From positions 2,560,001 through 2,624,000 of the forward strand of contig OY821645.1 of the NCBI GenBank assembly GCA_963682135.1: DNA of 64,000 nt, written 5' to 3'. Source of the DNA: Methanothrix sp. (GTDB taxonomy: Archaea; Halobacteriota; Methanosarcinia; Methanotrichales; Methanotrichaceae). The notes below the pieces were generated by a model that was not told the DNA's origin, did no database searches, and was given only the letters and a program-made list of their open reading frames with translations. This document shows positions 1-64,000 of this stretch, piece after piece. Position 1 is the first letter of the stretch, and each line of letters starts with the position of its first letter. Both the position numbers and the translations under genes were made by a program.

Positions 1-400
1 AGGCCAGGTGATCGCCCCGAGCAGCGAGGCTTTCATAGATCTGGTATGGGGTGCAGGTGCAGTCGATGGTGACACCCAGGCGGCGGTAGGCTTCGATGGT
101 CTGCTGCTGCCTGACGGCGAATTCTTCCCGGATGCCCATCTCCTGCCAGCGGCAGAGGTCCATGCCCGCCGGGTTGAGGATGCTGGGCACGACCACGCGG
201 CCCTGCAGGTCGGATATCCACTCGAGACCTGCTTCGCCGATGTTCTTGTAGGATACTCCCGCGATTTGCACCGATCGAACTGGCACGAGCCTCTCTGCGC
301 CATAGATGTCGCCTAACGCTACAAGGATCTCCATCATGCGGCGCAGGGTCTCGCCCTGCTCACCCTGATAAATGCCTTCTTCCTCACGGGAAAGGTACAT
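1..400 (-). CDS. Aconitase X catalytic subunit (probable phosphomevalonate dehydratase large subunit), 3' end outside the window
   Basis: Not in the ORF track. My translation from the ATG at 400 gives MYLSREEEGIYQGEQGETLRRMMEILVALGDIYGAERLVPV...QIAGVSYKNIGEAG...LNPAGMD...CTCTPY, typical of the AcnX (DUF521) N-terminus. Confidence 0.88.
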   Translation of the reverse strand, partial: MYLSREEEGIYQGEQGETLRRMMEILVALGDIYGAERLVPVRSVQIAGVSYKNIGEAGLEWISDLQGRVVVPSILNPAGMDLCRWQEMGIREEFAVRQQQTIEAYRRLGVTIDCTCTPYQIYESLAARGDHLA

Positions 401-551
401 GGCGGTTGACTCTGGTCTCCCTGCAATAAACTCTTTTCCTGAGATGTCGCATCATGTGGTGGTACGACATTTTGGATGGTCGTTGGATGCTGTCTTTGCC
501 AGGCGACCACCATAAGATTCGACAGCACCCTCAGGGAAAAGATATATTCAC

Positions 552-567
552 TTACAATCGTTACAAT
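552..567 (+). promoter_or_regulatory. Candidate operator for the TA operon (TTACAAT direct repeat)
   Basis: TTACAAT occurs twice (552-558, 561-567) between a TATA-like element and the antitoxin ATG at 575. Confidence 0.3.
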
Positions 568-574
568 ATTGTCC

Positions 575-760
575 ATGCTTGCCACCAAACGCATTCCTGT
601 GACGGAGGCCGTGTGGGTTGAGCTATCAGACCTCAAGACGGCCGGACAGACCTATTCAGAGCTTTTGGAAGAGATGATCGAGGATCGGAAAAAGGCCCGA
701 TTTTTCCGCGATATGGAAAGGATTGAGGAAGAAGGCGAGTTTGTGGAGTTTCCGTGGTAG
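575..760 (+). CDS. Putative type II antitoxin (RHH/DUF7557-like)
   Basis: 61-aa MLATKRIPVTEAVWVELSDLKTAGQTYSELL... with an acidic C-terminus, overlapping the downstream RelE-like gene. Confidence 0.75.
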   Translation: MLATKRIPVTEAVWVELSDLKTAGQTYSELLEEMIEDRKKARFFRDMERIEEEGEFVEFPW

Positions 761-1044
761 CCCACCAGTTGGTCATCAAGAAAAAGGCGCTGGAGTTCGT
801 TAACGCATTACCCTCAAAAAGCCATAGGATAGTGATAGAAAAATGTAAAACGCTTGCAGGCGATCCGTTCCCAGACCAAGTTGACAAAGAGATAATCTCG
901 CGAAAGGGCCATAAAGACATTTATCGTTTGCATATTTCAAGATCCTACACAGCTTTTTACAAGATTTATAAAGACGAGATAATGGTCAAAATCCTGGATA
1001 TCACAACCATTGAGCAAGCGCACAGGATATACGGTCGACTCTGA
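754..1044 (+). CDS. RelE/ParE-family toxin
   Basis: Basic 96-aa protein with LAGDPFP...IYRLHISRSYTAFYKI, a RelE-like pattern, coupled to a small upstream antitoxin. Confidence 0.8.
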   Translation: MVAHQLVIKKKALEFVNALPSKSHRIVIEKCKTLAGDPFPDQVDKEIISRKGHKDIYRLHISRSYTAFYKIYKDEIMVKILDITTIEQAHRIYGRL

Positions 1045-1294
1045 GTGCATATAACTTGCAAGTTTTTGGGATTATCCGTCTTATCTCAAATCTTCCCTGT
1101 ACCGCACCCCACTCTTGCGAATGCAGGAAGGCCCTTGTAGAAGGCCGCCCGCGCACCCGTCGGCCCGTCGCCCGAGGGGGCAAGGGCTGCAAGGAGAGGC
1201 GGATGCTGCCCTAAGGCCGAGCCGAGGCCCTCTGGTACAGGCCAGGCAGATGTCGAGGAGGATGAAGGCAGGGGGCGCTGGGGATTTGGGCATT

Positions 1295-1404
1295 TCATTT
1301 GGAATTGCTTATCGCTTCCTTTTGGTCGCGCCAAAATTTTTCCAGCATCCTTTATTATTTCACAAGCTTCTTCTTCTGAGATCTCACGGGATCTCATCAG
1401 GCAA
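1295..1404 (-). pseudogene. Probable HEPN-domain gene remnant with internal deletion
   Basis: Lies where the HEPN partner of an MNT gene is expected. Retains a start (TTG CCT GAT GAG ATC) and a HEPN-like C-terminal helix (SREISEEEACEIIKDAGKIL...KEAISNSK*) in shifted frames, with the middle absent. Confidence 0.5.
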
Positions 1405-1717
1405 TCTTCACATCTTCTGATATGACATTCTTCAAGAAGGAGAATCCCTTACAGGCTTCAAAGTCCTTTTGAGTGAGGACCTTAACAGAAATATCTTCTT
1501 TTGTTTCGAGCAGCATATCGAAGGCCATGCCGATAAGATCTCGCCGAAGCCGAAAGTCTTCTTTGTCTATTACTATTAATAGCTCTATATCCGAATCGGG
1601 CCGGGCTGTGCCCCGAGCAACGGAGCCGAAGAGAGTGATCCCATGGATTCGATCTCCGTAAGCCTTAGATGCTCTTTTTACGCATTCGTCAAGGGCTTTT
1701 TGCCTGGGAAATTCCAT
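1397..1717 (-). CDS. Minimal nucleotidyltransferase (MNT) domain protein
   Basis: LFGSVARGTARPDSDIELLIV motif, 106 aa. Confidence 0.88.
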   Translation of the reverse strand: MEFPRQKALDECVKRASKAYGDRIHGITLFGSVARGTARPDSDIELLIVIDKEDFRLRRDLIGMAFDMLLETKEDISVKVLTQKDFEACKGFSFLKNVISEDVKIA

Positions 1718-1850
1718 TGATAACTCCTAAAAATATAATCGAATCGTATTCATGAGGTATACAGTTTTTGCCCCAAGGCGAACATCGGCCATTTGATCAC
1801 CTGCCTGAATGTATTTGCCATTTCCTTTACCTTTGATCAGTGGATGCGTC

Positions 1851-2774
1851 CTAAACCAATCGATGCAGTGGATGCCCCTCTCCCGGAGCGATATCCAGGT
1901 CGCGCACCGCCTCGGCAATGAGAATGTCGGCCAACGCCGCCGCCGGAAAGATGATGTCCGCGCTCTCAATCGGCCCATACAGCAGGAAGTCGGCCCCCGC
2001 CAGGAGCTGCATGGCCCCTGCCGCCGCATCGCAGCATTTTCTGGCCGTCTTCTCCTTTTGGGAGAGCCAGCGCCAGGAGGATACGGCATTGTGAATGCCC
2101 GAGCCCACGGGCAGGCCCAGACGCGCCTTGGCAGCCACGCAAAAGCGCAGAGCCGACCCGGCGCCACTTCCCAGGGGCAGCACCGCGGGATCGATGAGAA
2201 GATTTCTTATTCCTATCTCTCCGGCTGCGGCCAGAAGGCCCTTCTCGCGCACATTTCCGCCCGTCTCCAGAATGGCCAGTGAGCCGTCCACGCCCGGCTG
2301 GGATGGATTGTAGGCCAGAATGATGGCCGAGTCGATCTCCGATCCCCGCAGGGCCTGCGCCTCCTTCTCCCCCGTTGCCAGACTGATGCTGTTGTAGATG
2401 GCCCGGTCGGCATAGCCCAGTTCAGAAACCAGGAGCGCGGCGGCAGAGCGTGTTGATGCATCCGCAGAATCTATGATGAAGGGGCCGCTCCAGACCTGTT
2501 CGGCAAAATCAAGATACCTTTCGAAAGCCCCGATGCTCCGGGCATAGAGGTGCAGCACACAGGGGCATCCTGTCTCCTCGGACAGCTCTGCCTGACGGGA
2601 TATCAGCCTCTCCGCCGCCGCGCGGTCAAAGATGCCTCTCTCCTCATCTGCTACAATCTTGTGCCCTTGATAAAAAATGGTGCCGCATAGAACCGAAGGC
2701 AACTGGCCGCACTGGCCCCCAAATTTCACGCCCGCGACGTTTACTATGGATTGATCTTTGCTGAATCGAAACAA
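1851..2774 (-). CDS. mtxH: MtrH-family methyltransferase (MtxH-like paralog)
   Basis: MFRFSKDQ...GGQCGQLPSVLCGTIFY, IYNSI, GLPVGSGIHN, ADFLLYGPIE and HPL C-terminus. Paired with an MtrA paralog and without other mtr subunits. Confidence 0.82.
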   Translation of the reverse strand: MFRFSKDQSIVNVAGVKFGGQCGQLPSVLCGTIFYQGHKIVADEERGIFDRAAAERLISRQAELSEETGCPCVLHLYARSIGAFERYLDFAEQVWSGPFIIDSADASTRSAAALLVSELGYADRAIYNSISLATGEKEAQALRGSEIDSAIILAYNPSQPGVDGSLAILETGGNVREKGLLAAAGEIGIRNLLIDPAVLPLGSGAGSALRFCVAAKARLGLPVGSGIHNAVSSWRWLSQKEKTARKCCDAAAGAMQLLAGADFLLYGPIESADIIFPAAALADILIAEAVRDLDIAPGEGHPLHRLV

Positions 2775-2777
2775 TTG

Positions 2778-3413
2778 TCATCCCTCTGCATTAGCCTTCG
2801 CCGTAATCTCTTCCACAACCAGCCAGGCCGATGTATCCATGACGACCCTGCCGCCAAAGGATAGGTCCCCCTGGCCAAATGCAATCTGCCGCGCGGCGGC
2901 CTTTCTTTTGATTACCTGGAAGGGCTTTTCGGGATAAGGCTCACAGAGGCGGCTATATCTGAATATCTGCTCTTCAATCTGCCCAATATCTTCCAGGCCG
3001 ATACAGTCCACCAGCTCCACCTGGCTCTGGAAGCGCGCGATGGCCTGCGCCGGAAGATTTTGAATGAATGGTATGGCACCACGCGAACCGATTATTCTGC
3101 CCTGCTCATCTATGCCATTTTTATGCAGCGCCAGAATAGTATTGCCGGGCAGATGGCCCTTCGACTCCACCCCGCAGAGGATAAGGAATCTGATATTGCA
3201 ATTGGATATCATATTGGCCACGATCTTCTCGACGCCCAGATTCTCAGTCTTGCACTGGCCGCAGATGGCAGCGCCCCTTGGGAAGATGGAACTGGCTAAG
3301 GTTACCACCGCTACACCGGCATTTGCATTGCCTACCTGATAGTCGCCGCGCACAGGCGGCCAGGGGTCCTCGTAGCCTGGTTTAGTGCTATTGCTCTCCT
3401 CTGCCATAATCAC
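2778..3413 (-). CDS. mtxA: MtrA-family corrinoid protein (MtxA-like, no C-terminal TM helix)
   Basis: [40 protein letters not shown] (His ligand), GAIPFIQN. Confidence 0.85.
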
Positions 3414-3599
3414 TCCAGCCTAAAATCCCTAAGACCTAATCTACATTTATTTTTTCCCGTCAGGGATCCGGCATGATTGCCCGGTAGAATCTCTATGAAA
3501 TATTGAAATATGAGTAGATTAAATAAGTTGATCACTCTCACGTGATAATTCTTTGCGATACAAGTCTTGCTTCTTACCCAAGCGAACGGTGGAACGAAA

Positions 3600-3977
3600 A
3601 TGGCCTCATACAAAGAAAAGATCCTGGATGTCATAGGTGAAGCAGAGGTAGGTCTCACCACGGTAGATGTGGCCAAGAAAGCAGGCGTTAGCAAGACCAC
3701 GGTGATCAAATACCTCTCCGTGCTCAGTTCCGAAGGCCTGGTCGAATTCGTGGAGGTAGGCCCGTCCAAGCTCTGGAGAAGTAGAAGAACGGGCATAAAG
3801 CATAGGGAAGATGGAGCGCAGACTCTGAATATAGAGGCGCAACCAATGGTGGATATTGATTTTTGTAGCGACGAAGACAATACCGTTCACTTTTCATTTC
3901 AGGTCGATCCAAATCGGATATGCACACTCTTGAAGCGTGCCAACAAATGCATGTGCCAAAATGCTGAAATATATTAA
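3600..3977 (+). CDS. Winged-helix transcriptional regulator with Cys-containing C-terminus
   Basis: LTTVDVAKKAGVSKTTVIKYLSVLSSEGLV HTH pattern. Confidence 0.8.
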   Translation: MASYKEKILDVIGEAEVGLTTVDVAKKAGVSKTTVIKYLSVLSSEGLVEFVEVGPSKLWRSRRTGIKHREDGAQTLNIEAQPMVDIDFCSDEDNTVHFSFQVDPNRICTLLKRANKCMCQNAEIY

Positions 3978-3992
3978 TTGAGGAATAATTAC

Positions 3993-5363
3993 ATGCCCAG
4001 CGCACCGCAAATGTCTATACCAAAGGAGATCGAAGATTTCTTCACGGTTGAAAGCGGCCAGACCCTTCTTATCAAAGGCTTGCCCGGAACCGGCAAGACT
4101 ACTTTAGCTCTGGAGATCATGAATAGCTTATGCGAGGATCGGAATGGAATGTACATATCCACTCGAATCGATCCTCGTCGGCTCTATGCCACTAACCCTT
4201 GGGTGAAAGAGGTCGTCCCACCCAAGAATGTGGTCAATGCCACTCAGAGCAAGCTCCTGGAGAGCCTGAAGGGCGTAGGAAAAGATCTATCCAACTATTA
4301 TGCAGTTCTGGATTTTTTTAAAGTATTCTTTGATGAGGCAGAGGAGATGGATAATCCCATGATTATCATCGATAGCTGGGATGCGGTCTTGAATTATACC
4401 GCTCACCTCATCGGCGATGCCCAGCACAGCTTTGAACAAAATATCTGCGAATTTGCCCGAGATCTGGACACGCACCTAATCTTTGTCTCCGAATTTGCCA
4501 GTGTCATGCCTTTGGACTACATTGTGGACGGAGTGGTGACTATGGAGCAATTCCGTCTTCCCGGATATGCCGAAGGGAGCATGAGGAGCCGCTATGTCCG
4601 GCAGATAAAACTGGAAAAGTTGCGAGGAGTCGAAATTGGCCAGAAGACCTACACGGTCACATTACACAACGGGCGGTTCCGGTTCTTTGAGCCTTACCGG
4701 GAACATAAGGATGCCAGAATTGCCAGTGATGGAATGAGAGTTCCCGATCCCCAAACGGATCGCATCTCCTCGGGAATTCCTGACCTGGATGTCATTACAG
4801 GCGGTCTGAAGTACGGCTCATGCAATGTCGTGGAGATAGACCATGGTGTGGGCAAGAGGTACTATCAGATCCTAACTGCCCTGGCGTCGAATGCCCTTAA
4901 GAACGGCAGGGGCGTCTTTATTCTGCCCAGCATCGGCTACCAGCTCAGCACGCGCGACATTTTTGTGCCGACCAATGTTGTTGTCTCCCAGCCGGTGGGA
5001 GATGATCCGGTAGCATGGGGGGAAGAGCTGCAAGAGAAGTGGGACGCACTGCGAGAGAGGACTGGCCGGCCCATACTGAATATCATCGGCCTGGACTCCA
5101 TTGAGTTTGCCTTCGGCTACAAAGCAGTGCTCAATTTAGTCAACCTGATGATCCGCAACTGGAAGGAGACCAATGATATCAATGTGCTTGTGGTGAAGAG
5201 CGGCCAGGAGAGCATGAACATGGCTGTCCATACGGCGGATACGTATCAGCTGGTCAATGAATTGAACGGCGGGCTGTGTCTTTATGGCATCATCCCCCGA
5301 ACTGAGCCCTATTATATGCTTTTAGAGGATAGGAACCGGATCAGCCTGACGCCCATAGTCTAG
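3993..5363 (+). CDS. KaiC/RecA-superfamily ATPase, GvpD-like (active plus degenerate domain)
   Basis: Walker A GLPGTGKT, IIIDSWD, LDYIVDGVV and KLRG. The second domain begins ISSGIPDLD but lacks a P-loop. Confidence 0.8.
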   Translation: MPSAPQMSIPKEIEDFFTVESGQTLLIKGLPGTGKTTLALEIMNSLCEDRNGMYISTRIDPRRLYATNPWVKEVVPPKNVVNATQSKLLESLKGVGKDLSNYYAVLDFFKVFFDEAEEMDNPMIIIDSWDAVLNYTAHLIGDAQHSFEQNICEFARDLDTHLIFVSEFASVMPLDYIVDGVVTMEQFRLPGYAEGSMRSRYVRQIKLEKLRGVEIGQKTYTVTLHNGRFRFFEPYREHKDARIASDGMRVPDPQTDRISSGIPDLDVITGGLKYGSCNVVEIDHGVGKRYYQILTALASNALKNGRGVFILPSIGYQLSTRDIFVPTNVVVSQPVGDDPVAWGEELQEKWDALRERTGRPILNIIGLDSIEFAFGYKAVLNLVNLMIRNWKETNDINVLVVKSGQESMNMAVHTADTYQLVNELNGGLCLYGIIPRTEPYYMLLEDRNRISLTPIV

Positions 5364-5424
5364 CTTCACCTGGGTTCCTATCCCCTAAATCTTTCTTCAC
5401 CAATTAATTTGTGCTTGAAAGAAT

Positions 5425-5934
5425 TTAGGCCTTAGCCAGGCCTTTTGCCTCCCGGGCAATTCGCAGGGCGGCTTCCTTTCGCATCATCTCCACGAACTCT
5501 CGCTGTGTGGCAAAGATCAGAGTCCCAGTCGGACAGGCGGCAACACAGGCCGGAGTGTCCAGATTCTTGCAGCGGTCGCACTTCACAGCCATGCGCACCT
5601 CAGCGTGCCGGCCTATGACCCCGTAAGGGCAGACCATAGCGCACATCCAGCAGCCCACACAATTCTCTTGATTGCGATCGACGATGCCGCTGACCGCATC
5701 CTGGTGCATGCCACCGGTGCGGCAGACGGCAACGCAGGGAGCATCCTCGCAGTGGCGGCAGACGAGAGGCATCTTCTGCCCCTCAGCCATCTCCACATAA
5801 ACGCGGCGCACCGGCCCCGGCTTCTCAGAGACGGCGGCTATTAGGCTCTTGCCGGCGGAATGCTCTACGGCGCAGGCCATCTCGCAGGACTTGCAGCCTA
5901 AACATCTGTCCAGGCGAACGAAGACTTCTTTCAT
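5425..5934 (-). CDS. cooF: CooF-type 4Fe-4S protein
   Basis: CLGCKSCEMAC, CRHCEDAPC..VC, CVGCWMCAMVCPYG and KCDRC..PAC..AC, directly downstream of cooS. Confidence 0.88.
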   Translation of the reverse strand: MKEVFVRLDRCLGCKSCEMACAVEHSAGKSLIAAVSEKPGPVRRVYVEMAEGQKMPLVCRHCEDAPCVAVCRTGGMHQDAVSGIVDRNQENCVGCWMCAMVCPYGVIGRHAEVRMAVKCDRCKNLDTPACVAACPTGTLIFATQREFVEMMRKEAALRIAREAKGLAKA

Positions 5935-5943
5935 GATTGCCCC

Positions 5944-7791
5944 TCACAGACCCAGCTTCTTGCGCTGGCTGTCGATATGATTTATCATCAATGCAGCGGC
6001 CTTAAACGGATCAGGCTCCACAGCGAAGCATGCTCCGACCACGTCCTTAGCGCCGACGGTGAGCAGTCCGGCAACTGCACTGCTTCCCAATACAGAGGGA
6101 ACAGTTCCCAGCACGGTGTACACTCCCGAGCCCACCACATAAGCTCCAATAGCCACCGCTTTTTCGCTCATCCACTCCGGAGCAGCGCCAGCCGCAGGCA
6201 GGTCGCTTATGTCCACGCCCAGAGCATTGGCAAGCGCCGCAGCTGCTGTCAGAATACGGCTGATGTCCACGCATGAGCCCATATGCAGCACAGGCGGAAT
6301 TCCCAAGGCTTTGCATACTCCTTTTAGGCCATCGCCAGCCATATCGGCAGCCTCGGGGAGGAGCAGACCGGCCTTGGCACAGGCCAGGGCGTTACAGCCG
6401 GTTGTGAGCACAAGCACATTGTTCTTGATTAGCTCTTTTACCATGTTGATGTGGCCATAATCATGAACGATCTTGGGATTGTTGCAGCCGACGACAGCTC
6501 CAATTCCCCGCACAGCGCCGCTCTTGATGGCACCGATAAGCGGATCCAGTGTTCCTCCCAGGGCACCCACAATCGTCTCTACTGAGAAGCCCACCATGCA
6601 TTTGGACTTTTCATTGGGAATGTGGATCTTGGCAGGATTGCGGTTCTTGTAGTTTTGGACCGCCGCCGAGACGATGGATTTGGCCGTCTCCAGGGCAGTC
6701 TCTTCATGAAACTCCATGTGCACAGCGCCCGGGAATTTAGCCTTGGGGGAGGTGGAGATGAATTTGGTGTGAAAGCACCCAGCGAGAGCTCCCAGGGCGG
6801 GCATGACGCACTGCACATCTACAATCATGGCATCCACCGCGCCTGTGGCCACGGCCAGCTCTTGCTGCAGGAAGTTGCCTGCTGACGGCACGCCGTGACG
6901 CATGAGGACCTCATTTCCAGTGCAGCAAATTCCAGCCACGTTTATGCCCACTGCGCCTTGCTTCTTGGCCAGCTCCACCATTTCCGGGTCTGCAGCTGCC
7001 GCCACGATCATCTCAGACAGAAGGGGCTCATGACCATGCACTATGACGTTGACCTGATTGGGCTCCAGGACCCCCAGGTTGGCCTCGGAAAATGCGGGCG
7101 TGGGTGTGCCGAAGAGAATGTCCTGCAGCTCCGTGGCGATCATGGAGCCGCCCCAGCCGTCGGCAAGGCCAGTGCGTAGTCCCTGCAAAATCAGGCTCAC
7201 GTAATCGTTGTCAACCCCCATATGGGTGCGATGCATGCACTCCACAATCTCCCGGTCAATGCCGCGCGGCTCAATGCCCAGTTTTTTCCATAGCTCCAGT
7301 CGCTTGGCCGGAGCCCGGCGGGTGAACTGGAGGGGTCCATCTTGTTTGCCGAACTGGGCCATGATGGCATCTGCCAGGGCAATTTGAGTTTCTACACCGT
7401 ACTCCGCCATGAGGCGCTCCAGCTTGGCCTGATCTTTAATGTTGTAGGAAGGGGCCTCGCCCATAACTACAGCCCGGAAGGTATGGGCTACGTCGCGAGC
7501 GTGATCGGAGTGGGCTGAAGCTCCTGCGGCGATGCTGCGCAGAAGATTACGGGCAACGATTATATCAGCCGTTGCTCCGCAGACGCCTTTGGTGGCTCCT
7601 TCTCCAAAGGGATCTATGCGGCATGGTCCCATGTTGCAGTTTCGACAGCACAGTCCCAGCTCACCAAAACCGCATTGTGGCTGTTGTTTTTCGAAGCGAT
7701 CCCAGGCAGTCTCCAGACCGGCCCTCTGGCAGACATCAAGCATCTCCCGGCTGGCGGGATCTATGGATCTATCACGAACATCCTTTGCCAT
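5944..7791 (-). CDS. cooS: Monofunctional Ni-Fe carbon monoxide dehydrogenase catalytic subunit
   Basis: QPQCGFGELGLCCRNCNMGPC, VHGHEP, GICCTGNE, DVQC, VGCNN, TGCNA, GSCVD and SEKA. Confidence 0.95.
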   Translation of the reverse strand: MAKDVRDRSIDPASREMLDVCQRAGLETAWDRFEKQQPQCGFGELGLCCRNCNMGPCRIDPFGEGATKGVCGATADIIVARNLLRSIAAGASAHSDHARDVAHTFRAVVMGEAPSYNIKDQAKLERLMAEYGVETQIALADAIMAQFGKQDGPLQFTRRAPAKRLELWKKLGIEPRGIDREIVECMHRTHMGVDNDYVSLILQGLRTGLADGWGGSMIATELQDILFGTPTPAFSEANLGVLEPNQVNVIVHGHEPLLSEMIVAAAADPEMVELAKKQGAVGINVAGICCTGNEVLMRHGVPSAGNFLQQELAVATGAVDAMIVDVQCVMPALGALAGCFHTKFISTSPKAKFPGAVHMEFHEETALETAKSIVSAAVQNYKNRNPAKIHIPNEKSKCMVGFSVETIVGALGGTLDPLIGAIKSGAVRGIGAVVGCNNPKIVHDYGHINMVKELIKNNVLVLTTGCNALACAKAGLLLPEAADMAGDGLKGVCKALGIPPVLHMGSCVDISRILTAAAALANALGVDISDLPAAGAAPEWMSEKAVAIGAYVVGSGVYTVLGTVPSVLGSSAVAGLLTVGAKDVVGACFAVEPDPFKAAALMINHIDSQRKKLGL

Positions 7792-8179
7792 ATCAGTACC
7801 TCTATAATAAATCCTGAGCACAATTTAGGTGCGAATCCGCCTACTACTATTTAATGTTAATCTATTTTATTTTAAATTATTTAAGAAAGTTTTGAAAAAG
7901 AAATCCTATAAGTGTGAAATCTATTTGAGTCCATAAAAACAAAATGCTCTGGTTACATCATTGGTCGTTTAATTAATGAGATCTTTTTCACCAATTGTTA
8001 GCTACTATAATATCCTAGCATATTTTTAATATTAGAACATGCTTTCATCTAATCAGATGCACGAGTGAAGATAGGATTAAGGGAGGGATGCGGGTAATCA
8101 TCCCATCCTGTTTTCTTGATGTTTTTCATGTGAACATGTATCCGAAACCTCTTTATATTCTTCAAGGCACTTCTCCCTT

Positions 8180-8752
8180 ATGAAAAATTCATTCTCTGTT
8201 CTTCTCATCACTCTCCTCTTGCTCCTGGCCGACCAGGCCGGTGCATCCTTTTGGTTCCGGGTGATTGAAATCACGCCCATTGAGATGACGCCCAATAGCA
8301 TAGCCAACTTTACCGTCTCTGTTAAGGGCATGGGCAGCGAGAGAGCCTATGTCGAGCTGGTCTTCAGGAACAAGACCAAAGGATTCGATTTCTCATGCCC
8401 TAAGATGATCAAAAACGTCTTTCCGGCAGGCGTGACTCAATACAATTGCAGCGTTAAGGCAGCCGATGTGCCGCCTGGCAACTATTCTTTTGTAGTGGAC
8501 GTTGCCGCCACAGGATCGCCATCCGGCAAGAAGACCGGCTTTATCAATGTGCTGGCGGCGAATGGCGGCAGGTCAATTGAGCCGCAAGCTGGGTCGATGC
8601 CAACCGGGCCGACGCTGCAAGTATATAATGCATCCCAGGCCGACGAAGGCGCAGCAGAAAAGCCCCTGGCCCAGACCCAGAATACGCCGGCACCCGGGGC
8701 AGTAGCGGCCATTCTTGCCATGCTGCTTGTCTTGCGCAGGATGGCTGAATAA
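8180..8752 (+). CDS. Secreted Ig-like protein with PGF-CTERM-like sorting signal
   Basis: Signal peptide. The C-terminus TPAPGAVAAILAMLLVLRR is a Pro-Gly motif, a hydrophobic stretch and a basic tail. Confidence 0.7.
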   Translation: MKNSFSVLLITLLLLLADQAGASFWFRVIEITPIEMTPNSIANFTVSVKGMGSERAYVELVFRNKTKGFDFSCPKMIKNVFPAGVTQYNCSVKAADVPPGNYSFVVDVAATGSPSGKKTGFINVLAANGGRSIEPQAGSMPTGPTLQVYNASQADEGAAEKPLAQTQNTPAPGAVAAILAMLLVLRRMAE

Positions 8753-8886
8753 TTATCTTAACCAGTAAATAACTTTTTGGTTACTGAAAAACCAGGCCAA
8801 GCAGGACAGCATAGATTGTGTTTCATGATATCCATAAATAATTTGCCCAAAACATTTTCATACTACTATCATATAATCACCAGAAG

Positions 8887-9516
8887 ATGAGAGTTAGCGC
8901 TAGATTAATCATGGCTTTGTTGGTAAGCACGGTCTATTGGATAAGCTTGATCGTGATCACAATCAGCATGCCGTTGACAGTTGCGCAGTCTCCTGCGGCC
9001 TGCGCTGTCACTTCGCCATCATATCCGAGAATCTTGGACTTTGATTTTTCACCCAGAGAATTAATTCTGGATAATGGTTCTTCACAGATCGTCCTTCAAA
9101 CTCATCTTGCCGATGAGAACGGAGATATAGAATCTATCGAAGCAGTCTTTTCCAGTCCTTCACAAAACCAGTCCGTAGCAGCCTACATGAATTCGACAAA
9201 TCTGATATCTGGAGATGCCAGCAGCGGCAACTATTCCGCTAATTTGTCCTTTTCTTCCTCCAGCCAAGTGGGTACTTGGACGGTCGAGCATCTGACTGTC
9301 TGCGATAGGGCGGGAGATTGCAGGAGAATTAATGCCACCGCGGCAGAAACACTGGGCTTTCCGGCAAAGCTGCAAATCATCAAAAGAAGAGCAATTAATC
9401 TCGGCCTTGATCCAAATGAGCTTCGTGGCTGGGCCAATACCGACAAAAGGTTCTCCGCCCAAAGGAAGATCATCATTAACAGCGTCTTCAACCGACCTTC
9501 TATCTGCTGGCCGTAA
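8887..9516 (+). CDS. Secreted or membrane-anchored hypothetical protein (beta-rich)
   Basis: N-terminal hydrophobic segment, Ser/Asn-rich beta-strand pattern, N-glycosylation sequons. Confidence 0.6.
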   Translation: MRVSARLIMALLVSTVYWISLIVITISMPLTVAQSPAACAVTSPSYPRILDFDFSPRELILDNGSSQIVLQTHLADENGDIESIEAVFSSPSQNQSVAAYMNSTNLISGDASSGNYSANLSFSSSSQVGTWTVEHLTVCDRAGDCRRINATAAETLGFPAKLQIIKRRAINLGLDPNELRGWANTDKRFSAQRKIIINSVFNRPSICWP

Positions 9517-9533
9517 TCTAGATCAGCTCTTCA

Positions 9534-10466
9534 TCATTTCTTTTCATCATCCATCTCCCAGCCCAGTCGCTCCCTGATGATCTGGTAGCTCATCTCTGGA
9601 GGTATGGCTCCCACCTCGGTGCAGATCAGGTCGATGTACTGGTGCGGCGTAACATCAAAGGCCGGATTTCTTACCCGGACATGGCTGTACTTGGAAATGT
9701 CTGCCAGGACCTCGCTGGATTCGCGCTCTTCGATGGTTACCAGTTCGCCCAGGAGTGTCTGTGGGCTGAACTTGTAGGTCTCGGCGGCTACTATGAAACT
9801 GGTTCTGGCCTCATGGGCTGCGAGGGCTATCTGGGCTGTGCCTATCTTATTTACCAGAGTTCCGTTAGCTGTTATCACATCTGCTCCCACTACCACCAGG
9901 TCAACTTCATTCATGACGCTCCTGGCAGCTGAATCAACAATCAGCTCCGTCTCGATTCCCATGCGATCCAACATGCCGATAGTAGTAATACCCTGATATC
10001 TGGGTCGCGATTCGGTGGCTATCACCTTGATCTTCTTTCCAGACTTATGGGCGGTACTGATAACGGAGAGTGCTGCCAGAGAATTGCAGTGGGTGAGCAC
10101 GGTAGCGCCATCTCTTATCCTGCGGCTACCGATCTGGCCGATTCTCTCCAGAGCTTTTTCGGATATCTCGATGAAGCGATCGGCATTAAGAACAACTGCC
10201 TGGCGAGCCGATTGCAGTTCTTCTGTATTGTACTTCATCACCATGCGTATGGCGTTGGAGAGGGAGACTGCTGTGGGCCTGGTCTTGAGAAGAATGTCGG
10301 CTGCCCTTCCCATCTGAATATTGAAATCATCAAGGCTTTGCGTTTGTATGGCCTGTGAGAAATCACGCAGAGATGCTGCCGCAGCAGTGGCAATTCGACC
10401 TGCACCTCTAATTTCCATGCTGCGAATCTTGGCAGAAGTATCCAGTACCTGGTCCATCGGTTTCAT
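9534..10466 (-). CDS. Ribose-1,5-bisphosphate isomerase (eIF2B-like family)
   Basis: MEIRGAG, TRPTAVSLSN, LTHCNS, ESRPRYQG, NKIGT and NPAFDVTP. Confidence 0.9.
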   Translation of the reverse strand: MKPMDQVLDTSAKIRSMEIRGAGRIATAAAASLRDFSQAIQTQSLDDFNIQMGRAADILLKTRPTAVSLSNAIRMVMKYNTEELQSARQAVVLNADRFIEISEKALERIGQIGSRRIRDGATVLTHCNSLAALSVISTAHKSGKKIKVIATESRPRYQGITTIGMLDRMGIETELIVDSAARSVMNEVDLVVVGADVITANGTLVNKIGTAQIALAAHEARTSFIVAAETYKFSPQTLLGELVTIEERESSEVLADISKYSHVRVRNPAFDVTPHQYIDLICTEVGAIPPEMSYQIIRERLGWEMDDEKK

Positions 10467-10574
10467 TCTGCTTTCATTGAACGCATTTAGGATAAATTCA
10501 TTTCCTATATCTTTGACCATTACATCCAAAAATTATTAATATAACCGATACAACTAGTCATTGGGAGTTGGGAG

Positions 10575-11150
10575 TTGATGGAGGAGAACGATCAGGAGTT
10601 TTTGCGTGCGCTTCATGAAGAGAAGATTAGAACGCAAAACGAACGCACACAGCTTGTTACTATGAAGCTGGCCTTTATTACCGTTCTATTTGGCCTCAGC
10701 TCCGTAAATGTAGGAATCGATATCTCTGATATATTTTGGCTGCTTTACTTTGTCCCTCTGGTGGCCATAAGCTACGATCTCTATATCATGTCCGCCGACT
10801 CTCGGATCAAGCGCGTGGGCATCTTTCTGGGTAGAAATCCCGTATCATTGACAGGCAAAGCAGAACGGGAATGGGAGCGCTTTTGTACTTCTTATCGAGA
10901 TGGTATGGCCCCTTCCGCTAATCTGTTCTTCTCAACCATTGTAACCCTGGGCGCTGCTGCTTTTATCCTCTCTCAGGGTCTCTCTCCAGGAGGCTCGACG
11001 GAGAGACTAATGCGACTGTGGTTTGCCGTCTGGCTGGTAGTCTCTCTGACGGTAATCGTCATCCTGTGGATAAGGCATCAGATGCTCATCAAAACCATCG
11101 GCGACTACAAGCTGCTTAAAAAGGATAAACAAACCGCTCCCGTCAGCTGA
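10575..11150 (+). CDS. Hypothetical integral membrane protein (about 4 TM helices)
   Basis: Four hydrophobic segments, SD-like GGGAG upstream. Confidence 0.7.
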   Translation: MMEENDQEFLRALHEEKIRTQNERTQLVTMKLAFITVLFGLSSVNVGIDISDIFWLLYFVPLVAISYDLYIMSADSRIKRVGIFLGRNPVSLTGKAEREWERFCTSYRDGMAPSANLFFSTIVTLGAAAFILSQGLSPGGSTERLMRLWFAVWLVVSLTVIVILWIRHQMLIKTIGDYKLLKKDKQTAPVS

Positions 11151-11284
11151 TGCGCTCATTTTGTTTTCTTCTTTCATTTCAAGGAAACCTTAATAAAAGC
11201 CTAGACCCAAGATGATGAGATACAATTTCCCCAGTCGAATATCAATTGCCAATAAATCAATATTCAGGATCGGTGGAGTTTCTA

Positions 11285-12118
11285 ATGACTATTAAGGAAA
11301 AAGAGATCAAGAGAGCTGTAAAAGAAGGCTATGCTCGAATTGCAAAGCAGGCTACATCTTATTATTCGTCCCGAAGCTGCTGCGGCTGCAGTGATATTCC
11401 TGAAGCGAAAAGCAAGAGTATGGGCTATTCTGATGAGGAGATCTCAGCCGTTCCCCCGGAATCGAATATGGGACTGGGTTGCGGCAACCCCGTGGCTCTT
11501 GCATCCTTGAAAGAGGGAGAGGTCGTTTTGGATATGGGGGCGGGAGGCGGACTCGACTGCTTCCTGGCCTCCTTTCGAGTGGGTGCATCAGGAAAAGTCA
11601 TAGGCGTGGATATCACATCGGAGATGGTCGATCGCGCCAGGTCCAACGCCCGCAAAGGCGGATATACAAATATCGATTTCCGGCAGGGAGACCTCGAGAA
11701 TATGCCGGTGGCGGACAGATATGTGGACGTAGTCATCTCCAACTGCGCCATCAATCTCATTCCCAACAAGAATATGGCCTTCAGAGAGGCTTTTCGAGTT
11801 CTCAAGCCCGGCGGAAGGTTAGCGGTTTCTGATGTGGTATTGACCAAAGAGCTGCCGGATTTTGTGAAGAGTTCCAGCAAAGCCTACATCGGCTGCCTGG
11901 CCGGAGCCATCATGAAGGACGAATACCTGAATATAATTAGAGGTGTGGGCTTTTCAGAGGTTAATGTGGTAGCCGAGTCGAGCTTTCCTGTAAAATCACT
12001 CCTATGTGAAACCGCCGGACCGGCAGTGATTGAGATGCCAAGCATTTCCGAAGAGCAGCAGAAGGAAGTTGCAGATTCTGTTCTAAGCATAAAGGTCAGT
12101 GCGCGCAAACCTAAGTAG
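11285..12118 (+). CDS. arsM: Arsenite S-adenosylmethionine methyltransferase
   Basis: SCCGC, GLGCGNP, VLDMGAGGGLD, SNCAINL and YIGCLAGA conserved Cys motifs. Confidence 0.9.
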   Translation: MTIKEKEIKRAVKEGYARIAKQATSYYSSRSCCGCSDIPEAKSKSMGYSDEEISAVPPESNMGLGCGNPVALASLKEGEVVLDMGAGGGLDCFLASFRVGASGKVIGVDITSEMVDRARSNARKGGYTNIDFRQGDLENMPVADRYVDVVISNCAINLIPNKNMAFREAFRVLKPGGRLAVSDVVLTKELPDFVKSSSKAYIGCLAGAIMKDEYLNIIRGVGFSEVNVVAESSFPVKSLLCETAGPAVIEMPSISEEQQKEVADSVLSIKVSARKPK

Positions 12119-13171
12119 ATGATTTCGATGAAGGTCGGTTTACCATTTTTTCTGGCAATTATCATAGCATCATCTGCATTGGTCCCACATGCACAGGCAG
12201 GCTGCTCTGTGGGTGGCTGCGGAAGTGGCAGTGACTCCTGGTTAGAATCGGCTCAGACTTTCATGAACTCTGATGTTCCCCTTGTAGGCGTAACCGGAAA
12301 TAAGAACACAAACAGCATCAGTACGGGAAGCTTCCGGGCTGGCCAGCCTACAGGCGAAGCTGTGACCAAGAGCGTCAACAGCACAGAGTCAAGCACAGTC
12401 TCAAGCATCAATGGCGTGTATGTAGCGACCGGCAGCAGGGCCGATTCATTCCCGGCTCCTGGCATGCTAAAATCTCTGGACGCCATATCTGAAAAGGAAG
12501 TGGTGCTGGATGTATCCAGCCGTCGCTCCCCTGGCCAGGCTCATATCAGAGGCAGCGTCAATATACCTGCCGAGAGCTTTTTTTATGGAAATGGAACGCT
12601 GCGGAATGTTTCCGAGCTGGAGGCGATCTTGAGCGGGGGCGGCATCTCCCAGAAGGATGCATTGATAGTCTACTCCGACTCATTTAGCTCTGGAGAAGCA
12701 ATCGCAGTTCTCTATGCGCTGCGCTACCTGGGACATGATGATGTTAGGGCATTGGACGGCGGACTTGACAATTGGATTGCGGCGAGTCTGCCCATGGAGA
12801 CAAAGGAAAATGTGCGCTCACCTGTAAGTTACGTTGCCCGTCCCAGATCGGAGCTTTTGGTCGATTATGATTATGTCAAATCCGGTCAGGTTCAGATGGT
12901 AGATGCCAGGAGCTTTCAGGAATTCGGAAAATCCAGAATTCTCAATGCCACATTCATCCCCCCTGAAAATGTGCTGGACGAAGGGAGGCTGAAGAATGGG
13001 ACGGATCTGCGGGATACCTTCGCTCGATTGAACTCCAGCCGGACGGTAGTTGTCTACTCGGATGATATTTATGGGGCATCAGTAGTGTGGTTTGCCCTGC
13101 AGCTCATGGGATATGATGCCAGGATTTACTCCTGGCGGGATTGGCAAGCCCGTGAGGTCATACCGATCTAA
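12119..13171 (+). CDS. Secreted tandem rhodanese-domain protein lacking the catalytic Cys
   Basis: Signal peptide, HIRGSVNIP, LDGGLDNW and VDARS. Active-loop positions read YSD rather than YC. Confidence 0.8.
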   Translation: MISMKVGLPFFLAIIIASSALVPHAQAGCSVGGCGSGSDSWLESAQTFMNSDVPLVGVTGNKNTNSISTGSFRAGQPTGEAVTKSVNSTESSTVSSINGVYVATGSRADSFPAPGMLKSLDAISEKEVVLDVSSRRSPGQAHIRGSVNIPAESFFYGNGTLRNVSELEAILSGGGISQKDALIVYSDSFSSGEAIAVLYALRYLGHDDVRALDGGLDNWIAASLPMETKENVRSPVSYVARPRSELLVDYDYVKSGQVQMVDARSFQEFGKSRILNATFIPPENVLDEGRLKNGTDLRDTFARLNSSRTVVVYSDDIYGASVVWFALQLMGYDARIYSWRDWQAREVIPI

Positions 13172-13650
13172 ATTCCTTCCGCAGCTGCAGCTCGGGCAAG
13201 AGCTGTAGCTCTCCCCATCCCCGGCGATCTCATCGTCACAGATTACCTCCATTCTGTCCAGCTCCCACTCCGGCGGCTTCCTGCCATCCTCTGCGTAAGA
13301 TGTCGCTTCGCCAACAGTCGCCGTGGCGCTGGCTTTCGCCATCCCCCCGCCTGAGCCGTCCAGGGCATGAACCTCTGCCAGGGCAGCGTTAACGAACCTG
13401 CCGTTCTGCGCTCACATTAGCTCTATTATGCAGAAGGATGCGATGCCATATCATCCGGTCTTCTGCGGCGTCGACTCGCGCCTGCTTTTCCAGGAGCAGA
13501 CCAGGCGAGCCGCAATTCAACCAGCCGAACCGGATGACGCTCATATTGCCGGCAGTTACCCATTCGTCGTTATGCCCACCAGAGGCGTAGGCCACATTGA
13601 CCAGCTCATCCTGGGGGGGCGGTTAAATTCAGCCGCAGGCTGATGATCAT
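13170..13650 (-). pseudogene. Degraded DUF11-like surface protein remnant
   Basis: Frame-broken fragments DELVNVAYASGG..., LLLEKQARVD...IWHRILLHN and RFVNAALAEVHA...ASATATV resemble DUF11/Ig repeats. Confidence 0.4.
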
Positions 13651-13698
13651 AGTGTAGTTTAAGAGATGAGACTAGTATTACAAAATTTGATTTTGAGG

Positions 13699-14181
13699 TC
13701 AGGCGCAGGGCAGGTACCCGTCCTCGCACATGTGATTCTTGGCCACTATGATCTGCTCATTGATGGAGAAGTTACCCACGAACATGTGATTGATGCGCGT
13801 CACCTCGTACTTCGGGCCCCACATCTCCGGATTCGCCCTATCCGGATCCAGTACCAGGTAACCGATGCGCCCAATGCCGATGAAATCCGCATCTATGTTT
13901 ATCTCAGTGAGATTGGGAAGAGCCAACAGTCTCATCTTGGTGGAGAGACGTGTGGCATCGGTAAACTCTTTGGTGGCACTCATCCTCATGGGATAGTTGT
14001 GCAGATTGGTGCTCTCTCGAAACTTCTGGTCGTAAGAGAATAGATGAGCATTGGGATTGCTCTTGCTGCCTATCTCCATCACATAATGCTCGGCGAATGC
14101 CGGGCTCATGGCAATGCATTGGACAAAAATGAAAGAAATGACGAGAATCATCAGTCCCAAAAATGTCGCTTTTGTCTTCAT
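13699..14181 (-). CDS. Secreted hypothetical protein
   Basis: Signal peptide MKTKATFLGLMILVISFIFVQC, 160 aa. Confidence 0.6.
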   Translation of the reverse strand: MKTKATFLGLMILVISFIFVQCIAMSPAFAEHYVMEIGSKSNPNAHLFSYDQKFRESTNLHNYPMRMSATKEFTDATRLSTKMRLLALPNLTEINIDADFIGIGRIGYLVLDPDRANPEMWGPKYEVTRINHMFVGNFSINEQIIVAKNHMCEDGYLPCA

Positions 14182-14200
14182 TTTTGCCTCAATATTTTTC

Positions 14201-15100
14201 TTAAACTCCCTGGAAGAGGTTCCAGAGGTATTCTTCAGATAGCTCGCCCGAGCAGACCGTTACCGCCGGTCCTTCCATGAAGGCTTTGCCCTCTTCAAAG
14301 CTGATCAGCAAAGGCCCGCCTTTAGTCTGCACCATAACCTCATCATCCACCAGTCCCAGACGGCGGGCCACACTGGCGGCGGCCACAGATCCCGTACCGC
14401 AGGAGAGTGTCTCTCCTTCCACACCCCTCTCGAAGGTCCTGATTTCCAGAGGCTGGCCGGCCTTGACAAAATTCACATTTGCTCCTTCCGGAAAGAGGCT
14501 GTTGTGTCTTATGAATGGAGCAGCTTTCATAATATCAAAATCCATATCCCCAATGAAAACAACTGCATGAGGGACACCAGTATTGACCGCCGATACCCTG
14601 CAGCCCTCGATATCCTCGGAGATGAGTTCGCCCTGGCCGCAGGCCGGTATGGAAGATCGGTCAAACATGGGCACCCCCATATTCACCTTGGCCCAAAAAG
14701 AGCCGTCCCTGTCTCGTACCTGCACAGGAATTATGCCGGCTAAAGTCTCCACATCGAAGAACTCGCCCACATATCCCGTGTCCCAGGCATACTTGGCCAG
14801 ACAGCGTATGCCGTTGCCGCACATCTCTGCCTCTGAGCCATCCGGCTGAATGATCCTCATACCGAGATCGGCTCGCGAGCTGTTTGTCAAGAACAAAACC
14901 CCATCTGCACCTATGCCAAAATGGCGATGGCAGAGGCCAATGGCAAACCTTCTCTTCTCGCTCTCCACTACTTGCTCGCGATTCATCTCATCTACCAGGA
15001 TGAAGTCGTTGCCGTTCCCATGCAGCTTGGTGAAGCTCAGGCTGTAAGGCCGAAAGGGATCGTCATCAAGCTCTATCTCAGAAATATCTGCCAGCTTCAT
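14201..15100 (-). CDS. dapF: Diaminopimelate epimerase
   Basis: FTKLHGNGNDF, GIGADG, AEMCGNGIRC, NTGVPH, ANVNF and ERGVEGETLSCGTG. Confidence 0.95.
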   Translation of the reverse strand: MKLADISEIELDDDPFRPYSLSFTKLHGNGNDFILVDEMNREQVVESEKRRFAIGLCHRHFGIGADGVLFLTNSSRADLGMRIIQPDGSEAEMCGNGIRCLAKYAWDTGYVGEFFDVETLAGIIPVQVRDRDGSFWAKVNMGVPMFDRSSIPACGQGELISEDIEGCRVSAVNTGVPHAVVFIGDMDFDIMKAAPFIRHNSLFPEGANVNFVKAGQPLEIRTFERGVEGETLSCGTGSVAAASVARRLGLVDDEVMVQTKGGPLLISFEEGKAFMEGPAVTVCSGELSEEYLWNLFQGV

Positions 15101-15191
15101 TTTATATACCATGCACCTTTTTACTTAGCTTGTGCTGATGTACGCTAATCGTGCTGATGTGTGGTGATGTCATATTAAACCCATTCTACAG

Positions 15192-16454
15192 GTGGCACTG
15201 GATCTTCTGGAGCTGGACAGATCAATTCAGATAGCTAAAGAGGCAGTCTCGGGCGGCGCAGACTGGATTGAGGCAGGAACGCCCCTTATCAAGAGCGAGG
15301 GCATGGACGCTGTGCGCGAGATGAAGAAGGCCCTGCCGGGAACCCGAATCTTGGCCGATATGAAGACGGTAGACACGGGAGCCATGGAGGTGGAGATGGC
15401 AGCCAAAGCAGGAGCCGATATTGTGGCATTGCTTGCCGTCTCCGATGACTCCACTATCGAAGATGCCCTGCGAGCTGCGCGAAAATACGGCGTGCAGATT
15501 ATGATGGACCTTCTCAGCGTTCCCGATCCCGTAAAGCGTTCTCGCGAGCTGGAAGCCCTCGGTGTGGACTATATCTGCGTTCACGTAGGCATTGACCAGC
15601 AGATGACCGGTCGCGACACAGTCGATTTCCTCAAAGAGATCGTAGGAGTGGTCAAGACCCCAGTAGCGGCAGCAGGCGGCATAGATCCCGTAACCGGTGC
15701 CGAGGCTGTCGCCAGCGGCGCTGCGATTGTCATTGTGGGTGGAAGCATTGTGAGAAGCGCCGATGTGACAGGATCCGCCCGCAAGATTCGCGATGCAATA
15801 GACCATGCACAAATGAATGCCGCTCCAAGAATGAGCCGGGAAGAGGAGATGGTCGCCATTTTGCGAGAGGTATCGTCGCCCAATATCTCTGATGCCATGC
15901 ACCGCAAAGGAGCCATGCGCGGCATCCTTCCCATTAATCTGGGATGCAAGATCGTAGGCAGGGCTATAACTGTGCAGACCTTTGCCGGAGACTGGGCCAA
16001 GCCCGTGGAGGCCATCGACCTGTGCGGACCTGGGGATGTGCTGGTTATCTATAACGGCAGCAACTTTATCGCACCCTGGGGGGGCCTTGCCACCTTGAGC
16101 AGCAAGAACAAAGGAATTGAAGGCGTGGTTATTGACGGAGCCGTGCGGGATGTGGATGAGATCAGAGATCTTAACTACCCCATATTCTCCTCCGGCATTA
16201 CACCCAATGCAGGCGACCCTAAGGGCCTGGGCGAGATCAACACCGAGATCACCTGCGGCGGCCAGACGGTGCGACCTGGGGACTACATTGTGGGAGACGA
16301 TAGCGGTGTCGTGGTAATACCCAAAGAGAGGGCCTACGAGATCGCCAGGAGAGCTAAAGAGGTGGAGAAGATGGAAAGCAGGCTATATGAGGAGATCCGG
16401 CGCGGCAAAACCCTCTCCCAGGTGGCCAACCTCAAAAAATGGGAGAAGGTTTGA
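15192..16454 (+). CDS. 3-hexulose-6-phosphate synthase fused to an RraA/MenG-like domain
   Basis: [24 protein letters not shown] and HVGIDQQ, plus a C-terminal RraA domain ([16 protein letters not shown]). True start may be at 15174. Confidence 0.9.
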
Positions 16455-16634
16455 GGAGGTTTCTGTCTCCGACGAATGGCTTTGAGGAGAATCATTGACG
16501 ACAAGCCGTAAATAGATTGAAATATTCTTATGAAGGCGCATAACCATCGAGCAAGACATTCGCAATAAAAGCATATTCGCAAAGTAATATTCATGTGGTG
16601 GGTTTAACAAAGAGTGAGTTCGAGGAGAAATAAC

Positions 16635-17525
16635 ATGGAATTGGAGGACATCGTTTCTAAGTACCCACCCAAGCAGATAATGCTGGTTCCTATCGCTATC
16701 ATAATATTAGCACTTATCAGCTTGGGCGCGACCTATCTTGCCACAGGCTCGCCTGTGAAGTTAGGGATAGAGTTTACGGGAGGCACTCTTCTCACAGTGC
16801 CGTCTGCAGAATCGGAAGAAATAGTGGCGCAGCAGTTTGCTTCTTATCCTCTGGTGGACATAAGAAACATCGGCGGCAGATACATGCTCCAATTCGGCCC
16901 TATGAGCGATTCGCAGTATGCTGATCTTGTCAAACTGGCCAATACCAATTACGATGGTCCGGAGATCAGGCACATTGGACCGATTTACAGCAAGGAGCTT
17001 CAGGCGCAGGTCGTCAGGTACCTTCCACTTTCGTTCCTATTGATGGCCATAGTGGTCTTCCTGGTGTTCAGGGAACCTATCGTTTCTCTGCTTATTGTGA
17101 TCAGTGCGCTGGCTGACATTTTGACGGCAGCGGCTTCCATGAACTTAACGGGCGTACAGCTCTCACTGGGAACCGTGGCTGCTCTTCTCATGCTCATCGG
17201 CTATTCAGTCGATACCGATATCCTGCTATCCATGAGGGTATTGAAGCGCAAGGGCAACGTGGAAGAGAAGATCATAGGTGCAATGGGGACTGGCCTCACC
17301 ATGGCTGGAACCACAATTTGTGCGGTAATATCTTTGATCATAGTCTCAAACTTCCTGTACCTCATAGTACCATCATTTACTCGAATGGACATTATTGCCG
17401 ATATGTCTGCCGTCCTAATATTCGGATTGGCGGCGGATGTATTCAACACCTGGGTCACCAATGCTCAGGGTCTGAGATGGTACCTAAATAGGCCTAAGAA
17501 GACCGCCAGGGGGCAGAGAAGATGA
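16635..17525 (+). CDS. secF: Protein translocase subunit SecF
   Basis: LGIEFTGG and ALLMLIGYSVDTDILL, six TM helices. Confidence 0.93.
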   Translation: MELEDIVSKYPPKQIMLVPIAIIILALISLGATYLATGSPVKLGIEFTGGTLLTVPSAESEEIVAQQFASYPLVDIRNIGGRYMLQFGPMSDSQYADLVKLANTNYDGPEIRHIGPIYSKELQAQVVRYLPLSFLLMAIVVFLVFREPIVSLLIVISALADILTAAASMNLTGVQLSLGTVAALLMLIGYSVDTDILLSMRVLKRKGNVEEKIIGAMGTGLTMAGTTICAVISLIIVSNFLYLIVPSFTRMDIIADMSAVLIFGLAADVFNTWVTNAQGLRWYLNRPKKTARGQRR

Positions 17526-19204
17526 GCCTTTTCGAGGAATTATCCAAAGATCGAAGGGTCATTCTATATGCGGTGTTCGTGGCTTTGGCCATCATTTCCA
17601 TTGGCTTTTTCGGTTTGAAGTTCGGACTGGATCTGGAAGGAGGCTCATATCTGCAGCTGCAATTGCAGGGAGCAGAAGCACAAATCGATGTCTCGCCGGA
17701 AAAGATTCTGGAAATGCAGTTTAATGCTTCCTCTGTAGAGAAGCACGGACAGAGCTATGTGGTGACGGTGCCGGAAGTTGTCGATTCAGCATTTGCCGAT
17801 GATCTCGGCTACATGGGCTCGAAGATCGCAAAAGGAGATAACAGCACCAAAGTCACAATAGTAGCTGCACCTGAGACTATCGTTATCAATTACCTTAAGA
17901 AAAATCTGGATGCAGATGTCCAGCTTAATGTGGCAGTCGCACCCGTCCGCTATGAGATCCGGACTAATGTCACCCGAGAATCGCTAGATGCTCTCTTGGC
18001 TCCCGTGGGCGGACGAGTGCCCGCAGGCGAAGACGCATTTGTAATGGGTGTGTCCAAGGAGACTGTGGACGAGACTAAGAAGGTTTTAGACTCCAAGCTC
18101 AACCGACTGGGCCTTCAGGATATAAAGGTCAGAGTTGTCGATAATAAGTACATACTCATTGATCTGGCGGGAATGGATGTAGCCACTGCCCAGGAGGTAG
18201 TGGGCAAGCCCGGCAAGTTCGAGATAAGAATTCAGACCGAGAACAATGAGAGCATGCATGTGCTCTACGGAGATGCCGTGGAGACTGTGGATATCCCCCA
18301 GGGAGAACGCAATGGTGGATGGGGAGTTCCCTTTGTTCTCTCAGAAGAAGGGGCGATGACCTTCCAAAAGGCGGCAATTGATACAGGTGCCACCAAGAGG
18401 CCTGAGGATCATTACATATCCATGTATCTGGATAAGGATGAGATCTTTTCCGCACCACTTGCACCAGAGCTGGCAAGCAGTCTGCAAAAGGTTCCATCTC
18501 GAAGCATGCAGGCAACCGTTGGTGGAGGCGATGCTGGATCTACCAAGGCCAAGGAGCTTTACATTCACCTGCGTGAAGGCGCTCTGCCGGTTAACGTAGA
18601 GGTTGTCGGCTCAGGCCAGGTCTCTGCTGCTTTGGGAAGGCAGTTCAAGTTGCAGATGGTAATAGCTGGGCTGATTGCTCTCCTGGCCGTAGCGGGCATG
18701 ATTTTCTACCGCTACCGGGAGAGAAGAATTGTCCTGCCTATGGTTACCACCTCGTTCTCCGAGGTCGTGATGATGCTGGGTGTCTGGGCTGTTGCCGGAT
18801 GGCAGCTTGATCTGGCAAGCCTTGCCGGTATCATCATGGTGATAGGCACAGGCGTTGATCAGCTGGTCATCATCACCGATGAGCTAATGAAAGGCGGTGA
18901 AGGGGTGGCATCCTCTGTTGAGCGCAGCATCAAAGAGAGAGCTGCAGAGGCGGCTGAGAAGGCCGGGGTGGGCAAGATGGCCGCCACCAGCAGCAAGGTC
19001 TATTTGGCCCGGCTGTCCAGGGCTTTCCTCATCATCCTGGGAGCTGCGGCAACCACAGCTGTAGCCATGCTGCCATTGCTTGTCATGGGCTTCGGCTCGC
19101 TCACCGGATTTGCACTCATCATCATCCTGGGTGTGATTCTGGGCACGTTCATAGCGAGACCAGCTTACGGCAGGATCATCGGTCACATACTGGCCACGGA
19201 TTAG
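17522..19204 (+). CDS. secD: Protein translocase subunit SecD
   Basis: FGLDLEGG, LNRLGL, LREGALP and IGTGVDQLVIITDE. Confidence 0.93.
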   Translation: MSLFEELSKDRRVILYAVFVALAIISIGFFGLKFGLDLEGGSYLQLQLQGAEAQIDVSPEKILEMQFNASSVEKHGQSYVVTVPEVVDSAFADDLGYMGSKIAKGDNSTKVTIVAAPETIVINYLKKNLDADVQLNVAVAPVRYEIRTNVTRESLDALLAPVGGRVPAGEDAFVMGVSKETVDETKKVLDSKLNRLGLQDIKVRVVDNKYILIDLAGMDVATAQEVVGKPGKFEIRIQTENNESMHVLYGDAVETVDIPQGERNGGWGVPFVLSEEGAMTFQKAAIDTGATKRPEDHYISMYLDKDEIFSAPLAPELASSLQKVPSRSMQATVGGGDAGSTKAKELYIHLREGALPVNVEVVGSGQVSAALGRQFKLQMVIAGLIALLAVAGMIFYRYRERRIVLPMVTTSFSEVVMMLGVWAVAGWQLDLASLAGIIMVIGTGVDQLVIITDELMKGGEGVASSVERSIKERAAEAAEKAGVGKMAATSSKVYLARLSRAFLIILGAAATTAVAMLPLLVMGFGSLTGFALIIILGVILGTFIARPAYGRIIGHILATD

Positions 19205-19220
19205 ACGAGAGAAGAAAACG

Positions 19221-19255
19221 CCTGCAGGTCGAGCGGACCTGCAGGATATATTTTA
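19221..19255 (+). terminator. Hairpin plus T-rich tract after secD
   Basis: CCTGCAGGTC-gagcg-GACCTGCAGG forms a perfect 10-bp stem, followed by ATATATTTT. Confidence 0.55.
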
Positions 19256-19462
19256 TCGGTTCCTTGCTATTTTATGTGGGCAGATTGAACTGCAATTTTC
19301 CAAGTCTAAGATAACAGTGGCAAATGACCTCTACATTATTTCGACGCACTGTCTGACCAAGGATTTGCGCATCTCTAACTCAGAGGCAATATTTTCTGCG
19401 GGAATCCCATCGCCATGAAGCTTTAGAACTTTTTTAACTTGTAGGATTGCGAAGGGCGGATT

Positions 19463-19544
19463 TCGCGGACCGCGGGTCCGCGAGAGTTTCGACGAGAAGT
19501 CGAAACATCGGTAAGTCCCCATCCTTCAGGACGCGGTAGTTCAC
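19463..19544 (+). mobile_element. IS200/IS605-family right-end-like remnant with hairpins
   Basis: Two perfect hairpins (19463-19483, 19486-19506), then AAGTCCCCATCCTTCAGGACGCGGTAGTTCAC, resembling the ...CCTTCAGGgCGgGGTAGTTCAC right end of TnpB-carrying elements. Confidence 0.5.
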
Positions 19545-19547
19545 TTA

Positions 19548-20219
19548 CTATTTGCGATAGCCAATGCTGATGCGCCCCGATGAAGCGTCCTTCTCCAAAA
19601 CGCCGCCTTTCTTAGAGCTGCCTATCACAAAACTGGACCTGGAACTGCCTATTTGGGATGAGTTGGAGGACTGCTCGGCAAGGGTCTTCTCTTCAGTCTG
19701 CTGCGCTTTTTCCAGCATGGCCATTAGCTGAGATCTCTTCTCTCCCGGCGGAAAGACAGGTGGCGGTTTCCACCAAACGGATGGATCGAATTCATTATTA
19801 GGGTCGTCATTTTGCCTGGCATAGCCTTCTTCCACAAGGATCCTGTTTACGGGCGGCCAGACCGGGCGGTAATCCGAATCCATAAGATAAATGACACAGA
19901 TGAGCTGGCTCCAAACGTTGCGCGTGGTGTTGTTGTTGTCATTAATATCCAGATATACCATTTTGTTCTTGAGCAACGAAAGGGCATATTTTTGGGAGGC
20001 TTTGCCTTGGTCTGTTACGGTTGAGGGGGCCTGTATATCGGCCAGTTTGATGCTGTCGATGTCCTCTGTTCTCGCATCCGCTATCAGCATCTCTATGCCC
20101 AGTGAGTCGCCGCTGATGACGCTCACCACCCGTCCGACAGCCTCATCAGGCAGCCCGAAAGCAGGGGGCATGAAAGACAAAGCTGATAGCAAAACCAATA
20201 AGGCCAACTGACGCATCAT
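19548..20219 (-). CDS. Secreted thermonuclease (SNase)-fold protein, probably inactive
   Basis: Signal peptide and SNase pattern (VVSVISGDSL, IKLADIQAP, VNRILVEEGYA) with catalytic positions substituted. Confidence 0.7.
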   Translation of the reverse strand: MMRQLALLVLLSALSFMPPAFGLPDEAVGRVVSVISGDSLGIEMLIADARTEDIDSIKLADIQAPSTVTDQGKASQKYALSLLKNKMVYLDINDNNNTTRNVWSQLICVIYLMDSDYRPVWPPVNRILVEEGYARQNDDPNNEFDPSVWWKPPPVFPPGEKRSQLMAMLEKAQQTEEKTLAEQSSNSSQIGSSRSSFVIGSSKKGGVLEKDASSGRISIGYRK

Positions 20220-20336
20220 GATAATCCTTGATTGTCCTGCGGCTTTAAAATTTATAATGGTTCCCCTCGACATGACTGCCATTTTGCTTAAAGTCGATAG
20301 GCCTTCGTGCTGTGAGCCAGGGTCTTAGAGTGCATG

Positions 20337-20882
20337 CTAAAGCAGACTGTTCTTGCATTTCCCATTAAACGAACAGTGGAGGCATCTTTGTTTGTAGTTG
20401 TGCCCTCTCTTGGGACAGTCGTGTCCTATTGACCTTTTCATCTCGTCTACCGTTGCCAGCAAATAGGAGCGCAGGGTTTTATCGAAATTGATTCTATGCT
20501 GCACTCCATCGGAATAGACAATTATCCCGTAAGGTACTGACCGGCGGTAGTTCTCTTCCACCAGGTAGCAGTATGCCGCCAATTGCATTATGTGGTTTTT
20601 ATGGGGCTCCTTGGCCCGACCGCTCTTGATCTCCACGGGAATCAAGCTGCGGCCTTTGCCTTTTACTATGTAATCCGGCTTGCCGCTGATTCCCAGATTT
20701 TTGGAATACAGGGCCTTTCCCGGGCGATCCAGATCTGAGTAGATTACCTTTCCCTCGGGGATGCCATAAACCATTCGCATGTTTTTGGCTGAGGATGACT
20801 CTCTCTTTGACAGCAATTGGAAGGTAGCGGCCAAGATTATTAGAGATAAAACAAAGATTAGATATAAGTCCATAAAAGCCAT
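20337..20882 (-). CDS. Cas4-like PD-(D/E)xK nuclease, C-terminal part, with N-terminal TM helix
   Basis: GKPDY, PVEIKS, QLAAY and C-terminal CLHC-x5-C, with a hydrophobic N-terminus. Confidence 0.85.
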   Translation of the reverse strand: MAFMDLYLIFVLSLIILAATFQLLSKRESSSAKNMRMVYGIPEGKVIYSDLDRPGKALYSKNLGISGKPDYIVKGKGRSLIPVEIKSGRAKEPHKNHIMQLAAYCYLVEENYRRSVPYGIIVYSDGVQHRINFDKTLRSYLLATVDEMKRSIGHDCPKRGHNYKQRCLHCSFNGKCKNSLL

Positions 20883-21130
20883 CCTGCAATTAAAATAGCA
20901 GCAATCAGAGAGATGTAGCCCAGCAACCGGAATAAGTCGGCTGCTCTCTCCCTTCTATCCAGGAGTGTCAGCCTGCCCCCAGCTTTCTGATGCATATCGA
21001 TTCCTCTCTTCAGGCCGAATGACTGCGGCTCCACTCCCGTTCTCTTCAGGTACCAGGACACAGGGCAGTAGACATATTGTGATATCTCTGATGCCGATAT
21101 TGCCTTGTATCCGTTTTTGCGTTTTAGCAT
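20858..21130 (-). CDS. Cas4-like N-terminal fragment protein with C-terminal TM helix
   Basis: ISASEISQYVYCP...RGIDMH, the Cas4 N-terminal motif with the first Fe-S Cys, followed by a TM helix. Confidence 0.8.
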   Translation of the reverse strand: MLKRKNGYKAISASEISQYVYCPVSWYLKRTGVEPQSFGLKRGIDMHQKAGGRLTLLDRRERAADLFRLLGYISLIAAILIAGWLLWTYI

Positions 21131-21202
21131 AATGATTTTAACCAGAACCCGATTAGAGATAAAGGTATCATATTAATAGAAGCCCTTCTTTATTCCTATC
21201 AG

Positions 21203-22204
21203 ATGGCGGATGAATCACTGGGTTTGAAGGTTAGCCGAAAAAATGGCGAGAAGATTCGTAGGACTCTCATAGAGATGGGCCTCTTTGATCGCTGCCGCAA
21301 GATTTGCTCGGATGAATCCCATGTTTACCTGCCCGTCTTGGAGATTGACGAAAAGTCAGCGGCAAAGCTAGGCAGCATTGGGCAGTTTGAATTAGTGGAT
21401 TTTGGTTTCCTGCCGGAAGAGAGAATAATCAGCCCTGAGGATCTTCTGGGCTTTCGGCCCAGCTTCGAGGTGGTGGGCGACATTGCCATGGTGGAAGATC
21501 GTGATGCAGAGCGTGTGGCTGCTGCCCTCATGTCCACTTGCAAGAGCATAAAGACCGTCATTGCCCCCATCTCTGATGTGGAAGGAGAATTTCGCACCCG
21601 CCGCTTCCGGCATGTGGCCGGGGAGGCTCGCACCGTTACCCTTCACAAGGAGCATGGCCTGCGCTACCGGGTGGACCTGGAGGGGGCCTATTTCACTCCC
21701 CGCCTGGGCACGGAGAGGCTACGCATTGCCGGCCTGGTCTCGCCAGGTGAGGTCGTGCTGGATATGTTCGCAGGCGTGGGGCCATTTTCTCTGCTCCTGG
21801 CCAAAAAAGGGGCAAAAGTCATCGCCATGGACAAGAATCCTGTGGCTGTGAAATACCTGCGCGAAAATGCGCTTTTAAACAAAGTAAATGGCATCGAGAT
21901 TCTGGAAGGCGATGCAGCAGAGCTTGCTCTGCGCTACGAGAATCGGGCGGATCACGTTATTATGAACCTTCCACACAGCGCCTGCGAATTTCTCATTCCA
22001 GCTATGAGAGCGGCAAAGTCCCAAGGAATGGTCCATTATTACTGTATAGCACCAGATGATGATCTCTACAGGGATCTGGCTCTGATAAAAAAAGCGGCAG
22101 AGGAGATGGATCTCGGCGCGGAGGTGCTCTACAAAGAGATAGTGAGAAGCTATGCGCCGCACAGAAGCAATGTGGTCATTGACTTTCGGCTTTTTAAATC
22201 ATGA
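21203..22204 (+). CDS. trm5: tRNA (guanine37-N1)-methyltransferase, Trm5 family
   Basis: VGDIA, GEFRTR, YFTPRLGTER, DMFAGVGPF and IMNLP. Confidence 0.9.
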   Translation: MADESLGLKVSRKNGEKIRRTLIEMGLFDRCRKICSDESHVYLPVLEIDEKSAAKLGSIGQFELVDFGFLPEERIISPEDLLGFRPSFEVVGDIAMVEDRDAERVAAALMSTCKSIKTVIAPISDVEGEFRTRRFRHVAGEARTVTLHKEHGLRYRVDLEGAYFTPRLGTERLRIAGLVSPGEVVLDMFAGVGPFSLLLAKKGAKVIAMDKNPVAVKYLRENALLNKVNGIEILEGDAAELALRYENRADHVIMNLPHSACEFLIPAMRAAKSQGMVHYYCIAPDDDLYRDLALIKKAAEEMDLGAEVLYKEIVRSYAPHRSNVVIDFRLFKS

Positions 22205-22263
22205 GCAGCACTTTTTTAGGGGGAGCGGACACATTCATAGGTTTGAGCAAGAGGTGTTGTATA

Positions 22264-22755
22264 ATGAAAAAAGCAATGGCATTAATAGTGCTGCTATTCG
22301 TTGCCATGAGTATGGCTGATGCAGCTCAACAGGTAAGCCGTCCTGGTAATTCGATTGCATCAATGCAAAAGCTAAAGCTGGATGCGGCTACTATCGACAT
22401 CATTTTAATAAAGATCGCGCCGGCATCACCTGGAAACAGCGAGCCGGTAAATGTGGGTGTCAAGGTCGTATCCAGTTTGACAGGTCAGGATATTTGCGGA
22501 TTGGAGGCAACTAATTTCAACTTGGAGACTCTAACCGTGCCGCCGGGCGGTCCTGCCATAGTTATAAAAAATATCTATCCCACCTCGTCGGTTGCGATAA
22601 ACCAACCAGTAAGTTGCGATTATTGGCTGGATATGGTACCTACCTCATATCAGGGCAACCAATATACCTGGTTGACCGGAACGTATACCCTCAAATTGAA
22701 TTATATTGTAGATGGACAGCAGCTCGCCAGCAAGACGTTCAGCTTTAGAGTCTGA
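22264..22755 (+). CDS. Secreted hypothetical protein
   Basis: Signal peptide MKKAMALIVLLFVAMSMADA, GAGGTG SD, Ig-like C-terminus. Confidence 0.65.
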   Translation: MKKAMALIVLLFVAMSMADAAQQVSRPGNSIASMQKLKLDAATIDIILIKIAPASPGNSEPVNVGVKVVSSLTGQDICGLEATNFNLETLTVPPGGPAIVIKNIYPTSSVAINQPVSCDYWLDMVPTSYQGNQYTWLTGTYTLKLNYIVDGQQLASKTFSFRV

Positions 22756-23004
22756 GATTTATAGAAGGAGTGAGGCAAAAGTCTACTGGACGCAGGAGGG
22801 AAGATGGCCATCGACTTATGCCAATACTCTTTACGTTAATTAACGGATATAAGGCTTTCGCCTCAAGGATGAGTCCGGATGATAACAGGTCCCAGGCGGG
22901 CCGGCGCTCGATCAGCAGCACCCTTGGCAGAGCAGCAAATCTGCAGATGCTCAAAACCTAATAATAAAATAGATGGAGGTTTAGCTGAGCCTGTCTGCGT
23001 TGGC

Positions 23005-23412
23005 TCAGGCTGAAATCTTGCTCTTGGCGATGTACTTGATCAGCTCAGTTCCGATCCTGGACTTTCTCTGAATCTGATCGGCCACCTCGTCAGCAGATGC
23101 GCCGCCTGCAGCCAGGGCGCGAATCTCCTCAAGCGTGCTGTCATCCACGGTGAAATATTCATCCAGGTCCTTTCTGTGGCCCCATACGTCGCCTTCCAGC
23201 ATATCAATGCCTTGCATCTCCAGGAATACCTGGATGGCATTGGACATGGTCTTGCGGTAGGATGGCGGAACCTGAATCATTCTCAGCCTGGGGCATCTCT
23301 GCATCAGGTTAAGGAAATCTACATTACTGGCCCGAAAAGCCAGATGAACCGTCTTCTCATTGGGGTTTAGATTGGGGATCTCATTTCTGGCGCTGATTAC
23401 TCTAAGTCTCAT
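23005..23412 (-). CDS. DUF1699 family protein
   Basis: MRLRVIS..EI..LNPNE..VHLAFRASN, CP.LR.IQVPPSY and EGDVWGHRKD. Confidence 0.88.
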   Translation of the reverse strand: MRLRVISARNEIPNLNPNEKTVHLAFRASNVDFLNLMQRCPRLRMIQVPPSYRKTMSNAIQVFLEMQGIDMLEGDVWGHRKDLDEYFTVDDSTLEEIRALAAGGASADEVADQIQRKSRIGTELIKYIAKSKISA

Positions 23413-23538
23413 TTTATCACTCCAGACCATAAAAGGCATTCATAATATTAATAGACACTTTCGCTGTACACATCATACCAAAACGATTGCTATAGATGCA
23501 ATCATGGCCAAAAATCTGGGAAGAATCGCGAAAGCATA

Positions 23539-23717
23539 TTAATCAGATTGAGACATCCAGTCCAGGTAAGCCTGATGGCCCGCGATGATAGGCAAGGCAA
23601 TGATATGTTCACGCAGGCAGCCAGCCGCTCCTCCACCAATGTTTTTGCCAGGGCCTCTGCCTCACCTTGGGGGGCGGTGCAAAACACTACCACAAAATCA
23701 TTTTCCGGCTGGCTCAT
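23539..23717 (-). pseudogene. cutA: cutA pseudogene with internal deletion
   Basis: The N-terminus VVFCTAP...LAKTLVEERLAACVN is joined out of frame to the C-terminus IIALPIIAGHQAYLDWM. The central part is missing. Confidence 0.8.
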
Positions 23718-24108
23718 CCTGTCCCACCCAGTGTTTTCCATTCTTTCCCAGCTCTTTCTTCCAGAGGGGTGCTCTCTTTTTCAGCTCTTCAATTATGTAT
23801 CGGCAACCGGAAAAAGCCTCCTCCCTGTGACCGGCTGAGCAGACTATGGCCACTATGCTCTCACCAACTGCAAGTGAGCCCGTCCGGTGCACGATTTCTA
23901 CGGCCTTGAGAGCAAAGCGGCTCATAGCTTCCTCTTGGATCGCTTCCAGCTCAGCAATCGCAGCCTCCCGAAAGGCCTCCACCTCCAACCTCTCTATGCC
24001 GTCATCCCTGACCGTGCCCAGGAATGTGACCATAGCTCCGGCATCCTTGCTCTTCGCCCTTTCTATCATCTCTTGCAGGGAGATCTCCTCTTCAGTGATC
24101 TCGATCAT
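23698..24108 (-). CDS. moaE: Molybdopterin synthase catalytic subunit
   Basis: GAMVTFLGTVR, HRTGSL.VGE, HREEAF and LKKRAPLWKKE. Confidence 0.92.
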   Translation of the reverse strand: MIEITEEEISLQEMIERAKSKDAGAMVTFLGTVRDDGIERLEVEAFREAAIAELEAIQEEAMSRFALKAVEIVHRTGSLAVGESIVAIVCSAGHREEAFSGCRYIIEELKKRAPLWKKELGKNGKHWVGQDEPAGK

Positions 24109-24114
24109 GAGGCT

Positions 24115-24393
24115 TTAGCCTCCGGCCAGAGGCGGGAAGATGGCCAGCTCGTCTCCATCTTGAAGCGGTCTGGACAGCTCCCGGGCAGGATCTATCCTCT
24201 TTCGGTTGACCATGAGCAGAACATAATCGCGAAGAGCGCCTGTATCGTCAAAGGCCGCGTCCTTAAACGCCTGCTTGGCAACAGCCAGCTCTTCCAGCAG
24301 ATCTCTTATCGTTGCACCCTCTAACAAGTGCAGTTCTCTCTCTTTTCCGAGAATCTCCCGGAAGCCTGCAAACGCCAGAACAACAATTCGCAT
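24115..24393 (-). CDS. moaD: MoaD/SAMP1-type ubiquitin-like sulfur carrier
   Basis: FAGFRE...LQDGDELAIFPPLAGG with a C-terminal di-Gly. Confidence 0.88.
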   Translation of the reverse strand: MRIVVLAFAGFREILGKERELHLLEGATIRDLLEELAVAKQAFKDAAFDDTGALRDYVLLMVNRKRIDPARELSRPLQDGDELAIFPPLAGG

Positions 24394-24409
24394 GTCTTTC
24401 AGCCACGCT

Positions 24410-24781
24410 TTATTTTTTATACATATCAGCAAAGCTGGCCGGAGACGATCCTGAATCTGCTTTGGCTCTCAGGCCGCCCGACTTCAGGGACTTCTTGATC
24501 TTCTCCGTCTCATTTTCCCGCAGACGGGCAATCTCTTCTTCTGAATCGATACCCATAACAAATGTGCCGTGGCAGGGCTTAACATAGGTGAAGAGCATCT
24601 CCGTGCCTCGCACGCCCATGGCTACGGGCGGCACGCCGATGATGTAGTAATCCTTGAAGATCTTGTAGCCGGGATCGACGTAATAAACCTCGTCCGAGTT
24701 CTTCTCGATATACTCGCGTGCTTCCTTGAAGGAGGTGCGCTCCAGGTGCAGCTTGTACTTCATCTGCTCGATGCAGCTCAT
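24410..24781 (-). CDS. DUF1894 family protein
   Basis: MSCIE.MKY...SFKEAREYIEK, PGYKIF, IIGVPP and YVKPCHGTF. Confidence 0.82.
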   Translation of the reverse strand: MSCIEQMKYKLHLERTSFKEAREYIEKNSDEVYYVDPGYKIFKDYYIIGVPPVAMGVRGTEMLFTYVKPCHGTFVMGIDSEEEIARLRENETEKIKKSLKSGGLRAKADSGSSPASFADMYKK

Positions 24782-25227
24782 AATGTCACCTTATCGATCT
24801 TGTTCTTGAGAGGATTTGGGTTATGGGTGGCCTTGGCCACGATCTTCTCAGCAGGATAGTCGATGCTCTCCCCCAGAGCCTCGGCATTCTTGCCGAATAC
24901 CACTGCAAAAAGCCTGGCGCGGGAGATGGCGGAAAATGTTGCCCCGTAGGTCATACCCGCATCGCTGTGCATGAAAGCGAAGCATACGTCAAAGTCGACC
25001 TTCTTTTCCACGACGTCGCCAATCAGCTCGTCCAGATCGACCGTCTTTTGCACATAATAGCTCTCCGGATCGGCCACCTTGAGCAACTTGACGGCTGCGT
25101 CCGTACCGGCCACGGTTACATCCCAGCCGGATTTTTCCAGCTTATGGGTGAGGTAGATCACCATGCTCATCTGCACCGGCACTTCCGGACAGCCCATCAC
25201 CAACAGCGCCTTTTTGCCTTCGCTCAT
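24778..25227 (-). CDS. DUF1890 family protein
   Basis: KALLVMGCPEVPVQ, LLKVADP and HNPNPL. Confidence 0.82.
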   Translation of the reverse strand: MSEGKKALLVMGCPEVPVQMSMVIYLTHKLEKSGWDVTVAGTDAAVKLLKVADPESYYVQKTVDLDELIGDVVEKKVDFDVCFAFMHSDAGMTYGATFSAISRARLFAVVFGKNAEALGESIDYPAEKIVAKATHNPNPLKNKIDKVTL

Positions 25228-25277
25228 ATCTTCCATCTCCTGGGCTAGATTACAATTATTCCTATTAATACTCACTA

Positions 25278-26009
25278 TCAATGCCCACTATCCGAACACT
25301 CTTGACAGGCAGCATTGCGCTCGTAGGCCATCTCATCCAGGCAGCCGTTTAGCCCATCCCAGAGCAAGAGGCGGTTCTCCAGAAGCTGGCCTGCGCCTGT
25401 AACGTACTTCACTGCTTCAGTCACCTGAATGGAGCCGATCACACCGCATGTGGAGCCCAGAGCGGGAAAGACCGATGCCGGAGGTGCTCTGGGAAAGATG
25501 CATGAAAGGCAGGCAGTCTTGCCGGGAATGATGGTGGTAGCCTGGCCCTGGTAGCCGCTGATGGCCCCGTGAAAGAGCGGAATCTCTCTCTCTAAAGCCG
25601 CCCGGTTCAGTAGGTATCGAACCGGGAAGTTGTCCATGCCGTCCATGATCAGGTCGCATCCTTGCAGGAGCTGGTCGATATTCTCTTCAGAGATGGTCTC
25701 CACCAGCGCCTCCACTTCGATCTCCGGGTTGATGGCGGTTAAGCTTTCATAAGCCGACTGTGCCTTGGCCCGGCCCAGGTCGGCGCTGGCATGCAGTATC
25801 TGTCGGTTGAGGTTGGAGAGCTCCACAGAGTCGCAGTCGCAGATGCGAATTTTGCCAAAACCAGCAGCCGCCATGTAGAGGGATATGACGGAGCCGAGGC
25901 CGCCGGCTCCTGCTATGAAGACGCTGGTTCTCTTGAGCTTCTCCTGCCCCTCCTCGCCAAAGAGGCGGATCTGGCGGGAGTATCTCTTCTTCTCGCCGTC
26001 ACTTAGCAT
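25278..26009 (-). CDS. ThiF/MoeB/HesA-family E1-like adenylyltransferase (UbaA-like)
   Basis: RYSRQI, GAGGLGS, SNLNRQ, DNF, CLSC and CQEC. Confidence 0.92.
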   Translation of the reverse strand: MLSDGEKKRYSRQIRLFGEEGQEKLKRTSVFIAGAGGLGSVISLYMAAAGFGKIRICDCDSVELSNLNRQILHASADLGRAKAQSAYESLTAINPEIEVEALVETISEENIDQLLQGCDLIMDGMDNFPVRYLLNRAALEREIPLFHGAISGYQGQATTIIPGKTACLSCIFPRAPPASVFPALGSTCGVIGSIQVTEAVKYVTGAGQLLENRLLLWDGLNGCLDEMAYERNAACQECSDSGH

Positions 26010-26082
26010 GGCTTTTCGCTCCAGATTCTCGTAGTAGTAATAGTCAATCTAGATTGGCCTTGGGCCTTCAATTTCATCATTT

Positions 26083-26277
26083 CTAACCGCCGTGCACAAA
26101 GCGCACTATCTTCAGTTCGTCGGAGCCGCCGGCAGTCTCCTCCTCCGGGACGATCTTGCCGTTCTTGGCCACGATGACCTCTTCGGGATTGATGCCCAGA
26201 TGCTTGAGGATGTCCTCGATGCGAGCATCATCCTGGTTGATTTCTCTTCTGCTCCCATCCGGCAAGATGATCAACAT
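26083..26277 (-). CDS. ThiS/SAMP2-type ubiquitin-like protein
   Basis: 64 aa, LGINPEEVIV.KNG and C-terminal VHGG. Confidence 0.85.
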   Translation of the reverse strand: MLIILPDGSRREINQDDARIEDILKHLGINPEEVIVAKNGKIVPEEETAGGSDELKIVRFVHGG

Positions 26278-26592
26278 TTTCTTCTCCTATTCTCCTGCAT
26301 CAGTTCTACTGGGCAGTTCTGGTGCAAAATGGTTATGGTGACCCGAACGGGCGCGCGCTCCTTGCGTGCGGCTGCGTCCGCGGACGTGCACATTGGCGCG
26401 CGACTGCTGGTGAGAGCGCACTATTTGTATGCACGAACCTAAAGGGTGCGTTCTATGTTCACAATTGTGAATAGTGCATTAGTGGCTGGTTTGCTATTTA
26501 AGAGTTAAGGATGGGGCAAGGATGAGCGACCTTGATTATATAAATCTCAACAAAAACAGAAACCTCTGATAGGACAGGACCGAAACCTTTTT

Positions 26593-26630
26593 GGTTTACA
26601 AAGTCTCTATTATTACTAACTATGTAAACC
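26593..26630 (+). promoter_or_regulatory. Candidate XRE operator (inverted repeat GGTTTACA-N22-TGTAAACC)
   Basis: Perfect 8-bp inverted repeat immediately upstream of the SD (GAGGTG) of the XRE gene. Confidence 0.4.
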
Positions 26631-26642
26631 GAGGTGCTGACC

Positions 26643-27719
26643 ATGAGTATTGGAGAGCGCATTAAACAGGGCAGACAAATTCGAGGCTTAAGCCAGCGTG
26701 AGCTAGCCAAGGCCGCAGGAGTCAGCGCTCAAGCCATATCCAAGTATGAGCGGGATCTGGATGTCCCGGGCTCGGGAGTTCTTATCCGTCTCTGCAAGGC
26801 TCTTGATGTAGGTGTAGAATTCTTTATTCGACCGCATCGTATCTCTCGCATCAGTCCCAGCTTTCGCAAACATTGTTCTCTTTCTCGTAAGGATGAAGGT
26901 GCCGTCATCGCAAGAATTCGCGATTGGCTGGAGAAGTATCTGGAGATCGAAAGCATACTCTTCCCGGATGAGAGGGATTTTTCGTTTCAATATCCTGCAG
27001 GATTCCCCCGCAAGATCAAATCCTTTGACGATGTAGAAGCGGCTGCGGTGGATCTGCGCGAGGCATGGGATTTAGGACTTGATTGCATTGAGAACCTGAC
27101 GAGCCTTCTGGAAGATAAGGGCATAAAGGTAGGAATCGTAGATGCAGATGATGATTTTTATGCATGCACTTTCGATGCTGAGGATGACCGAAGGATAATG
27201 GTAATAGTAGTCCGTAGCGGCATTCCAGGAGATCGACAGCGTTTCAGCCTGGCTCATGAGCTAGGTCATTTGATGCTGGAGACTAAAGATGGCCTGGACC
27301 CGGAGAAGGCTGCTAATCGCTTTGCAGGAGCTTTTCTAGTTCCAAAAGCAGCGGTGAAATTCGAACTTCGTAATATAAGAAGAACTATCGGAGACTACGA
27401 GTTGCACATGCTCAAGGATAAATACGGTCTGAGCATGCAGGCCTGGGTCTTCCGGGCCAGGGACCTCGGCTTTATTTCAGAAGAGAGGGCTATAGCGCTC
27501 TTTAGAAGATTCAGAGCCAACGGATGGCACATGAAGGAACCGGGAGAATCCTATCCTTTCGAAAAGCCCATGCGTTTTACGAGGCTGGTTATGGGATCTC
27601 TGGCCGAAGGAATTATCTCAGAGAATCGGGCATCTGAGCTGCTCGGAAAGCCGATGCAATTATTCCTTTCCGAAGTGAAAGAGGAGCATGGGGGCCTTCT
27701 CGCTGCGGTGTGTAACTGA
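26643..27719 (+). CDS. XRE-family HTH fused to ImmA/IrrE Zn-metallopeptidase
   Basis: N-terminal HTH (SQRELA..AGVS.QAISKYE), RQRFSLAHELGH and EKAANRFAGAFL. Confidence 0.9.
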   Translation: MSIGERIKQGRQIRGLSQRELAKAAGVSAQAISKYERDLDVPGSGVLIRLCKALDVGVEFFIRPHRISRISPSFRKHCSLSRKDEGAVIARIRDWLEKYLEIESILFPDERDFSFQYPAGFPRKIKSFDDVEAAAVDLREAWDLGLDCIENLTSLLEDKGIKVGIVDADDDFYACTFDAEDDRRIMVIVVRSGIPGDRQRFSLAHELGHLMLETKDGLDPEKAANRFAGAFLVPKAAVKFELRNIRRTIGDYELHMLKDKYGLSMQAWVFRARDLGFISEERAIALFRRFRANGWHMKEPGESYPFEKPMRFTRLVMGSLAEGIISENRASELLGKPMQLFLSEVKEEHGGLLAAVCN

Positions 27720-28173
27720 CAGCAATATCTGGATAGACCTTTACAGAGGCGGCCTCATAGAAAAGGCGCTTCGCCTTCCGATGGAGTTGATAGCGCCGGA
27801 CGTTGTTATTGAAGAATTACATACGCCTGATGGAAAATACCTCGTGAGCCTTGGACTGCGGGTCCTGGAGCTATCCGGACAGCAAGTTCTCAAGGTGCTG
27901 GATCTGGCTGAGCGTTATGCTCGGCCATCTCGTCAGGATCTTTTCGCTCTTGTTCTGGCCAAGGAGATAAAAGCCGTGCTTTTAACGGGAGACGGCAGCC
28001 TGCGCGAAGCGGCAGAGAGAGAAGGAGTGCAGGTGCATGGAACTATATGGCTTCTGGATCAGATGGTAGAGCATGAGATCATCGATACGCAGGAGAGGGC
28101 AGCATCACTCAAGCTCATGGTCGAGTCTGGGAGCAGGCTGCCTTGGGAAGAGATCAGAGACAGATTGGAGTAG
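27688..28173 (+). CDS. PIN-domain protein (DUF3368-like)
   Basis: VTDSNIWID, VIEEL, LLTGD..LR and VHGTIWLL, overlapping the XRE gene. Confidence 0.85.
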   Translation: MGAFSLRCVTDSNIWIDLYRGGLIEKALRLPMELIAPDVVIEELHTPDGKYLVSLGLRVLELSGQQVLKVLDLAERYARPSRQDLFALVLAKEIKAVLLTGDGSLREAAEREGVQVHGTIWLLDQMVEHEIIDTQERAASLKLMVESGSRLPWEEIRDRLE

Positions 28174-28327
28174 GCAACACTGCAGTTCACTCCAGAATGT
28201 GTTAATGCTCATCAGTTGAGAAGAGTGGTGTTTAGAATAAGTCGTCCATGATGGCGGGGTTGGATTTAAGTAGCTGAAAATGGTCTCTTTCCTCGGATTA
28301 ACTAAATAAATTTCAGGGTGATTAATT

Positions 28328-29584
28328 TTGCATAAAAGCGTAGTCAAGGATCCAAGTCTCGCCGCAGAAGGAGAAAAGCGCATTGAATGGGCGCGAAGGC
28401 ACATGCCCGTTTTAGAGAAGATCAAAGAGGAGTTCGAGAGGGAAAAGCCTCTCAAAGGTGCGCGCATTGTGGCCTGCCTGCATGTCACAGTGGAGACGGC
28501 CAACCTCATCACCACCCTCGTGGCCGGCGGGGCCGAGGTGGCGGTCACCGGCTCCAATCCCCTCTCGACACAGGATGAGGTGGCTGCGGCCTTAGCGGCG
28601 CGGGGCCTTTATGTCTATGCCTTCCGGGGCGAGAACGAGCAGGAGTACTACGACTGCATCAAGAAAGCCCTGGACCTGCGGCCCAACGTCAGTCTGGACG
28701 ACGGCGCCGATACCATCGCCATCATCCACAAGGAGCAGCCTGAGCTTGCCGCGCAGATGTTCGGCGGCTGCGAGGAGACCACCACCGGTGTCGTGCGGCT
28801 GCGGGCCATGGCAGAAGACAATGCCCTGCTCTATCCGGTCATCGCCGTCAACGATGCCGAGACCAAGATGATGTTTGATAACCGCTACGGCACCGGCCAG
28901 AGCACTCTGCACGGCATCATGCAGGCCACCAACTTCTTGTTCGCTGGAAAGACGGTGGTCGTGGCCGGCTACGGCTGGTGCGGCCGGGGATTTGCCATGC
29001 GCGCCCGTGGCCTGGGAGCAAATGTTATCGTAGTTGAGATCGAGCCGAGAAAAGCCCTGGAGGCAGCCATGGACGGCTATGGCGTCATGCCCATGCACAA
29101 GGCCGCGCCGCTGGGAGATCTCTTTGTCACGCTCACCGGCGACATAAACGTGATTCGAGCGGAGCACTTCTCCCAGATGAAGGACCAGGCAGTCCTTGCC
29201 AACAGCGGCCACTTCAATGTGGAGATCGACATCCCAGCTCTGGAAAAGATGGCCGCGGAAAAAGCAGAGGTGCAAAACAATGTCACCGAGTACAAACTGC
29301 CCGATGGGCGCCGGCTTTACCTGCTGGCAGAAGGCCGGCTGATCAATCTGGCTGCTGCTTACGGCCATCCACCAGAGGTCATGGATATGTCCTTTGCCAA
29401 TCAGGCGTTGGCAGTGCGCTACATAGTGGAGCACGGCAGAAAGCTGGAGAAAAAGGTCTATGCCGTACCCGTGGAGATCGATCGCAGGGTAGCACAGCTC
29501 AAGCTGGCCTCCATGGGTCTGGAGACGGAAAAGCTTACCGCGGAGCAGGACAAATATCTGCATAGCTGGCAAATGGGAACTTAA
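28328..29584 (+). CDS. ahcY: S-adenosylhomocysteine hydrolase
   Basis: [36 protein letters not shown] and [11 protein letters not shown]. Confidence 0.96.
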
Positions 29585-29605
29585 AAGGATAAAATAAGGA
29601 GTGTC

Positions 29606-30697
29606 TTGGCCTTGGATCTAAAAAGAGGTAACCTGGAAGCATATCTGCAGAGCCTTTACGGGCGGGATTTATCGCTCCTCAGCACTCGCAAGATGGGTGA
29701 GACCATAGCTACCACTGAGGACGTGAAAGGATTCGGATACGGATCGCCTCTGCTGGCGGAGTACGAGATAAAAGGAAAGAAAGGCTCAGCCGTGCTCTCC
29801 TCCATGCGCGTGCAGCATGGCTTTGGCCACGACCACTTCTCCGACCGGGCAGGGATTATGATCTGGCAGAATTCAACCTTTGCCAGCCTCCCCAAACACG
29901 TTCCATCTCTCGATGTGGGATATTTCACGGAAAAAGGCAAACTGGTCTCGGCGGGAGACGCTCGCGAATACTTCCTGCTCATGGAGAAGATTGAGGGAAA
30001 AGAGTACTTCTTTGACCTGGAGCGAGTGAAAGAGCAGGGCGCAACCGACTTGGACTTTGAGCGGGTCATGGCGCTCTCCAATTACCTGGCAGAGATTCAT
30101 GCCGTCAAGAACGACTGCCCTCCCCTCTATCAGCGCAAGATCCGGGAGACGGTGGGAAGCGGTGAGTGCATCTTCGGCATCCTGGACGACTATCCGGATA
30201 GTCCGAGCTTCCTCGACCCGGATGAGCTGCAAGATATCGAGAAGATCTGCGTAGAGTGGCGCTGGATGCTGCGCAGTAAAGCCAGCCGGCTCTGCCAGGT
30301 GCATGGCGACTTCCACCCCTGGAATATAATGTTTCGGGAGGGCGCAGACTTCTCTGTGCTGGACAGAAGCCGGGGAGAGTGGGGCGAGGCTGCGGATGAT
30401 ATCACCGCTCTTGCCATGAACTACATATTCTATTCCGTGCAAAAGAGCTTGCGCCTGACTGGAGACCTGAAAGATCTCTTCGAATTGTTCTTCGAAAACT
30501 ACCTGGAAAAGACGGGTGACGAAGAGCTGCTGGAGGTCATCGCGCCATTCTTTGCCTTCCGGGCAGTGGTTGTAGCCAGCCCCACATGGTATCCGCTGCT
30601 TTCCGATGACGTGAGACGAGCGCTCTTTAATTTCCTGGAGAACGTCCTGGGCTCCAAGAAGTTCAATTACAGGGATGTGAACAGCTACCTGGACTGA
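29606..30697 (+). CDS. APH/choline-kinase-like phosphotransferase
   Basis: Brenner motif HGDFHPWNI followed by LDRS. Confidence 0.8.
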   Translation: MALDLKRGNLEAYLQSLYGRDLSLLSTRKMGETIATTEDVKGFGYGSPLLAEYEIKGKKGSAVLSSMRVQHGFGHDHFSDRAGIMIWQNSTFASLPKHVPSLDVGYFTEKGKLVSAGDAREYFLLMEKIEGKEYFFDLERVKEQGATDLDFERVMALSNYLAEIHAVKNDCPPLYQRKIRETVGSGECIFGILDDYPDSPSFLDPDELQDIEKICVEWRWMLRSKASRLCQVHGDFHPWNIMFREGADFSVLDRSRGEWGEAADDITALAMNYIFYSVQKSLRLTGDLKDLFELFFENYLEKTGDEELLEVIAPFFAFRAVVVASPTWYPLLSDDVRRALFNFLENVLGSKKFNYRDVNSYLD

Positions 30698-30701
30698 AAG
30701 G

Positions 30702-31700
30702 ATGAAGACTTATGCCTTTGAGCTGTCTGGTGAGCATGAAACCCTGCCAAGAAGCGAGGCTCTCGCCCTGGTGGAGATCAACTCCACCCGTTTTTCACAG
30801 GTCGCCTTTCTGGACCAGTGCCTGATAGTGGAGGCGGAAGACCTCGATGTGCAAATGGTGGCCAGTCGTCTGGCCATGACCCATCGCATCATAGAGGTGC
30901 TGGCGATCTGCGACGCAAACCTGGAGGCACTTGGGAGGGCTGTAAGCCAACTGGTGCTGCCCCATGAAAGATATCTGGTCAGAGCCCGGCGCATCAAGGA
31001 TGCTGCTCCAGCGGCTGATGCCGTAGAGCGCGAGGTGGGGCGCATCCTTTTTCAAAGAGGCTATAAAGCGGACCTGAAAAGGCCGGAGATGGTTCTGCGA
31101 GCCGTCATCACCTCCGCAAGAATCGTATTGGGGCGCGAGGCTGCCGGATGTGATAGAAGTTCCTTTGAGGCACGCCGGCCTCACCTCAAGCCTTTTTTCC
31201 ATCCCGGTGTGCTTATGCCGCGCATGGCCCGCTCGCTCATCAACCTCACCCAGGCTCAAGCGGGCGAGATGCTGCTCGATCCCTTTGCCGGAACTTGCGG
31301 CATCCTGATCGAAGCCTGCTTGATCGGCATACAGGGGCTGGGCATAGAGGTTCAGGCCCGCCTGGTCAAGGGTGCTCTATGCAATTTGCAGTCGCTGGAC
31401 TGCTCTCTTTTATTAGGGGACGCTAAGTGCTTGCCATTGCAAGACTCATCCATCGATGCTGCTGTTCTGGATATACCCTACGGAAGGTCTGCCAAGATTC
31501 TGGCAAAGTCAAAAGATTTCCTCTTGCAGGAAAGTCTAAGGGAACTCTTCCGGGTAATCAAGCGTGGACGACGCATGGTAATCGTGGCGGACAGCTCGAT
31601 TGACGGCGTGCTCGCGAATGCCGGCTTCGAGATAATGCAAAAGCATACAGACCGCGTGCATGGAAGCCTGACGCGACAAATATTCCTCTGTCGCAGATGA
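30702..31700 (+). CDS. tRNA (guanine10-N2)-dimethyltransferase (Trm11/TrmG10, THUMP domain)
   Basis: ELSGEH, RRPHLKPFFHPG, LDPFAGTCG and DIPYGR. Confidence 0.88.
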   Translation: MKTYAFELSGEHETLPRSEALALVEINSTRFSQVAFLDQCLIVEAEDLDVQMVASRLAMTHRIIEVLAICDANLEALGRAVSQLVLPHERYLVRARRIKDAAPAADAVEREVGRILFQRGYKADLKRPEMVLRAVITSARIVLGREAAGCDRSSFEARRPHLKPFFHPGVLMPRMARSLINLTQAQAGEMLLDPFAGTCGILIEACLIGIQGLGIEVQARLVKGALCNLQSLDCSLLLGDAKCLPLQDSSIDAAVLDIPYGRSAKILAKSKDFLLQESLRELFRVIKRGRRMVIVADSSIDGVLANAGFEIMQKHTDRVHGSLTRQIFLCRR

Positions 31701-31729
31701 TGCTAAAATGGTGATGAAAAGAGGCTTCT

Positions 31730-32326
31730 CTAGGCCTCTGCTGCCTCATAGTCGGTATCGATGGTGTCCTGTAGGCCATCCTCGGTATGGGCTGTAACCA
31801 TGCGCTCGGAGACGTCCTGATCGGAGAGTATCTCCAAGAAACGCTTTGTATATCCATCCCTCTCCGATGCTTTCTGGCTGTCGAAGATATTCCTGTACTC
31901 TGATATGGTAGAGGGAGCTACTCTCAGAATTCCGGCCATCTCTTTTACGGATTTGCTGGCCTGCGTTAGGCGGAGAAAATCATCCTTGTCGAAAGGAGGC
32001 TTCAAATCCGTCTCCCTGAATAAGTGGAGCTTGATTCGGGCTCTGCTAACGGTTTTGTTGAGGGCTCGATCGCCCAATTGCTCTGCGATCTCAGTATCAC
32101 TTAGTCTCTTGTAAAATAGCCTGACAACTGACGATAACTGTTCAGCAGTCAGCTTTGTCTGTATGCCGTATTGTTTTATCATCTCCTGGACCACATTCAA
32201 TAAAGCGCGTTCAATCTCGCCGCTTCCCCGGAGACTACCATGACGGGTGGCCTGCTTCTCCACGACCTTGGTTGAGGCACCAATCTTCATAACGAGGTCC
32301 CGAAGCTCATCAGTCCTGCCACTCAT
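31730..32326 (-). CDS. Conserved HTH-containing protein resembling haloarchaeal conditioned medium-induced protein 4
   Basis: TDELRD..., FY..LSD.EIA, RARIKLHL, PFD and EDGL motifs, recalled from that family. Confidence 0.6.
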   Translation of the reverse strand: MSGRTDELRDLVMKIGASTKVVEKQATRHGSLRGSGEIERALLNVVQEMIKQYGIQTKLTAEQLSSVVRLFYKRLSDTEIAEQLGDRALNKTVSRARIKLHLFRETDLKPPFDKDDFLRLTQASKSVKEMAGILRVAPSTISEYRNIFDSQKASERDGYTKRFLEILSDQDVSERMVTAHTEDGLQDTIDTDYEAAEA

Positions 32327-32427
32327 TTTAGATACTCACCCCTTGGGAACTCCCTTGTTTATAGTATAAAGAGATTTCCATTGTATTACAAACCTTTTTA
32401 TACACGAGGTTCGTCTAAGAAGGCGGA

Positions 32428-32883
32428 ATGTCCGAGACCAGCATATATGTTGTGAAGACCACTGCAAATCAGGAACGATCGGTGGCCAACATGATCGCCC
32501 AGATAGCGCGCAAGGAAAAGTATGATATAAGGGCACTGCTGGTACCTGATGTGCTGAAAGGCTACGTTCTTGTGGAATCACCAGCTCCGGAGATCGTAGA
32601 TCAGGCTATTCAAGGAATACCCCACGCACGCTCTGTGATAAAAGGTGCCTCAAATATCGGAGAGGTTGAACACTTTCTCTCCCCCAAGCCGGCCGTAATC
32701 GGAATTAATGAAGGAGCCATTATCGAACTCATATCCGGACCATTCAAGGGGGAGAAGGCAAGAGTCAAACGCGTGGACGTTGCCAAGGAAGAGATTACTT
32801 TGGAACTCTTTGAAGCAATGGTGCCTATCCCCATCACGGTGCGGGGAGATCACGTACGCGTGCTCAGTAAAGATGGAACTTAA
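32428..32883 (+). CDS. spt5: Transcription elongation factor Spt5
   Basis: [16 protein letters not shown] and KOW motif ISGPFKGE. Confidence 0.95.
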
Positions 32884-32904
32884 TAAATTTTGAGGTGACA
32901 AGTA

Positions 32905-33381
32905 TTGGCTAATGTCGTAGAAGCATTGGTCCCTGGCGGAAAGGCCAGCGCGGGACCACCTTTGGGCCCGGCCCTGGGACCTCTGGGTGTAAATGTAGCC
33001 CAGGTGGTTGCCAAGATCAATGAACAGACCAAAGATCTCAATGGAATGCAAGTTCCCGTCAAAGTCATAGTAAAGTCCAGAACCGAATTTGAAATTGAAG
33101 TCGGAACGCCTCCCACCTCTGCCCTGATCATCAAAGAGATGGGTATTGAGAAAGGCACTGGAGACAGAAACACCGTCGGGAATATTACTATGGAGCAGGT
33201 TCTCAAGATTGCAAACATCAAGAGAAAAGGCCTTCTCTCCAAAACCCTGAAGAACGCAGCCAGCGAGGTTATTGGCACGGCTGGGTCTGTAGGCGCGACC
33301 ATTGACGGTATGCAAAGCAAAGAGGCTCAACTGGCTGTGGCCAGCGGCAAATACGATGAGTTATTAGAAGCGAAGGCTTGA
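32905..33381 (+). CDS. rpl11: 50S ribosomal protein L11
   Basis: GGKASAGPPLGPALGPLG and GTPPTSALI. Confidence 0.97.
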   Translation: MANVVEALVPGGKASAGPPLGPALGPLGVNVAQVVAKINEQTKDLNGMQVPVKVIVKSRTEFEIEVGTPPTSALIIKEMGIEKGTGDRNTVGNITMEQVLKIANIKRKGLLSKTLKNAASEVIGTAGSVGATIDGMQSKEAQLAVASGKYDELLEAKA

Positions 33382-33425
33382 AATATAAAGTTATTATCTG
33401 TTTGCTAATTCTCTTTTTTGAGAAG

Positions 33426-33460
33426 CCGTAGAAGACCAATAGTGTCGAAGACTACGGAGG
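33426..33460 (+). promoter_or_regulatory. Candidate L1-binding autoregulatory RNA element overlapping the rpl1 SD
   Basis: CCGUAG-AA-GAC-loop-GUC-GAAGA-CUACGG stem with an asymmetric purine loop. The 3' arm overlaps GGAGG. Confidence 0.55.
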
Positions 33461-33466
33461 ATTGAA

Positions 33467-34099
33467 ATGGATATAGAAGAAGCCGTTAAACAGGCGATCA
33501 CTGAGGCACCTGCCAGAAAGTTCAGCGAGAGCGTGGATCTGGCTATTAACCTCCATAACATCGATCTGGCCCAACCGGGAAACAGAGTCGATGTTGAGGT
33601 TATCCTACCCCACGGACTTGGCAAACCGACCAAGATTGCTGTATTTGCTGCAGGAGAAACTGGCCTCCGAGCCAAGAGCGCCGGCGCAGACCGGGTTATA
33701 TCTGCTGACGAGATCAAAGAGCTCGCCGGCGATAAGAGAGCTGTGCGCAAACTGGCAGAGGAGTACAAGTTCTTCATAGCAGAGACTCAGTTCATGCCCG
33801 TCATAGGTAAGAGCCTTGGTTCCATTCTCGGCAAGAGGGGCAAAATGCCCACACCTCTGCCGCCTACACAGGATGTAACCCCCCAGGTACAGAGGCTCAA
33901 AAACCTGATCAAGATCAGGTCCAGGGATAAACCGACCTTCCACCTGACTGTTGGGAACAGAAATATGAACACTAAAGAGCTGGCCGAAAACATTGAAGCG
34001 GTCGTCGTCAAGCTCGAGCAGACCCTCAAGGATGGTCGACATAACCTGAAGTCGGTTTACGTTAAGACCACCATGGGGCCTTCCATAAGGGTGATCTAA
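33467..34099 (+). CDS. rpl1: 50S ribosomal protein L1
   Basis: RKFSESVDL, LGKRGKMP and KTTMGP. Confidence 0.97.
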   Translation: MDIEEAVKQAITEAPARKFSESVDLAINLHNIDLAQPGNRVDVEVILPHGLGKPTKIAVFAAGETGLRAKSAGADRVISADEIKELAGDKRAVRKLAEEYKFFIAETQFMPVIGKSLGSILGKRGKMPTPLPPTQDVTPQVQRLKNLIKIRSRDKPTFHLTVGNRNMNTKELAENIEAVVVKLEQTLKDGRHNLKSVYVKTTMGPSIRVI

Positions 34100-35071
34100 A
34101 TGGCAGCAGAGATTCGTCACACTGCCCACATACCTGAATGGAAGGTTAAGGATGTTGAAGAGCTTGTCGAAATGATCAAAAAGAGCCGCGTTGTCGGCAT
34201 TGTTGGTGTCCGGGAGATACCAGCCGATAATTTGCAGCAGATGCGAGGCAGTCTCAGAGGCAATGTCGAGATAAGAATGGTGAGGAACACCATCGCTCGT
34301 CGCGCCCTGGAAGCCAGCGTCCCGGAGATCAGGCAGCTAGCTGATTTCATTGAAGATCAGACTGCTTTGCTCTTTAGCAATGACAACCCCTTCAAGCTGA
34401 ATGCTCTCTTGGAGAAGGGCAAACAGCCCATGCCCATCAAGGCCGGTGCACGTGCCCCCAAAGACATAGTGATTGAGGCCGGGGTGACATCCTTCTCGCC
34501 GGGACCCATGGTCGGCAAGCTTCAAGCAGCCGGCATCCCAGCAGCCATTAAGAGTGGAAAGGTAGTCATCAACCAGAATATCACTTTAGCCAAAGAGGGA
34601 GAGGTCGTTTCTGCCAAGACCGCGGACATTTTGAAGACCATGGAGATCTTCCCCAGAAACGTAGGCCTGGAACTGCGAGCGGCCTATGAGGGTGGCTTGA
34701 TCTTTAAAGTCAAGGATCTTTCCATCAATGTGGATGCACAGATCTCTGAGTTGTCCCTGGCTTCTGCCAAAGCCTTCAACTTTGCGGTTAAGATTGGCTA
34801 TGCTACGCCGCAGACCATCGGACCCATGCTGCAAAAGGCCCAGACTGAGGCCAGAGCCCTGGTACTGGATGCGGGAATACCCGTGCCCGGCATGATGGAG
34901 ATGCTCCTCGCCAAGGCAGCCGCCAATGCCAAAGCTTTGGACCGTCTGGCCAGTGGAGAAGCAGCTCCTACAGCTGCCCCTGTCGCGGCTCCGGTCAAGG
35001 TCGAGGAAGAGAAAGAAGAGAAAAAGGATGAAGAAGACACCGCTGCGGGAATGGGTGCTCTCTTCGGATAA
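34100..35071 (+). CDS. rpl10: 50S ribosomal protein L10 (P0)
   Basis: HIPEWK, NPFKL, TSFSPGP and acidic tail ending GMGALFG. Confidence 0.97.
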   Translation: MAAEIRHTAHIPEWKVKDVEELVEMIKKSRVVGIVGVREIPADNLQQMRGSLRGNVEIRMVRNTIARRALEASVPEIRQLADFIEDQTALLFSNDNPFKLNALLEKGKQPMPIKAGARAPKDIVIEAGVTSFSPGPMVGKLQAAGIPAAIKSGKVVINQNITLAKEGEVVSAKTADILKTMEIFPRNVGLELRAAYEGGLIFKVKDLSINVDAQISELSLASAKAFNFAVKIGYATPQTIGPMLQKAQTEARALVLDAGIPVPGMMEMLLAKAAANAKALDRLASGEAAPTAAPVAAPVKVEEEKEEKKDEEDTAAGMGALFG

Positions 35072-35105
35072 ATTTGATTAAAGGTAAATTCGAGGTAGAT
35101 TCAAA

Positions 35106-35417
35106 ATGGAATATGTATACGCTGCATTACTGCTTCACAGCGCAGGCAAAGACGTTAACGAGGATGGAATTAAGAAGGTCGTCGAGGCATCCGGTGCCGC
35201 CGTAGACGATGTCAGAATCAAGGCCCTGGTAGCCGCTTTGGAAGGCGTTGACATCGCAACAGTCCTTTCCCAGGCAGCCGCAGTGCCCGTAGCCGCCGCA
35301 GCCCCAGTCGCTGCCGCACCTGCCGCCAAGGGCGCAGCCAAGGCAGAAGAGCCGGAAGAGGATAAGGAAGCAGCAGAGGAGAGCGGAGTAGAGGGCTTGG
35401 GCGCCCTTTTCGGCTGA
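35106..35417 (+). CDS. rpl12: 50S ribosomal protein L12 (P1)
   Basis: [11 protein letters not shown], Ala-rich hinge, GLGALFG. Confidence 0.97.
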
Positions 35418-35548
35418 AGTAATCTTCAGCCGTTCCTTTCATTTTTAAGTAAATCTTCTAATAATAGTATTAGTAATTTTTCATATTATCACTTCCCAGC
35501 ACATTCCCATAGAATGGTTTTTTATTCATGATACCGTTTCCATCTATT

Positions 35549-36136
35549 ATGGCATGGGTCATGTGGTTCACAGGCCTTCCAGGCTGCGGGAAGACCACTA
35601 TTGCAGATAAAGTGTCGACGATTCTATCCGAAAAGGGAGTTCGCGCCAGGATTTTGCAGCTGGATGAGATCAGAAGGGCGATAACTCCACAGCCCAAGTA
35701 TACAGAAGAAGAAAGAGATATCGTTTATGCCAGCCTGGCCTACATGGGCAAGCTCTTGGCTGATGAGGGAGTAAATGTCATCATAGATGCGACTGCCAAT
35801 AGACGCCGGTATCGTGATTTTGCCCGCCGTCTGATCCCCAATTTTGCCGAGGTCTTTATCCGGGCGCCTCTCTGCGTCTGCATAGAGCGGGAAGCGAAGC
35901 GCAAGGCAAAGTTCTCGCCCAAGGATATCTACAAGAAAGCGGCAGGCGAGAAGGCGGCCGTGCCGGGAGTAAATGTAGCCTATGAAGAACCGCTCTCTCC
36001 TGAGATTGAAGTAGATACTACGAGCATGGACCTGGGAGAGAGTGCCGGGTATATTGCCGACAAAATTCTAAACCTCAGCGATATGAGCAGAAAGGCTGCC
36101 AGATCCTGGGAGGGGGGACTATCCCGGAAAGATTAA
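35549..36136 (+). CDS. Adenylyl-sulfate kinase-like P-loop kinase
   Basis: WFTGLPGCGKTT, IIDAT and VPGVNVAYEEP. Confidence 0.78.
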   Translation: MAWVMWFTGLPGCGKTTIADKVSTILSEKGVRARILQLDEIRRAITPQPKYTEEERDIVYASLAYMGKLLADEGVNVIIDATANRRRYRDFARRLIPNFAEVFIRAPLCVCIEREAKRKAKFSPKDIYKKAAGEKAAVPGVNVAYEEPLSPEIEVDTTSMDLGESAGYIADKILNLSDMSRKAARSWEGGLSRKD

Positions 36137-36176
36137 AATATAGTCACTTAGACTCCCATTCAGGAAGTGAAGAAGC

Positions 36177-37331
36177 TTGAAGTGCAATGCTGGTTTTGTG
36201 GGTTTTGATGGAACAGAGAATAAGCGAACTCTTTTGGCTTTGGCGCAGGTAAAGAAGGCCGCCGGAATCGAGGGCGACCTGAATGTCCTGCTCAGAAAGC
36301 CCCATGGTCGGGCCTTGTCCATTGTATCCAAGTTCAATCGGATGTTTGGCGTAAAGGCATATGTCAGCGAGGCTGCAAATAAAGAGAAGTGGGAGAAGGC
36401 AGGAGTCAAGATTGAAGGCGGCTATGACGACTTCTTTGCGGCATCAGATTTTCTGATGGTGGGCGCTCCGGGCGATGAGGAGCTTCCTTACGTTGAGGCA
36501 GGCCTCTCACACGGCTGCTTTGTCTCACTCATGGGTGGTGCTGATCGGCCTGAGCTTCTCAAGGGTTTGACAGAGAGCGGAAAGGTCAAGATCACCGAAG
36601 AGCTGAAGGCGGACTTTGCCCGCGAGTTCTTCTTTGGTCTGGAGAACTACGAGATGTTCCAGAAGGCCAAGCCCAGACTGGTGCAATGTACCAGCTGCAA
36701 CACTACCGGCCTTTCCCGGTTGGCTCTGGCCGCGCGACCCCTGGGCCTGACTGCCGTCTTAGGCAATATCGACCGTCGCCACGGCGATCCGCATACCGTG
36801 GTCAAAGCCTCTCCCAGCGCCATTCAATTCGGCAAGGGCGCAGGGCATCAGGGTACGGACGCAGGAACCGTCTTCGAAGAGGTAAAGTTCGCTGTGCGCG
36901 CCAGCAAAGTGCCCACAACTGTGCCCCACACCAACTTCTTGAATCTGGTCTTCAAGGGAGATGTTACCCCAGCGCAACTGGTAGAGCAGCTGGCCAAGAC
37001 CCGTGAGGTCGTGGTCATGCCCTATCAGGACGAAGGCAAGAAGCATGATTGGACGAGCGAAATCCTGGAGGCCTATCTCTCCGCAGTTGAGAGACCCATC
37101 AGCCCTGAGATCTTCGAGCTGATAGTCTCCGACGCCATCATTGCTTTCAAACTGGGAGACAACACCATTCTGCAGACGGTATCCATGGTGGAGCAGATGT
37201 CCATTGCCGTACCCAACCACGTTGAGTCCTACCTGCTCTTTGCAGGCTATCCGGCATCTGATGTGCACAGCCTGGTGGACAAAGCCCTGGGCGTCATGCA
37301 CGGCATCTGGCCGAACAAGCTCGCCTGCTGA
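36177..37331 (+). CDS. Divergent archaeal type II GAPDH-family dehydrogenase
   Basis: Catalytic SCNTTGL, RR..DP, HQG.D, KVPTT and QMSIAVP.N. The Rossmann motif is atypical. Confidence 0.72.
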   Translation: MKCNAGFVGFDGTENKRTLLALAQVKKAAGIEGDLNVLLRKPHGRALSIVSKFNRMFGVKAYVSEAANKEKWEKAGVKIEGGYDDFFAASDFLMVGAPGDEELPYVEAGLSHGCFVSLMGGADRPELLKGLTESGKVKITEELKADFAREFFFGLENYEMFQKAKPRLVQCTSCNTTGLSRLALAARPLGLTAVLGNIDRRHGDPHTVVKASPSAIQFGKGAGHQGTDAGTVFEEVKFAVRASKVPTTVPHTNFLNLVFKGDVTPAQLVEQLAKTREVVVMPYQDEGKKHDWTSEILEAYLSAVERPISPEIFELIVSDAIIAFKLGDNTILQTVSMVEQMSIAVPNHVESYLLFAGYPASDVHSLVDKALGVMHGIWPNKLAC

Positions 37332-38383
37332 TGTCCGAAGAAATAATCGGCCGGCTTATCGGCGATAAGATCAGTCTGGGCCAGGAAGCCCTTTCTGATC
37401 TTTATGAGCAGGGCTACTTCGGCAGGCCAAAGGGAAAAGGCCTGGAACTCTCCCTGGTGGAAGCAGCCTATCTCCTGGACCGCACCCGGATCAGGGTGCT
37501 TTCCGGGGAAAAAGATCTGGACTTTCGGGCCTTGTTCCAGGCAGCATCATCTCTGGAAAAGGGTTTTGAGTTTCGCTATGTGGTCTACAAAGACCTGCGA
37601 GAGCGCGGCTACTATGTGCAGCCCGGTCGCCCTGATTTTCGTGTTTATCCCCGGGGAGGCCACCCGGGAAAGAGCCCGGCTGAGTTTTATGTTCTCGTCA
37701 TCTCTGAGCGCATGCCTCTTCCCCTGCAAGAGATAATGCAATCGGTGAGGCTTACGGCCCAAATGAGAAAGAAACTGATGCTGGCCATAGTCGATGAGGA
37801 GAGCGACATCACCTTTTACGAGGCAAGGGAGAAGGTTATGTCCGGGCTGATGGCTGAAGTGGAGGGAGGCGGCATGGCCACGCTCCTGGAGGACCGCGTG
37901 GTTCTCTGGAATCCGGAAGCATCCAAAAGGCTGCATGAAGGCGGATTTTACGGCAAGCCCGTTGGTGAGCGCCTTCAGCTCTCCCTGGTCGAGTCGGCTT
38001 ATCTGCTGGACCGAGGGATGATCTCCCTGGTCGATCGTGCCGGCGAAGCCATGGACCAAAAAGACTTCGCGGCCAAAGCAAAGCTGATAGAGAGCGACTT
38101 CGATCTGAAATTCAGCGTTTATAAAGATCTGCGAGATAAGAGCCTGGTGGTGAAGACCGGCTTCAAGTTCGGCACGCACTTTAGGGTCTACAAGCAGGTA
38201 AAGGGGCCCGGAAAGGTGCCCCACTCCGAGTACCTGGTGCATACCGTGTCCGTTGACCACGTCTTCTTGCCTCCCGTGCTTTCCCGTGCCGTGCGTCTGG
38301 CCCATTCGGTGCGCAAGCTTATGATCTTCGCTTATCTCGGTGATGAAGTGCGCTACCTGGAGATAAAGAGGCTCAAGCCCTAA
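37331..38383 (+). CDS. endA: tRNA-splicing endonuclease (alpha2 homodimeric type)
   Basis: Two repeats (LSLVEA.YL, VYKDLR), KTGFKFGTHFRVY, HSEYLV and RLAHSVRK. Confidence 0.95.
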   Translation: MSEEIIGRLIGDKISLGQEALSDLYEQGYFGRPKGKGLELSLVEAAYLLDRTRIRVLSGEKDLDFRALFQAASSLEKGFEFRYVVYKDLRERGYYVQPGRPDFRVYPRGGHPGKSPAEFYVLVISERMPLPLQEIMQSVRLTAQMRKKLMLAIVDEESDITFYEAREKVMSGLMAEVEGGGMATLLEDRVVLWNPEASKRLHEGGFYGKPVGERLQLSLVESAYLLDRGMISLVDRAGEAMDQKDFAAKAKLIESDFDLKFSVYKDLRDKSLVVKTGFKFGTHFRVYKQVKGPGKVPHSEYLVHTVSVDHVFLPPVLSRAVRLAHSVRKLMIFAYLGDEVRYLEIKRLKP

Positions 38384-38420
38384 AACTAAGTATTAATACT
38401 ACTTTGGTTTATGAGAAATT

Positions 38421-38588
38421 ATGCCGAAAATCGAGGTGGAGCTAAGTCCGGAATTGAGCGATCGGTTGATGAGCTTTGTAGTCAAGAGCAGGGGCTCCCT
38501 CTACGTGCAGCGTTCTGACGTTGTGATTGAAGCCATTAAGGAATACCTGGATAGAAATGAGCGCAAAGTGCGCCGAGCCAATGGCTAA
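38421..38588 (+). CDS. Small ribbon-helix-helix protein (55 aa)
   Basis: Not in the ORF track. MPKIEVELSPELSDRLMSFVVKSRGSLYVQRSDVVIEAIKEYLDRNE... fits an RHH pattern, with a TATA-like element upstream. Confidence 0.65.
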   Translation: MPKIEVELSPELSDRLMSFVVKSRGSLYVQRSDVVIEAIKEYLDRNERKVRRANG

Positions 38589-38854
38589 GAATCATAGTCC
38601 TTCTCCCACATAGTCGCTCCATCATAAGTGATGCGCCGGATGCGGTGGAAGGGTATGAACTTGGTTTTATTCTCCCATTCAATCTCCATCCAGCCCTGCT
38701 CCAGATGGATGATTTTGTCTCCCCGGACAGCAGACCGATCGCCCGGAGCACCCCTATCGACAAATTCCACCTCCGCTTTGCCGAAATCAAACTGAGGATC
38801 ATGTCGCAAACGCAGGAGAAGGGCGTGGCTGGTTCTCATCGCTTGATCATCCAT
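38585..38854 (-). CDS. DUF504 (MJ1316-like) domain protein
   Basis: LRLRHDP, VDRGAP and IPFHRIRRI...WEK. Confidence 0.85.
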   Translation of the reverse strand: MDDQAMRTSHALLLRLRHDPQFDFGKAEVEFVDRGAPGDRSAVRGDKIIHLEQGWMEIEWENKTKFIPFHRIRRITYDGATMWEKDYDS

Positions 38855-38886
38855 TTTTACATCTGCCCTTTTACTTGCAGATGCCC

Positions 38887-39051
38887 CTATCCCACTCGCC
38901 AGGCTCCGTTCTTCAGGTCGGGATGAGGCAGACGTCCTTCATAGCCGCACATCTTGCAGCGCACTTTTACAGACACGCCGTCTTCGCTCCAAGCCTCGGC
39001 TACATAGCCGCATCTGGGACAGTTGCTGAGGAAACGAGTCATTGCCACCAT
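38887..39051 (-). CDS. Small CPxCG zinc-ribbon protein (54 aa)
   Basis: Not in the ORF track. MVAMTRFLSNCPRCGY...VRCKMCGYEG... has two CxxCG knuckles. Confidence 0.65.
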   Translation of the reverse strand: MVAMTRFLSNCPRCGYVAEAWSEDGVSVKVRCKMCGYEGRLPHPDLKNGAWRVG

Positions 39052-39113
39052 CAATAATTAAAAAGTTATGGGGTCGCACTTTGCGTTACCCCATACTTAC
39101 GTTGCTCTTGAGA

Positions 39114-39569
39114 TCAGCGCAATCGCTTCAGGGAGTTTGTAGCCATCTCTCTGATCAAGGATTCTGGGTCCGTTTTGGCAATCTTCTCAATCTTGGCCTT
39201 TAGGGCCGCCGATCCTGAGGCCGAAACAGCATTCAAAGTGATCTTGCGCACGCCGAAGTCCTTATCATCCAGCAAACGGTCCGTTAATTTGCTGGCCAAG
39301 GCCTCTGGCAAGTTCTTGATACTTGATGCAGCCGCCACACGAACTACAGGCTCGTCGCTTTTTGCAGCCGCCTCTAGAACGTCGGCTGATTTACTGCCTC
39401 CGATAAGACTGGCGAGATATGTCGCTTTTGAGGCGAGCATCACATCTTTTCCCTTAACAAGCTCCTGCAATAATGGAATGGCTTCCAGCCCAAGCTCTTT
39501 TGATGCCTTCTGGTATTCCGGCTCTTCGCGATCCAGATGGGCACGTACATCTTTCATGGTTATTGACAT
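39114..39569 (-). CDS. HEAT-repeat protein
   Basis: AIPLLQEL, DEPVVRVAAA, DKDFGVRK and DPESLIRE repeats. Confidence 0.82.
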   Translation of the reverse strand: MSITMKDVRAHLDREEPEYQKASKELGLEAIPLLQELVKGKDVMLASKATYLASLIGGSKSADVLEAAAKSDEPVVRVAAASSIKNLPEALASKLTDRLLDDKDFGVRKITLNAVSASGSAALKAKIEKIAKTDPESLIREMATNSLKRLR

Positions 39570-39579
39570 GATTAACCCC

Positions 39580-41061
39580 CTAATACTTAAACGTCAGACT
39601 GCTATTTTGCATCGTGCTGATCTCGGATGCAATGAGGTCAGGCGGAGGATTGGTGATATTGGCTGTACCGTTGCCTGTCATCAATCGATTGTTGTCATTG
39701 ACATGGGACAATCCCAGCACGTGACCCACTTCGTGCGCCATTGTCCACACAGTTGCATACTGAGCAACGGCCGCACCAGGCTTTCCTGCGGGATAGGCTG
39801 CACATCCATTATAAGGCGGCACAGTGGATCTCACGAAGTAGACCACGATATCTTTGGAGCCTGCGTTATTGCGATTGGCAAATAGCTGATTTTGCTCCGC
39901 TGTGGTCGATCCCATCATGCAGCCACCCACGTCCAGATCATCCAGGGCGGGAAAGTTCAGATGCTCCGTGGTGCCGCGCTCCACGCGAATGCCGGACATC
40001 ATATAGACCTGCTGCATGTTGTCCACCATTAAATCCAGGTTTGCATTGGGATTGGTCAGTATCTTGATATGCACCCTTATGCCCTTTAAAGTCTCATGAG
40101 CATCGGTCGCCGGGCTCCAGTAAATTGAGCCGTGCTGGAAATGATTAAACCGACAAACACTGGCGGGCGTTGATGTCTCATCGGTGACGGGATAGCCAAG
40201 AGCGCTCTTTTCCCATCCCAGGCTGGACCATCTGTCACGAATGCGACCGTGAACCTCATGAGGACCGGTTTGTGGCGTCCAGTATATCGACCCGCCCTGG
40301 AAGTGATTGTAACGGCCTACTTTATCCGGCGTTATCGACTCGTCGGTTAGCGGATAGCCCAGGAAGCTCTTTTCCCATCCCATGCCGGCCCATTTGCCGC
40401 GGATGTCGCCATGAACCTCATGAGCACCGGTTTGTGGTGTCCAGTATATCGATCCGCCCTGGAAGTGGTTGTACCGGCCTACTTTATCCGGCGTTACCGA
40501 CTCGTCGGTTAGTGGATAGCCCAGGAAGCTCTTTTCCCATCCCAGGCTGGACCATTTGCCGCGGATGTCGCCATGAACCTCATGAGCACCGGTTTGTGGT
40601 GTCCAGTATATCGATCCGCCCTGGAAGTGGTTGTACCGGCCTACTTTATCTGGCGTTACCGACTCATCGGTCAGCGGATAGCCCAGGAAGCTCTTCTCCC
40701 ATCCCAGGCTGGACCATTTGCCGCGGATGTCGCCATGAACCTCATGAGCACCGGTTTGTGGTGTCCAGTATATCGATCCGCCCTGGAAGTGGTTGTACCG
40801 GCCTACTTTATCCGGCGTTACCGACTCATCGGTTAGCGGATAGCCCAGGAAGCTCTTCTCCCATCCCAGGCTGGACCATTTGCCCCGGATGTCGCCATGA
40901 ATCTCATGAGCCCCGGACTGAGGCGACCAGTAAATAGATCCACTTTTGTAGTGTCTATAAGCGCCTATTCCGTCCGGCGTTTTTAGCTCCGGGCCTGTCG
41001 GTGCGCCCAAAAATCCTGAAGCTCCACCGAGAGCTGCATATTTCTTATCGATTTCGGTCAT
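39580..41061 (-). CDS. LGFP-repeat protein with C-terminal metzincin zinc-protease domain
   Basis: About six 54-aa LGFP repeats (LGYPLTDE...FQGGSIYW), HEVGHVLGLSH and Met-turn RLM. No signal peptide. Confidence 0.88.
   Translation of the reverse strand: MTEIDKKYAALGGASGFLGAPTGPELKTPDGIGAYRHYKSGSIYWSPQSGAHEIHGDIRGKWSSLGWEKSFLGYPLTDESVTPDKVGRYNHFQGGSIYWTPQTGAHEVHGDIRGKWSSLGWEKSFLGYPLTDESVTPDKVGRYNHFQGGSIYWTPQTGAHEVHGDIRGKWSSLGWEKSFLGYPLTDESVTPDKVGRYNHFQGGSIYWTPQTGAHEVHGDIRGKWAGMGWEKSFLGYPLTDESITPDKVGRYNHFQGGSIYWTPQTGPHEVHGRIRDRWSSLGWEKSALGYPVTDETSTPASVCRFNHFQHGSIYWSPATDAHETLKGIRVHIKILTNPNANLDLMVDNMQQVYMMSGIRVERGTTEHLNFPALDDLDVGGCMMGSTTAEQNQLFANRNNAGSKDIVVYFVRSTVPPYNGCAAYPAGKPGAAVAQYATVWTMAHEVGHVLGLSHVNDNNRLMTGNGTANITNPPPDLIASEISTMQNSSLTFKY
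40250..40910 (-). repeat. 162-bp near-identical tandem repeats encoding LGFP units
   Basis: About four nearly identical units, e.g. the GGATAGCCCAGGAAGCTCTT block recurring every 162 nt. Confidence 0.9.
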
Positions 41062-41340
41062 AAAATACCTCCTTACTTTCTTTGCAGGAGATCTCACACT
41101 GGATTTGCATTTGTGAATCTATCCGTAAATTAAAAAAATCCCCGATGCTCTTAAATTGTCTGTCTTTTCCAGTTTTCACCAGTAGTACGATGTTCATTAT
41201 TATAAATGATTTGGTCGCAATATATTATTATTACTAATGTATTATCTCTACAATATTTAGAATAAGTAATCATGGGTGGCAGCATAAATTCCTTAAGGCA
41301 TTACCTGATGAGGTAGGACCCAAATTTCAGACCACTGCGG

Positions 41341-41353
41341 GAAAGGTTAATAG
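41341..41353 (+). promoter_or_regulatory. BRE/TATA promoter of tRNA-Arg
   Basis: GAAAGGTTAATAG about 30 nt upstream of the tRNA 5' end. Confidence 0.55.
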
Positions 41354-41380
41354 CCTGGAAGCTTCCAAGACAGAAATATT

Positions 41381-41470
41381 GGGCTTGTAGGGTAGCGGAC
41401 ATCCTAGCGGGCTTCGGTGACCGTATGTCGAAGATACCCGCTGACCCGGGTTCGAGTCCCGGCGAGCCCG
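41381..41470 (+). tRNA. tRNA-Arg(UCG) with an 18-nt intron at 37/38 (41418-41435)
   Basis: Acceptor stem GGGCTTG/CGAGCCC, anticodon stem GCGGG/CCCGC, anticodon TCG at 41414-41416, T-loop GTTCGAGTC. Bulge-helix-bulge CTTC/GAAG with 3-nt bulges. CCA not encoded. Confidence 0.93.
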
Positions 41471-41596
41471 TTGCTTTTTTTTCTCTCAGTAATATGATCG
41501 AAAAATGCAAGAGTCAAACCTGGGAGATGAAAACGCCTGTGCCTGGAGATAAAAGAAAAAGCAAGGAACCTGCGCAAATATCCAAAAATATAGAGA

Positions 41597-43282
41597 TTAA
41601 GTTTGAATAGAAGCAACCTCCGTGGCATTGGCATCTATCGGCGCAATAATAGTAGCATTGGCATCTATCGGCACAATAAGAGTGGCATTGGCATCTATTG
41701 GCGCAATAATAGTAGCATTTGCATCCGGAACGACTACTTCCGTGATATTGACATCTGGAATGGCTACCACGGTAGTATCTGCTTCAGATACCTTCGCCAG
41801 GCCCTCATCTATTCTTGTGTACACTGTAGCATGATTGTTTGAGTTGTCTGGATCCACCTCAGCTCCGCACACATATGCGGTATTGGCTATCTGTCCCGGT
41901 TTTGCGTCTGGCCGGACCCGTACATTGAGTACCAGTCTCGCGCTGTGATATTTAGTCAAGTCGCCCAATTCCCAGACCACGGAATTCGAGTCGGATCTGC
42001 TCTGGCTGGCCGTTGTGGGACTCTGCGTCAATTCCGGAGGCAGGAAATCCTGTACTGTGACATCGGTTGCGCTGTCGGGTCCTCTGTTGGTCACAGTCAA
42101 CACATAATTGAATAACCCACCTATTGGTGCAGGATTTGATGTAGAACTAATGGTCAGAGCGAGATTGGATTTGCTCAAAGGCTTTTCAGGCACTACAACA
42201 ATAAGCACTGGCTTGGATATAGCAGTAGAATCCTTGCTGTCTATGGCTTTTACTACAATGTTATAGACACCTGGCTCTGTGTCCCAATCGTATCTATAGA
42301 TCGACTTGCTCTCCGTTGAGCTCCAGATCATCTGCGAATTTGCATAGAACTCAACACGTTTCAATGTATTGCTGTCAGTTACTTCCGCAGTAATTGTGAT
42401 AGTTTTCGGAACGGTGAAGATTTGGCCGGGAAGAGGACTGGTAATTCTCACCACAGGCTGGGAAGGATTGACGATTATCACAACTGGAAGAGACGGACAG
42501 CTATTTCCGTACTTAGCAGAGACCGCTCTTGCCGTCAGGACATGAGTTCCAACTTTGAAATCGGGAAATATCGTAACCGGACAGCATCCGCTGGCATCTT
42601 CGCAATTGCCTGACCCAATTTTCAGAGAAGAATCATAGAAATTGATCGACTGAACATCACCGGTAGATGTGGCGTGAACGGGTATGGTCACACTCGTCTG
42701 ATCGGGAAGAATTGAAAATACCTCCCCATTTCGCGGGCTGCGAATCACTGTAATCGGGGGATGAGGCAATGAAACCACATCAATTGAAACGGTGATATTT
42801 TTTTCTGGCCCCGATGCGCCGGATGCGCTAACAACAAATGAATCCTTGCCAGCAAAGCCGGATTCTGGCATATAGACTATATTGGGCGCATTTCCGCTGA
42901 TGTTTCCATGAAGAGGCAGGCTGATAATATTATAGCTGATCAGATTATTGTCAATATCATTAGCAAAAAGCTCAATGATCTTGGCAGAATCATTCCTTGC
43001 TACAATATCCTGAATCTCCGGCGAAGCCGATTGATTCTGGAAATCAAAGGCAATCATCGCAGCATCAATTTCATTTGGGCTGACTAGATCACCTTGGACT
43101 CCCTCAGATACCTGGGTGAGAGCTGCCCCGTCGTTAGTCTGCAGACTCCACAGAGGTTTGCAGTTTTGGTCGGCATCGCTGCATGGCTCCTGGCCGCTGG
43201 ATGCGGCAGTCAAAAGCAGAACAACGAGCAACGTCATCTTGAACATTGCCCATGGAATAGGAAATTTCCACCCCTTGTACAT
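41597..43282 (-). CDS. Secreted Ig-like (Big) and DUF11 domain surface protein
   Basis: Signal peptide, Ig repeats (VRITSP..GQ.F, VEFYAN) and DUF11 (YVLTVTNRGPDSATDV...DPDNSNN). Confidence 0.8.
   Translation of the reverse strand: MYKGWKFPIPWAMFKMTLLVVLLLTAASSGQEPCSDADQNCKPLWSLQTNDGAALTQVSEGVQGDLVSPNEIDAAMIAFDFQNQSASPEIQDIVARNDSAKIIELFANDIDNNLISYNIISLPLHGNISGNAPNIVYMPESGFAGKDSFVVSASGASGPEKNITVSIDVVSLPHPPITVIRSPRNGEVFSILPDQTSVTIPVHATSTGDVQSINFYDSSLKIGSGNCEDASGCCPVTIFPDFKVGTHVLTARAVSAKYGNSCPSLPVVIIVNPSQPVVRITSPLPGQIFTVPKTITITAEVTDSNTLKRVEFYANSQMIWSSTESKSIYRYDWDTEPGVYNIVVKAIDSKDSTAISKPVLIVVVPEKPLSKSNLALTISSTSNPAPIGGLFNYVLTVTNRGPDSATDVTVQDFLPPELTQSPTTASQSRSDSNSVVWELGDLTKYHSARLVLNVRVRPDAKPGQIANTAYVCGAEVDPDNSNNHATVYTRIDEGLAKVSEADTTVVAIPDVNITEVVVPDANATIIAPIDANATLIVPIDANATIIAPIDANATEVASIQT
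41620..41770 (-). repeat. 30-bp tandem repeat encoding (I/L)I(A/V)PIDANAT
   Basis: GCATTGGCATCTAT.GG unit repeats every 30 nt, with three good and two degenerate copies. Confidence 0.8.
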
Positions 43283-43508
43283 AATAAATCCCCTTATTTC
43301 TATTTCCATTATGTGATGGATCTTGGCGAGTGCTGATATAAATAACTTTGGTTGAAAATTTATTTTATATTATGCAAAATTCAATAGCAAAGGAAATCAT
43401 GAAAAAGATAATTTATTAAGAATTTAACTAACCTGAAAAAAGATAGACCGCAATGCCGCTCCGGGCAGCACGCATTGGAGTGCAGCTATTGCAGATGGAA
43501 ATCCGAAT

Positions 43509-44546
43509 TCACATTTTTTCGTACTTCAGCGCGAGTCCTTCTCCCTTCCAGTCGAAGACGGGAACGCTCCTTCGCGGATAGCCCGATTCTCGCAGAGCCT
43601 GCACCACCAGAGGTACGGTGATAGTGGCATCGGAAAAGACCTGCACTTTGCTGGCCTCCTTCTTGACCTTGCCCCAAGAGACCGCCTCCTCGAAGGTGCA
43701 GCCTGACAGGCCTCCCCAGTGGGGTGCGTCCGTGGTATACTGAATGGCATAGCTGTGGCCTCCCGAATAATCGCCTATCAATTCAGCTATGACCTCCGTC
43801 TGCTGGATGAAGTTCTTGGGAACGCCTCCGCCGATATAAATCACACCCGTCTGAGCTGACTTTTCCACCATCTGGGTGATCTCGTCCACATCCTTGATTC
43901 CATCGACCATGACGCTATGTCCCTCGCGCATAGCCATGACCATGCCTATTCCCCAGGAGCTGTCTCCGAAGGCCGGCACGAAGATGGGGACGTTTGCTTT
44001 ATGAGCCGCGCCGAGGATGGTGGTATCGGGCAGGTCCTTTCCCACCATGTACATCAATTCGCGTGATGAGTAGCGTCGGGTCGGGTCCAGCCTCTTCACA
44101 AAGTCGGATATGTGATTGTCGGCCTTGTGCAGCTCGATCTCCGATACGAAGACGTCGTAGATTCTGTCGATCTTGCATTCATTGAGATAGGCATCATCTG
44201 CGCAGGCGCTCCCCTGGTAATGAACGATGCCCAGTCCCTCGCACAGGTCGTGAAATAAGTTGGCTCCCGTGCTTACCAGGCAATCCACCTTTCTTTCCCG
44301 CAGGAGGTAGGCAATGAACTCTCCTAAACCTGCAGGCACCATGGCACCGGCGAGACCCAAGAAAATAGTAACATCCTCATCCAGCATGCGCTTCCAGACA
44401 CTTAAAGATGTGCCGAGCTGGCCTCCCTGAAAGCCCATTTTACCCATGTCCGCCACCAGATCGGCAACACCCCTCTCTTTCATGGGTATTGTCGTCCTTA
44501 TCTTCTCGCCTTTGCAGATAAAATCATGACCGTGACCGTGATCCAT
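43509..44546 (-). CDS. Deoxyhypusine synthase-family protein (possibly homospermidine-forming paralog)
   Basis: GLAGAM, STGAN, IDRIYD, IGGGVPKNF, GGLSGCTFEEAVSWGK and DATI. Confidence 0.88.
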   Translation of the reverse strand: MDHGHGHDFICKGEKIRTTIPMKERGVADLVADMGKMGFQGGQLGTSLSVWKRMLDEDVTIFLGLAGAMVPAGLGEFIAYLLRERKVDCLVSTGANLFHDLCEGLGIVHYQGSACADDAYLNECKIDRIYDVFVSEIELHKADNHISDFVKRLDPTRRYSSRELMYMVGKDLPDTTILGAAHKANVPIFVPAFGDSSWGIGMVMAMREGHSVMVDGIKDVDEITQMVEKSAQTGVIYIGGGVPKNFIQQTEVIAELIGDYSGGHSYAIQYTTDAPHWGGLSGCTFEEAVSWGKVKKEASKVQVFSDATITVPLVVQALRESGYPRRSVPVFDWKGEGLALKYEKM

Positions 44547-44787
44547 TTCATCCCTCAAGATTACTTCTCATCATTCCCTCGGTCTGGATACGTCTTAAAG
44601 ATTGTCCATCGCATCAAGCTTTATATACCAAAAAGCACTCCTTAGCAAACTTCGATGCGATTAGCCCTGTTTTCATGGGGGGGTGAGGAATCATTATGTT
44701 ATTCAATGATGGTTTTGATCGGTGCGGGGGAGCGAAGGATGATGAGGGCCGAGGATTGGGAAGTTTTCATGGGGAAGGCTGAGTGAC

Positions 44788-46737
44788 ATGTGGAAAGCTG
44801 AAGATTCTTTGGAGCTCTACGGGATAGAGAATTGGGGCAATGGCTATTTTTCAGTTAATGATTCAGGAAATATTATCATATTACCAAAAAAAGACCCTAC
44901 GAAGTCTGTGGATATTATGGACCTCATCGAGGAGATCGAAAGATCAAGTGACCTCGAATTTCCCGTGCTCCTGCGCTTCCCCCAGATCCTGGAAGATAGG
45001 ATCAATGAGATCACCGGCGCTTTTTTAGGCTCTATAGCCGAATTCTCCTACAAAGGCACCTATCAGCCCATCTTCCCCATGAAGGTCAATCAGAGGAAAG
45101 AGGTAATCGAGTACATAATCAAATATGGAGCCCGGCACGGGATCGGCCTGGAGGTGGGAACCAAGGCGGAGCTTCTGGCAGCGTTATCCCTGGGCCTGCC
45201 CCGCGAGGCTCTGCTCATCTGCAACGGCTACAAGGACGAGGACTATCTGCGCCTCGCTCTGAGTATACACAATGTAAATAATATAGTAATTGTTGTAGAC
45301 CTTTTTGAGGAGATTTTTGATATTCTGAAGTATGCCGAGCAGATGGGCATCACCCCTCGTGTGGGCATGAGAGTCAAGCTCTTTGCCCGTGGCTCCGGTC
45401 GCTGGGTGGAATCGGGCGGCGAGTCAGCCAAGTTCGGTCTGTCCACCAGCGAGGCCCTGGAATTGATGAAGATACTGCGAGAAAAAGGGATCATAGACAG
45501 TCTGAAGATGATTCATTTTCATATTGGCTCGCAGATCACAGATATCAGGACCATCAAGAATGCCATGAATGAAGCGGCTCGCATCTACGCCAAGGTGCGC
45601 AAGATGGCTAATATCGAGTACCTGAACGTGGGAGGCGGTCTTTCTGTGGACTATAACGGCTCCAACACGGCAACTCCCTCCAGCGCCAACTACACTCTGC
45701 GCGAGTATGCCAATGATGTTGTCTACACCGTGCAGAAGATCTGTGATGACGAGGATGTCCCATGTCCTGCAATCGTCTCTGAGAGCGGCAGAGCTATCGC
45801 AGCCTATCACAGCTTGCTCATCTTCAAGATCATAGGCAAAAAGAATGCCAAAGACTCGCTTCTACGCACACCCAAAGAGGAGGACCCCATCCAGATCGAC
45901 GATCTGTGCAGCGCTTTTAAGGAGATCAATATTGACAACTACAAGGAGCACTATCACGATGCATTGCAGTATCGTGATGAGCTTTACGACTCTTTTAACC
46001 TGGGCAATATTGGTCTTGAAGAGCGAGCCAAAGGCGAGAACCTCTTCTGGATGGTCTGCAAGAAGGCCGCGCTCCTCGCCAAGCAGGCCGAGGATGAGTC
46101 GGATGAGTTTCAAGAGCTGAAGAAGCTGGTCAGCCAGAAGTACATAGGCAACTTCTCACTCTTTCAGTCTGTGCCGGATATGTGGGGTGTGGAGCAGATC
46201 TTTCCCACCATCCCCTTGCATCGCTTAAATGAGATGCCCTGCGAGAGGGGTAGGATTGTGGATATCACCTGCGACTCCGATGGCGAGATCAAGCGCTACG
46301 CCGGGGACAGTGAGGGCCTGGAGTACCTGGATATGCATACCCTCCGAGAGAATGAGGACTATTATCTGGGCATCTTCCTCCTGGGCGCTTACCAGGACAC
46401 CCTGGGTGACTTTCATAACCTTTTAGGCTGCGCTCATGAGGTGCACGTCATGGCTGACGGCGACGATTGGTACATCTGCCAGAAGGTGGAGGGCGATACC
46501 TGCCGAAAGCTCCTGGACTTCTTTAACTATGAGACCAAAGACTACATCTGGGAGATTATGGATCGCTGCGTGGACAAGCATTTGTGCATCCCAAAGAGAG
46601 AGCTGGAGCAGATTGAATCACAACTGAACAGGGCGCTTAAGGGATACACTTACTTCATCACCAAGCCTAATGGCCACGCCAAGCCCAGCGGTCAAGCCAA
46701 TGGCAAGGAAACGGACAGGACTTGTCGTCCAGGTTAA
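44788..46737 (+). CDS. speA: Biosynthetic arginine decarboxylase (bacterial type, fold III PLP)
   Basis: LYGIENWG.GYF, PMKVNQ, CNGYKD, HFHIGSQI, ESGRA, NFSLFQS.PD.W, DITCDSDG and GAYQ. Confidence 0.93.
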   Translation: MWKAEDSLELYGIENWGNGYFSVNDSGNIIILPKKDPTKSVDIMDLIEEIERSSDLEFPVLLRFPQILEDRINEITGAFLGSIAEFSYKGTYQPIFPMKVNQRKEVIEYIIKYGARHGIGLEVGTKAELLAALSLGLPREALLICNGYKDEDYLRLALSIHNVNNIVIVVDLFEEIFDILKYAEQMGITPRVGMRVKLFARGSGRWVESGGESAKFGLSTSEALELMKILREKGIIDSLKMIHFHIGSQITDIRTIKNAMNEAARIYAKVRKMANIEYLNVGGGLSVDYNGSNTATPSSANYTLREYANDVVYTVQKICDDEDVPCPAIVSESGRAIAAYHSLLIFKIIGKKNAKDSLLRTPKEEDPIQIDDLCSAFKEINIDNYKEHYHDALQYRDELYDSFNLGNIGLEERAKGENLFWMVCKKAALLAKQAEDESDEFQELKKLVSQKYIGNFSLFQSVPDMWGVEQIFPTIPLHRLNEMPCERGRIVDITCDSDGEIKRYAGDSEGLEYLDMHTLRENEDYYLGIFLLGAYQDTLGDFHNLLGCAHEVHVMADGDDWYICQKVEGDTCRKLLDFFNYETKDYIWEIMDRCVDKHLCIPKRELEQIESQLNRALKGYTYFITKPNGHAKPSGQANGKETDRTCRPG

Positions 46738-46866
46738 CTCATATATTGGCGAGATGAGTTGGGGCTCTGCTTACCTATAATTTTTTGCGACTGGCATGAT
46801 ATCTTGACGGAAAGTTTATTACAATATTGTCACCAATCTATATCGAATAATCGGAGAATTGCGAAC

Positions 46867-48756
46867 ATGAAGATGGTCTTTGCACTTGTTGTTACTGTTT
46901 TGCTATTGGCTCTATCCGTCCATGCAGCCGACAGACTGGAAATAAGAGGCGAAGTTGCCGGTACAATGAATGGTGTTAGCAATCTTGTAGATGACAGCTA
47001 TACCTGGAATCCACAAAATTTTCCTGGTTTTTATTATGATCCAAAGAAAGATATAGGCACGGAGCGACTCACGGTATCCATCACCGATGGTAACGATCTC
47101 AGCGGGGACTCGCCCTACGGCATCGTTTATGCGACGACCGCTATCCAGAGTGCATTCAAGCTGAGCGAATTTGGCTACTACAATGTCATCGGATTCATGG
47201 GAGAGAGGTACTTTGCGGGCTACATCAATGACTCTAGTCTTCCTGTGTATGAGCAAATCCCATTAATGAAGTCCACCGATCCCAGCTCTCTGGAGAAGGG
47301 TCAATTGCAAAAGATCCTCATGGATGAGAATTCAGAGATCGTAGTAACACAAGATAAGCCACTTCAGCTTCAAGAGGGGTATCAGCTCAGCTTTAAGACC
47401 ATCGACAACAGATCTCATCGGGTTGATCTGGAGCTGCAAAGAGACGGCGTCGTGGTTGATGCCAGGTCTGCTTACCCCAGCAAGGATGATGCAACTCTTG
47501 CTGACAAGACCTACTGCTACAAGAAGGATCTTGGCGCCCAGAAAGGATTGGTCACCATAGCTGTGTATATAAAAAATTCGTACAACGATACAGAGACGGC
47601 GGCCATTACGGTTAACGGAATATGGCAAATATCGCAAGAGTCCACTGCCGTCAATTTGGACGCCAAGTTCGGCAAAATGTCTGTTGCCGAAGTTGACGGA
47701 AAAGCGGGAACCATCTCCTTGAATAATGCAGGCCAGAGCATAACTCTGCAAAGAAATAGCGATGTGCCTCTCATGGGAGATATGCATCTCAAGACCGCAG
47801 ACAGTGACACCTTGAGGTTCTATATTTACCGGGAGACTGCGCAGCCCGGTACTTATGATATACGAGGGGCTATCGCCGGGTCTACGGGCAAGACTGACAA
47901 TTTGGTGGACGGCTCCTTTACCTGGAATCCGCAGAACTTTGCCGGCTTTTATTATGATCTCGACAGGGATCTGGGCACTGAGACCTTGACCACAACTTTG
48001 ACGGAAGGCAGCAGGCTGAGCGGCGACTATCCCAATGGCATCGAATACCAGACCACTGCTCAGCTGGCAGATTTTCCATTCCAGGACTGGGGAAAATACA
48101 GGATAATCGGCTTTATGGCAGAGCCCTACTTTGCCGGATATTACCCGACAGATGACAGTGGGCCGGATCTGCTCTATCGAGTATCCATGGATGAAAATTC
48201 TCTCGCCAGCGAGCAGCTCGAGAAGATCTTGCGAGATGAGAGCGAAAAGACAGTGCTTGCCAAAGGAGACTACCTGGATCTGGAGGAGGGCTACAGGCTT
48301 CTGCTGAAGGGAATTGATGAGAACGGCAAGGCGTACATCGAGCTTTCCAAAGATGGAGAGACTGTGAACTCCAAGATTATTGCACCTGGCCACGAATACG
48401 CCACCATCGCCGACAAGACCTACTCCTACCGGACAAATGTGGGGGCGCAGAATGGATTGGTGACGATTGCGGTACACTTCAAAGATGCTGTCAACGACGG
48501 CAGAAAGTCCGAGGCCATAGTTGATGGAATCTGGCAGATATCCGAAGATCCGGTCTTGGTTGCTCCAGATATGTCATTCGGCAAGATGCTCGTCAGGTCC
48601 ATTGACGCCAATAGCGGCGTCATCACGATGGACAATAAAGATAATGCTATGACTCTCAGCAGGAACCGGGATGTTTCACTGTTTCCGGAAATCGGCCTGA
48701 GGACCGCAGACAACGACAGCTTGAGATTCTTCATCTACAAGCAGGAGAGCATCTGA
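46867..48756 (+). CDS. S-layer protein with two DUF1608-type domains
   Basis: Duplicated WNPQNF.GFYYD...GTE.L, IGFM.E.YFAGY, LQEGY.L and GIWQIS...FGKM, with a signal peptide. Confidence 0.88.
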   Translation: MKMVFALVVTVLLLALSVHAADRLEIRGEVAGTMNGVSNLVDDSYTWNPQNFPGFYYDPKKDIGTERLTVSITDGNDLSGDSPYGIVYATTAIQSAFKLSEFGYYNVIGFMGERYFAGYINDSSLPVYEQIPLMKSTDPSSLEKGQLQKILMDENSEIVVTQDKPLQLQEGYQLSFKTIDNRSHRVDLELQRDGVVVDARSAYPSKDDATLADKTYCYKKDLGAQKGLVTIAVYIKNSYNDTETAAITVNGIWQISQESTAVNLDAKFGKMSVAEVDGKAGTISLNNAGQSITLQRNSDVPLMGDMHLKTADSDTLRFYIYRETAQPGTYDIRGAIAGSTGKTDNLVDGSFTWNPQNFAGFYYDLDRDLGTETLTTTLTEGSRLSGDYPNGIEYQTTAQLADFPFQDWGKYRIIGFMAEPYFAGYYPTDDSGPDLLYRVSMDENSLASEQLEKILRDESEKTVLAKGDYLDLEEGYRLLLKGIDENGKAYIELSKDGETVNSKIIAPGHEYATIADKTYSYRTNVGAQNGLVTIAVHFKDAVNDGRKSEAIVDGIWQISEDPVLVAPDMSFGKMLVRSIDANSGVITMDNKDNAMTLSRNRDVSLFPEIGLRTADNDSLRFFIYKQESI

Positions 48757-48809
48757 GGGGCCAACAAATAGATGTGGTGCCGGATGGAAATGTGTGGCTC
48801 GGAAGGCTT

Positions 48810-49017
48810 CAAGAGATCGGGATTCAGCTCCGCCAGGAACTCGTCCCAGAGCTTTTCGTTCTTATGTATGTATTCCTCCATCATCTCCCTGCACTCTTCT
48901 GTTTCGGCCCCGTCCTATGATCTTGCCGTTCTCGACCAAAACTGCGCCCATAGGAACTCCGCCTTCCCTAAGTCCATCAAGCGCTTCATCTATTGCCGCT
49001 TGCATGAATATGTCCAT
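48810..49017 (-). pseudogene. Cytosine/nucleoside deaminase pseudogene with internal deletion
   Basis: MDIFMQAAIDEALDGLREGGVPMGAVLVENGKIIGRGRNRRVQ is joined out of frame to EECREMMEEYIHKNEKLWDE. The HxE and PCxxC core is missing. Confidence 0.8.
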
Positions 49018-49149
49018 AGGAGATCAATCAATCATTATTTTCTATCTTAATCAAATATCTATCGAAATCATGCGCATCCAAGCAAGAGATGCCCATAGTT
49101 TTAACTTCCCCGGCAGCGCCAGTGGTGGCCAATGCTCACTGCCGAGGAG

Positions 49150-51096
49150 ATGAATAAGGCACGAAAGATCCTGTCGCTGCCAGGTTTTATCGCAGGCATA
49201 GCTGCTATCGCTCTTGGCTGCATATTTCTCCTCTTTGCATTGCCGTCATTGGGCCGACCGGGAGAGCTGGATTATGTCTTCTCTCAGGCCGCTGGCGGCT
49301 TTCTCATCATTCTGCTGGGGCTGGATGGCATCCTGGCCGCAGCCCTGGCCTGGCAAAGTAGCAGAGCAAAGCAAACACTGCTTCTCCTGTGCGGCCTGTA
49401 TGCCCTCACCATCTTTGCAGTCTTGGCGTATTATCGTGAATGGAATGCCTGCATAGTAATCTTAGTAATATCTGCCATAACGGGGGCGGCTTTGCGCCGC
49501 TGCCCTGGGCATGCAGCTTCCTATCTTCTTCTCTTTGCCGGACTATTCGGATTTCCTCTCACCCAGGCGGCCATAACCCTGCTGCCTTACGGTTGGAAGG
49601 CCTGGTCAGTCTCGGGACCTCTCTTTTTCTTCAGCGGTCTGGCTCTTTCGTTTTCAGGAGATTTCAGTCGTTTGCCTCTGCTCTCCGGCAAGGGCAGCCG
49701 AAGGTGGGGCTATTTAGCTTATGCTCTGGGGAGCCTGGCATTGATCGCCCTGGCTATAAGCGTCCTGGCTTACCTTCCCGGTCCGGCCGGTCCCGGAGAA
49801 GTCAGCACGGCTGCCAAATTTGAGCCGAGCTTAAACGGCACGGATGGGCAGGCGGAGCGGAAGGATTGCGGCTGTAGCCGCAGATCTCTGCAAGACCGGC
49901 AAGATCTGATTTCAAAGAATGTTGGCATCCCGGAGGAGAGTGCAGATGACATTGCGGATGACAATGTTGATGAGATGCCGGATGGCAGGCTCAGGGCAAA
50001 AATTATCTCACCTGGTGATGTGCGCACCTTTCCGCAAGGAGAGAGTGTGCTCTTTTCCGCCGGCGCTTGCGGCAAAGGGCCGCTCGGCTATTTGTGGGGA
50101 TCCAGCAGGGATGGCATCATCGGCAGGAATGAATCGTTTCAGATGAGGAACCTCAGCCTGGGATGGCATAATATCTCCCTTACGGTTACCAATTCCACCG
50201 GCTCTTCAGACCTAGCCTATGTGGAAATCGGTATAGCAAAGCCCTGGGTTTGCAGCAAGGTCAATCCCAGGCCAAAGTATTATCCCTTGGATACACCCTG
50301 TCAAGACATCTGGCCCAATGCGCCGGAGAAGTGCCAGCAGATGGAGGTCTGCCATCCTGACCTGGACTGGATTGTGGATGAGGCCATCAATGCCTGTAGC
50401 AGCGAAAGCGGGGATCGAAAAAAGTGCCGAGGACTGTATATCATAAACTCCTTTGGACCACAGGCCCGCTATATGCGAGGGTACGCGGTCTTCAAGGCCT
50501 GCTGTTCCGGGTATCCGGAATGCACACGCATGTGCGATCCGAGCATCGTCGGGACCTGCTCTTTTAGAGATGGATTCAATGAGAAAGTAGCCAACCTCTC
50601 TTGCCGGCCTGAGGAGTGGGGCGTCTCAGCCTGGCGATCAGATAACAACATGAGCGAGAATAGCGCTGTGATGGGCATGTTTCCCACCCACGCCACGGTC
50701 AACATCTTGCAGACGGGCGTATGCATCGATTATGCGGCGGCACTTACCACAATGCTGCGAAAAGCGGGCTATAACCAGAGCGAGGTCTTCAGCACTTCCA
50801 GCACGGGATATGAGCTGCCTTTGGTAGGAGATCATCCCGGTCATGCCTATAATCTGGTGCTCCTGCCGGGAGACACAAAGTACCACATTGTGGACACCAC
50901 CGGCAATGGCGACGGCATCAATCTGGGTGGCGTTCCGGGCTACTTCCGCTTCACAGGCTGCTTTTTGGGAATGCCGTCGCAGATTCGGGTAATGGATTGG
51001 TGGGTGGGCTACTGCAGCAAGATCTCAGCCCAGAGCTACAATGATGCCGGTGAGGCAAGGACGCCGGAAAAAGGGAAGATCTTCGGGTGCGCTTGA
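49150..51096 (+). CDS. Multi-TM membrane protein with PKD-like and Cys-rich transglutaminase-like domain
   Basis: About 6-7 N-terminal TM helices, LSLGWHNISLTVT (PKD-like), and triad GVCIDYA / GHAYN / IVD. Confidence 0.75.
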   Translation: MNKARKILSLPGFIAGIAAIALGCIFLLFALPSLGRPGELDYVFSQAAGGFLIILLGLDGILAAALAWQSSRAKQTLLLLCGLYALTIFAVLAYYREWNACIVILVISAITGAALRRCPGHAASYLLLFAGLFGFPLTQAAITLLPYGWKAWSVSGPLFFFSGLALSFSGDFSRLPLLSGKGSRRWGYLAYALGSLALIALAISVLAYLPGPAGPGEVSTAAKFEPSLNGTDGQAERKDCGCSRRSLQDRQDLISKNVGIPEESADDIADDNVDEMPDGRLRAKIISPGDVRTFPQGESVLFSAGACGKGPLGYLWGSSRDGIIGRNESFQMRNLSLGWHNISLTVTNSTGSSDLAYVEIGIAKPWVCSKVNPRPKYYPLDTPCQDIWPNAPEKCQQMEVCHPDLDWIVDEAINACSSESGDRKKCRGLYIINSFGPQARYMRGYAVFKACCSGYPECTRMCDPSIVGTCSFRDGFNEKVANLSCRPEEWGVSAWRSDNNMSENSAVMGMFPTHATVNILQTGVCIDYAAALTTMLRKAGYNQSEVFSTSSTGYELPLVGDHPGHAYNLVLLPGDTKYHIVDTTGNGDGINLGGVPGYFRFTGCFLGMPSQIRVMDWWVGYCSKISAQSYNDAGEARTPEKGKIFGCA

Positions 51097-51709
51097 ATGA
51101 GCTTTCCAATTTCATTATGCTCACTTCGAAGGAAAGTTCCGATTGACCGAAACTTAGATATACAAAAAAGGATATAATATTAAGATTCATAGGTCAGTCT
51201 CCTTAGAAGGTGAGTTTCTGGCTGAGACGATAGATCTTACAGATGAGTTTGACACAAACTCTGCCTGCCTTTAGCAACTCATTGCCTGGTAACGTAACAA
51301 AGGATCTCGTTACAGCTATCAAGATATCCCTATTGATCTGCTTCGTTCATGTACCCTTGGCAGGCATCTCTTGAAAGCGCCTGTGGTGAATAGCATATGC
51401 TCACACATGGAGGTGAGCAACAAGATGAAGCAGAATCTAAATGATATAAGGGAACGTATTGCCGCAGCAAGAATCGGCGAGTGGCAAAATAGCCTGGCAG
51501 ATCGTTGGCGCTATTGCTTCTTGGATGATCTCGCCAAGACCTGTGATGCACTATGCCCAATTATCAGTAATGCCCCATGAGGTTAACACTCATTCATACG
51601 GACTCGCAGAGCAGGATAATGGGTGGGCGCTTTTGGCTTGGTAGGTCTGGCTTGATCATACGGGCATTTTGGCCGGGGATGGGGGGGCGAATTGCCCGGC
51701 CAATAGCCC

Positions 51710-52174
51710 TCAGGCCGGAACAGGTGTCGCCATAGATTGATGCATACTCTTTTCCATGGTTGCATCGAGAGCTATGCGCATCTCCTCCTTTTGTGCCTCC
51801 TCAAAGCTGCCGTTCTCCAGGAGGTCCTCCATCATGCCGCTGATGATATCATCCATGACTTCCATCTTAAAGTAAAGTCGCTGCCTTTGTGCGTAGTAAT
51901 AATTTATCTGCAGCTGCAGAACGGGATTCGCGGTAGCTTGCTCGTTATTGCTGAGGCTGGCCAGTTCGTCATCCGTCTTTTTGGCTTTATCCTTGATCTT
52001 GTTGTAAAGGTCAAACCAGGTGAGAATCGCAGAGGAGTCCAGCTTGGAGAGCTTGGGCATCATGCGCCCAAATCTCTGGGATAGCTTGATCAGGTCCTCA
52101 TTGGCAGAGCGAATGACATCCTGATGGCGGGCAATATCGGATCCGTATTTTGTGAATTCTGGGTTCTTAGACAT
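51710..52174 (-). CDS. Hypothetical helical protein
   Basis: 154-aa ORF with AGGTGA SD and coiled-coil character. Confidence 0.7.
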   Translation of the reverse strand: MSKNPEFTKYGSDIARHQDVIRSANEDLIKLSQRFGRMMPKLSKLDSSAILTWFDLYNKIKDKAKKTDDELASLSNNEQATANPVLQLQINYYYAQRQRLYFKMEVMDDIISGMMEDLLENGSFEEAQKEEMRIALDATMEKSMHQSMATPVPA

Positions 52175-52334
52175 CTATATCACCTGACGCAAAATTATAG
52201 CGAAGCTGTCATTATGGGATAGAATAACATAGGCATGTAGCAGATAATAAGGACAAGCCGTGCGGGGCGAAAGTGATTGTATTGAGTGAGAATTTGCTGG
52301 CATACGATATAGGGATATCATTTGGGGATACGAT

Positions 52335-52970
52335 ATGACCTGCCGCAGTGAAAAAATCGGCCAGGTGCGCCGTCTCTGCCATCAGCTCTGCTTCGCCTCC
52401 TGCGTGGAAGAGAAGCGGCAGGGCTGTCATGTTGAGCTTTTGCGCCTGCGGCCTCACTGGTCCGTCTTGAAGAGAGAGGAGCAGATGGCCAGTATAGACC
52501 GGGGTGAGAAGGTTCCCTTCGACGTTTCCCTGCCCCTGCCTGCCCGAGACGAGCGAGAGGGCTCAGACAAAGGGGTCGGGCTCTTTTGGGAGCGTTTTAT
52601 GTGCCAGCAGTGCGGCAGGTGCTGCTTTACACCAGGAGCCGGCCTGTACCTGGAAAAAGAGGATTTTGAGAGAATAGCAGAGCGAGTGGGAAAGAAGAAG
52701 CTAAAGCCCCTCTGCCGGTACGACAAAACCCTCCATGCCTGGGTGCTCAGACAGCCCTGTCCGTTTTACGATAAGGACAAAAGGGGCTGCACCATCTACG
52801 ATATCAGGCCGCTTACCTGCACCAAATACCCGCTTCATCCGCCACTGCCGCAGATGCCCTACAACCTGGCCGTAGATGCCTTCTGTCCGGCGGCGCGCCT
52901 CCTGGCCAAGGAGACCCTGGGCTGGTGGATCATCTGCGAGAACCACTGGGCGGCACTACTTCACAAGTAG
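52335..52970 (+). CDS. YkgJ-family Cys-cluster (CxxCxxCC) protein
   Basis: CQQCGRCC, PCPF and CTIYDIRPLTC..YP. Confidence 0.85.
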   Translation: MTCRSEKIGQVRRLCHQLCFASCVEEKRQGCHVELLRLRPHWSVLKREEQMASIDRGEKVPFDVSLPLPARDEREGSDKGVGLFWERFMCQQCGRCCFTPGAGLYLEKEDFERIAERVGKKKLKPLCRYDKTLHAWVLRQPCPFYDKDKRGCTIYDIRPLTCTKYPLHPPLPQMPYNLAVDAFCPAARLLAKETLGWWIICENHWAALLHK

Positions 52971-52979
52971 GATCGCAAT

Positions 52980-53768
52980 TCAGAGCTGAAGGAGAAGGCA
53001 TTCTTTTAGCCATTTTATTCGATCGGACCGCCCCACTTCATTGAGAGTATAATGGTCCGCATCATACCATCTAATGGACTTGGGCTCGCTTGCTGCGCTG
53101 TAATAATCCAGGAATTTCTGCCTGGGAAAAAAGGCATCACGAAGCCCGAACTGAAAGAATAGAGCCGTAGGTGCAGCATTCTTTATATGGCGTATGGGGT
53201 CGATGGGCTCCATGATCGTTTTATATCTTTCCAACTCGCTCCCGGCAAGGGATGGCATGTTCAGTTGGGCTACATCGGTGAAGCTTCCCACGCCTGCCAT
53301 CAGCACGCAGGCTTTTATCCTCTTGTCCATTTCCGATAGCATGCCTCCAAAGAGAGCGCCCATGCTATGGCCGACATATGCTATGCGACTTCTGTCCACA
53401 TAAGGCTGCGAAGAGATCAGATCAACGGCGCGCTGCAAATCTCCGGCAATCTCCATGAACCAGTCGCGTACGTCTTCCGGCAGTCCGCTGGCTCTCTTGC
53501 CAAATTCTTCTCCGTTGGCCCAGGGCGCATCAATTAGCAGGCAGATGGCATTGGCTCTTGCCAGAGTTATCGCCTCATCCAAAAAGGAAGATCTGTTTCC
53601 CGGGCCGGGATGAACGAAGATGATTCCCGGAAATGGGCCTTCTCCAGCCGGTACAACCAGGTAAGCTCTGATTCTTCCTTCTCTTAGGCCGGCATAGCTG
53701 ATATCGTGCACAGAGATGCCGCTGTGATATTTTATGCCCTCTTCTTGGCAGGAAAGTATCTCTTTCAT
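52980..53768 (-). CDS. Alpha/beta hydrolase
   Basis: Nucleophile elbow GHSMG, downstream Asp and YDADH His. Confidence 0.85.
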   Translation of the reverse strand: MKEILSCQEEGIKYHSGISVHDISYAGLREGRIRAYLVVPAGEGPFPGIIFVHPGPGNRSSFLDEAITLARANAICLLIDAPWANGEEFGKRASGLPEDVRDWFMEIAGDLQRAVDLISSQPYVDRSRIAYVGHSMGALFGGMLSEMDKRIKACVLMAGVGSFTDVAQLNMPSLAGSELERYKTIMEPIDPIRHIKNAAPTALFFQFGLRDAFFPRQKFLDYYSAASEPKSIRWYDADHYTLNEVGRSDRIKWLKECLLLQL

Positions 53769-54445
53769 TGGAACATGCCTTTCTTGTTCATGTAGTCTAT
53801 AATCTCTGCAAAGCCGTTACCGTATTCTGCCTGGGACACGTAATCGGAGATCCTCTTCAGTTCAGGGCCGGAGTTGCCCACAGAGGCGCTAAAGCCGGCC
53901 AGCCGGTACATGGGCAGGTCGCTGTTGCTGTCGCCGATCGCGGCAAACTCGGACAGATCGATTTGCATGCGACTGGCAATGCGGACCAGACCCGTGCCCT
54001 TGTCAACCCGCTTGTCTTTGATGTGCACGGCATATGTGGTGTCAATGATCTCCACAGGCAACCCCAGCTCCTGGGCGCGCCTGTCTGCAGCTTTTGCATC
54101 GAAGGTGCGTTGCAGGGCGATGTCGGTAAATCTGTAGCGTGAGGAGTTGTATTTTTGCAAGGGGAATTCTGCGGCCAGCTTTTGGAAGGCATCCTCACAA
54201 ACCTTAATGTCCGCCAGGATCTCCATCTCCTCTTCCGAGTAGGACAGCACGCCACCATTTTCAGCTATGAAGATGCGAGGCGTGCCCAGGAGAACGGAAA
54301 CCGTTCTGGTAAAGCAGTGGGTATTGCCCGTGCTCAGCACTACGGGCACCTTTAGCCTACGCAGTGCCCGCAGGGCGGCAGGGCATAGCACCCGGTTTTG
54401 GTCGCTCAGGGTGCCGTCGATATCCACAACCAGGGCGCGGATCAT
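53765..54445 (-). CDS. Archaeal phosphoglycolate phosphatase (HAD IIB)
   Basis: DIDGTL, STGN, AENGG, DKGTG and GDSNSD. Confidence 0.9.
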   Translation of the reverse strand: MIRALVVDIDGTLSDQNRVLCPAALRALRRLKVPVVLSTGNTHCFTRTVSVLLGTPRIFIAENGGVLSYSEEEMEILADIKVCEDAFQKLAAEFPLQKYNSSRYRFTDIALQRTFDAKAADRRAQELGLPVEIIDTTYAVHIKDKRVDKGTGLVRIASRMQIDLSEFAAIGDSNSDLPMYRLAGFSASVGNSGPELKRISDYVSQAEYGNGFAEIIDYMNKKGMFQ

Positions 54446-54726
54446 TGCCATTGCCCCAGTTTTCCCGTTCCTTGAGAAATCGCTCTGCACTCTGCTCTTC
54501 CTGTTGCCATCATCTCTGCCCTTTCTTCTGCTTTCTCTTTCCAGTGGATGAAATTGAGTGTAAAGTCTGACGCCTCCAAATTATGATCATAGCCATTTTG
54601 GCACTAAAAAAAGGTTTCGTCAACTAGAAAATGAATAGGCGGCCTATGGAGCGGCGGTTGTCAGTCCGAAAAAAAGTTAAATCATTAACCTCTTATTAAA
54701 TATTAATCAATCTGGAGTTGGTAAAT

Positions 54727-56316
54727 ATGAAGAATAAACGAGTTTTCCCAATGTTACTATTATCTTTCTTGCTTCTCATTCTTTCAAGTACGGGCGTTCT
54801 TGCTGCGCCTGCGCAAGATATCAAGGACCAGGCAACTGCTCTAACCGATAGCGGGGGGGACTTCCGAGCCGTAACCTATCCCTGCTATTTTGAGGGAATT
54901 GTGCGGGACGCGACGACAGGGGCGCCTATCAAAGAGGCCAGCGTGACCTTCGTCAAGGAGGACAAGAGCAAATCCTGGACTGCCACTACCTCCGATAGCG
55001 GGCGCTACCGTCGGGAGCTGCCTGAAGGCAGGTACAACTACATTGCTACCCACTGCGATTATATCATGCAATCCAGCGCTTCTCCGGTAGAGGTAAAAGC
55101 TCCCTACACCAAGAGAGTGCGAGGCGCAGGTGGCATTGTCCGGGAGGTAACCATCACGAGCGAGAGGTCCAGGGTTGTGGATATTAATATGAACGCCCGG
55201 CCCACAACCGTCTTGCTTGTTACTACATCTCTACTGAGCAGGACGGCAGAACTTGATGAGGCCGTCTCTCGCTATACTGAAGTCATCAGCCGCAAGGATG
55301 GGCTTTCCGCTAGCTACGTTGTGCTCGATTCTGAGGATTGCCGGGCCGCTTACGGGGTGCGGCTGAGTGATCCTGCCAGTTGGGAGGAGATCAGAGGAGT
55401 GCTGCAGGCCATCACCGATCAGACCGGGCCGTGCTACATCATTCTCCTGGGTGGCCCGTTTGTGCTGCCCGTACCCCAGGTGGTCACCATTGGCGGCAGC
55501 CCCTGGTATCTGCCGGCTGACGGCTGGTACATCGATTTTGACGAAAACGGCGTGGTGGACGAAGGATTTGCCATAAGCCGCATGCCGGATGTTTCCGCCG
55601 GCTCTTCCGCCGTGGCTGCAGCCATGGAGAGCGCCAGCGATCTTCACGAGGCGGGGGGCTTTGGCATGATTCCTGAGATGCTTCTCTCCACGCGGTGCTG
55701 GGCGGCTCCGCCTGCGGGCCTGGGCGACGCCTGCCGGGATGATGCGCCCACCTGCGGGCAGTGTTACGCCACTCCGCCTTACGGGGTGTGCGATGAATGC
55801 GACCGCCGTGCGCAGATGTTTGATTTGATGTCTTCCAGCGACTACATCTTCATCATGGGGCACGGCAGCCCGGTTTCCTTCTCGACCAATGAGCACATCC
55901 CCATATTCAATCTGGAGAATGTGGCAAACGTAGATCTGAGCCATCATCCTCTCATCTCCGGCTGGGTCTCCTGCAACACCGGCCAGCTCTACAGCGACCG
56001 CCCCTCCTTTGCTACGGAGTTTCTCGGAAGCGGGGCGGCAGCCTTCCTGGCCCGCACCACCGATCAGGGAACGCCAGGCCTTTTCGCAGAGAAGTTCGAG
56101 CCCTACATCAAGGGCGAGAGCCCCTCGGGCCGCTATCGGCTGGGTGACGCCCTGAGCGATCTGATGAGAGAGGTCGTTCTCAGGAAAGGGGATAGTGAGA
56201 GGAGAATCACCATGCAGCTATGCATGTTTGGAGATCCCACACTCAAGAGAGTGCAGCTTGAGCTGCCTGCCACGGGGATGATGGCTACGGCCACTACTTT
56301 TTCCAGGGGGAGTTGA
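54727..56316 (+). CDS. Secreted C25 (gingipain-like) cysteine peptidase with carboxypeptidase-regulatory-like domain
   Basis: Signal peptide, GIVRDATTGAPI..A.V, YIILLGG, ADGWY, ISRMP, GHG, SCNTG and FGDP. Confidence 0.8.
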   Translation: MKNKRVFPMLLLSFLLLILSSTGVLAAPAQDIKDQATALTDSGGDFRAVTYPCYFEGIVRDATTGAPIKEASVTFVKEDKSKSWTATTSDSGRYRRELPEGRYNYIATHCDYIMQSSASPVEVKAPYTKRVRGAGGIVREVTITSERSRVVDINMNARPTTVLLVTTSLLSRTAELDEAVSRYTEVISRKDGLSASYVVLDSEDCRAAYGVRLSDPASWEEIRGVLQAITDQTGPCYIILLGGPFVLPVPQVVTIGGSPWYLPADGWYIDFDENGVVDEGFAISRMPDVSAGSSAVAAAMESASDLHEAGGFGMIPEMLLSTRCWAAPPAGLGDACRDDAPTCGQCYATPPYGVCDECDRRAQMFDLMSSSDYIFIMGHGSPVSFSTNEHIPIFNLENVANVDLSHHPLISGWVSCNTGQLYSDRPSFATEFLGSGAAAFLARTTDQGTPGLFAEKFEPYIKGESPSGRYRLGDALSDLMREVVLRKGDSERRITMQLCMFGDPTLKRVQLELPATGMMATATTFSRGS

Positions 56317-56318
56317 GA

Positions 56319-56615
56319 ATGCTGATGGGAAAGAAAGCCAAGCCGGCATCGCCTGAGGAGATGGCAGCTGTTCATCACGCTCTGGAGAGCCCCATTCGCA
56401 GGAATATGATCATCCTCATGAACCGGGGGGTTTTGAGCGTGCCGGAGATTGCGGCGGCTGTGGGCGAGAAGATGCTCGACTACCACCTGCACCGCCTGGA
56501 GCTGGCCGGGCTGATTGAGCTGGAGGAGGGAAGAATTGTGCTCACCGAGGCGGGGGTGGCCTACGGCGGGCTGGTGAGGGAGCAGAAGGAGAAGGGAGGG
56601 GCGGATAAGACGTGA
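56319..56615 (+). CDS. ArsR-like winged-helix protein
   Basis: ALESPIRRNMI and LDYHLHRLELAGLI. Confidence 0.8.
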   Translation: MLMGKKAKPASPEEMAAVHHALESPIRRNMIILMNRGVLSVPEIAAAVGEKMLDYHLHRLELAGLIELEEGRIVLTEAGVAYGGLVREQKEKGGADKT

Positions 56616-56744
56616 AATATAGAGCGAAAATAGGCGCACGTTTGAGGGGTCATAATATTATTTTGCTGCACTTATTAGTACTTTCTGGCCTAATCGAAGA
56701 TCTGATTGCAGGAGGATTATGTGGCCTTTGCGAACGGTGGGCCA

Positions 56745-56809
56745 TTTTTCGCGTCTTCGCGTGAGATTCAACAGGGTCCGTTTTCGCGCGAAGGCGCGAA
56801 GCCGCGAAG
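56745..56809. repeat. REP-like CGCGAAG repeat pair (left copies)
   Basis: TTCGCGTCTTCGCGTGAGA and the inverted TTTTCGCGCGAAGGCGCGAAGCCGCGAAG. Confidence 0.7.
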
Positions 56810-56980
56810 TTTGGACATTTGCTTGTTTCATCCTAGATGTACTGGCAAATCTTAAATTCTAGACAACCGTTTCTGTTGCCTAATGATTTGAAAAATCTAA
56901 GACAAAACTATAACATTATTAATATTGGATAATATATTGAATATGACGCGAATTAACGCTTAACACTGCGTGAGGAATAA

Positions 56981-59900
56981 ATGACTGGACTGACCTGGCT
57001 TCATCTTTCGGACTGGCATCAAGCAGAACGCAAATTCAATCGCAAAGTTGTTTGCGATGCCCTCATTAAGGATATAAAAGCGAGAGAAAAAATAAATCCT
57101 CATTTGAGCAAAATAGATTTCATCATATTTAGTGGGGATGCGGCCAAAAGTGGGCAGCCAGATGAGTATACGAAGGCAACAGAGGATTTATTCAACCCTC
57201 TTTTAGAAGCCTGTCAATTGGGAAAAGACCGGCTATTTATTGTCCCTGGCAATCATGATTTGGATCGTGATCTAATTCCTGCTGCACTTTCGAAGCCTTT
57301 GACATCCAATGAAGAAGTTGAACCTTGGTGGAGCGAGGATAAGAAAAGAGTGCAGTTATCGCAACCGTTCCAGGCTTTTAATCGCTTTCTGACTGATTGC
57401 ACAGGCCAAAAGCCTCCGGAATATTGCAGTGTAGGCTCATTTGAGATCGACGGTAGAAAAATAGATTTGCTAGGTATCAATTCTGCATGGATGTGTGCTC
57501 GCCATAAAGACGAGGCAGGGGAATTCAGTGACCAGGGATATCTTTGCATTGGCGAATCGCAGATCTACGATTCTCTTGAGAATATCTCGGACTCGGATAT
57601 CAAAATTGCCGTGATTCACCATCCTCTCGACTGGTTGGCTCCATTTGATTCAAGTCGAAATGAGGTGCATTTAAAACGAAAATGTAATTTCATACTCCAT
57701 GGTCATGCCCATAAGCCGGGAGCATCCGCAGTCCGAGACAACTTTGGCTATTATATCACAATTCCTGCAGGGGCTTGCTATGACAGAAGCATGTCCGCAA
57801 ATTCCGACTACACCTATTCATACAATTATGTCCATTTGGATTTTGATACAGACAAAGGCATTGTCTTTCCGCGTCGCTGGAGTGATTTGAACCGGGTATG
57901 GCGAAAAGACGATGAAACGTTTTCCACCACGAATGGCGAATTTCGTTTTTCGATTTCCGGATCTGAAAAAGCACCCATTCCCCATCAAATCCCACCGCCT
58001 CCGCGTGACTTCAAAGGCCGCGAGGATGAAATCTGCGACATCCTCTCCAACTTTGAAAAAGGTGCCACCATCACCGGCCTGCGTGGCATGGGCGGCGTGG
58101 GCAAGACTGCTCTGGCCCTGGTCCTGGCAGACAAGCTTAAGAGCCAATCTCCCGATGGCCAGATCTTCGTAGACATGCGGGGAACGAGTAACAATCCGGA
58201 TTTGCCTCCAATGGTGCCGGAAGATGCCATGGCTCAGATCATCCGGGCCTACAATCCTGCGGATCGCTTGCCGAGAAACGCAAATGAACTGCGTGATCTG
58301 TTTTTCTCCATTCTGGATGGCAAACGTGTTCTTCTGCTGCTGGATAATGCCGCCGACAACGGGCAGGTGGAGCCTCTGCTGCCTCCCGTAGGCTGCACTG
58401 TCCTAATCACATCGAGAATAAAATTCGCCTTGCCAGGTTTAGCGGAAAAAGATCTGGACATCTTGCCATTGGATAAAGCATGCGAGCTTCTTCTTCATAT
58501 TGCCCCGCGTATTGGCAACTGGGCAGAGGAACTAGCGAAACTGTGTGGCCGCCTTCCTCTTGCTCTTCGCAATGCAGGCAGTGCGCTAGCTAAAAAACGG
58601 GATTTGAGCGTTCCCGAATATCAAAAACGTCTGAAGGATAAGATGGAACGGCTTAAATTGGTAGAAGGGTCCTTCAGCCTCAGCTACGATCTTCTCACTC
58701 CTGGACGAAAAAAGCAATGGCGGCGTTTGTCGGTCTTTCCGGAAGACTTTGATCGCAATGCTGCGACTGCTGTTCTAAAGATGGCTCCAGAACCGTCGGC
58801 TGAGGCTCTGAGCGATTTGGTGCGATGGAGCTTGGTGGACTATATTGAAGCACCAGATTCCGAAGAGGGCCGATACAAGCTACATGATTTGGCTCGCCTT
58901 TTCGCAGAATCATGTCTCAAAGGTGATGAACTTGCGGATGCCCAGCAGAAACATGCCATGTATTACTCGAAAGTTCTTTATAAATCTGAAAAATTCTACC
59001 AAAAAGGTGGAACTAATGTCTTAGTAGGTCTCAAGCTTTTCGATAGTGAATGGGCCAATATCAAAGTTGGGCAAGCCTGGGTAAAGGAGAAGATTCAAGG
59101 ATTGAATAAATTGAATGAGAGTGATTTGAAATCAGTCTCGCAATTGGCTCGGTCTTATGCAGGTGCAGGAGGTAATGTATTGGATTTGCGCCTGCATCAA
59201 CGGGATAAAATTGGCTGGCTTGAAACAGGTCTAAAAGCAGCAAGAATAATGAGAGATCAAGGCAATGAAGGAGTTCATTTGGGCAACCTGGGGCTAGCCT
59301 ACATCTACCTGGGCGAAACTCGCAAGTCAATTGAATATCTAGAAAGGGCATTGAATATCTCCCGAAAGGTTGGAAACAGAAGTGGCGAATGCGTTCACTT
59401 GGGCAATCTGGGCCATGCCTATGTTGGGCTAGGCGAGACTGGCAAGGCAGTCGAGTACTACAATAAGGCTCTAGCCATCTCCCAAGAGATCGGCGACAGA
59501 AGGAATAAGGGACTCGTTCTGGGCGCCTTGGGATCAGCCTACTATGCTCTGGGTGAGACTCGCAAGGCGATCGTTTACTTTGAAAAGGCTCTAGGTATCA
59601 CCAAAGAAATCGGTGACATTGAGAATAAAGGAGTCTGGCTGGGCAACCTGGGCAATGCCTACGCCGACCTGGGCGAGACTCGCAAGGCCATCGAATATCA
59701 CGAGCAGGCACTGGCCATCGACCGCGAGATTGGCGACAGGAGGGGCGAAGGAGCCGACCTGGGCAACCTGGGCCTGGCCTACGCTGACCTGGGCGAGACT
59801 TGCAAGGCCATCGAGTACCACGAACAGGCACTGGCCATCACTCGCGAGATCGAAGACAAACAGAACGAAGGAGAATTTCTCTGTAATTTGGGCAAAGCTT

Positions 59901-60283
59901 ACCTGGATCTCAATGAAAACGACAGGGCCATCGAATACTGCACCCAGTCGCTGGACATCGTTCGTAAGATCGAATACAAGAAATTCGAGGGCGAAGCGTT
60001 AAACACTCTGAGCAAAGCCTACTCAGCCCTCGGCCAGATCGATAAGGCGCTCGATCACAGTGATCAAGCCCTGAAAATCTTCAAAGATATCGAATATCGT
60101 CGCGGGGAAGCTGATGCCCTCTTCGCCAAGAGCTTGGCTCTGCAAAAACTCAGCCAGCAGAAGGAAGCCGCAGCTCTCGCAAATGAAGCCCTCCAGATCT
60201 TCGTGCAAATCGAAAGCTCCCTCCAAGCCGAAAAGGTCCGCCAGAAACTGGCCGAATGGGACTGCAGCCCGCAGGAGAATTAG
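56981..60283 (+). CDS. NLR-like STAND protein: metallophosphoesterase, NB-ARC and TPR array
   Basis: MPE motifs DWH, GD, GNHD, HH and GHAH. Walker A GMGGVGKT, Walker B LLLLDN, ITSR, GRLPLAL and LHDL, then about 8 TPR units of 40 aa. Confidence 0.9.
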   Translation: MTGLTWLHLSDWHQAERKFNRKVVCDALIKDIKAREKINPHLSKIDFIIFSGDAAKSGQPDEYTKATEDLFNPLLEACQLGKDRLFIVPGNHDLDRDLIPAALSKPLTSNEEVEPWWSEDKKRVQLSQPFQAFNRFLTDCTGQKPPEYCSVGSFEIDGRKIDLLGINSAWMCARHKDEAGEFSDQGYLCIGESQIYDSLENISDSDIKIAVIHHPLDWLAPFDSSRNEVHLKRKCNFILHGHAHKPGASAVRDNFGYYITIPAGACYDRSMSANSDYTYSYNYVHLDFDTDKGIVFPRRWSDLNRVWRKDDETFSTTNGEFRFSISGSEKAPIPHQIPPPPRDFKGREDEICDILSNFEKGATITGLRGMGGVGKTALALVLADKLKSQSPDGQIFVDMRGTSNNPDLPPMVPEDAMAQIIRAYNPADRLPRNANELRDLFFSILDGKRVLLLLDNAADNGQVEPLLPPVGCTVLITSRIKFALPGLAEKDLDILPLDKACELLLHIAPRIGNWAEELAKLCGRLPLALRNAGSALAKKRDLSVPEYQKRLKDKMERLKLVEGSFSLSYDLLTPGRKKQWRRLSVFPEDFDRNAATAVLKMAPEPSAEALSDLVRWSLVDYIEAPDSEEGRYKLHDLARLFAESCLKGDELADAQQKHAMYYSKVLYKSEKFYQKGGTNVLVGLKLFDSEWANIKVGQAWVKEKIQGLNKLNESDLKSVSQLARSYAGAGGNVLDLRLHQRDKIGWLETGLKAARIMRDQGNEGVHLGNLGLAYIYLGETRKSIEYLERALNISRKVGNRSGECVHLGNLGHAYVGLGETGKAVEYYNKALAISQEIGDRRNKGLVLGALGSAYYALGETRKAIVYFEKALGITKEIGDIENKGVWLGNLGNAYADLGETRKAIEYHEQALAIDREIGDRRGEGADLGNLGLAYADLGETCKAIEYHEQALAITREIEDKQNEGEFLCNLGKAYLDLNENDRAIEYCTQSLDIVRKIEYKKFEGEALNTLSKAYSALGQIDKALDHSDQALKIFKDIEYRRGEADALFAKSLALQKLSQQKEAAALANEALQIFVQIESSLQAEKVRQKLAEWDCSPQEN
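59270..59900 (+). repeat. 120-bp TPR-coding tandem repeats
   Basis: GGGCAACCTGGG...GCCTAC...CTGGGCGAGACT.GCAAGGC recurs every 120 nt (59281, 59401, 59521, 59641, 59761). Confidence 0.85.
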
Positions 60284-60284
60284 C

Positions 60285-61022
60285 ATGCAAATCATATTTC
60301 TGGGCACCAACGGCTGGTACGACAGCCCCACCGGCAACACCATCTGTACCCTCATCAACTCCGAGAAGTACCACATCATCCTGGACGCCGGAAACGGCCT
60401 TTACAAAGCGGACCGCTACATCAAGGACGACCTGCCAGTCTACCTCTTCCTCAGCCACTTCCACCTCGACCACATCGAGGGCTTGCACATCCTCAGCAAG
60501 TTCCGCTTCCCGAGCCTCGTCATCTTCGGCCAGAAGGGCACCAAAGCGGCGCTGCATACCATTGTGAGCGAGCCCTTCACCGTTCCTCTGGAGAAGCTGC
60601 CCTTCCCGGTGGAGGTGCGCGAGCTCTCGCCCGGTCCCTACAAGCTGCCTTTCGCCCTGGACTGCCGCTTCCTGGTGCACGCCTCGCCCTGCCTGGGCTA
60701 CCGTTTCGATCTGGACGGCAAGACCATCACCTACTGCCCGGACACCGGCGTCTGCGAGAATGCCGTGCTCCTGGCGGCTGACGCCGACCTGCTGATAGCG
60801 GAGTGCGCCCACCTGCCGGGCGAGGAGAACCCGGTCTGGCCCCACCTCAATCCGGCGGCTGCCGCAGCCATCGCCCGGCGAGCGAAAGCGGCGCGCCTCG
60901 CCCTCACACACTTCGATGCGGGAAGGTACACCAGCCTGGAGATGCGCCGCGAGGCTGTGGCCACGGTCCTGGATTTTCCAGGGATCGTAGTAGGAGAGGA
61001 TGATCTGGTGGTGCAGCTTTAA
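60285..61022 (+). CDS. MBL-fold metallo-hydrolase (RNase Z/BN-like)
   Basis: FLGTNG, LDAG, SHFHLDHIEG, H and LTHF. Confidence 0.85.
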   Translation: MQIIFLGTNGWYDSPTGNTICTLINSEKYHIILDAGNGLYKADRYIKDDLPVYLFLSHFHLDHIEGLHILSKFRFPSLVIFGQKGTKAALHTIVSEPFTVPLEKLPFPVEVRELSPGPYKLPFALDCRFLVHASPCLGYRFDLDGKTITYCPDTGVCENAVLLAADADLLIAECAHLPGEENPVWPHLNPAAAAAIARRAKAARLALTHFDAGRYTSLEMRREAVATVLDFPGIVVGEDDLVVQL

Positions 61023-61059
61023 CGCTGCGAGGCCGAAATAAACCAAACGGATTCGGATA

Positions 61060-61226
61060 AATCTCACGCGAAGCCTTGATTGGCGCAAAGAACGGTCAGC
61101 TGTTTGCAGAGGCAAGGCACATTGTCCCCTCATAATCATGGCTTTAATCAGGCCTGGCTGTACTGGCATTGCAGGCCAAAAAAAACATGATTCCAGACTT
61201 CACGGCTTCGCGCCTTCGCGTGAAAA
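61060..61226. repeat. REP-like CGCGAAG repeat pair (right copies)
   Basis: AATCTCACGCGAAG (61060-61073) and CTTCACGGCTTCGCGCCTTCGCGTGAAAA (61198-61226), inverted relative to the left copies. Confidence 0.7.
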
Positions 61227-61312
61227 TGCTTTTCGGAAGTTGGAACGACGAATGTCGAACCGACTTTTCGGCTCACAAAGCTTATGGCCTTGGAAAAACG
61301 ACAGGACCATCC

Positions 61313-61885
61313 ATGACAATGAAAAACATAAGCTGCTTACTATTCATATCCCTGGTGCTGGCGGCAAGCGCCGGCTGCCTGGCGAAAGATCCAGGAGCAT
61401 CTGCATCAGTATCCGCATCAAATCCGGCCATCCCAACGGCGAATCTGCCGGAGGGCTTCAAGCTGCTGGCGGCTTTGCCTGGAGAGAACAGCAACCTCAA
61501 TATGACTGATTACATCACGGATTTCTACGGACCCGTGAATATCGGCCCGGCCAATACCTCTGTGGGTATATATCAGTGGACCGATCCAGGCCAAGGCTAT
61601 GATGCCAAGATCACTCTCATCCAGCTCTCCGATGAGGAGCATGCTAGGGCCGCCGTCTCCAACTTCAAATCCCAGAAGACATACCAGGATCAATTGGCCC
61701 GCAAGTTGCCCATATTCGGCAATGCCACAGTCAACGGCCATGATGCTCTGGAGATCAAGGACATCCGGGGCGATAACAGCATCAGATATCTCTACCTCTG
61801 GAATACGGGAAGCATCGTGGCTCTTGTTGAGGGCAACAACGACAGAAACCTGAGCATTGAGCTGGCCGACGCCTCAGGGCTCTGA
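61313..61885 (+). CDS. Putative lipoprotein
   Basis: Hydrophobic leader ending in lipobox-like SAGC. Confidence 0.7.
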   Translation: MTMKNISCLLFISLVLAASAGCLAKDPGASASVSASNPAIPTANLPEGFKLLAALPGENSNLNMTDYITDFYGPVNIGPANTSVGIYQWTDPGQGYDAKITLIQLSDEEHARAAVSNFKSQKTYQDQLARKLPIFGNATVNGHDALEIKDIRGDNSIRYLYLWNTGSIVALVEGNNDRNLSIELADASGL

Positions 61886-61901
61886 AGGCTCCCCTATTTT
61901 T

Positions 61902-62606
61902 ATGAAGCCGCAATTTGAGATAGAGGTAATAAAGACCGAGCAAATCGGTGCGTCATCCCGGTCAATTCAATTTATCCGGCCTCTTGGATTTGATTACCTT
62001 CCCGGCCAGTTCATAATTTTGAATCTTAAGGGCCCAGAGGGCGGAATCGCGAAGCCTCTCAGCCTCTCCAGCAGCCCTACCGAGGACTTTCTGCAGGTCA
62101 CCAAACGGCTGACCGGTCATGAGTTCTCCAATGCCCTTCTTTCCCTAAAAAATGGAGATACCATCAGTTTTTCCGGCCCCTATGGCAGCTTCACTTTTCA
62201 CGGGGAGTACGAGAAGATCGCCATGCTCTCCGGGGGAATAGGCATAACGCCTCTGCGAAGCATGATCAAATACTGCACCGACAGGGGCCTTGCGACTGAT
62301 ATCTTCCTGTTTTATTCCAACCGGCAGGAGGATGACATTCCCTTTAATGATGAATTCCAGGCTCTCACTGCGAAAAATCAGAGGTTTACTATCATTAATA
62401 CCCTGACCCGACCGGGTCCTTCCTGGAAAGGCCGGGTCGGCAGAATCGATGCCAATCTGATCAGGCAAATGCTCGCCGATTATTCAAATCGTGTATTCTA
62501 CACCAGTGGCCCTAAAAGAATGGTCGATTCCATGCAACTTATTCTCGATGAGATGAATATCCCTGTGAGTCAGACTCGCAAGGAGTATTTCCCGGGATAT
62601 GATTGA
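61902..62606 (+). CDS. FAD/NAD(P)-binding oxidoreductase (FNR-like)
   Basis: PGQF, PLSLSSSP, GPYGSF, GGIGITP and SGP..MV. Confidence 0.88.
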   Translation: MKPQFEIEVIKTEQIGASSRSIQFIRPLGFDYLPGQFIILNLKGPEGGIAKPLSLSSSPTEDFLQVTKRLTGHEFSNALLSLKNGDTISFSGPYGSFTFHGEYEKIAMLSGGIGITPLRSMIKYCTDRGLATDIFLFYSNRQEDDIPFNDEFQALTAKNQRFTIINTLTRPGPSWKGRVGRIDANLIRQMLADYSNRVFYTSGPKRMVDSMQLILDEMNIPVSQTRKEYFPGYD

Positions 62607-62632
62607 TCCTGTGTATTAATGATAAAAAGATA

Positions 62633-62887
62633 TCACTCCTCGCTGGAAGGCATATCAACCACTTGCCAGTGCTTTCCGCGGATAGGAGCATTCCTTAATG
62701 CCTCTTCAATCTGCTCATTTGCCAGTCCATCCAGCCAATCGGCAAGTCTCTTGCCGGGGTTATGTCCGGTCCAATATGATTGCAGCCTGATATGCTGGTC
62801 GCACATATGATTGAGGCTTAAGCCACGTTGGCATAGAGAGCCGCGGCACGGTCCATGACCCTTAAGGTCGCACTCTGGGGTTTTCAT
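62633..62887 (-). CDS. Small Cys/His-rich hypothetical protein
   Basis: 84-aa ORF with AAGGAG SD and C-x4-H-x2-C-x4-C pattern. Confidence 0.5.
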   Translation of the reverse strand: MKTPECDLKGHGPCRGSLCQRGLSLNHMCDQHIRLQSYWTGHNPGKRLADWLDGLANEQIEEALRNAPIRGKHWQVVDMPSSEE

Positions 62888-62921
62888 TTCATCTCCTTGG
62901 ATGTTTGTCGAGCTTATCTAG

Positions 62922-63875
62922 CTATTGCAGATTGAAGGACTCTGCCAACACGTCCTTATTTACCTTACCGCTTACAAAGGTTCGTCTCGACAGGATTTCG
63001 TTCATGACAACTTTGGCCGGGGCAAAGACGTTGTGGTCCACCTTGAAGAAATCAAATCCCGCAGCTTTGAAGGTCTTGTAGAAGGGTGTCCCCCAATCAC
63101 GAGAGGCCGAAGAAGGCATGCCTCTGAGATATTGTTGCAGCTCCTCCAGGTTCTCGTACTCCAGTGTGTAGTAAGTCTCCCCGCCGTAAATTATGGCATC
63201 GTTGGAGGAGCCCATGCACATAGTAGCGTCGCCGGTGATGGGCGAGATTGGTGCCCGGCCCCAGCCGCACTTGATGGTGTTAATGTCAAATCCCATGGTA
63301 AAGAGTTTATGTATGCCCGTCTCGACCACGCGCGCCGAGACCTGCACCAGCCCGGCAACGCTGTCCGTGGGCGCAACGGCAATTCTCAGGTCAGCCGGAT
63401 CGATGCCGCACTTTTCCGAAATGAGGGCGGAGACCGTTTCATTGGGCAGCTTGTTTGACTCCAAAACGATGACTGCTACATCAGAGGACTCTTCAAAGCA
63501 TATCTTATCGTAGAGGTCACGGGTCTTTCTGGCCAGGACGCGCGCCGGACCGCTGCCCATAGCGAAGTACTTGTCCGCCTTGATCTGCCACATGGCGCAC
63601 TGGGAGGCCATGCAGGAGACGGCCGGATGGTCTGTCGCCACCTGAATGCCCGGCAGCAAAATGCCGTTGATATCAAAGGGCGTAAGCTGAATCTCCGCCA
63701 GATCAGCCATGCAGAGGCGAGATAGGTAGACGCCGGCACCATAGCCGCCATGAGCCTCTACGCCTGCATCAGCCACCACAGTACCGTTATCAAGTTCTTG
63801 AACTTTGATTTGCAGCTCGTCTGCATAATCGAGCATCTCCTCGAAGACCTCGAATCCCATTTCATTGATTCCCAT
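62922..63875 (-). CDS. mch: Methenyltetrahydromethanopterin cyclohydrolase
   Basis: DAGV...GG, CMASQ.A.W, MGSGPAR, QVSARVVETG.HK, NDAIIYGG and DFFKVD...FAPA. Confidence 0.95.
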   Translation of the reverse strand: MGINEMGFEVFEEMLDYADELQIKVQELDNGTVVADAGVEAHGGYGAGVYLSRLCMADLAEIQLTPFDINGILLPGIQVATDHPAVSCMASQCAMWQIKADKYFAMGSGPARVLARKTRDLYDKICFEESSDVAVIVLESNKLPNETVSALISEKCGIDPADLRIAVAPTDSVAGLVQVSARVVETGIHKLFTMGFDINTIKCGWGRAPISPITGDATMCMGSSNDAIIYGGETYYTLEYENLEELQQYLRGMPSSASRDWGTPFYKTFKAAGFDFFKVDHNVFAPAKVVMNEILSRRTFVSGKVNKDVLAESFNLQ

Positions 63876-64000
63876 CAAGCCTGATCACCTTTCCGCATTA
63901 AGAATGCAATCATCCTTAAAAGTCTATCGATATTGTCCCTGACTAGCTGCCATTTTCCGCGGACAGTGCCTTCACCGGACAAGACCCCAGTGCGGTACAA

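Follow-up and report, generated by a model that had tools for sequence, protein, structure and literature searches.

Two overlapping minus-strand genes in this Methanothrix DNA most likely encode the two subunits of a single membrane-tethered, CRISPR-independent (solo) Cas4-family nuclease, a reading to which we assign a probability of roughly 0.78. The best reading of the sequences and structural models is an obligate two-subunit, membrane-tethered Fe-S nuclease that would face the cytoplasm. Comparison with relatives points to a membrane-bound, previously undescribed branch of the Cas4 family, during whose evolution the enzyme appears to have been repeatedly cut in two within its membrane hairpin.

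Two half-genes with complementary parts of Cas4

We analysed a window of 64,000 nucleotides (C1:2560001-2624000), and positions given without a contig name are those of the window. As the earlier note had described, two ORFs lie on its minus strand in different frames (residues of ORF2 are numbered from ATG 20873):

20858..21130, minus strand: ORF1, 90 aa plus stop (stop codon TAA at 20860-20858)
21065-21067 and 20990-20992, minus strand: Cys22 and His47 (the latter in G-x3-H) of the ORF1 Cas4 N-terminal segment, ISASEISQYVYC
20870..20926, minus strand: predicted membrane helix TM1, ORF1 residues 69-87, LLGYISLIAAILIAGWLLW, Kyte-Doolittle 19-residue mean 2.18
20882..20885, minus strand: AGGA, Shine-Dalgarno-like, 8 nt upstream of ATG 20873
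20858..20873, minus strand: 16-nt overlap of ORF1 and ORF2, with the ATG (20873-20871) inside the ORF1 end
20337..20873, minus strand: ORF2, 178 aa plus stop (181 aa if read from ATG 20882)
20811..20867, minus strand: predicted membrane helix TM2, ORF2 residues 3-21, LYLIFVLSLIILAATFQLL, Kyte-Doolittle 19-residue mean 2.48
20673-20675, 20631-20633 and 20625-20627, minus strand: D67, E81 and K83 of ORF2
20382-20384, 20373-20375 and 20355-20357, minus strand: Cys164, Cys167 and Cys173 of ORF2

TM1 and TM2 are the strongest 19-residue hydrophobic stretch of their respective ORFs on the Kyte-Doolittle scale. ORF1 has a predicted tail-anchored layout, the Cas4 N-terminal segment being followed by a C-terminal membrane helix, and ORF2 consists of an N-terminal membrane helix and a Cas4/RecB-type core with three C-terminal Cys. 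The N-terminal flank of TM1 contains five K+R in 22 residues (ORF1 45-66), and the C-terminal flank of TM2 (KRESSSAKNMRM) is also K/R-rich, with four K/R in ORF2 23-40 and none in 1-22, suggesting that both soluble parts face the cytoplasm.

ORF2 matched TIGR00372 with 83.5 bits (cut-off 65) over model positions 61-179 of 180, as well as PF01930 (DUF83) with 42.9 bits (cut-off 22.7), and contains all the RecB-type motifs (D, E-x-K and Q-x3-Y). ORF1 alone fell below every curated Cas4 cut-off, including that of TIGR00372 (positions 1-44, 13.8 bits, E 0.039), and its alignment to 4r5q_A (E 0.24) was not significant by itself. It matched positions 4-56 of the PADLOC Cas4 model PDLC01447 with E 2.6e-5, and the fused relative L017 covers positions 4-159 of that model contiguously. 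Among the PADLOC defence-system models, matches were limited to Cas4 and DruK-type nuclease models. Alignments of split homologues from several families showed that Cys22 and His47 of ORF1 are invariant (15/15 rows), as are D67, E81, K83, Q97 and Y101 of ORF2 together with C164, C167 and C173 (17/17 rows). These data bear out what had been read from the letters alone, namely a 90-aa ORF with the Cas4 N-terminal motif and a terminal membrane helix, a larger ORF with an initial membrane helix, PD-(D/E)xK motifs and three C-terminal Cys, and putative 4Fe-4S ligands divided between the chains as one plus three.

The junction between the two genes

ORF2 is read in the -1 frame relative to ORF1, and the 16-nt overlap, which places a start codon within the end of ORF1, would fit coupled translation of two products. 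The earlier note had combined an AGGA before ATG 20873 with an ORF2 of 181 aa; the motif does precede that ATG, but the 181-aa product runs from 20882 and the one starting at 20873 has 178 aa. An ATG at the 16-nt overlap occurs in 12 of the 13 loci of the genus (g1), and an ATG or GTG at the 25-nt overlap position (20882) in 11 of them; judged by this comparison, the ORF2 start conserved among relatives is ATG 20873. Most genus loci have AGGA, GGA or GGTG 6-10 nt 5' of where ORF2 starts. As Shine-Dalgarno support for the start the AGGA is weak, since the motif is short and the same letters encode a conserved Gly-Trp of ORF1; its last A also begins the alternative ATG at 20882.

Junctions differ among lineages. 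All six loci of the sister genus g10 have an 8-nt ATGAATGA overlap that places the second gene in the +1 frame, L022, L024 and L028 have 4-nt overlaps (GTGA, ATGA and TTGA), and L034 has one of 13 nt. In all of these lineages, and in genus g1, the break falls between TM1 and TM2. Every genus locus keeps the -1 frame open across the end of ORF1, several unrelated lineages have the same -1 relation, and single-chain forms of the protein exist elsewhere, all of which could be explained by programmed -1 ribosomal frameshifting joining ORF1 and ORF2 into one 2-TM Cas4. However, the -1 relation is the plain outcome of stop/start overlaps of 4, 13 or 16 nt, the g10 loci would require a +1 shift (6/6), and 23 of the 24 split loci have a start codon at the junction. 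Moreover, the genus loci have no conserved slippery heptamer where the two genes overlap, TGG CTT TTA TGG being replaced by CTG ATT CTA TGG in L007 and by CGG TTT CTA TGG in L010, and the region 19000-22500 yielded no Rfam match at E <= 1. These features make frameshifting very improbable, and we infer two separate protein products.

Age and conservation of the split

The split, with ORF1 directly upstream and ORF2 in the -1 frame, was found in all 13 genus loci (our own genome and 12 relatives, down to about 50-58% identity), and ORF1 has exactly 90 aa in the 12 complete copies (12/12). These two overlapping ORFs in different frames contrast with the Cas4 family (COG1468, PF01930, TIGR00372), where a single polypeptide bears the entire domain. 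Over 45 pairs from 10 genus genomes, overlap codons excluded, the median dN/dS was 0.23 for ORF1 (dS 0.73) and 0.16 for ORF2 (dS 1.04), values indicating that purifying selection acts on both halves.

Some observations might suggest an indel from sequencing or assembly, or a newly arisen frameshift in a gene that was intact before: the gene is missing from some genomes of the genus, and one locus (L018, genome G017) has lost the 16-nt ATG and carries a second frame break near residue 150. Nevertheless, an artefact or recent pseudogene is scarcely credible in view of the same split persisting in 13/13 genus loci at dS around 0.7-1.0 and dN/dS 0.16-0.23, the constant length of ORF1, and the invariance of the Cys and catalytic residues. 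Contigs of runs X1, X3 and X4 also crossed 20858-20882 with 0 differences and 0 gaps, so that the indel which the earlier note had proposed to look for in the overlap is absent from all three; these runs come from two studies, and one of them may be the source of the assembly itself. Among the runs listed for this stretch, none was of RNA.

Over all lineages, the genus included, the 30 assessable loci comprised 24 split, 5 fused and 1 unclear, and ORF1 adjoins ORF2 in 24 of the 25 non-fused ones. All split loci examined at the DNA level are archaeal; the one bacterial locus (L013, from a Dehalococcoidales MAG) is fused. Many public assemblies include ORF1-like small proteins (227 clusters at E <= 0.001), and most of the 120 listed have 83-136 aa. 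On this comparison of loci, the split is of long standing, is conserved and recurs in other lineages.

Fused and longer relatives

Single-chain forms occur at L017 (sister family f2), L020 and L021 (whose named matches are Methanofollis), L025 and L013. Together with the proteins P0099, P0102 and P0115, they belong to the same family as the pair, with 38-48% identity to the two halves, and their parts follow each other as in the pair (Cys/His segment, TM1, short loop, TM2 and core). They differ in being one ORF of 265-301 aa whose hairpin loop has no separate start or stop. The Cas4 fold was tested on the fused L017 in place of the pair's own chains. Its AlphaFold2 model (mean pLDDT 89.3, pTM 0.83) contains two long helices (46-91 and 95-126) forming a hairpin inserted in a Cas4 fold, and its best PDB match was the type I-C Cas4 8d3l_I (Foldseek E 5.9e-8, TM 0.57/0.70).

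The comparison of split and fused loci shows that both forms have been kept, and that the likely ancestral or alternative state is a Cas4 into which a membrane hairpin of two helices is inserted. An old fission of such a single-chain 2-TM Cas4 gene at its hairpin loop would have given the split, which was retained because two membrane helices can stay paired without a covalent link. A single fused ORF in close relatives had been regarded beforehand as evidence against a genuine two-gene system. Fused forms do exist in other families, whereas the split is kept in 13/13 genus loci; since both forms are kept, the former do not refute the split. Another proposal of the earlier note, activation by pairing of the membrane helices, is not supported: these are permanently joined in the fused forms, which suggests that pairing is constitutive.

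The membrane Cas4 family comprised 222 representatives (50%-identity clusters) at E <= 1e-30, and longer relatives seem to contain about 4 or 8-10 helices; 64 representatives consist of the C-half alone. Apart from the nuclease domain, a Pfam scan of 16 long (4-TM and 8-10-TM) forms gave only sub-threshold matches, including DUF2339 and FtsK_4TM, and no ComEC-like competence domain. The automatic cluster names and rough taxa of the protein atlas, Thermoplasmatota and Planctomycetota among the latter, serve as leads only.

A Cas4 fold predicted from two chains

Prediction of the complex of ORF2, a 4Fe-4S cluster and ORF1 gave scores of 0.80, 0.81 and 0.81 (best control 0.02). In the tool's calibration, 116 of the 157 solved complexes and 2 of the 215 mismatched pairs attained this mark; our run used its own alignments and a riding ligand, both unlike that calibration. 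At least 93% of the contacts agreed between runs, and partner pLDDT was at least 79. The predicted interface consists of a helix-to-helix part (ORF1 60-85 with ORF2 4-29) and a second part in which ORF1 10-30, which holds Cys22, contacts ORF2 93-101, 138-149 and 163-175 and is placed against the core with low expected error. As for the convergence of the four Cys considered in the earlier note, the Cys22 segment is predicted to lie against the one that holds Cys167 and Cys173, and Cys164 is absent among the named interface residues. The complex score may reflect likeness to solved single-chain Cas4 structures; the prediction supports the pairing of ORF1 with ORF2.

In the mechanism that we propose, ORF1 would contribute the N-terminal helix, bearing Cys22 as first Fe-S ligand, along with the conserved His47, and would end in TM1; ORF2 would contribute TM2, the RecB-type core (D67, E81-x-K83 and Q97-x3-Y101) and the three remaining Cys. 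The two membrane helices would form a hairpin that exposes only a few residues to the cell exterior, leaving both soluble parts on the cytoplasmic side, where they would re-form the Cas4 fold. The cluster site, and probably the metal site, would consequently be built from both chains. Such a split form would represent a natural experiment, with an Fe-S site and probably a metal site made from two chains that are joined by two membrane helices.

It might be argued instead that ORF2 alone is a membrane-anchored nuclease and ORF1 a separate regulator, inhibitor or chaperone that completes neither the fold nor the cluster. In the available part of the report on the solo-Cas4 of Methanosarcina mazei Go1 (PMC12501428), this enzyme is described as a metal-dependent DNA nuclease with four Cys for a 4Fe-4S cluster, whose Cys mutants lose the cluster and retain nuclease activity; a trans-assembled cluster need not, therefore, be required for catalysis. 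This activity without a cluster would suit an independent ORF2, as would the position of ORF1 by itself under every curated Cas4 cut-off. However, ORF1 matches the segment of PDLC01447 (4-56) that is contiguous with the remainder in the fused relative, keeps Cys22 and His47 invariant, stands beside ORF2 in 24/25 non-fused loci and is modelled with its residues 10-30 on the ORF2 core at low expected error, so that we consider an independent ORF2 improbable. Two subunits of one nuclease remain our preferred reading.

Genomic context

The pair (C1:2580337-2581130) is located about 282 kb from the nearest cas1 (C1:2297916) and cas2 (2297452). The other matches in the genome were at C1:73438 for cas1 and at C1:74476, 2296462 and 2948968 for cas2. 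No cas1, cas2 or CRISPR-like array was detected in the window, in agreement with the initial observation: all cas1 and cas2 matches fell outside it and the array search returned nothing. Being far from any cas1 or cas2, the pair is a solo-Cas4 in the sense of Hudaiberdiev et al. 2017 (PMC5704561). The proposal of a CRISPR-less Cas4 made of two membrane-anchored half-genes gains support from the 13/13 loci, the selection on both halves, the invariant residues and the complex prediction.

The pair stands outside CRISPR-cas loci and recognised mobile elements, and its neighbours are Trm5/TYW2, SecD and DUF1699 genes. When the flanking ORFs (about 1.5 kb each side) were clustered for the 29 loci with both N-half and C-half matches, no neighbour was common across genera; at the fused loci L013 and L020 the neighbours are housekeeping-like by their Pfam names. 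This context gives no pointer to a role such as the DNA uptake processing or defence considered in the earlier note. Of the 10 g1 genomes that are at least 90% complete, 6 contained strong matches. Two genomes of the genus, G018 and G008, have the site otherwise intact, with the genes on either side directly adjoining and no pair between them; the pair is dispensable. Elsewhere in the same genome there is a separate soluble Cas4-family gene of 238 aa.

Comparison with known systems and possible role

The AddB/RecB-type iron-staple 4Fe-4S cluster has one Cys ligand ahead of the nuclease core and three behind it, and ties an N-terminal helix to the core. AddAB (3U44) and AdnAB (6PPR) were among the fold matches of the L017 model. 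Those nucleases are soluble domains of large helicase-nucleases with the staple within one chain, whereas the staple of the pair would join two chains.

The type I-C Cas4 in the Cas4-Cas1-Cas2 complex (8D3L chain I), SSO0001 (4IC1) and Pcal_0546 (4R5Q) have the same fold and motifs; a profile of the fused relatives matched 8d3l_I with E 9e-7, and the L017 model matched 4ic1_D with a Foldseek E of 2.5e-5. With adaptation Cas4 the pair has in common one N-terminal and three C-terminal Cys, the D/ExK/QxxxY residues and a His after the Cys helix. Unlike it, the pair lies away from cas1, cas2 and an array, has a membrane hairpin of two helices (about 70 residues) that separates the N-terminal Cys/His segment from the core, and is encoded as two polypeptides. 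The M. mazei solo-Cas4 gene likewise belongs to the Cas4 family, lies apart from CRISPR loci and comes from a methanogen of the same class; the available text describes the enzyme as a soluble single chain forming a 318-kDa oligomer (Rentz et al. 2025, PMC12501428), and f3 relatives of its family match ORF2 only at E 1e-5 to 1e-7. A full-text literature search found no description of a membrane-embedded or split Cas4; in the portion of Hudaiberdiev et al. 2017 (PMC5704561) available to us, the word "split" is absent and "membrane" appears once, in a gene-name legend.

The function of solo-Cas4 has been an open question since the 2017 catalogue, and the only such enzyme of a methanogen to have been characterised forms a soluble oligomer and has no known role. 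A membrane-built branch would offer a clue from localisation and a clean test system. From the predicted localisation and the patchy distribution, we would guess, holding the idea only weakly, at DNA-end processing or degradation at the inner membrane face, in an accessory defence-like or repair role. A broader scenario, which we consider rather unlikely, is that the pair belongs to a large class of integral-membrane Cas4s with 2, about 4 or about 8-10 helices inside the fold, their membrane part acting as a sensor or gate instead of a mere anchor. The Cys22/His47 helix would be tied to the core only through TM1-TM2 packing, so that an altered membrane (through virus entry, depolarisation or a partner channel, for instance) would switch active-site assembly on or off, making these proteins membrane-triggered defence or DNA-entry nucleases.

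The two-gene organisation also has a consequence for annotation. Among the listed matches with a source name, records derived from NCBI give the 90-aa half as 'hypothetical protein' and many from JGI as Cas4, and the larger half is annotated as a complete Cas4.

Complementary halves of Cas4 in overlapping ORFs

The two ORFs of the pair encode complementary parts of a Cas4-like protein. ORF1 carries the N-terminal Cys/His segment (Cys22 and His47) followed by a transmembrane helix (TM1), and ORF2 a second helix (TM2) followed by the Cas4 core with three C-terminal Cys:

21130..20858, minus strand: ORF1, 90 aa
20882..20337, minus strand: ORF2, 181 aa, with a second ATG at 20873

ORF2 lies in the -1 frame relative to ORF1, with an overlap of 16 nt when counted from ATG 20873, and an AGGA sits 8 nt 5' of this ATG. 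ORF2 scored 83.5 bits against TIGR00372 (curated cut-off 65; model positions 61-179 of 180 covered) and 42.9 bits against PF01930 (curated cut-off 22.7), its match to Cas4 models beginning only at about position 61. The match of ORF1 was confined to the start of such models: positions 1-44 of TIGR00372, below cut-off (E 0.039), and positions 4-56 of the PADLOC Cas4 model PDLC01447 (E 2.6e-5). The most hydrophobic 19-mers are residues 69-87 of ORF1 and 3-21 of ORF2 (numbered from ATG 20873). K/R-rich stretches precede the former and follow the latter, and the few residues between the two hydrophobic segments are uncharged. Since K/R-rich flanks of membrane helices stay cytoplasmic (positive-inside rule), the sequence suggests that the soluble parts of both proteins would face the cytoplasm.

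Conservation of the split within the genus

The split of Cas4 into ORF1 and ORF2 is real and old. The two half-genes with membrane helices described in the earlier note were present in all 13 genus loci judged, namely our complete 3.04-Mb genome, in which the window spans C1:2560001-2624000, and 12 relatives (those matches bearing a name being Methanothrix or Methanosaeta), always with ORF1 directly 5' of ORF2 and ORF2 in the -1 frame; a further genus locus, L011, is a contig-end fragment and stands outside these 13. Identity ranged from 50 to 100% for ORF1 and from 58 to 100% for ORF2, and ORF1 measured exactly 90 aa in the 12 complete copies (12/12). The ATG of the 16-nt overlap was kept in 12 of the 13 loci and a start at the 25-nt position (ATG or GTG) in 11. 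Across 45 pairs from 10 genus genomes, with overlap codons excluded, median dN/dS was 0.23 for ORF1 (median dS 0.73; the ratio leaves out 5 pairs whose dS was saturated) and 0.16 for ORF2 (median dS 1.04). The possibility of an indel at 20858-20882, also raised earlier, found no support in contigs from three runs of two studies (X1, X3 and X4, one of which may be the source of the assembly itself), which showed neither difference nor gap there. A relative from a wetland metagenome (X6) has an in-frame 9-nt insertion in TM2, which fits the 181-aa variants of relatives. One copy (L018, G017:C5:144863-149379) has lost the 16-nt ATG, leaving only a GTG at the 25-nt position. Its frame is broken again near residue 150 of ORF2, through either decay of the copy or an error of assembly.

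Junctions between the two ORFs

In the sister genus g10 (6/6 loci), the 16-nt overlap of the genus gives way to one of 8 nt (ATGAATGA) in the +1 frame; the overlaps measure 4 nt in L022 (GTGA), L024 (ATGA) and L028 (TTGA), and 13 nt in L034. Every break falls in the short TM1-TM2 loop. The -1 relation is common because stop/start overlaps of 4, 13 and 16 nt yield it. We rejected a frameshift signal joining ORF1 and ORF2, given that the junction varies by lineage and that no conserved slippery heptamer was found in the overlap. The split locus L023 (G226:C1:2174983-2178507) has no evident start codon: the GTG start of its close relative L022 is altered, no ATG, GTG or TTG occurs at the junction, and the next ATG lies inside TM2.

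Fused relatives and wider family

Thirty loci could be judged: 24 split, 5 fused and one unclear (L035, N-half not found and one stop within the match). The fused loci (L017, L020, L021, L025 and L013) encode the same protein as a single ORF of 265-301 aa, arranged as Cys/His segment, TM1, loop, TM2 and core. The single fused ORF that the earlier note had raised for close relatives exists outside the genus, whose 13 judged loci are all split: L017 belongs to the sister family f2, L020 and L021 to a genus whose named matches are Methanofollis, and L013 to a Dehalococcoidales MAG. In L013 (5007-6928), an unassigned 295-aa ORF comes after the fused homologue and precedes a reverse-transcriptase gene (RVT_1, E 2.5e-25), a single instance.

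A fused query matched at E <= 1e-15 in 16 of 301 genomes drawn from the phylum. In a tree of the core (IQ-TREE, LG+G4, 32 rows), a fused clade and a split clade (support 100 each) were sisters (support 89), both nested in the Methanofollis-like group; one more short form fell outside. More than one fission or fusion event therefore took place there. Searching 1.84 billion representatives with a profile built from 8 fused forms gave 3386 proteins at E <= 0.001, of which 1188 reached <= 1e-10 and 222 reached <= 1e-30, the looser sets surely containing ordinary Cas4 too. Among 147 top representatives considered, 134 passed filters, of which 64 were C-half-only proteins (about 150-200 aa, N-terminus hydrophobic); the others had about 2 (26 proteins), about 4 (31) or about 8-10 (13) TM helices. 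All four classes are crude, being assigned from how far the GKPD motif lies from the N-terminus, and known from protein sequence alone. On a quick tree of 152 rows (these 134 plus 18 locus-derived ones), the fewest split/unsplit changes numbered 12, against 51.0 on average and never fewer than 43 in 200 label shuffles; the count dropped to 11, 8 and 3 with branches under SH-aLRT 80, 90 and 95 collapsed. ORF1-like small proteins formed 227 clusters at E <= 0.001, mostly of 83-136 aa among the 120 clusters listed; among those listed with a source name, they are annotated as hypothetical in NCBI-derived records and as Cas4 in many JGI ones.

Structure predictions

An AlphaFold2 model of the fused L017 protein (26-row alignment; mean pLDDT 89.3, pTM 0.83) contains a hairpin of two long helices (46-91 and 95-126). 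Foldseek against the PDB gave 24 matches at E <= 0.001, the top one being type I-C Cas4 (8d3l_I, E 5.9e-8, TM 0.57/0.70), followed by Cas4-Cas1 fusions, Dna2, the Argonaute-associated Cas4-like ACE1, SSO0001, AdnAB, MGME1 and Exo5. Prediction of ORF2 with a 4Fe-4S cluster and ORF1 scored 0.80, 0.81 and 0.81, with at least 93% contact agreement among runs and partner pLDDT of at least 79; the best of three controls scored 0.02. In the calibration of the tool, the mark reached by this complex was also attained by 116 of 157 solved complexes and by only 2 of 215 mismatched pairs. In the predicted interface, the two membrane helices are paired and ORF1 10-30 lies against ORF2 93-101, 138-149 and 163-175. 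Co-folding of the two chains, as proposed earlier, gave scores far above the controls, but these show likeness to the Cas4 fold rather than binding; since the ORFs together make up a fold whose single-chain structures have been solved, the predictor may be reproducing those. ORF1 His47 aligned to a His that is conserved in Cas4 and follows the Cys helix; it would be the equivalent of SSO0001 His62, reported as a metal ligand in PMC13621843.

Genomic context and putative role

Our genome has five Cas4-family matches. One adjoins the second cas1 and one is the pair itself; the others, and a gene neighbouring the pair, are:

G000:C1:72775-74310 (L038/L015): Cas4 and Cas1 in one 605-aa frame (PF01930 E 1.5e-21; PF01867 E 2.1e-91)
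L042 (G000:C1:534581-537901), 1141-1857 and 2615-3145: soluble 238-aa Cas4-family gene and partial copy (two of the five matches)
Window 19548-20282, minus strand: 244-aa ORF with a hydrophobic N-terminus, just 3' of the pair on the same strand

The first points to a Cas4-Cas1 fusion gene within one of the two adaptation modules present. In L042, a PemK/MazF-like toxin gene (2065-2436; PF02452, E 1.5e-11) and an ORF of 76 aa lie between the 238-aa gene (PF12705 E 3.5e-8, PF01930 E 1e-5) and a second copy of the final ~140 codons of that gene; the arrangement looks like a toxin-antitoxin cassette inserted with partial target duplication.

The pair stands apart from cas1 and cas2 in the genome as a whole: the nearest lie about 282 kb away, which makes the pair a solo-Cas4 as Hudaiberdiev et al. 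2017 use the term. It is flanked by a divergent Trm5/TYW2 gene and by the same-strand 244-aa gene, an arrangement kept only within the genus, and no neighbour common to several genera was found. The 244-aa ORF, which lies 3' of the pair in 11 of the 13 genus loci, gave a weak match below cut-off to staphylococcal-nuclease PF00565 (E 0.041, 14.8 bits, cut-off 21). Strong matches to the pair occurred in 6 of the 10 genus genomes at least 90% complete, and in G018 and G008 the 244-aa gene abuts Trm5 with the pair absent; this patchy presence and the empty site make the pair an accessory gene. In Methanofollis-like L020 (1076-1501, 2334-2744), an RNase H gene ends at the Cas4 start and a TrmO-like gene begins at the Cas4 end; this order recurs in 4/4 loci (L020-L023), and these genes may form an operon.

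As the role of the pair, we weakly favour the trimming or degrading of DNA ends on the inner side of the membrane. Neither full-text literature searches nor term searches within the main text of the Cas4 phylogenomics of Hudaiberdiev et al. 2017 found a Cas4 described as split or embedded in the membrane. We rate the Cas4 chemistry and fold of the pair as known, and its architecture and subunit structure as new.

The window also holds two tandem repeats, probably inside coding sequence: 40177-40941 (162 nt x 4.7 copies, 92% matches) and 59400-59852 (120 nt x 3.8 copies, 71% matches).
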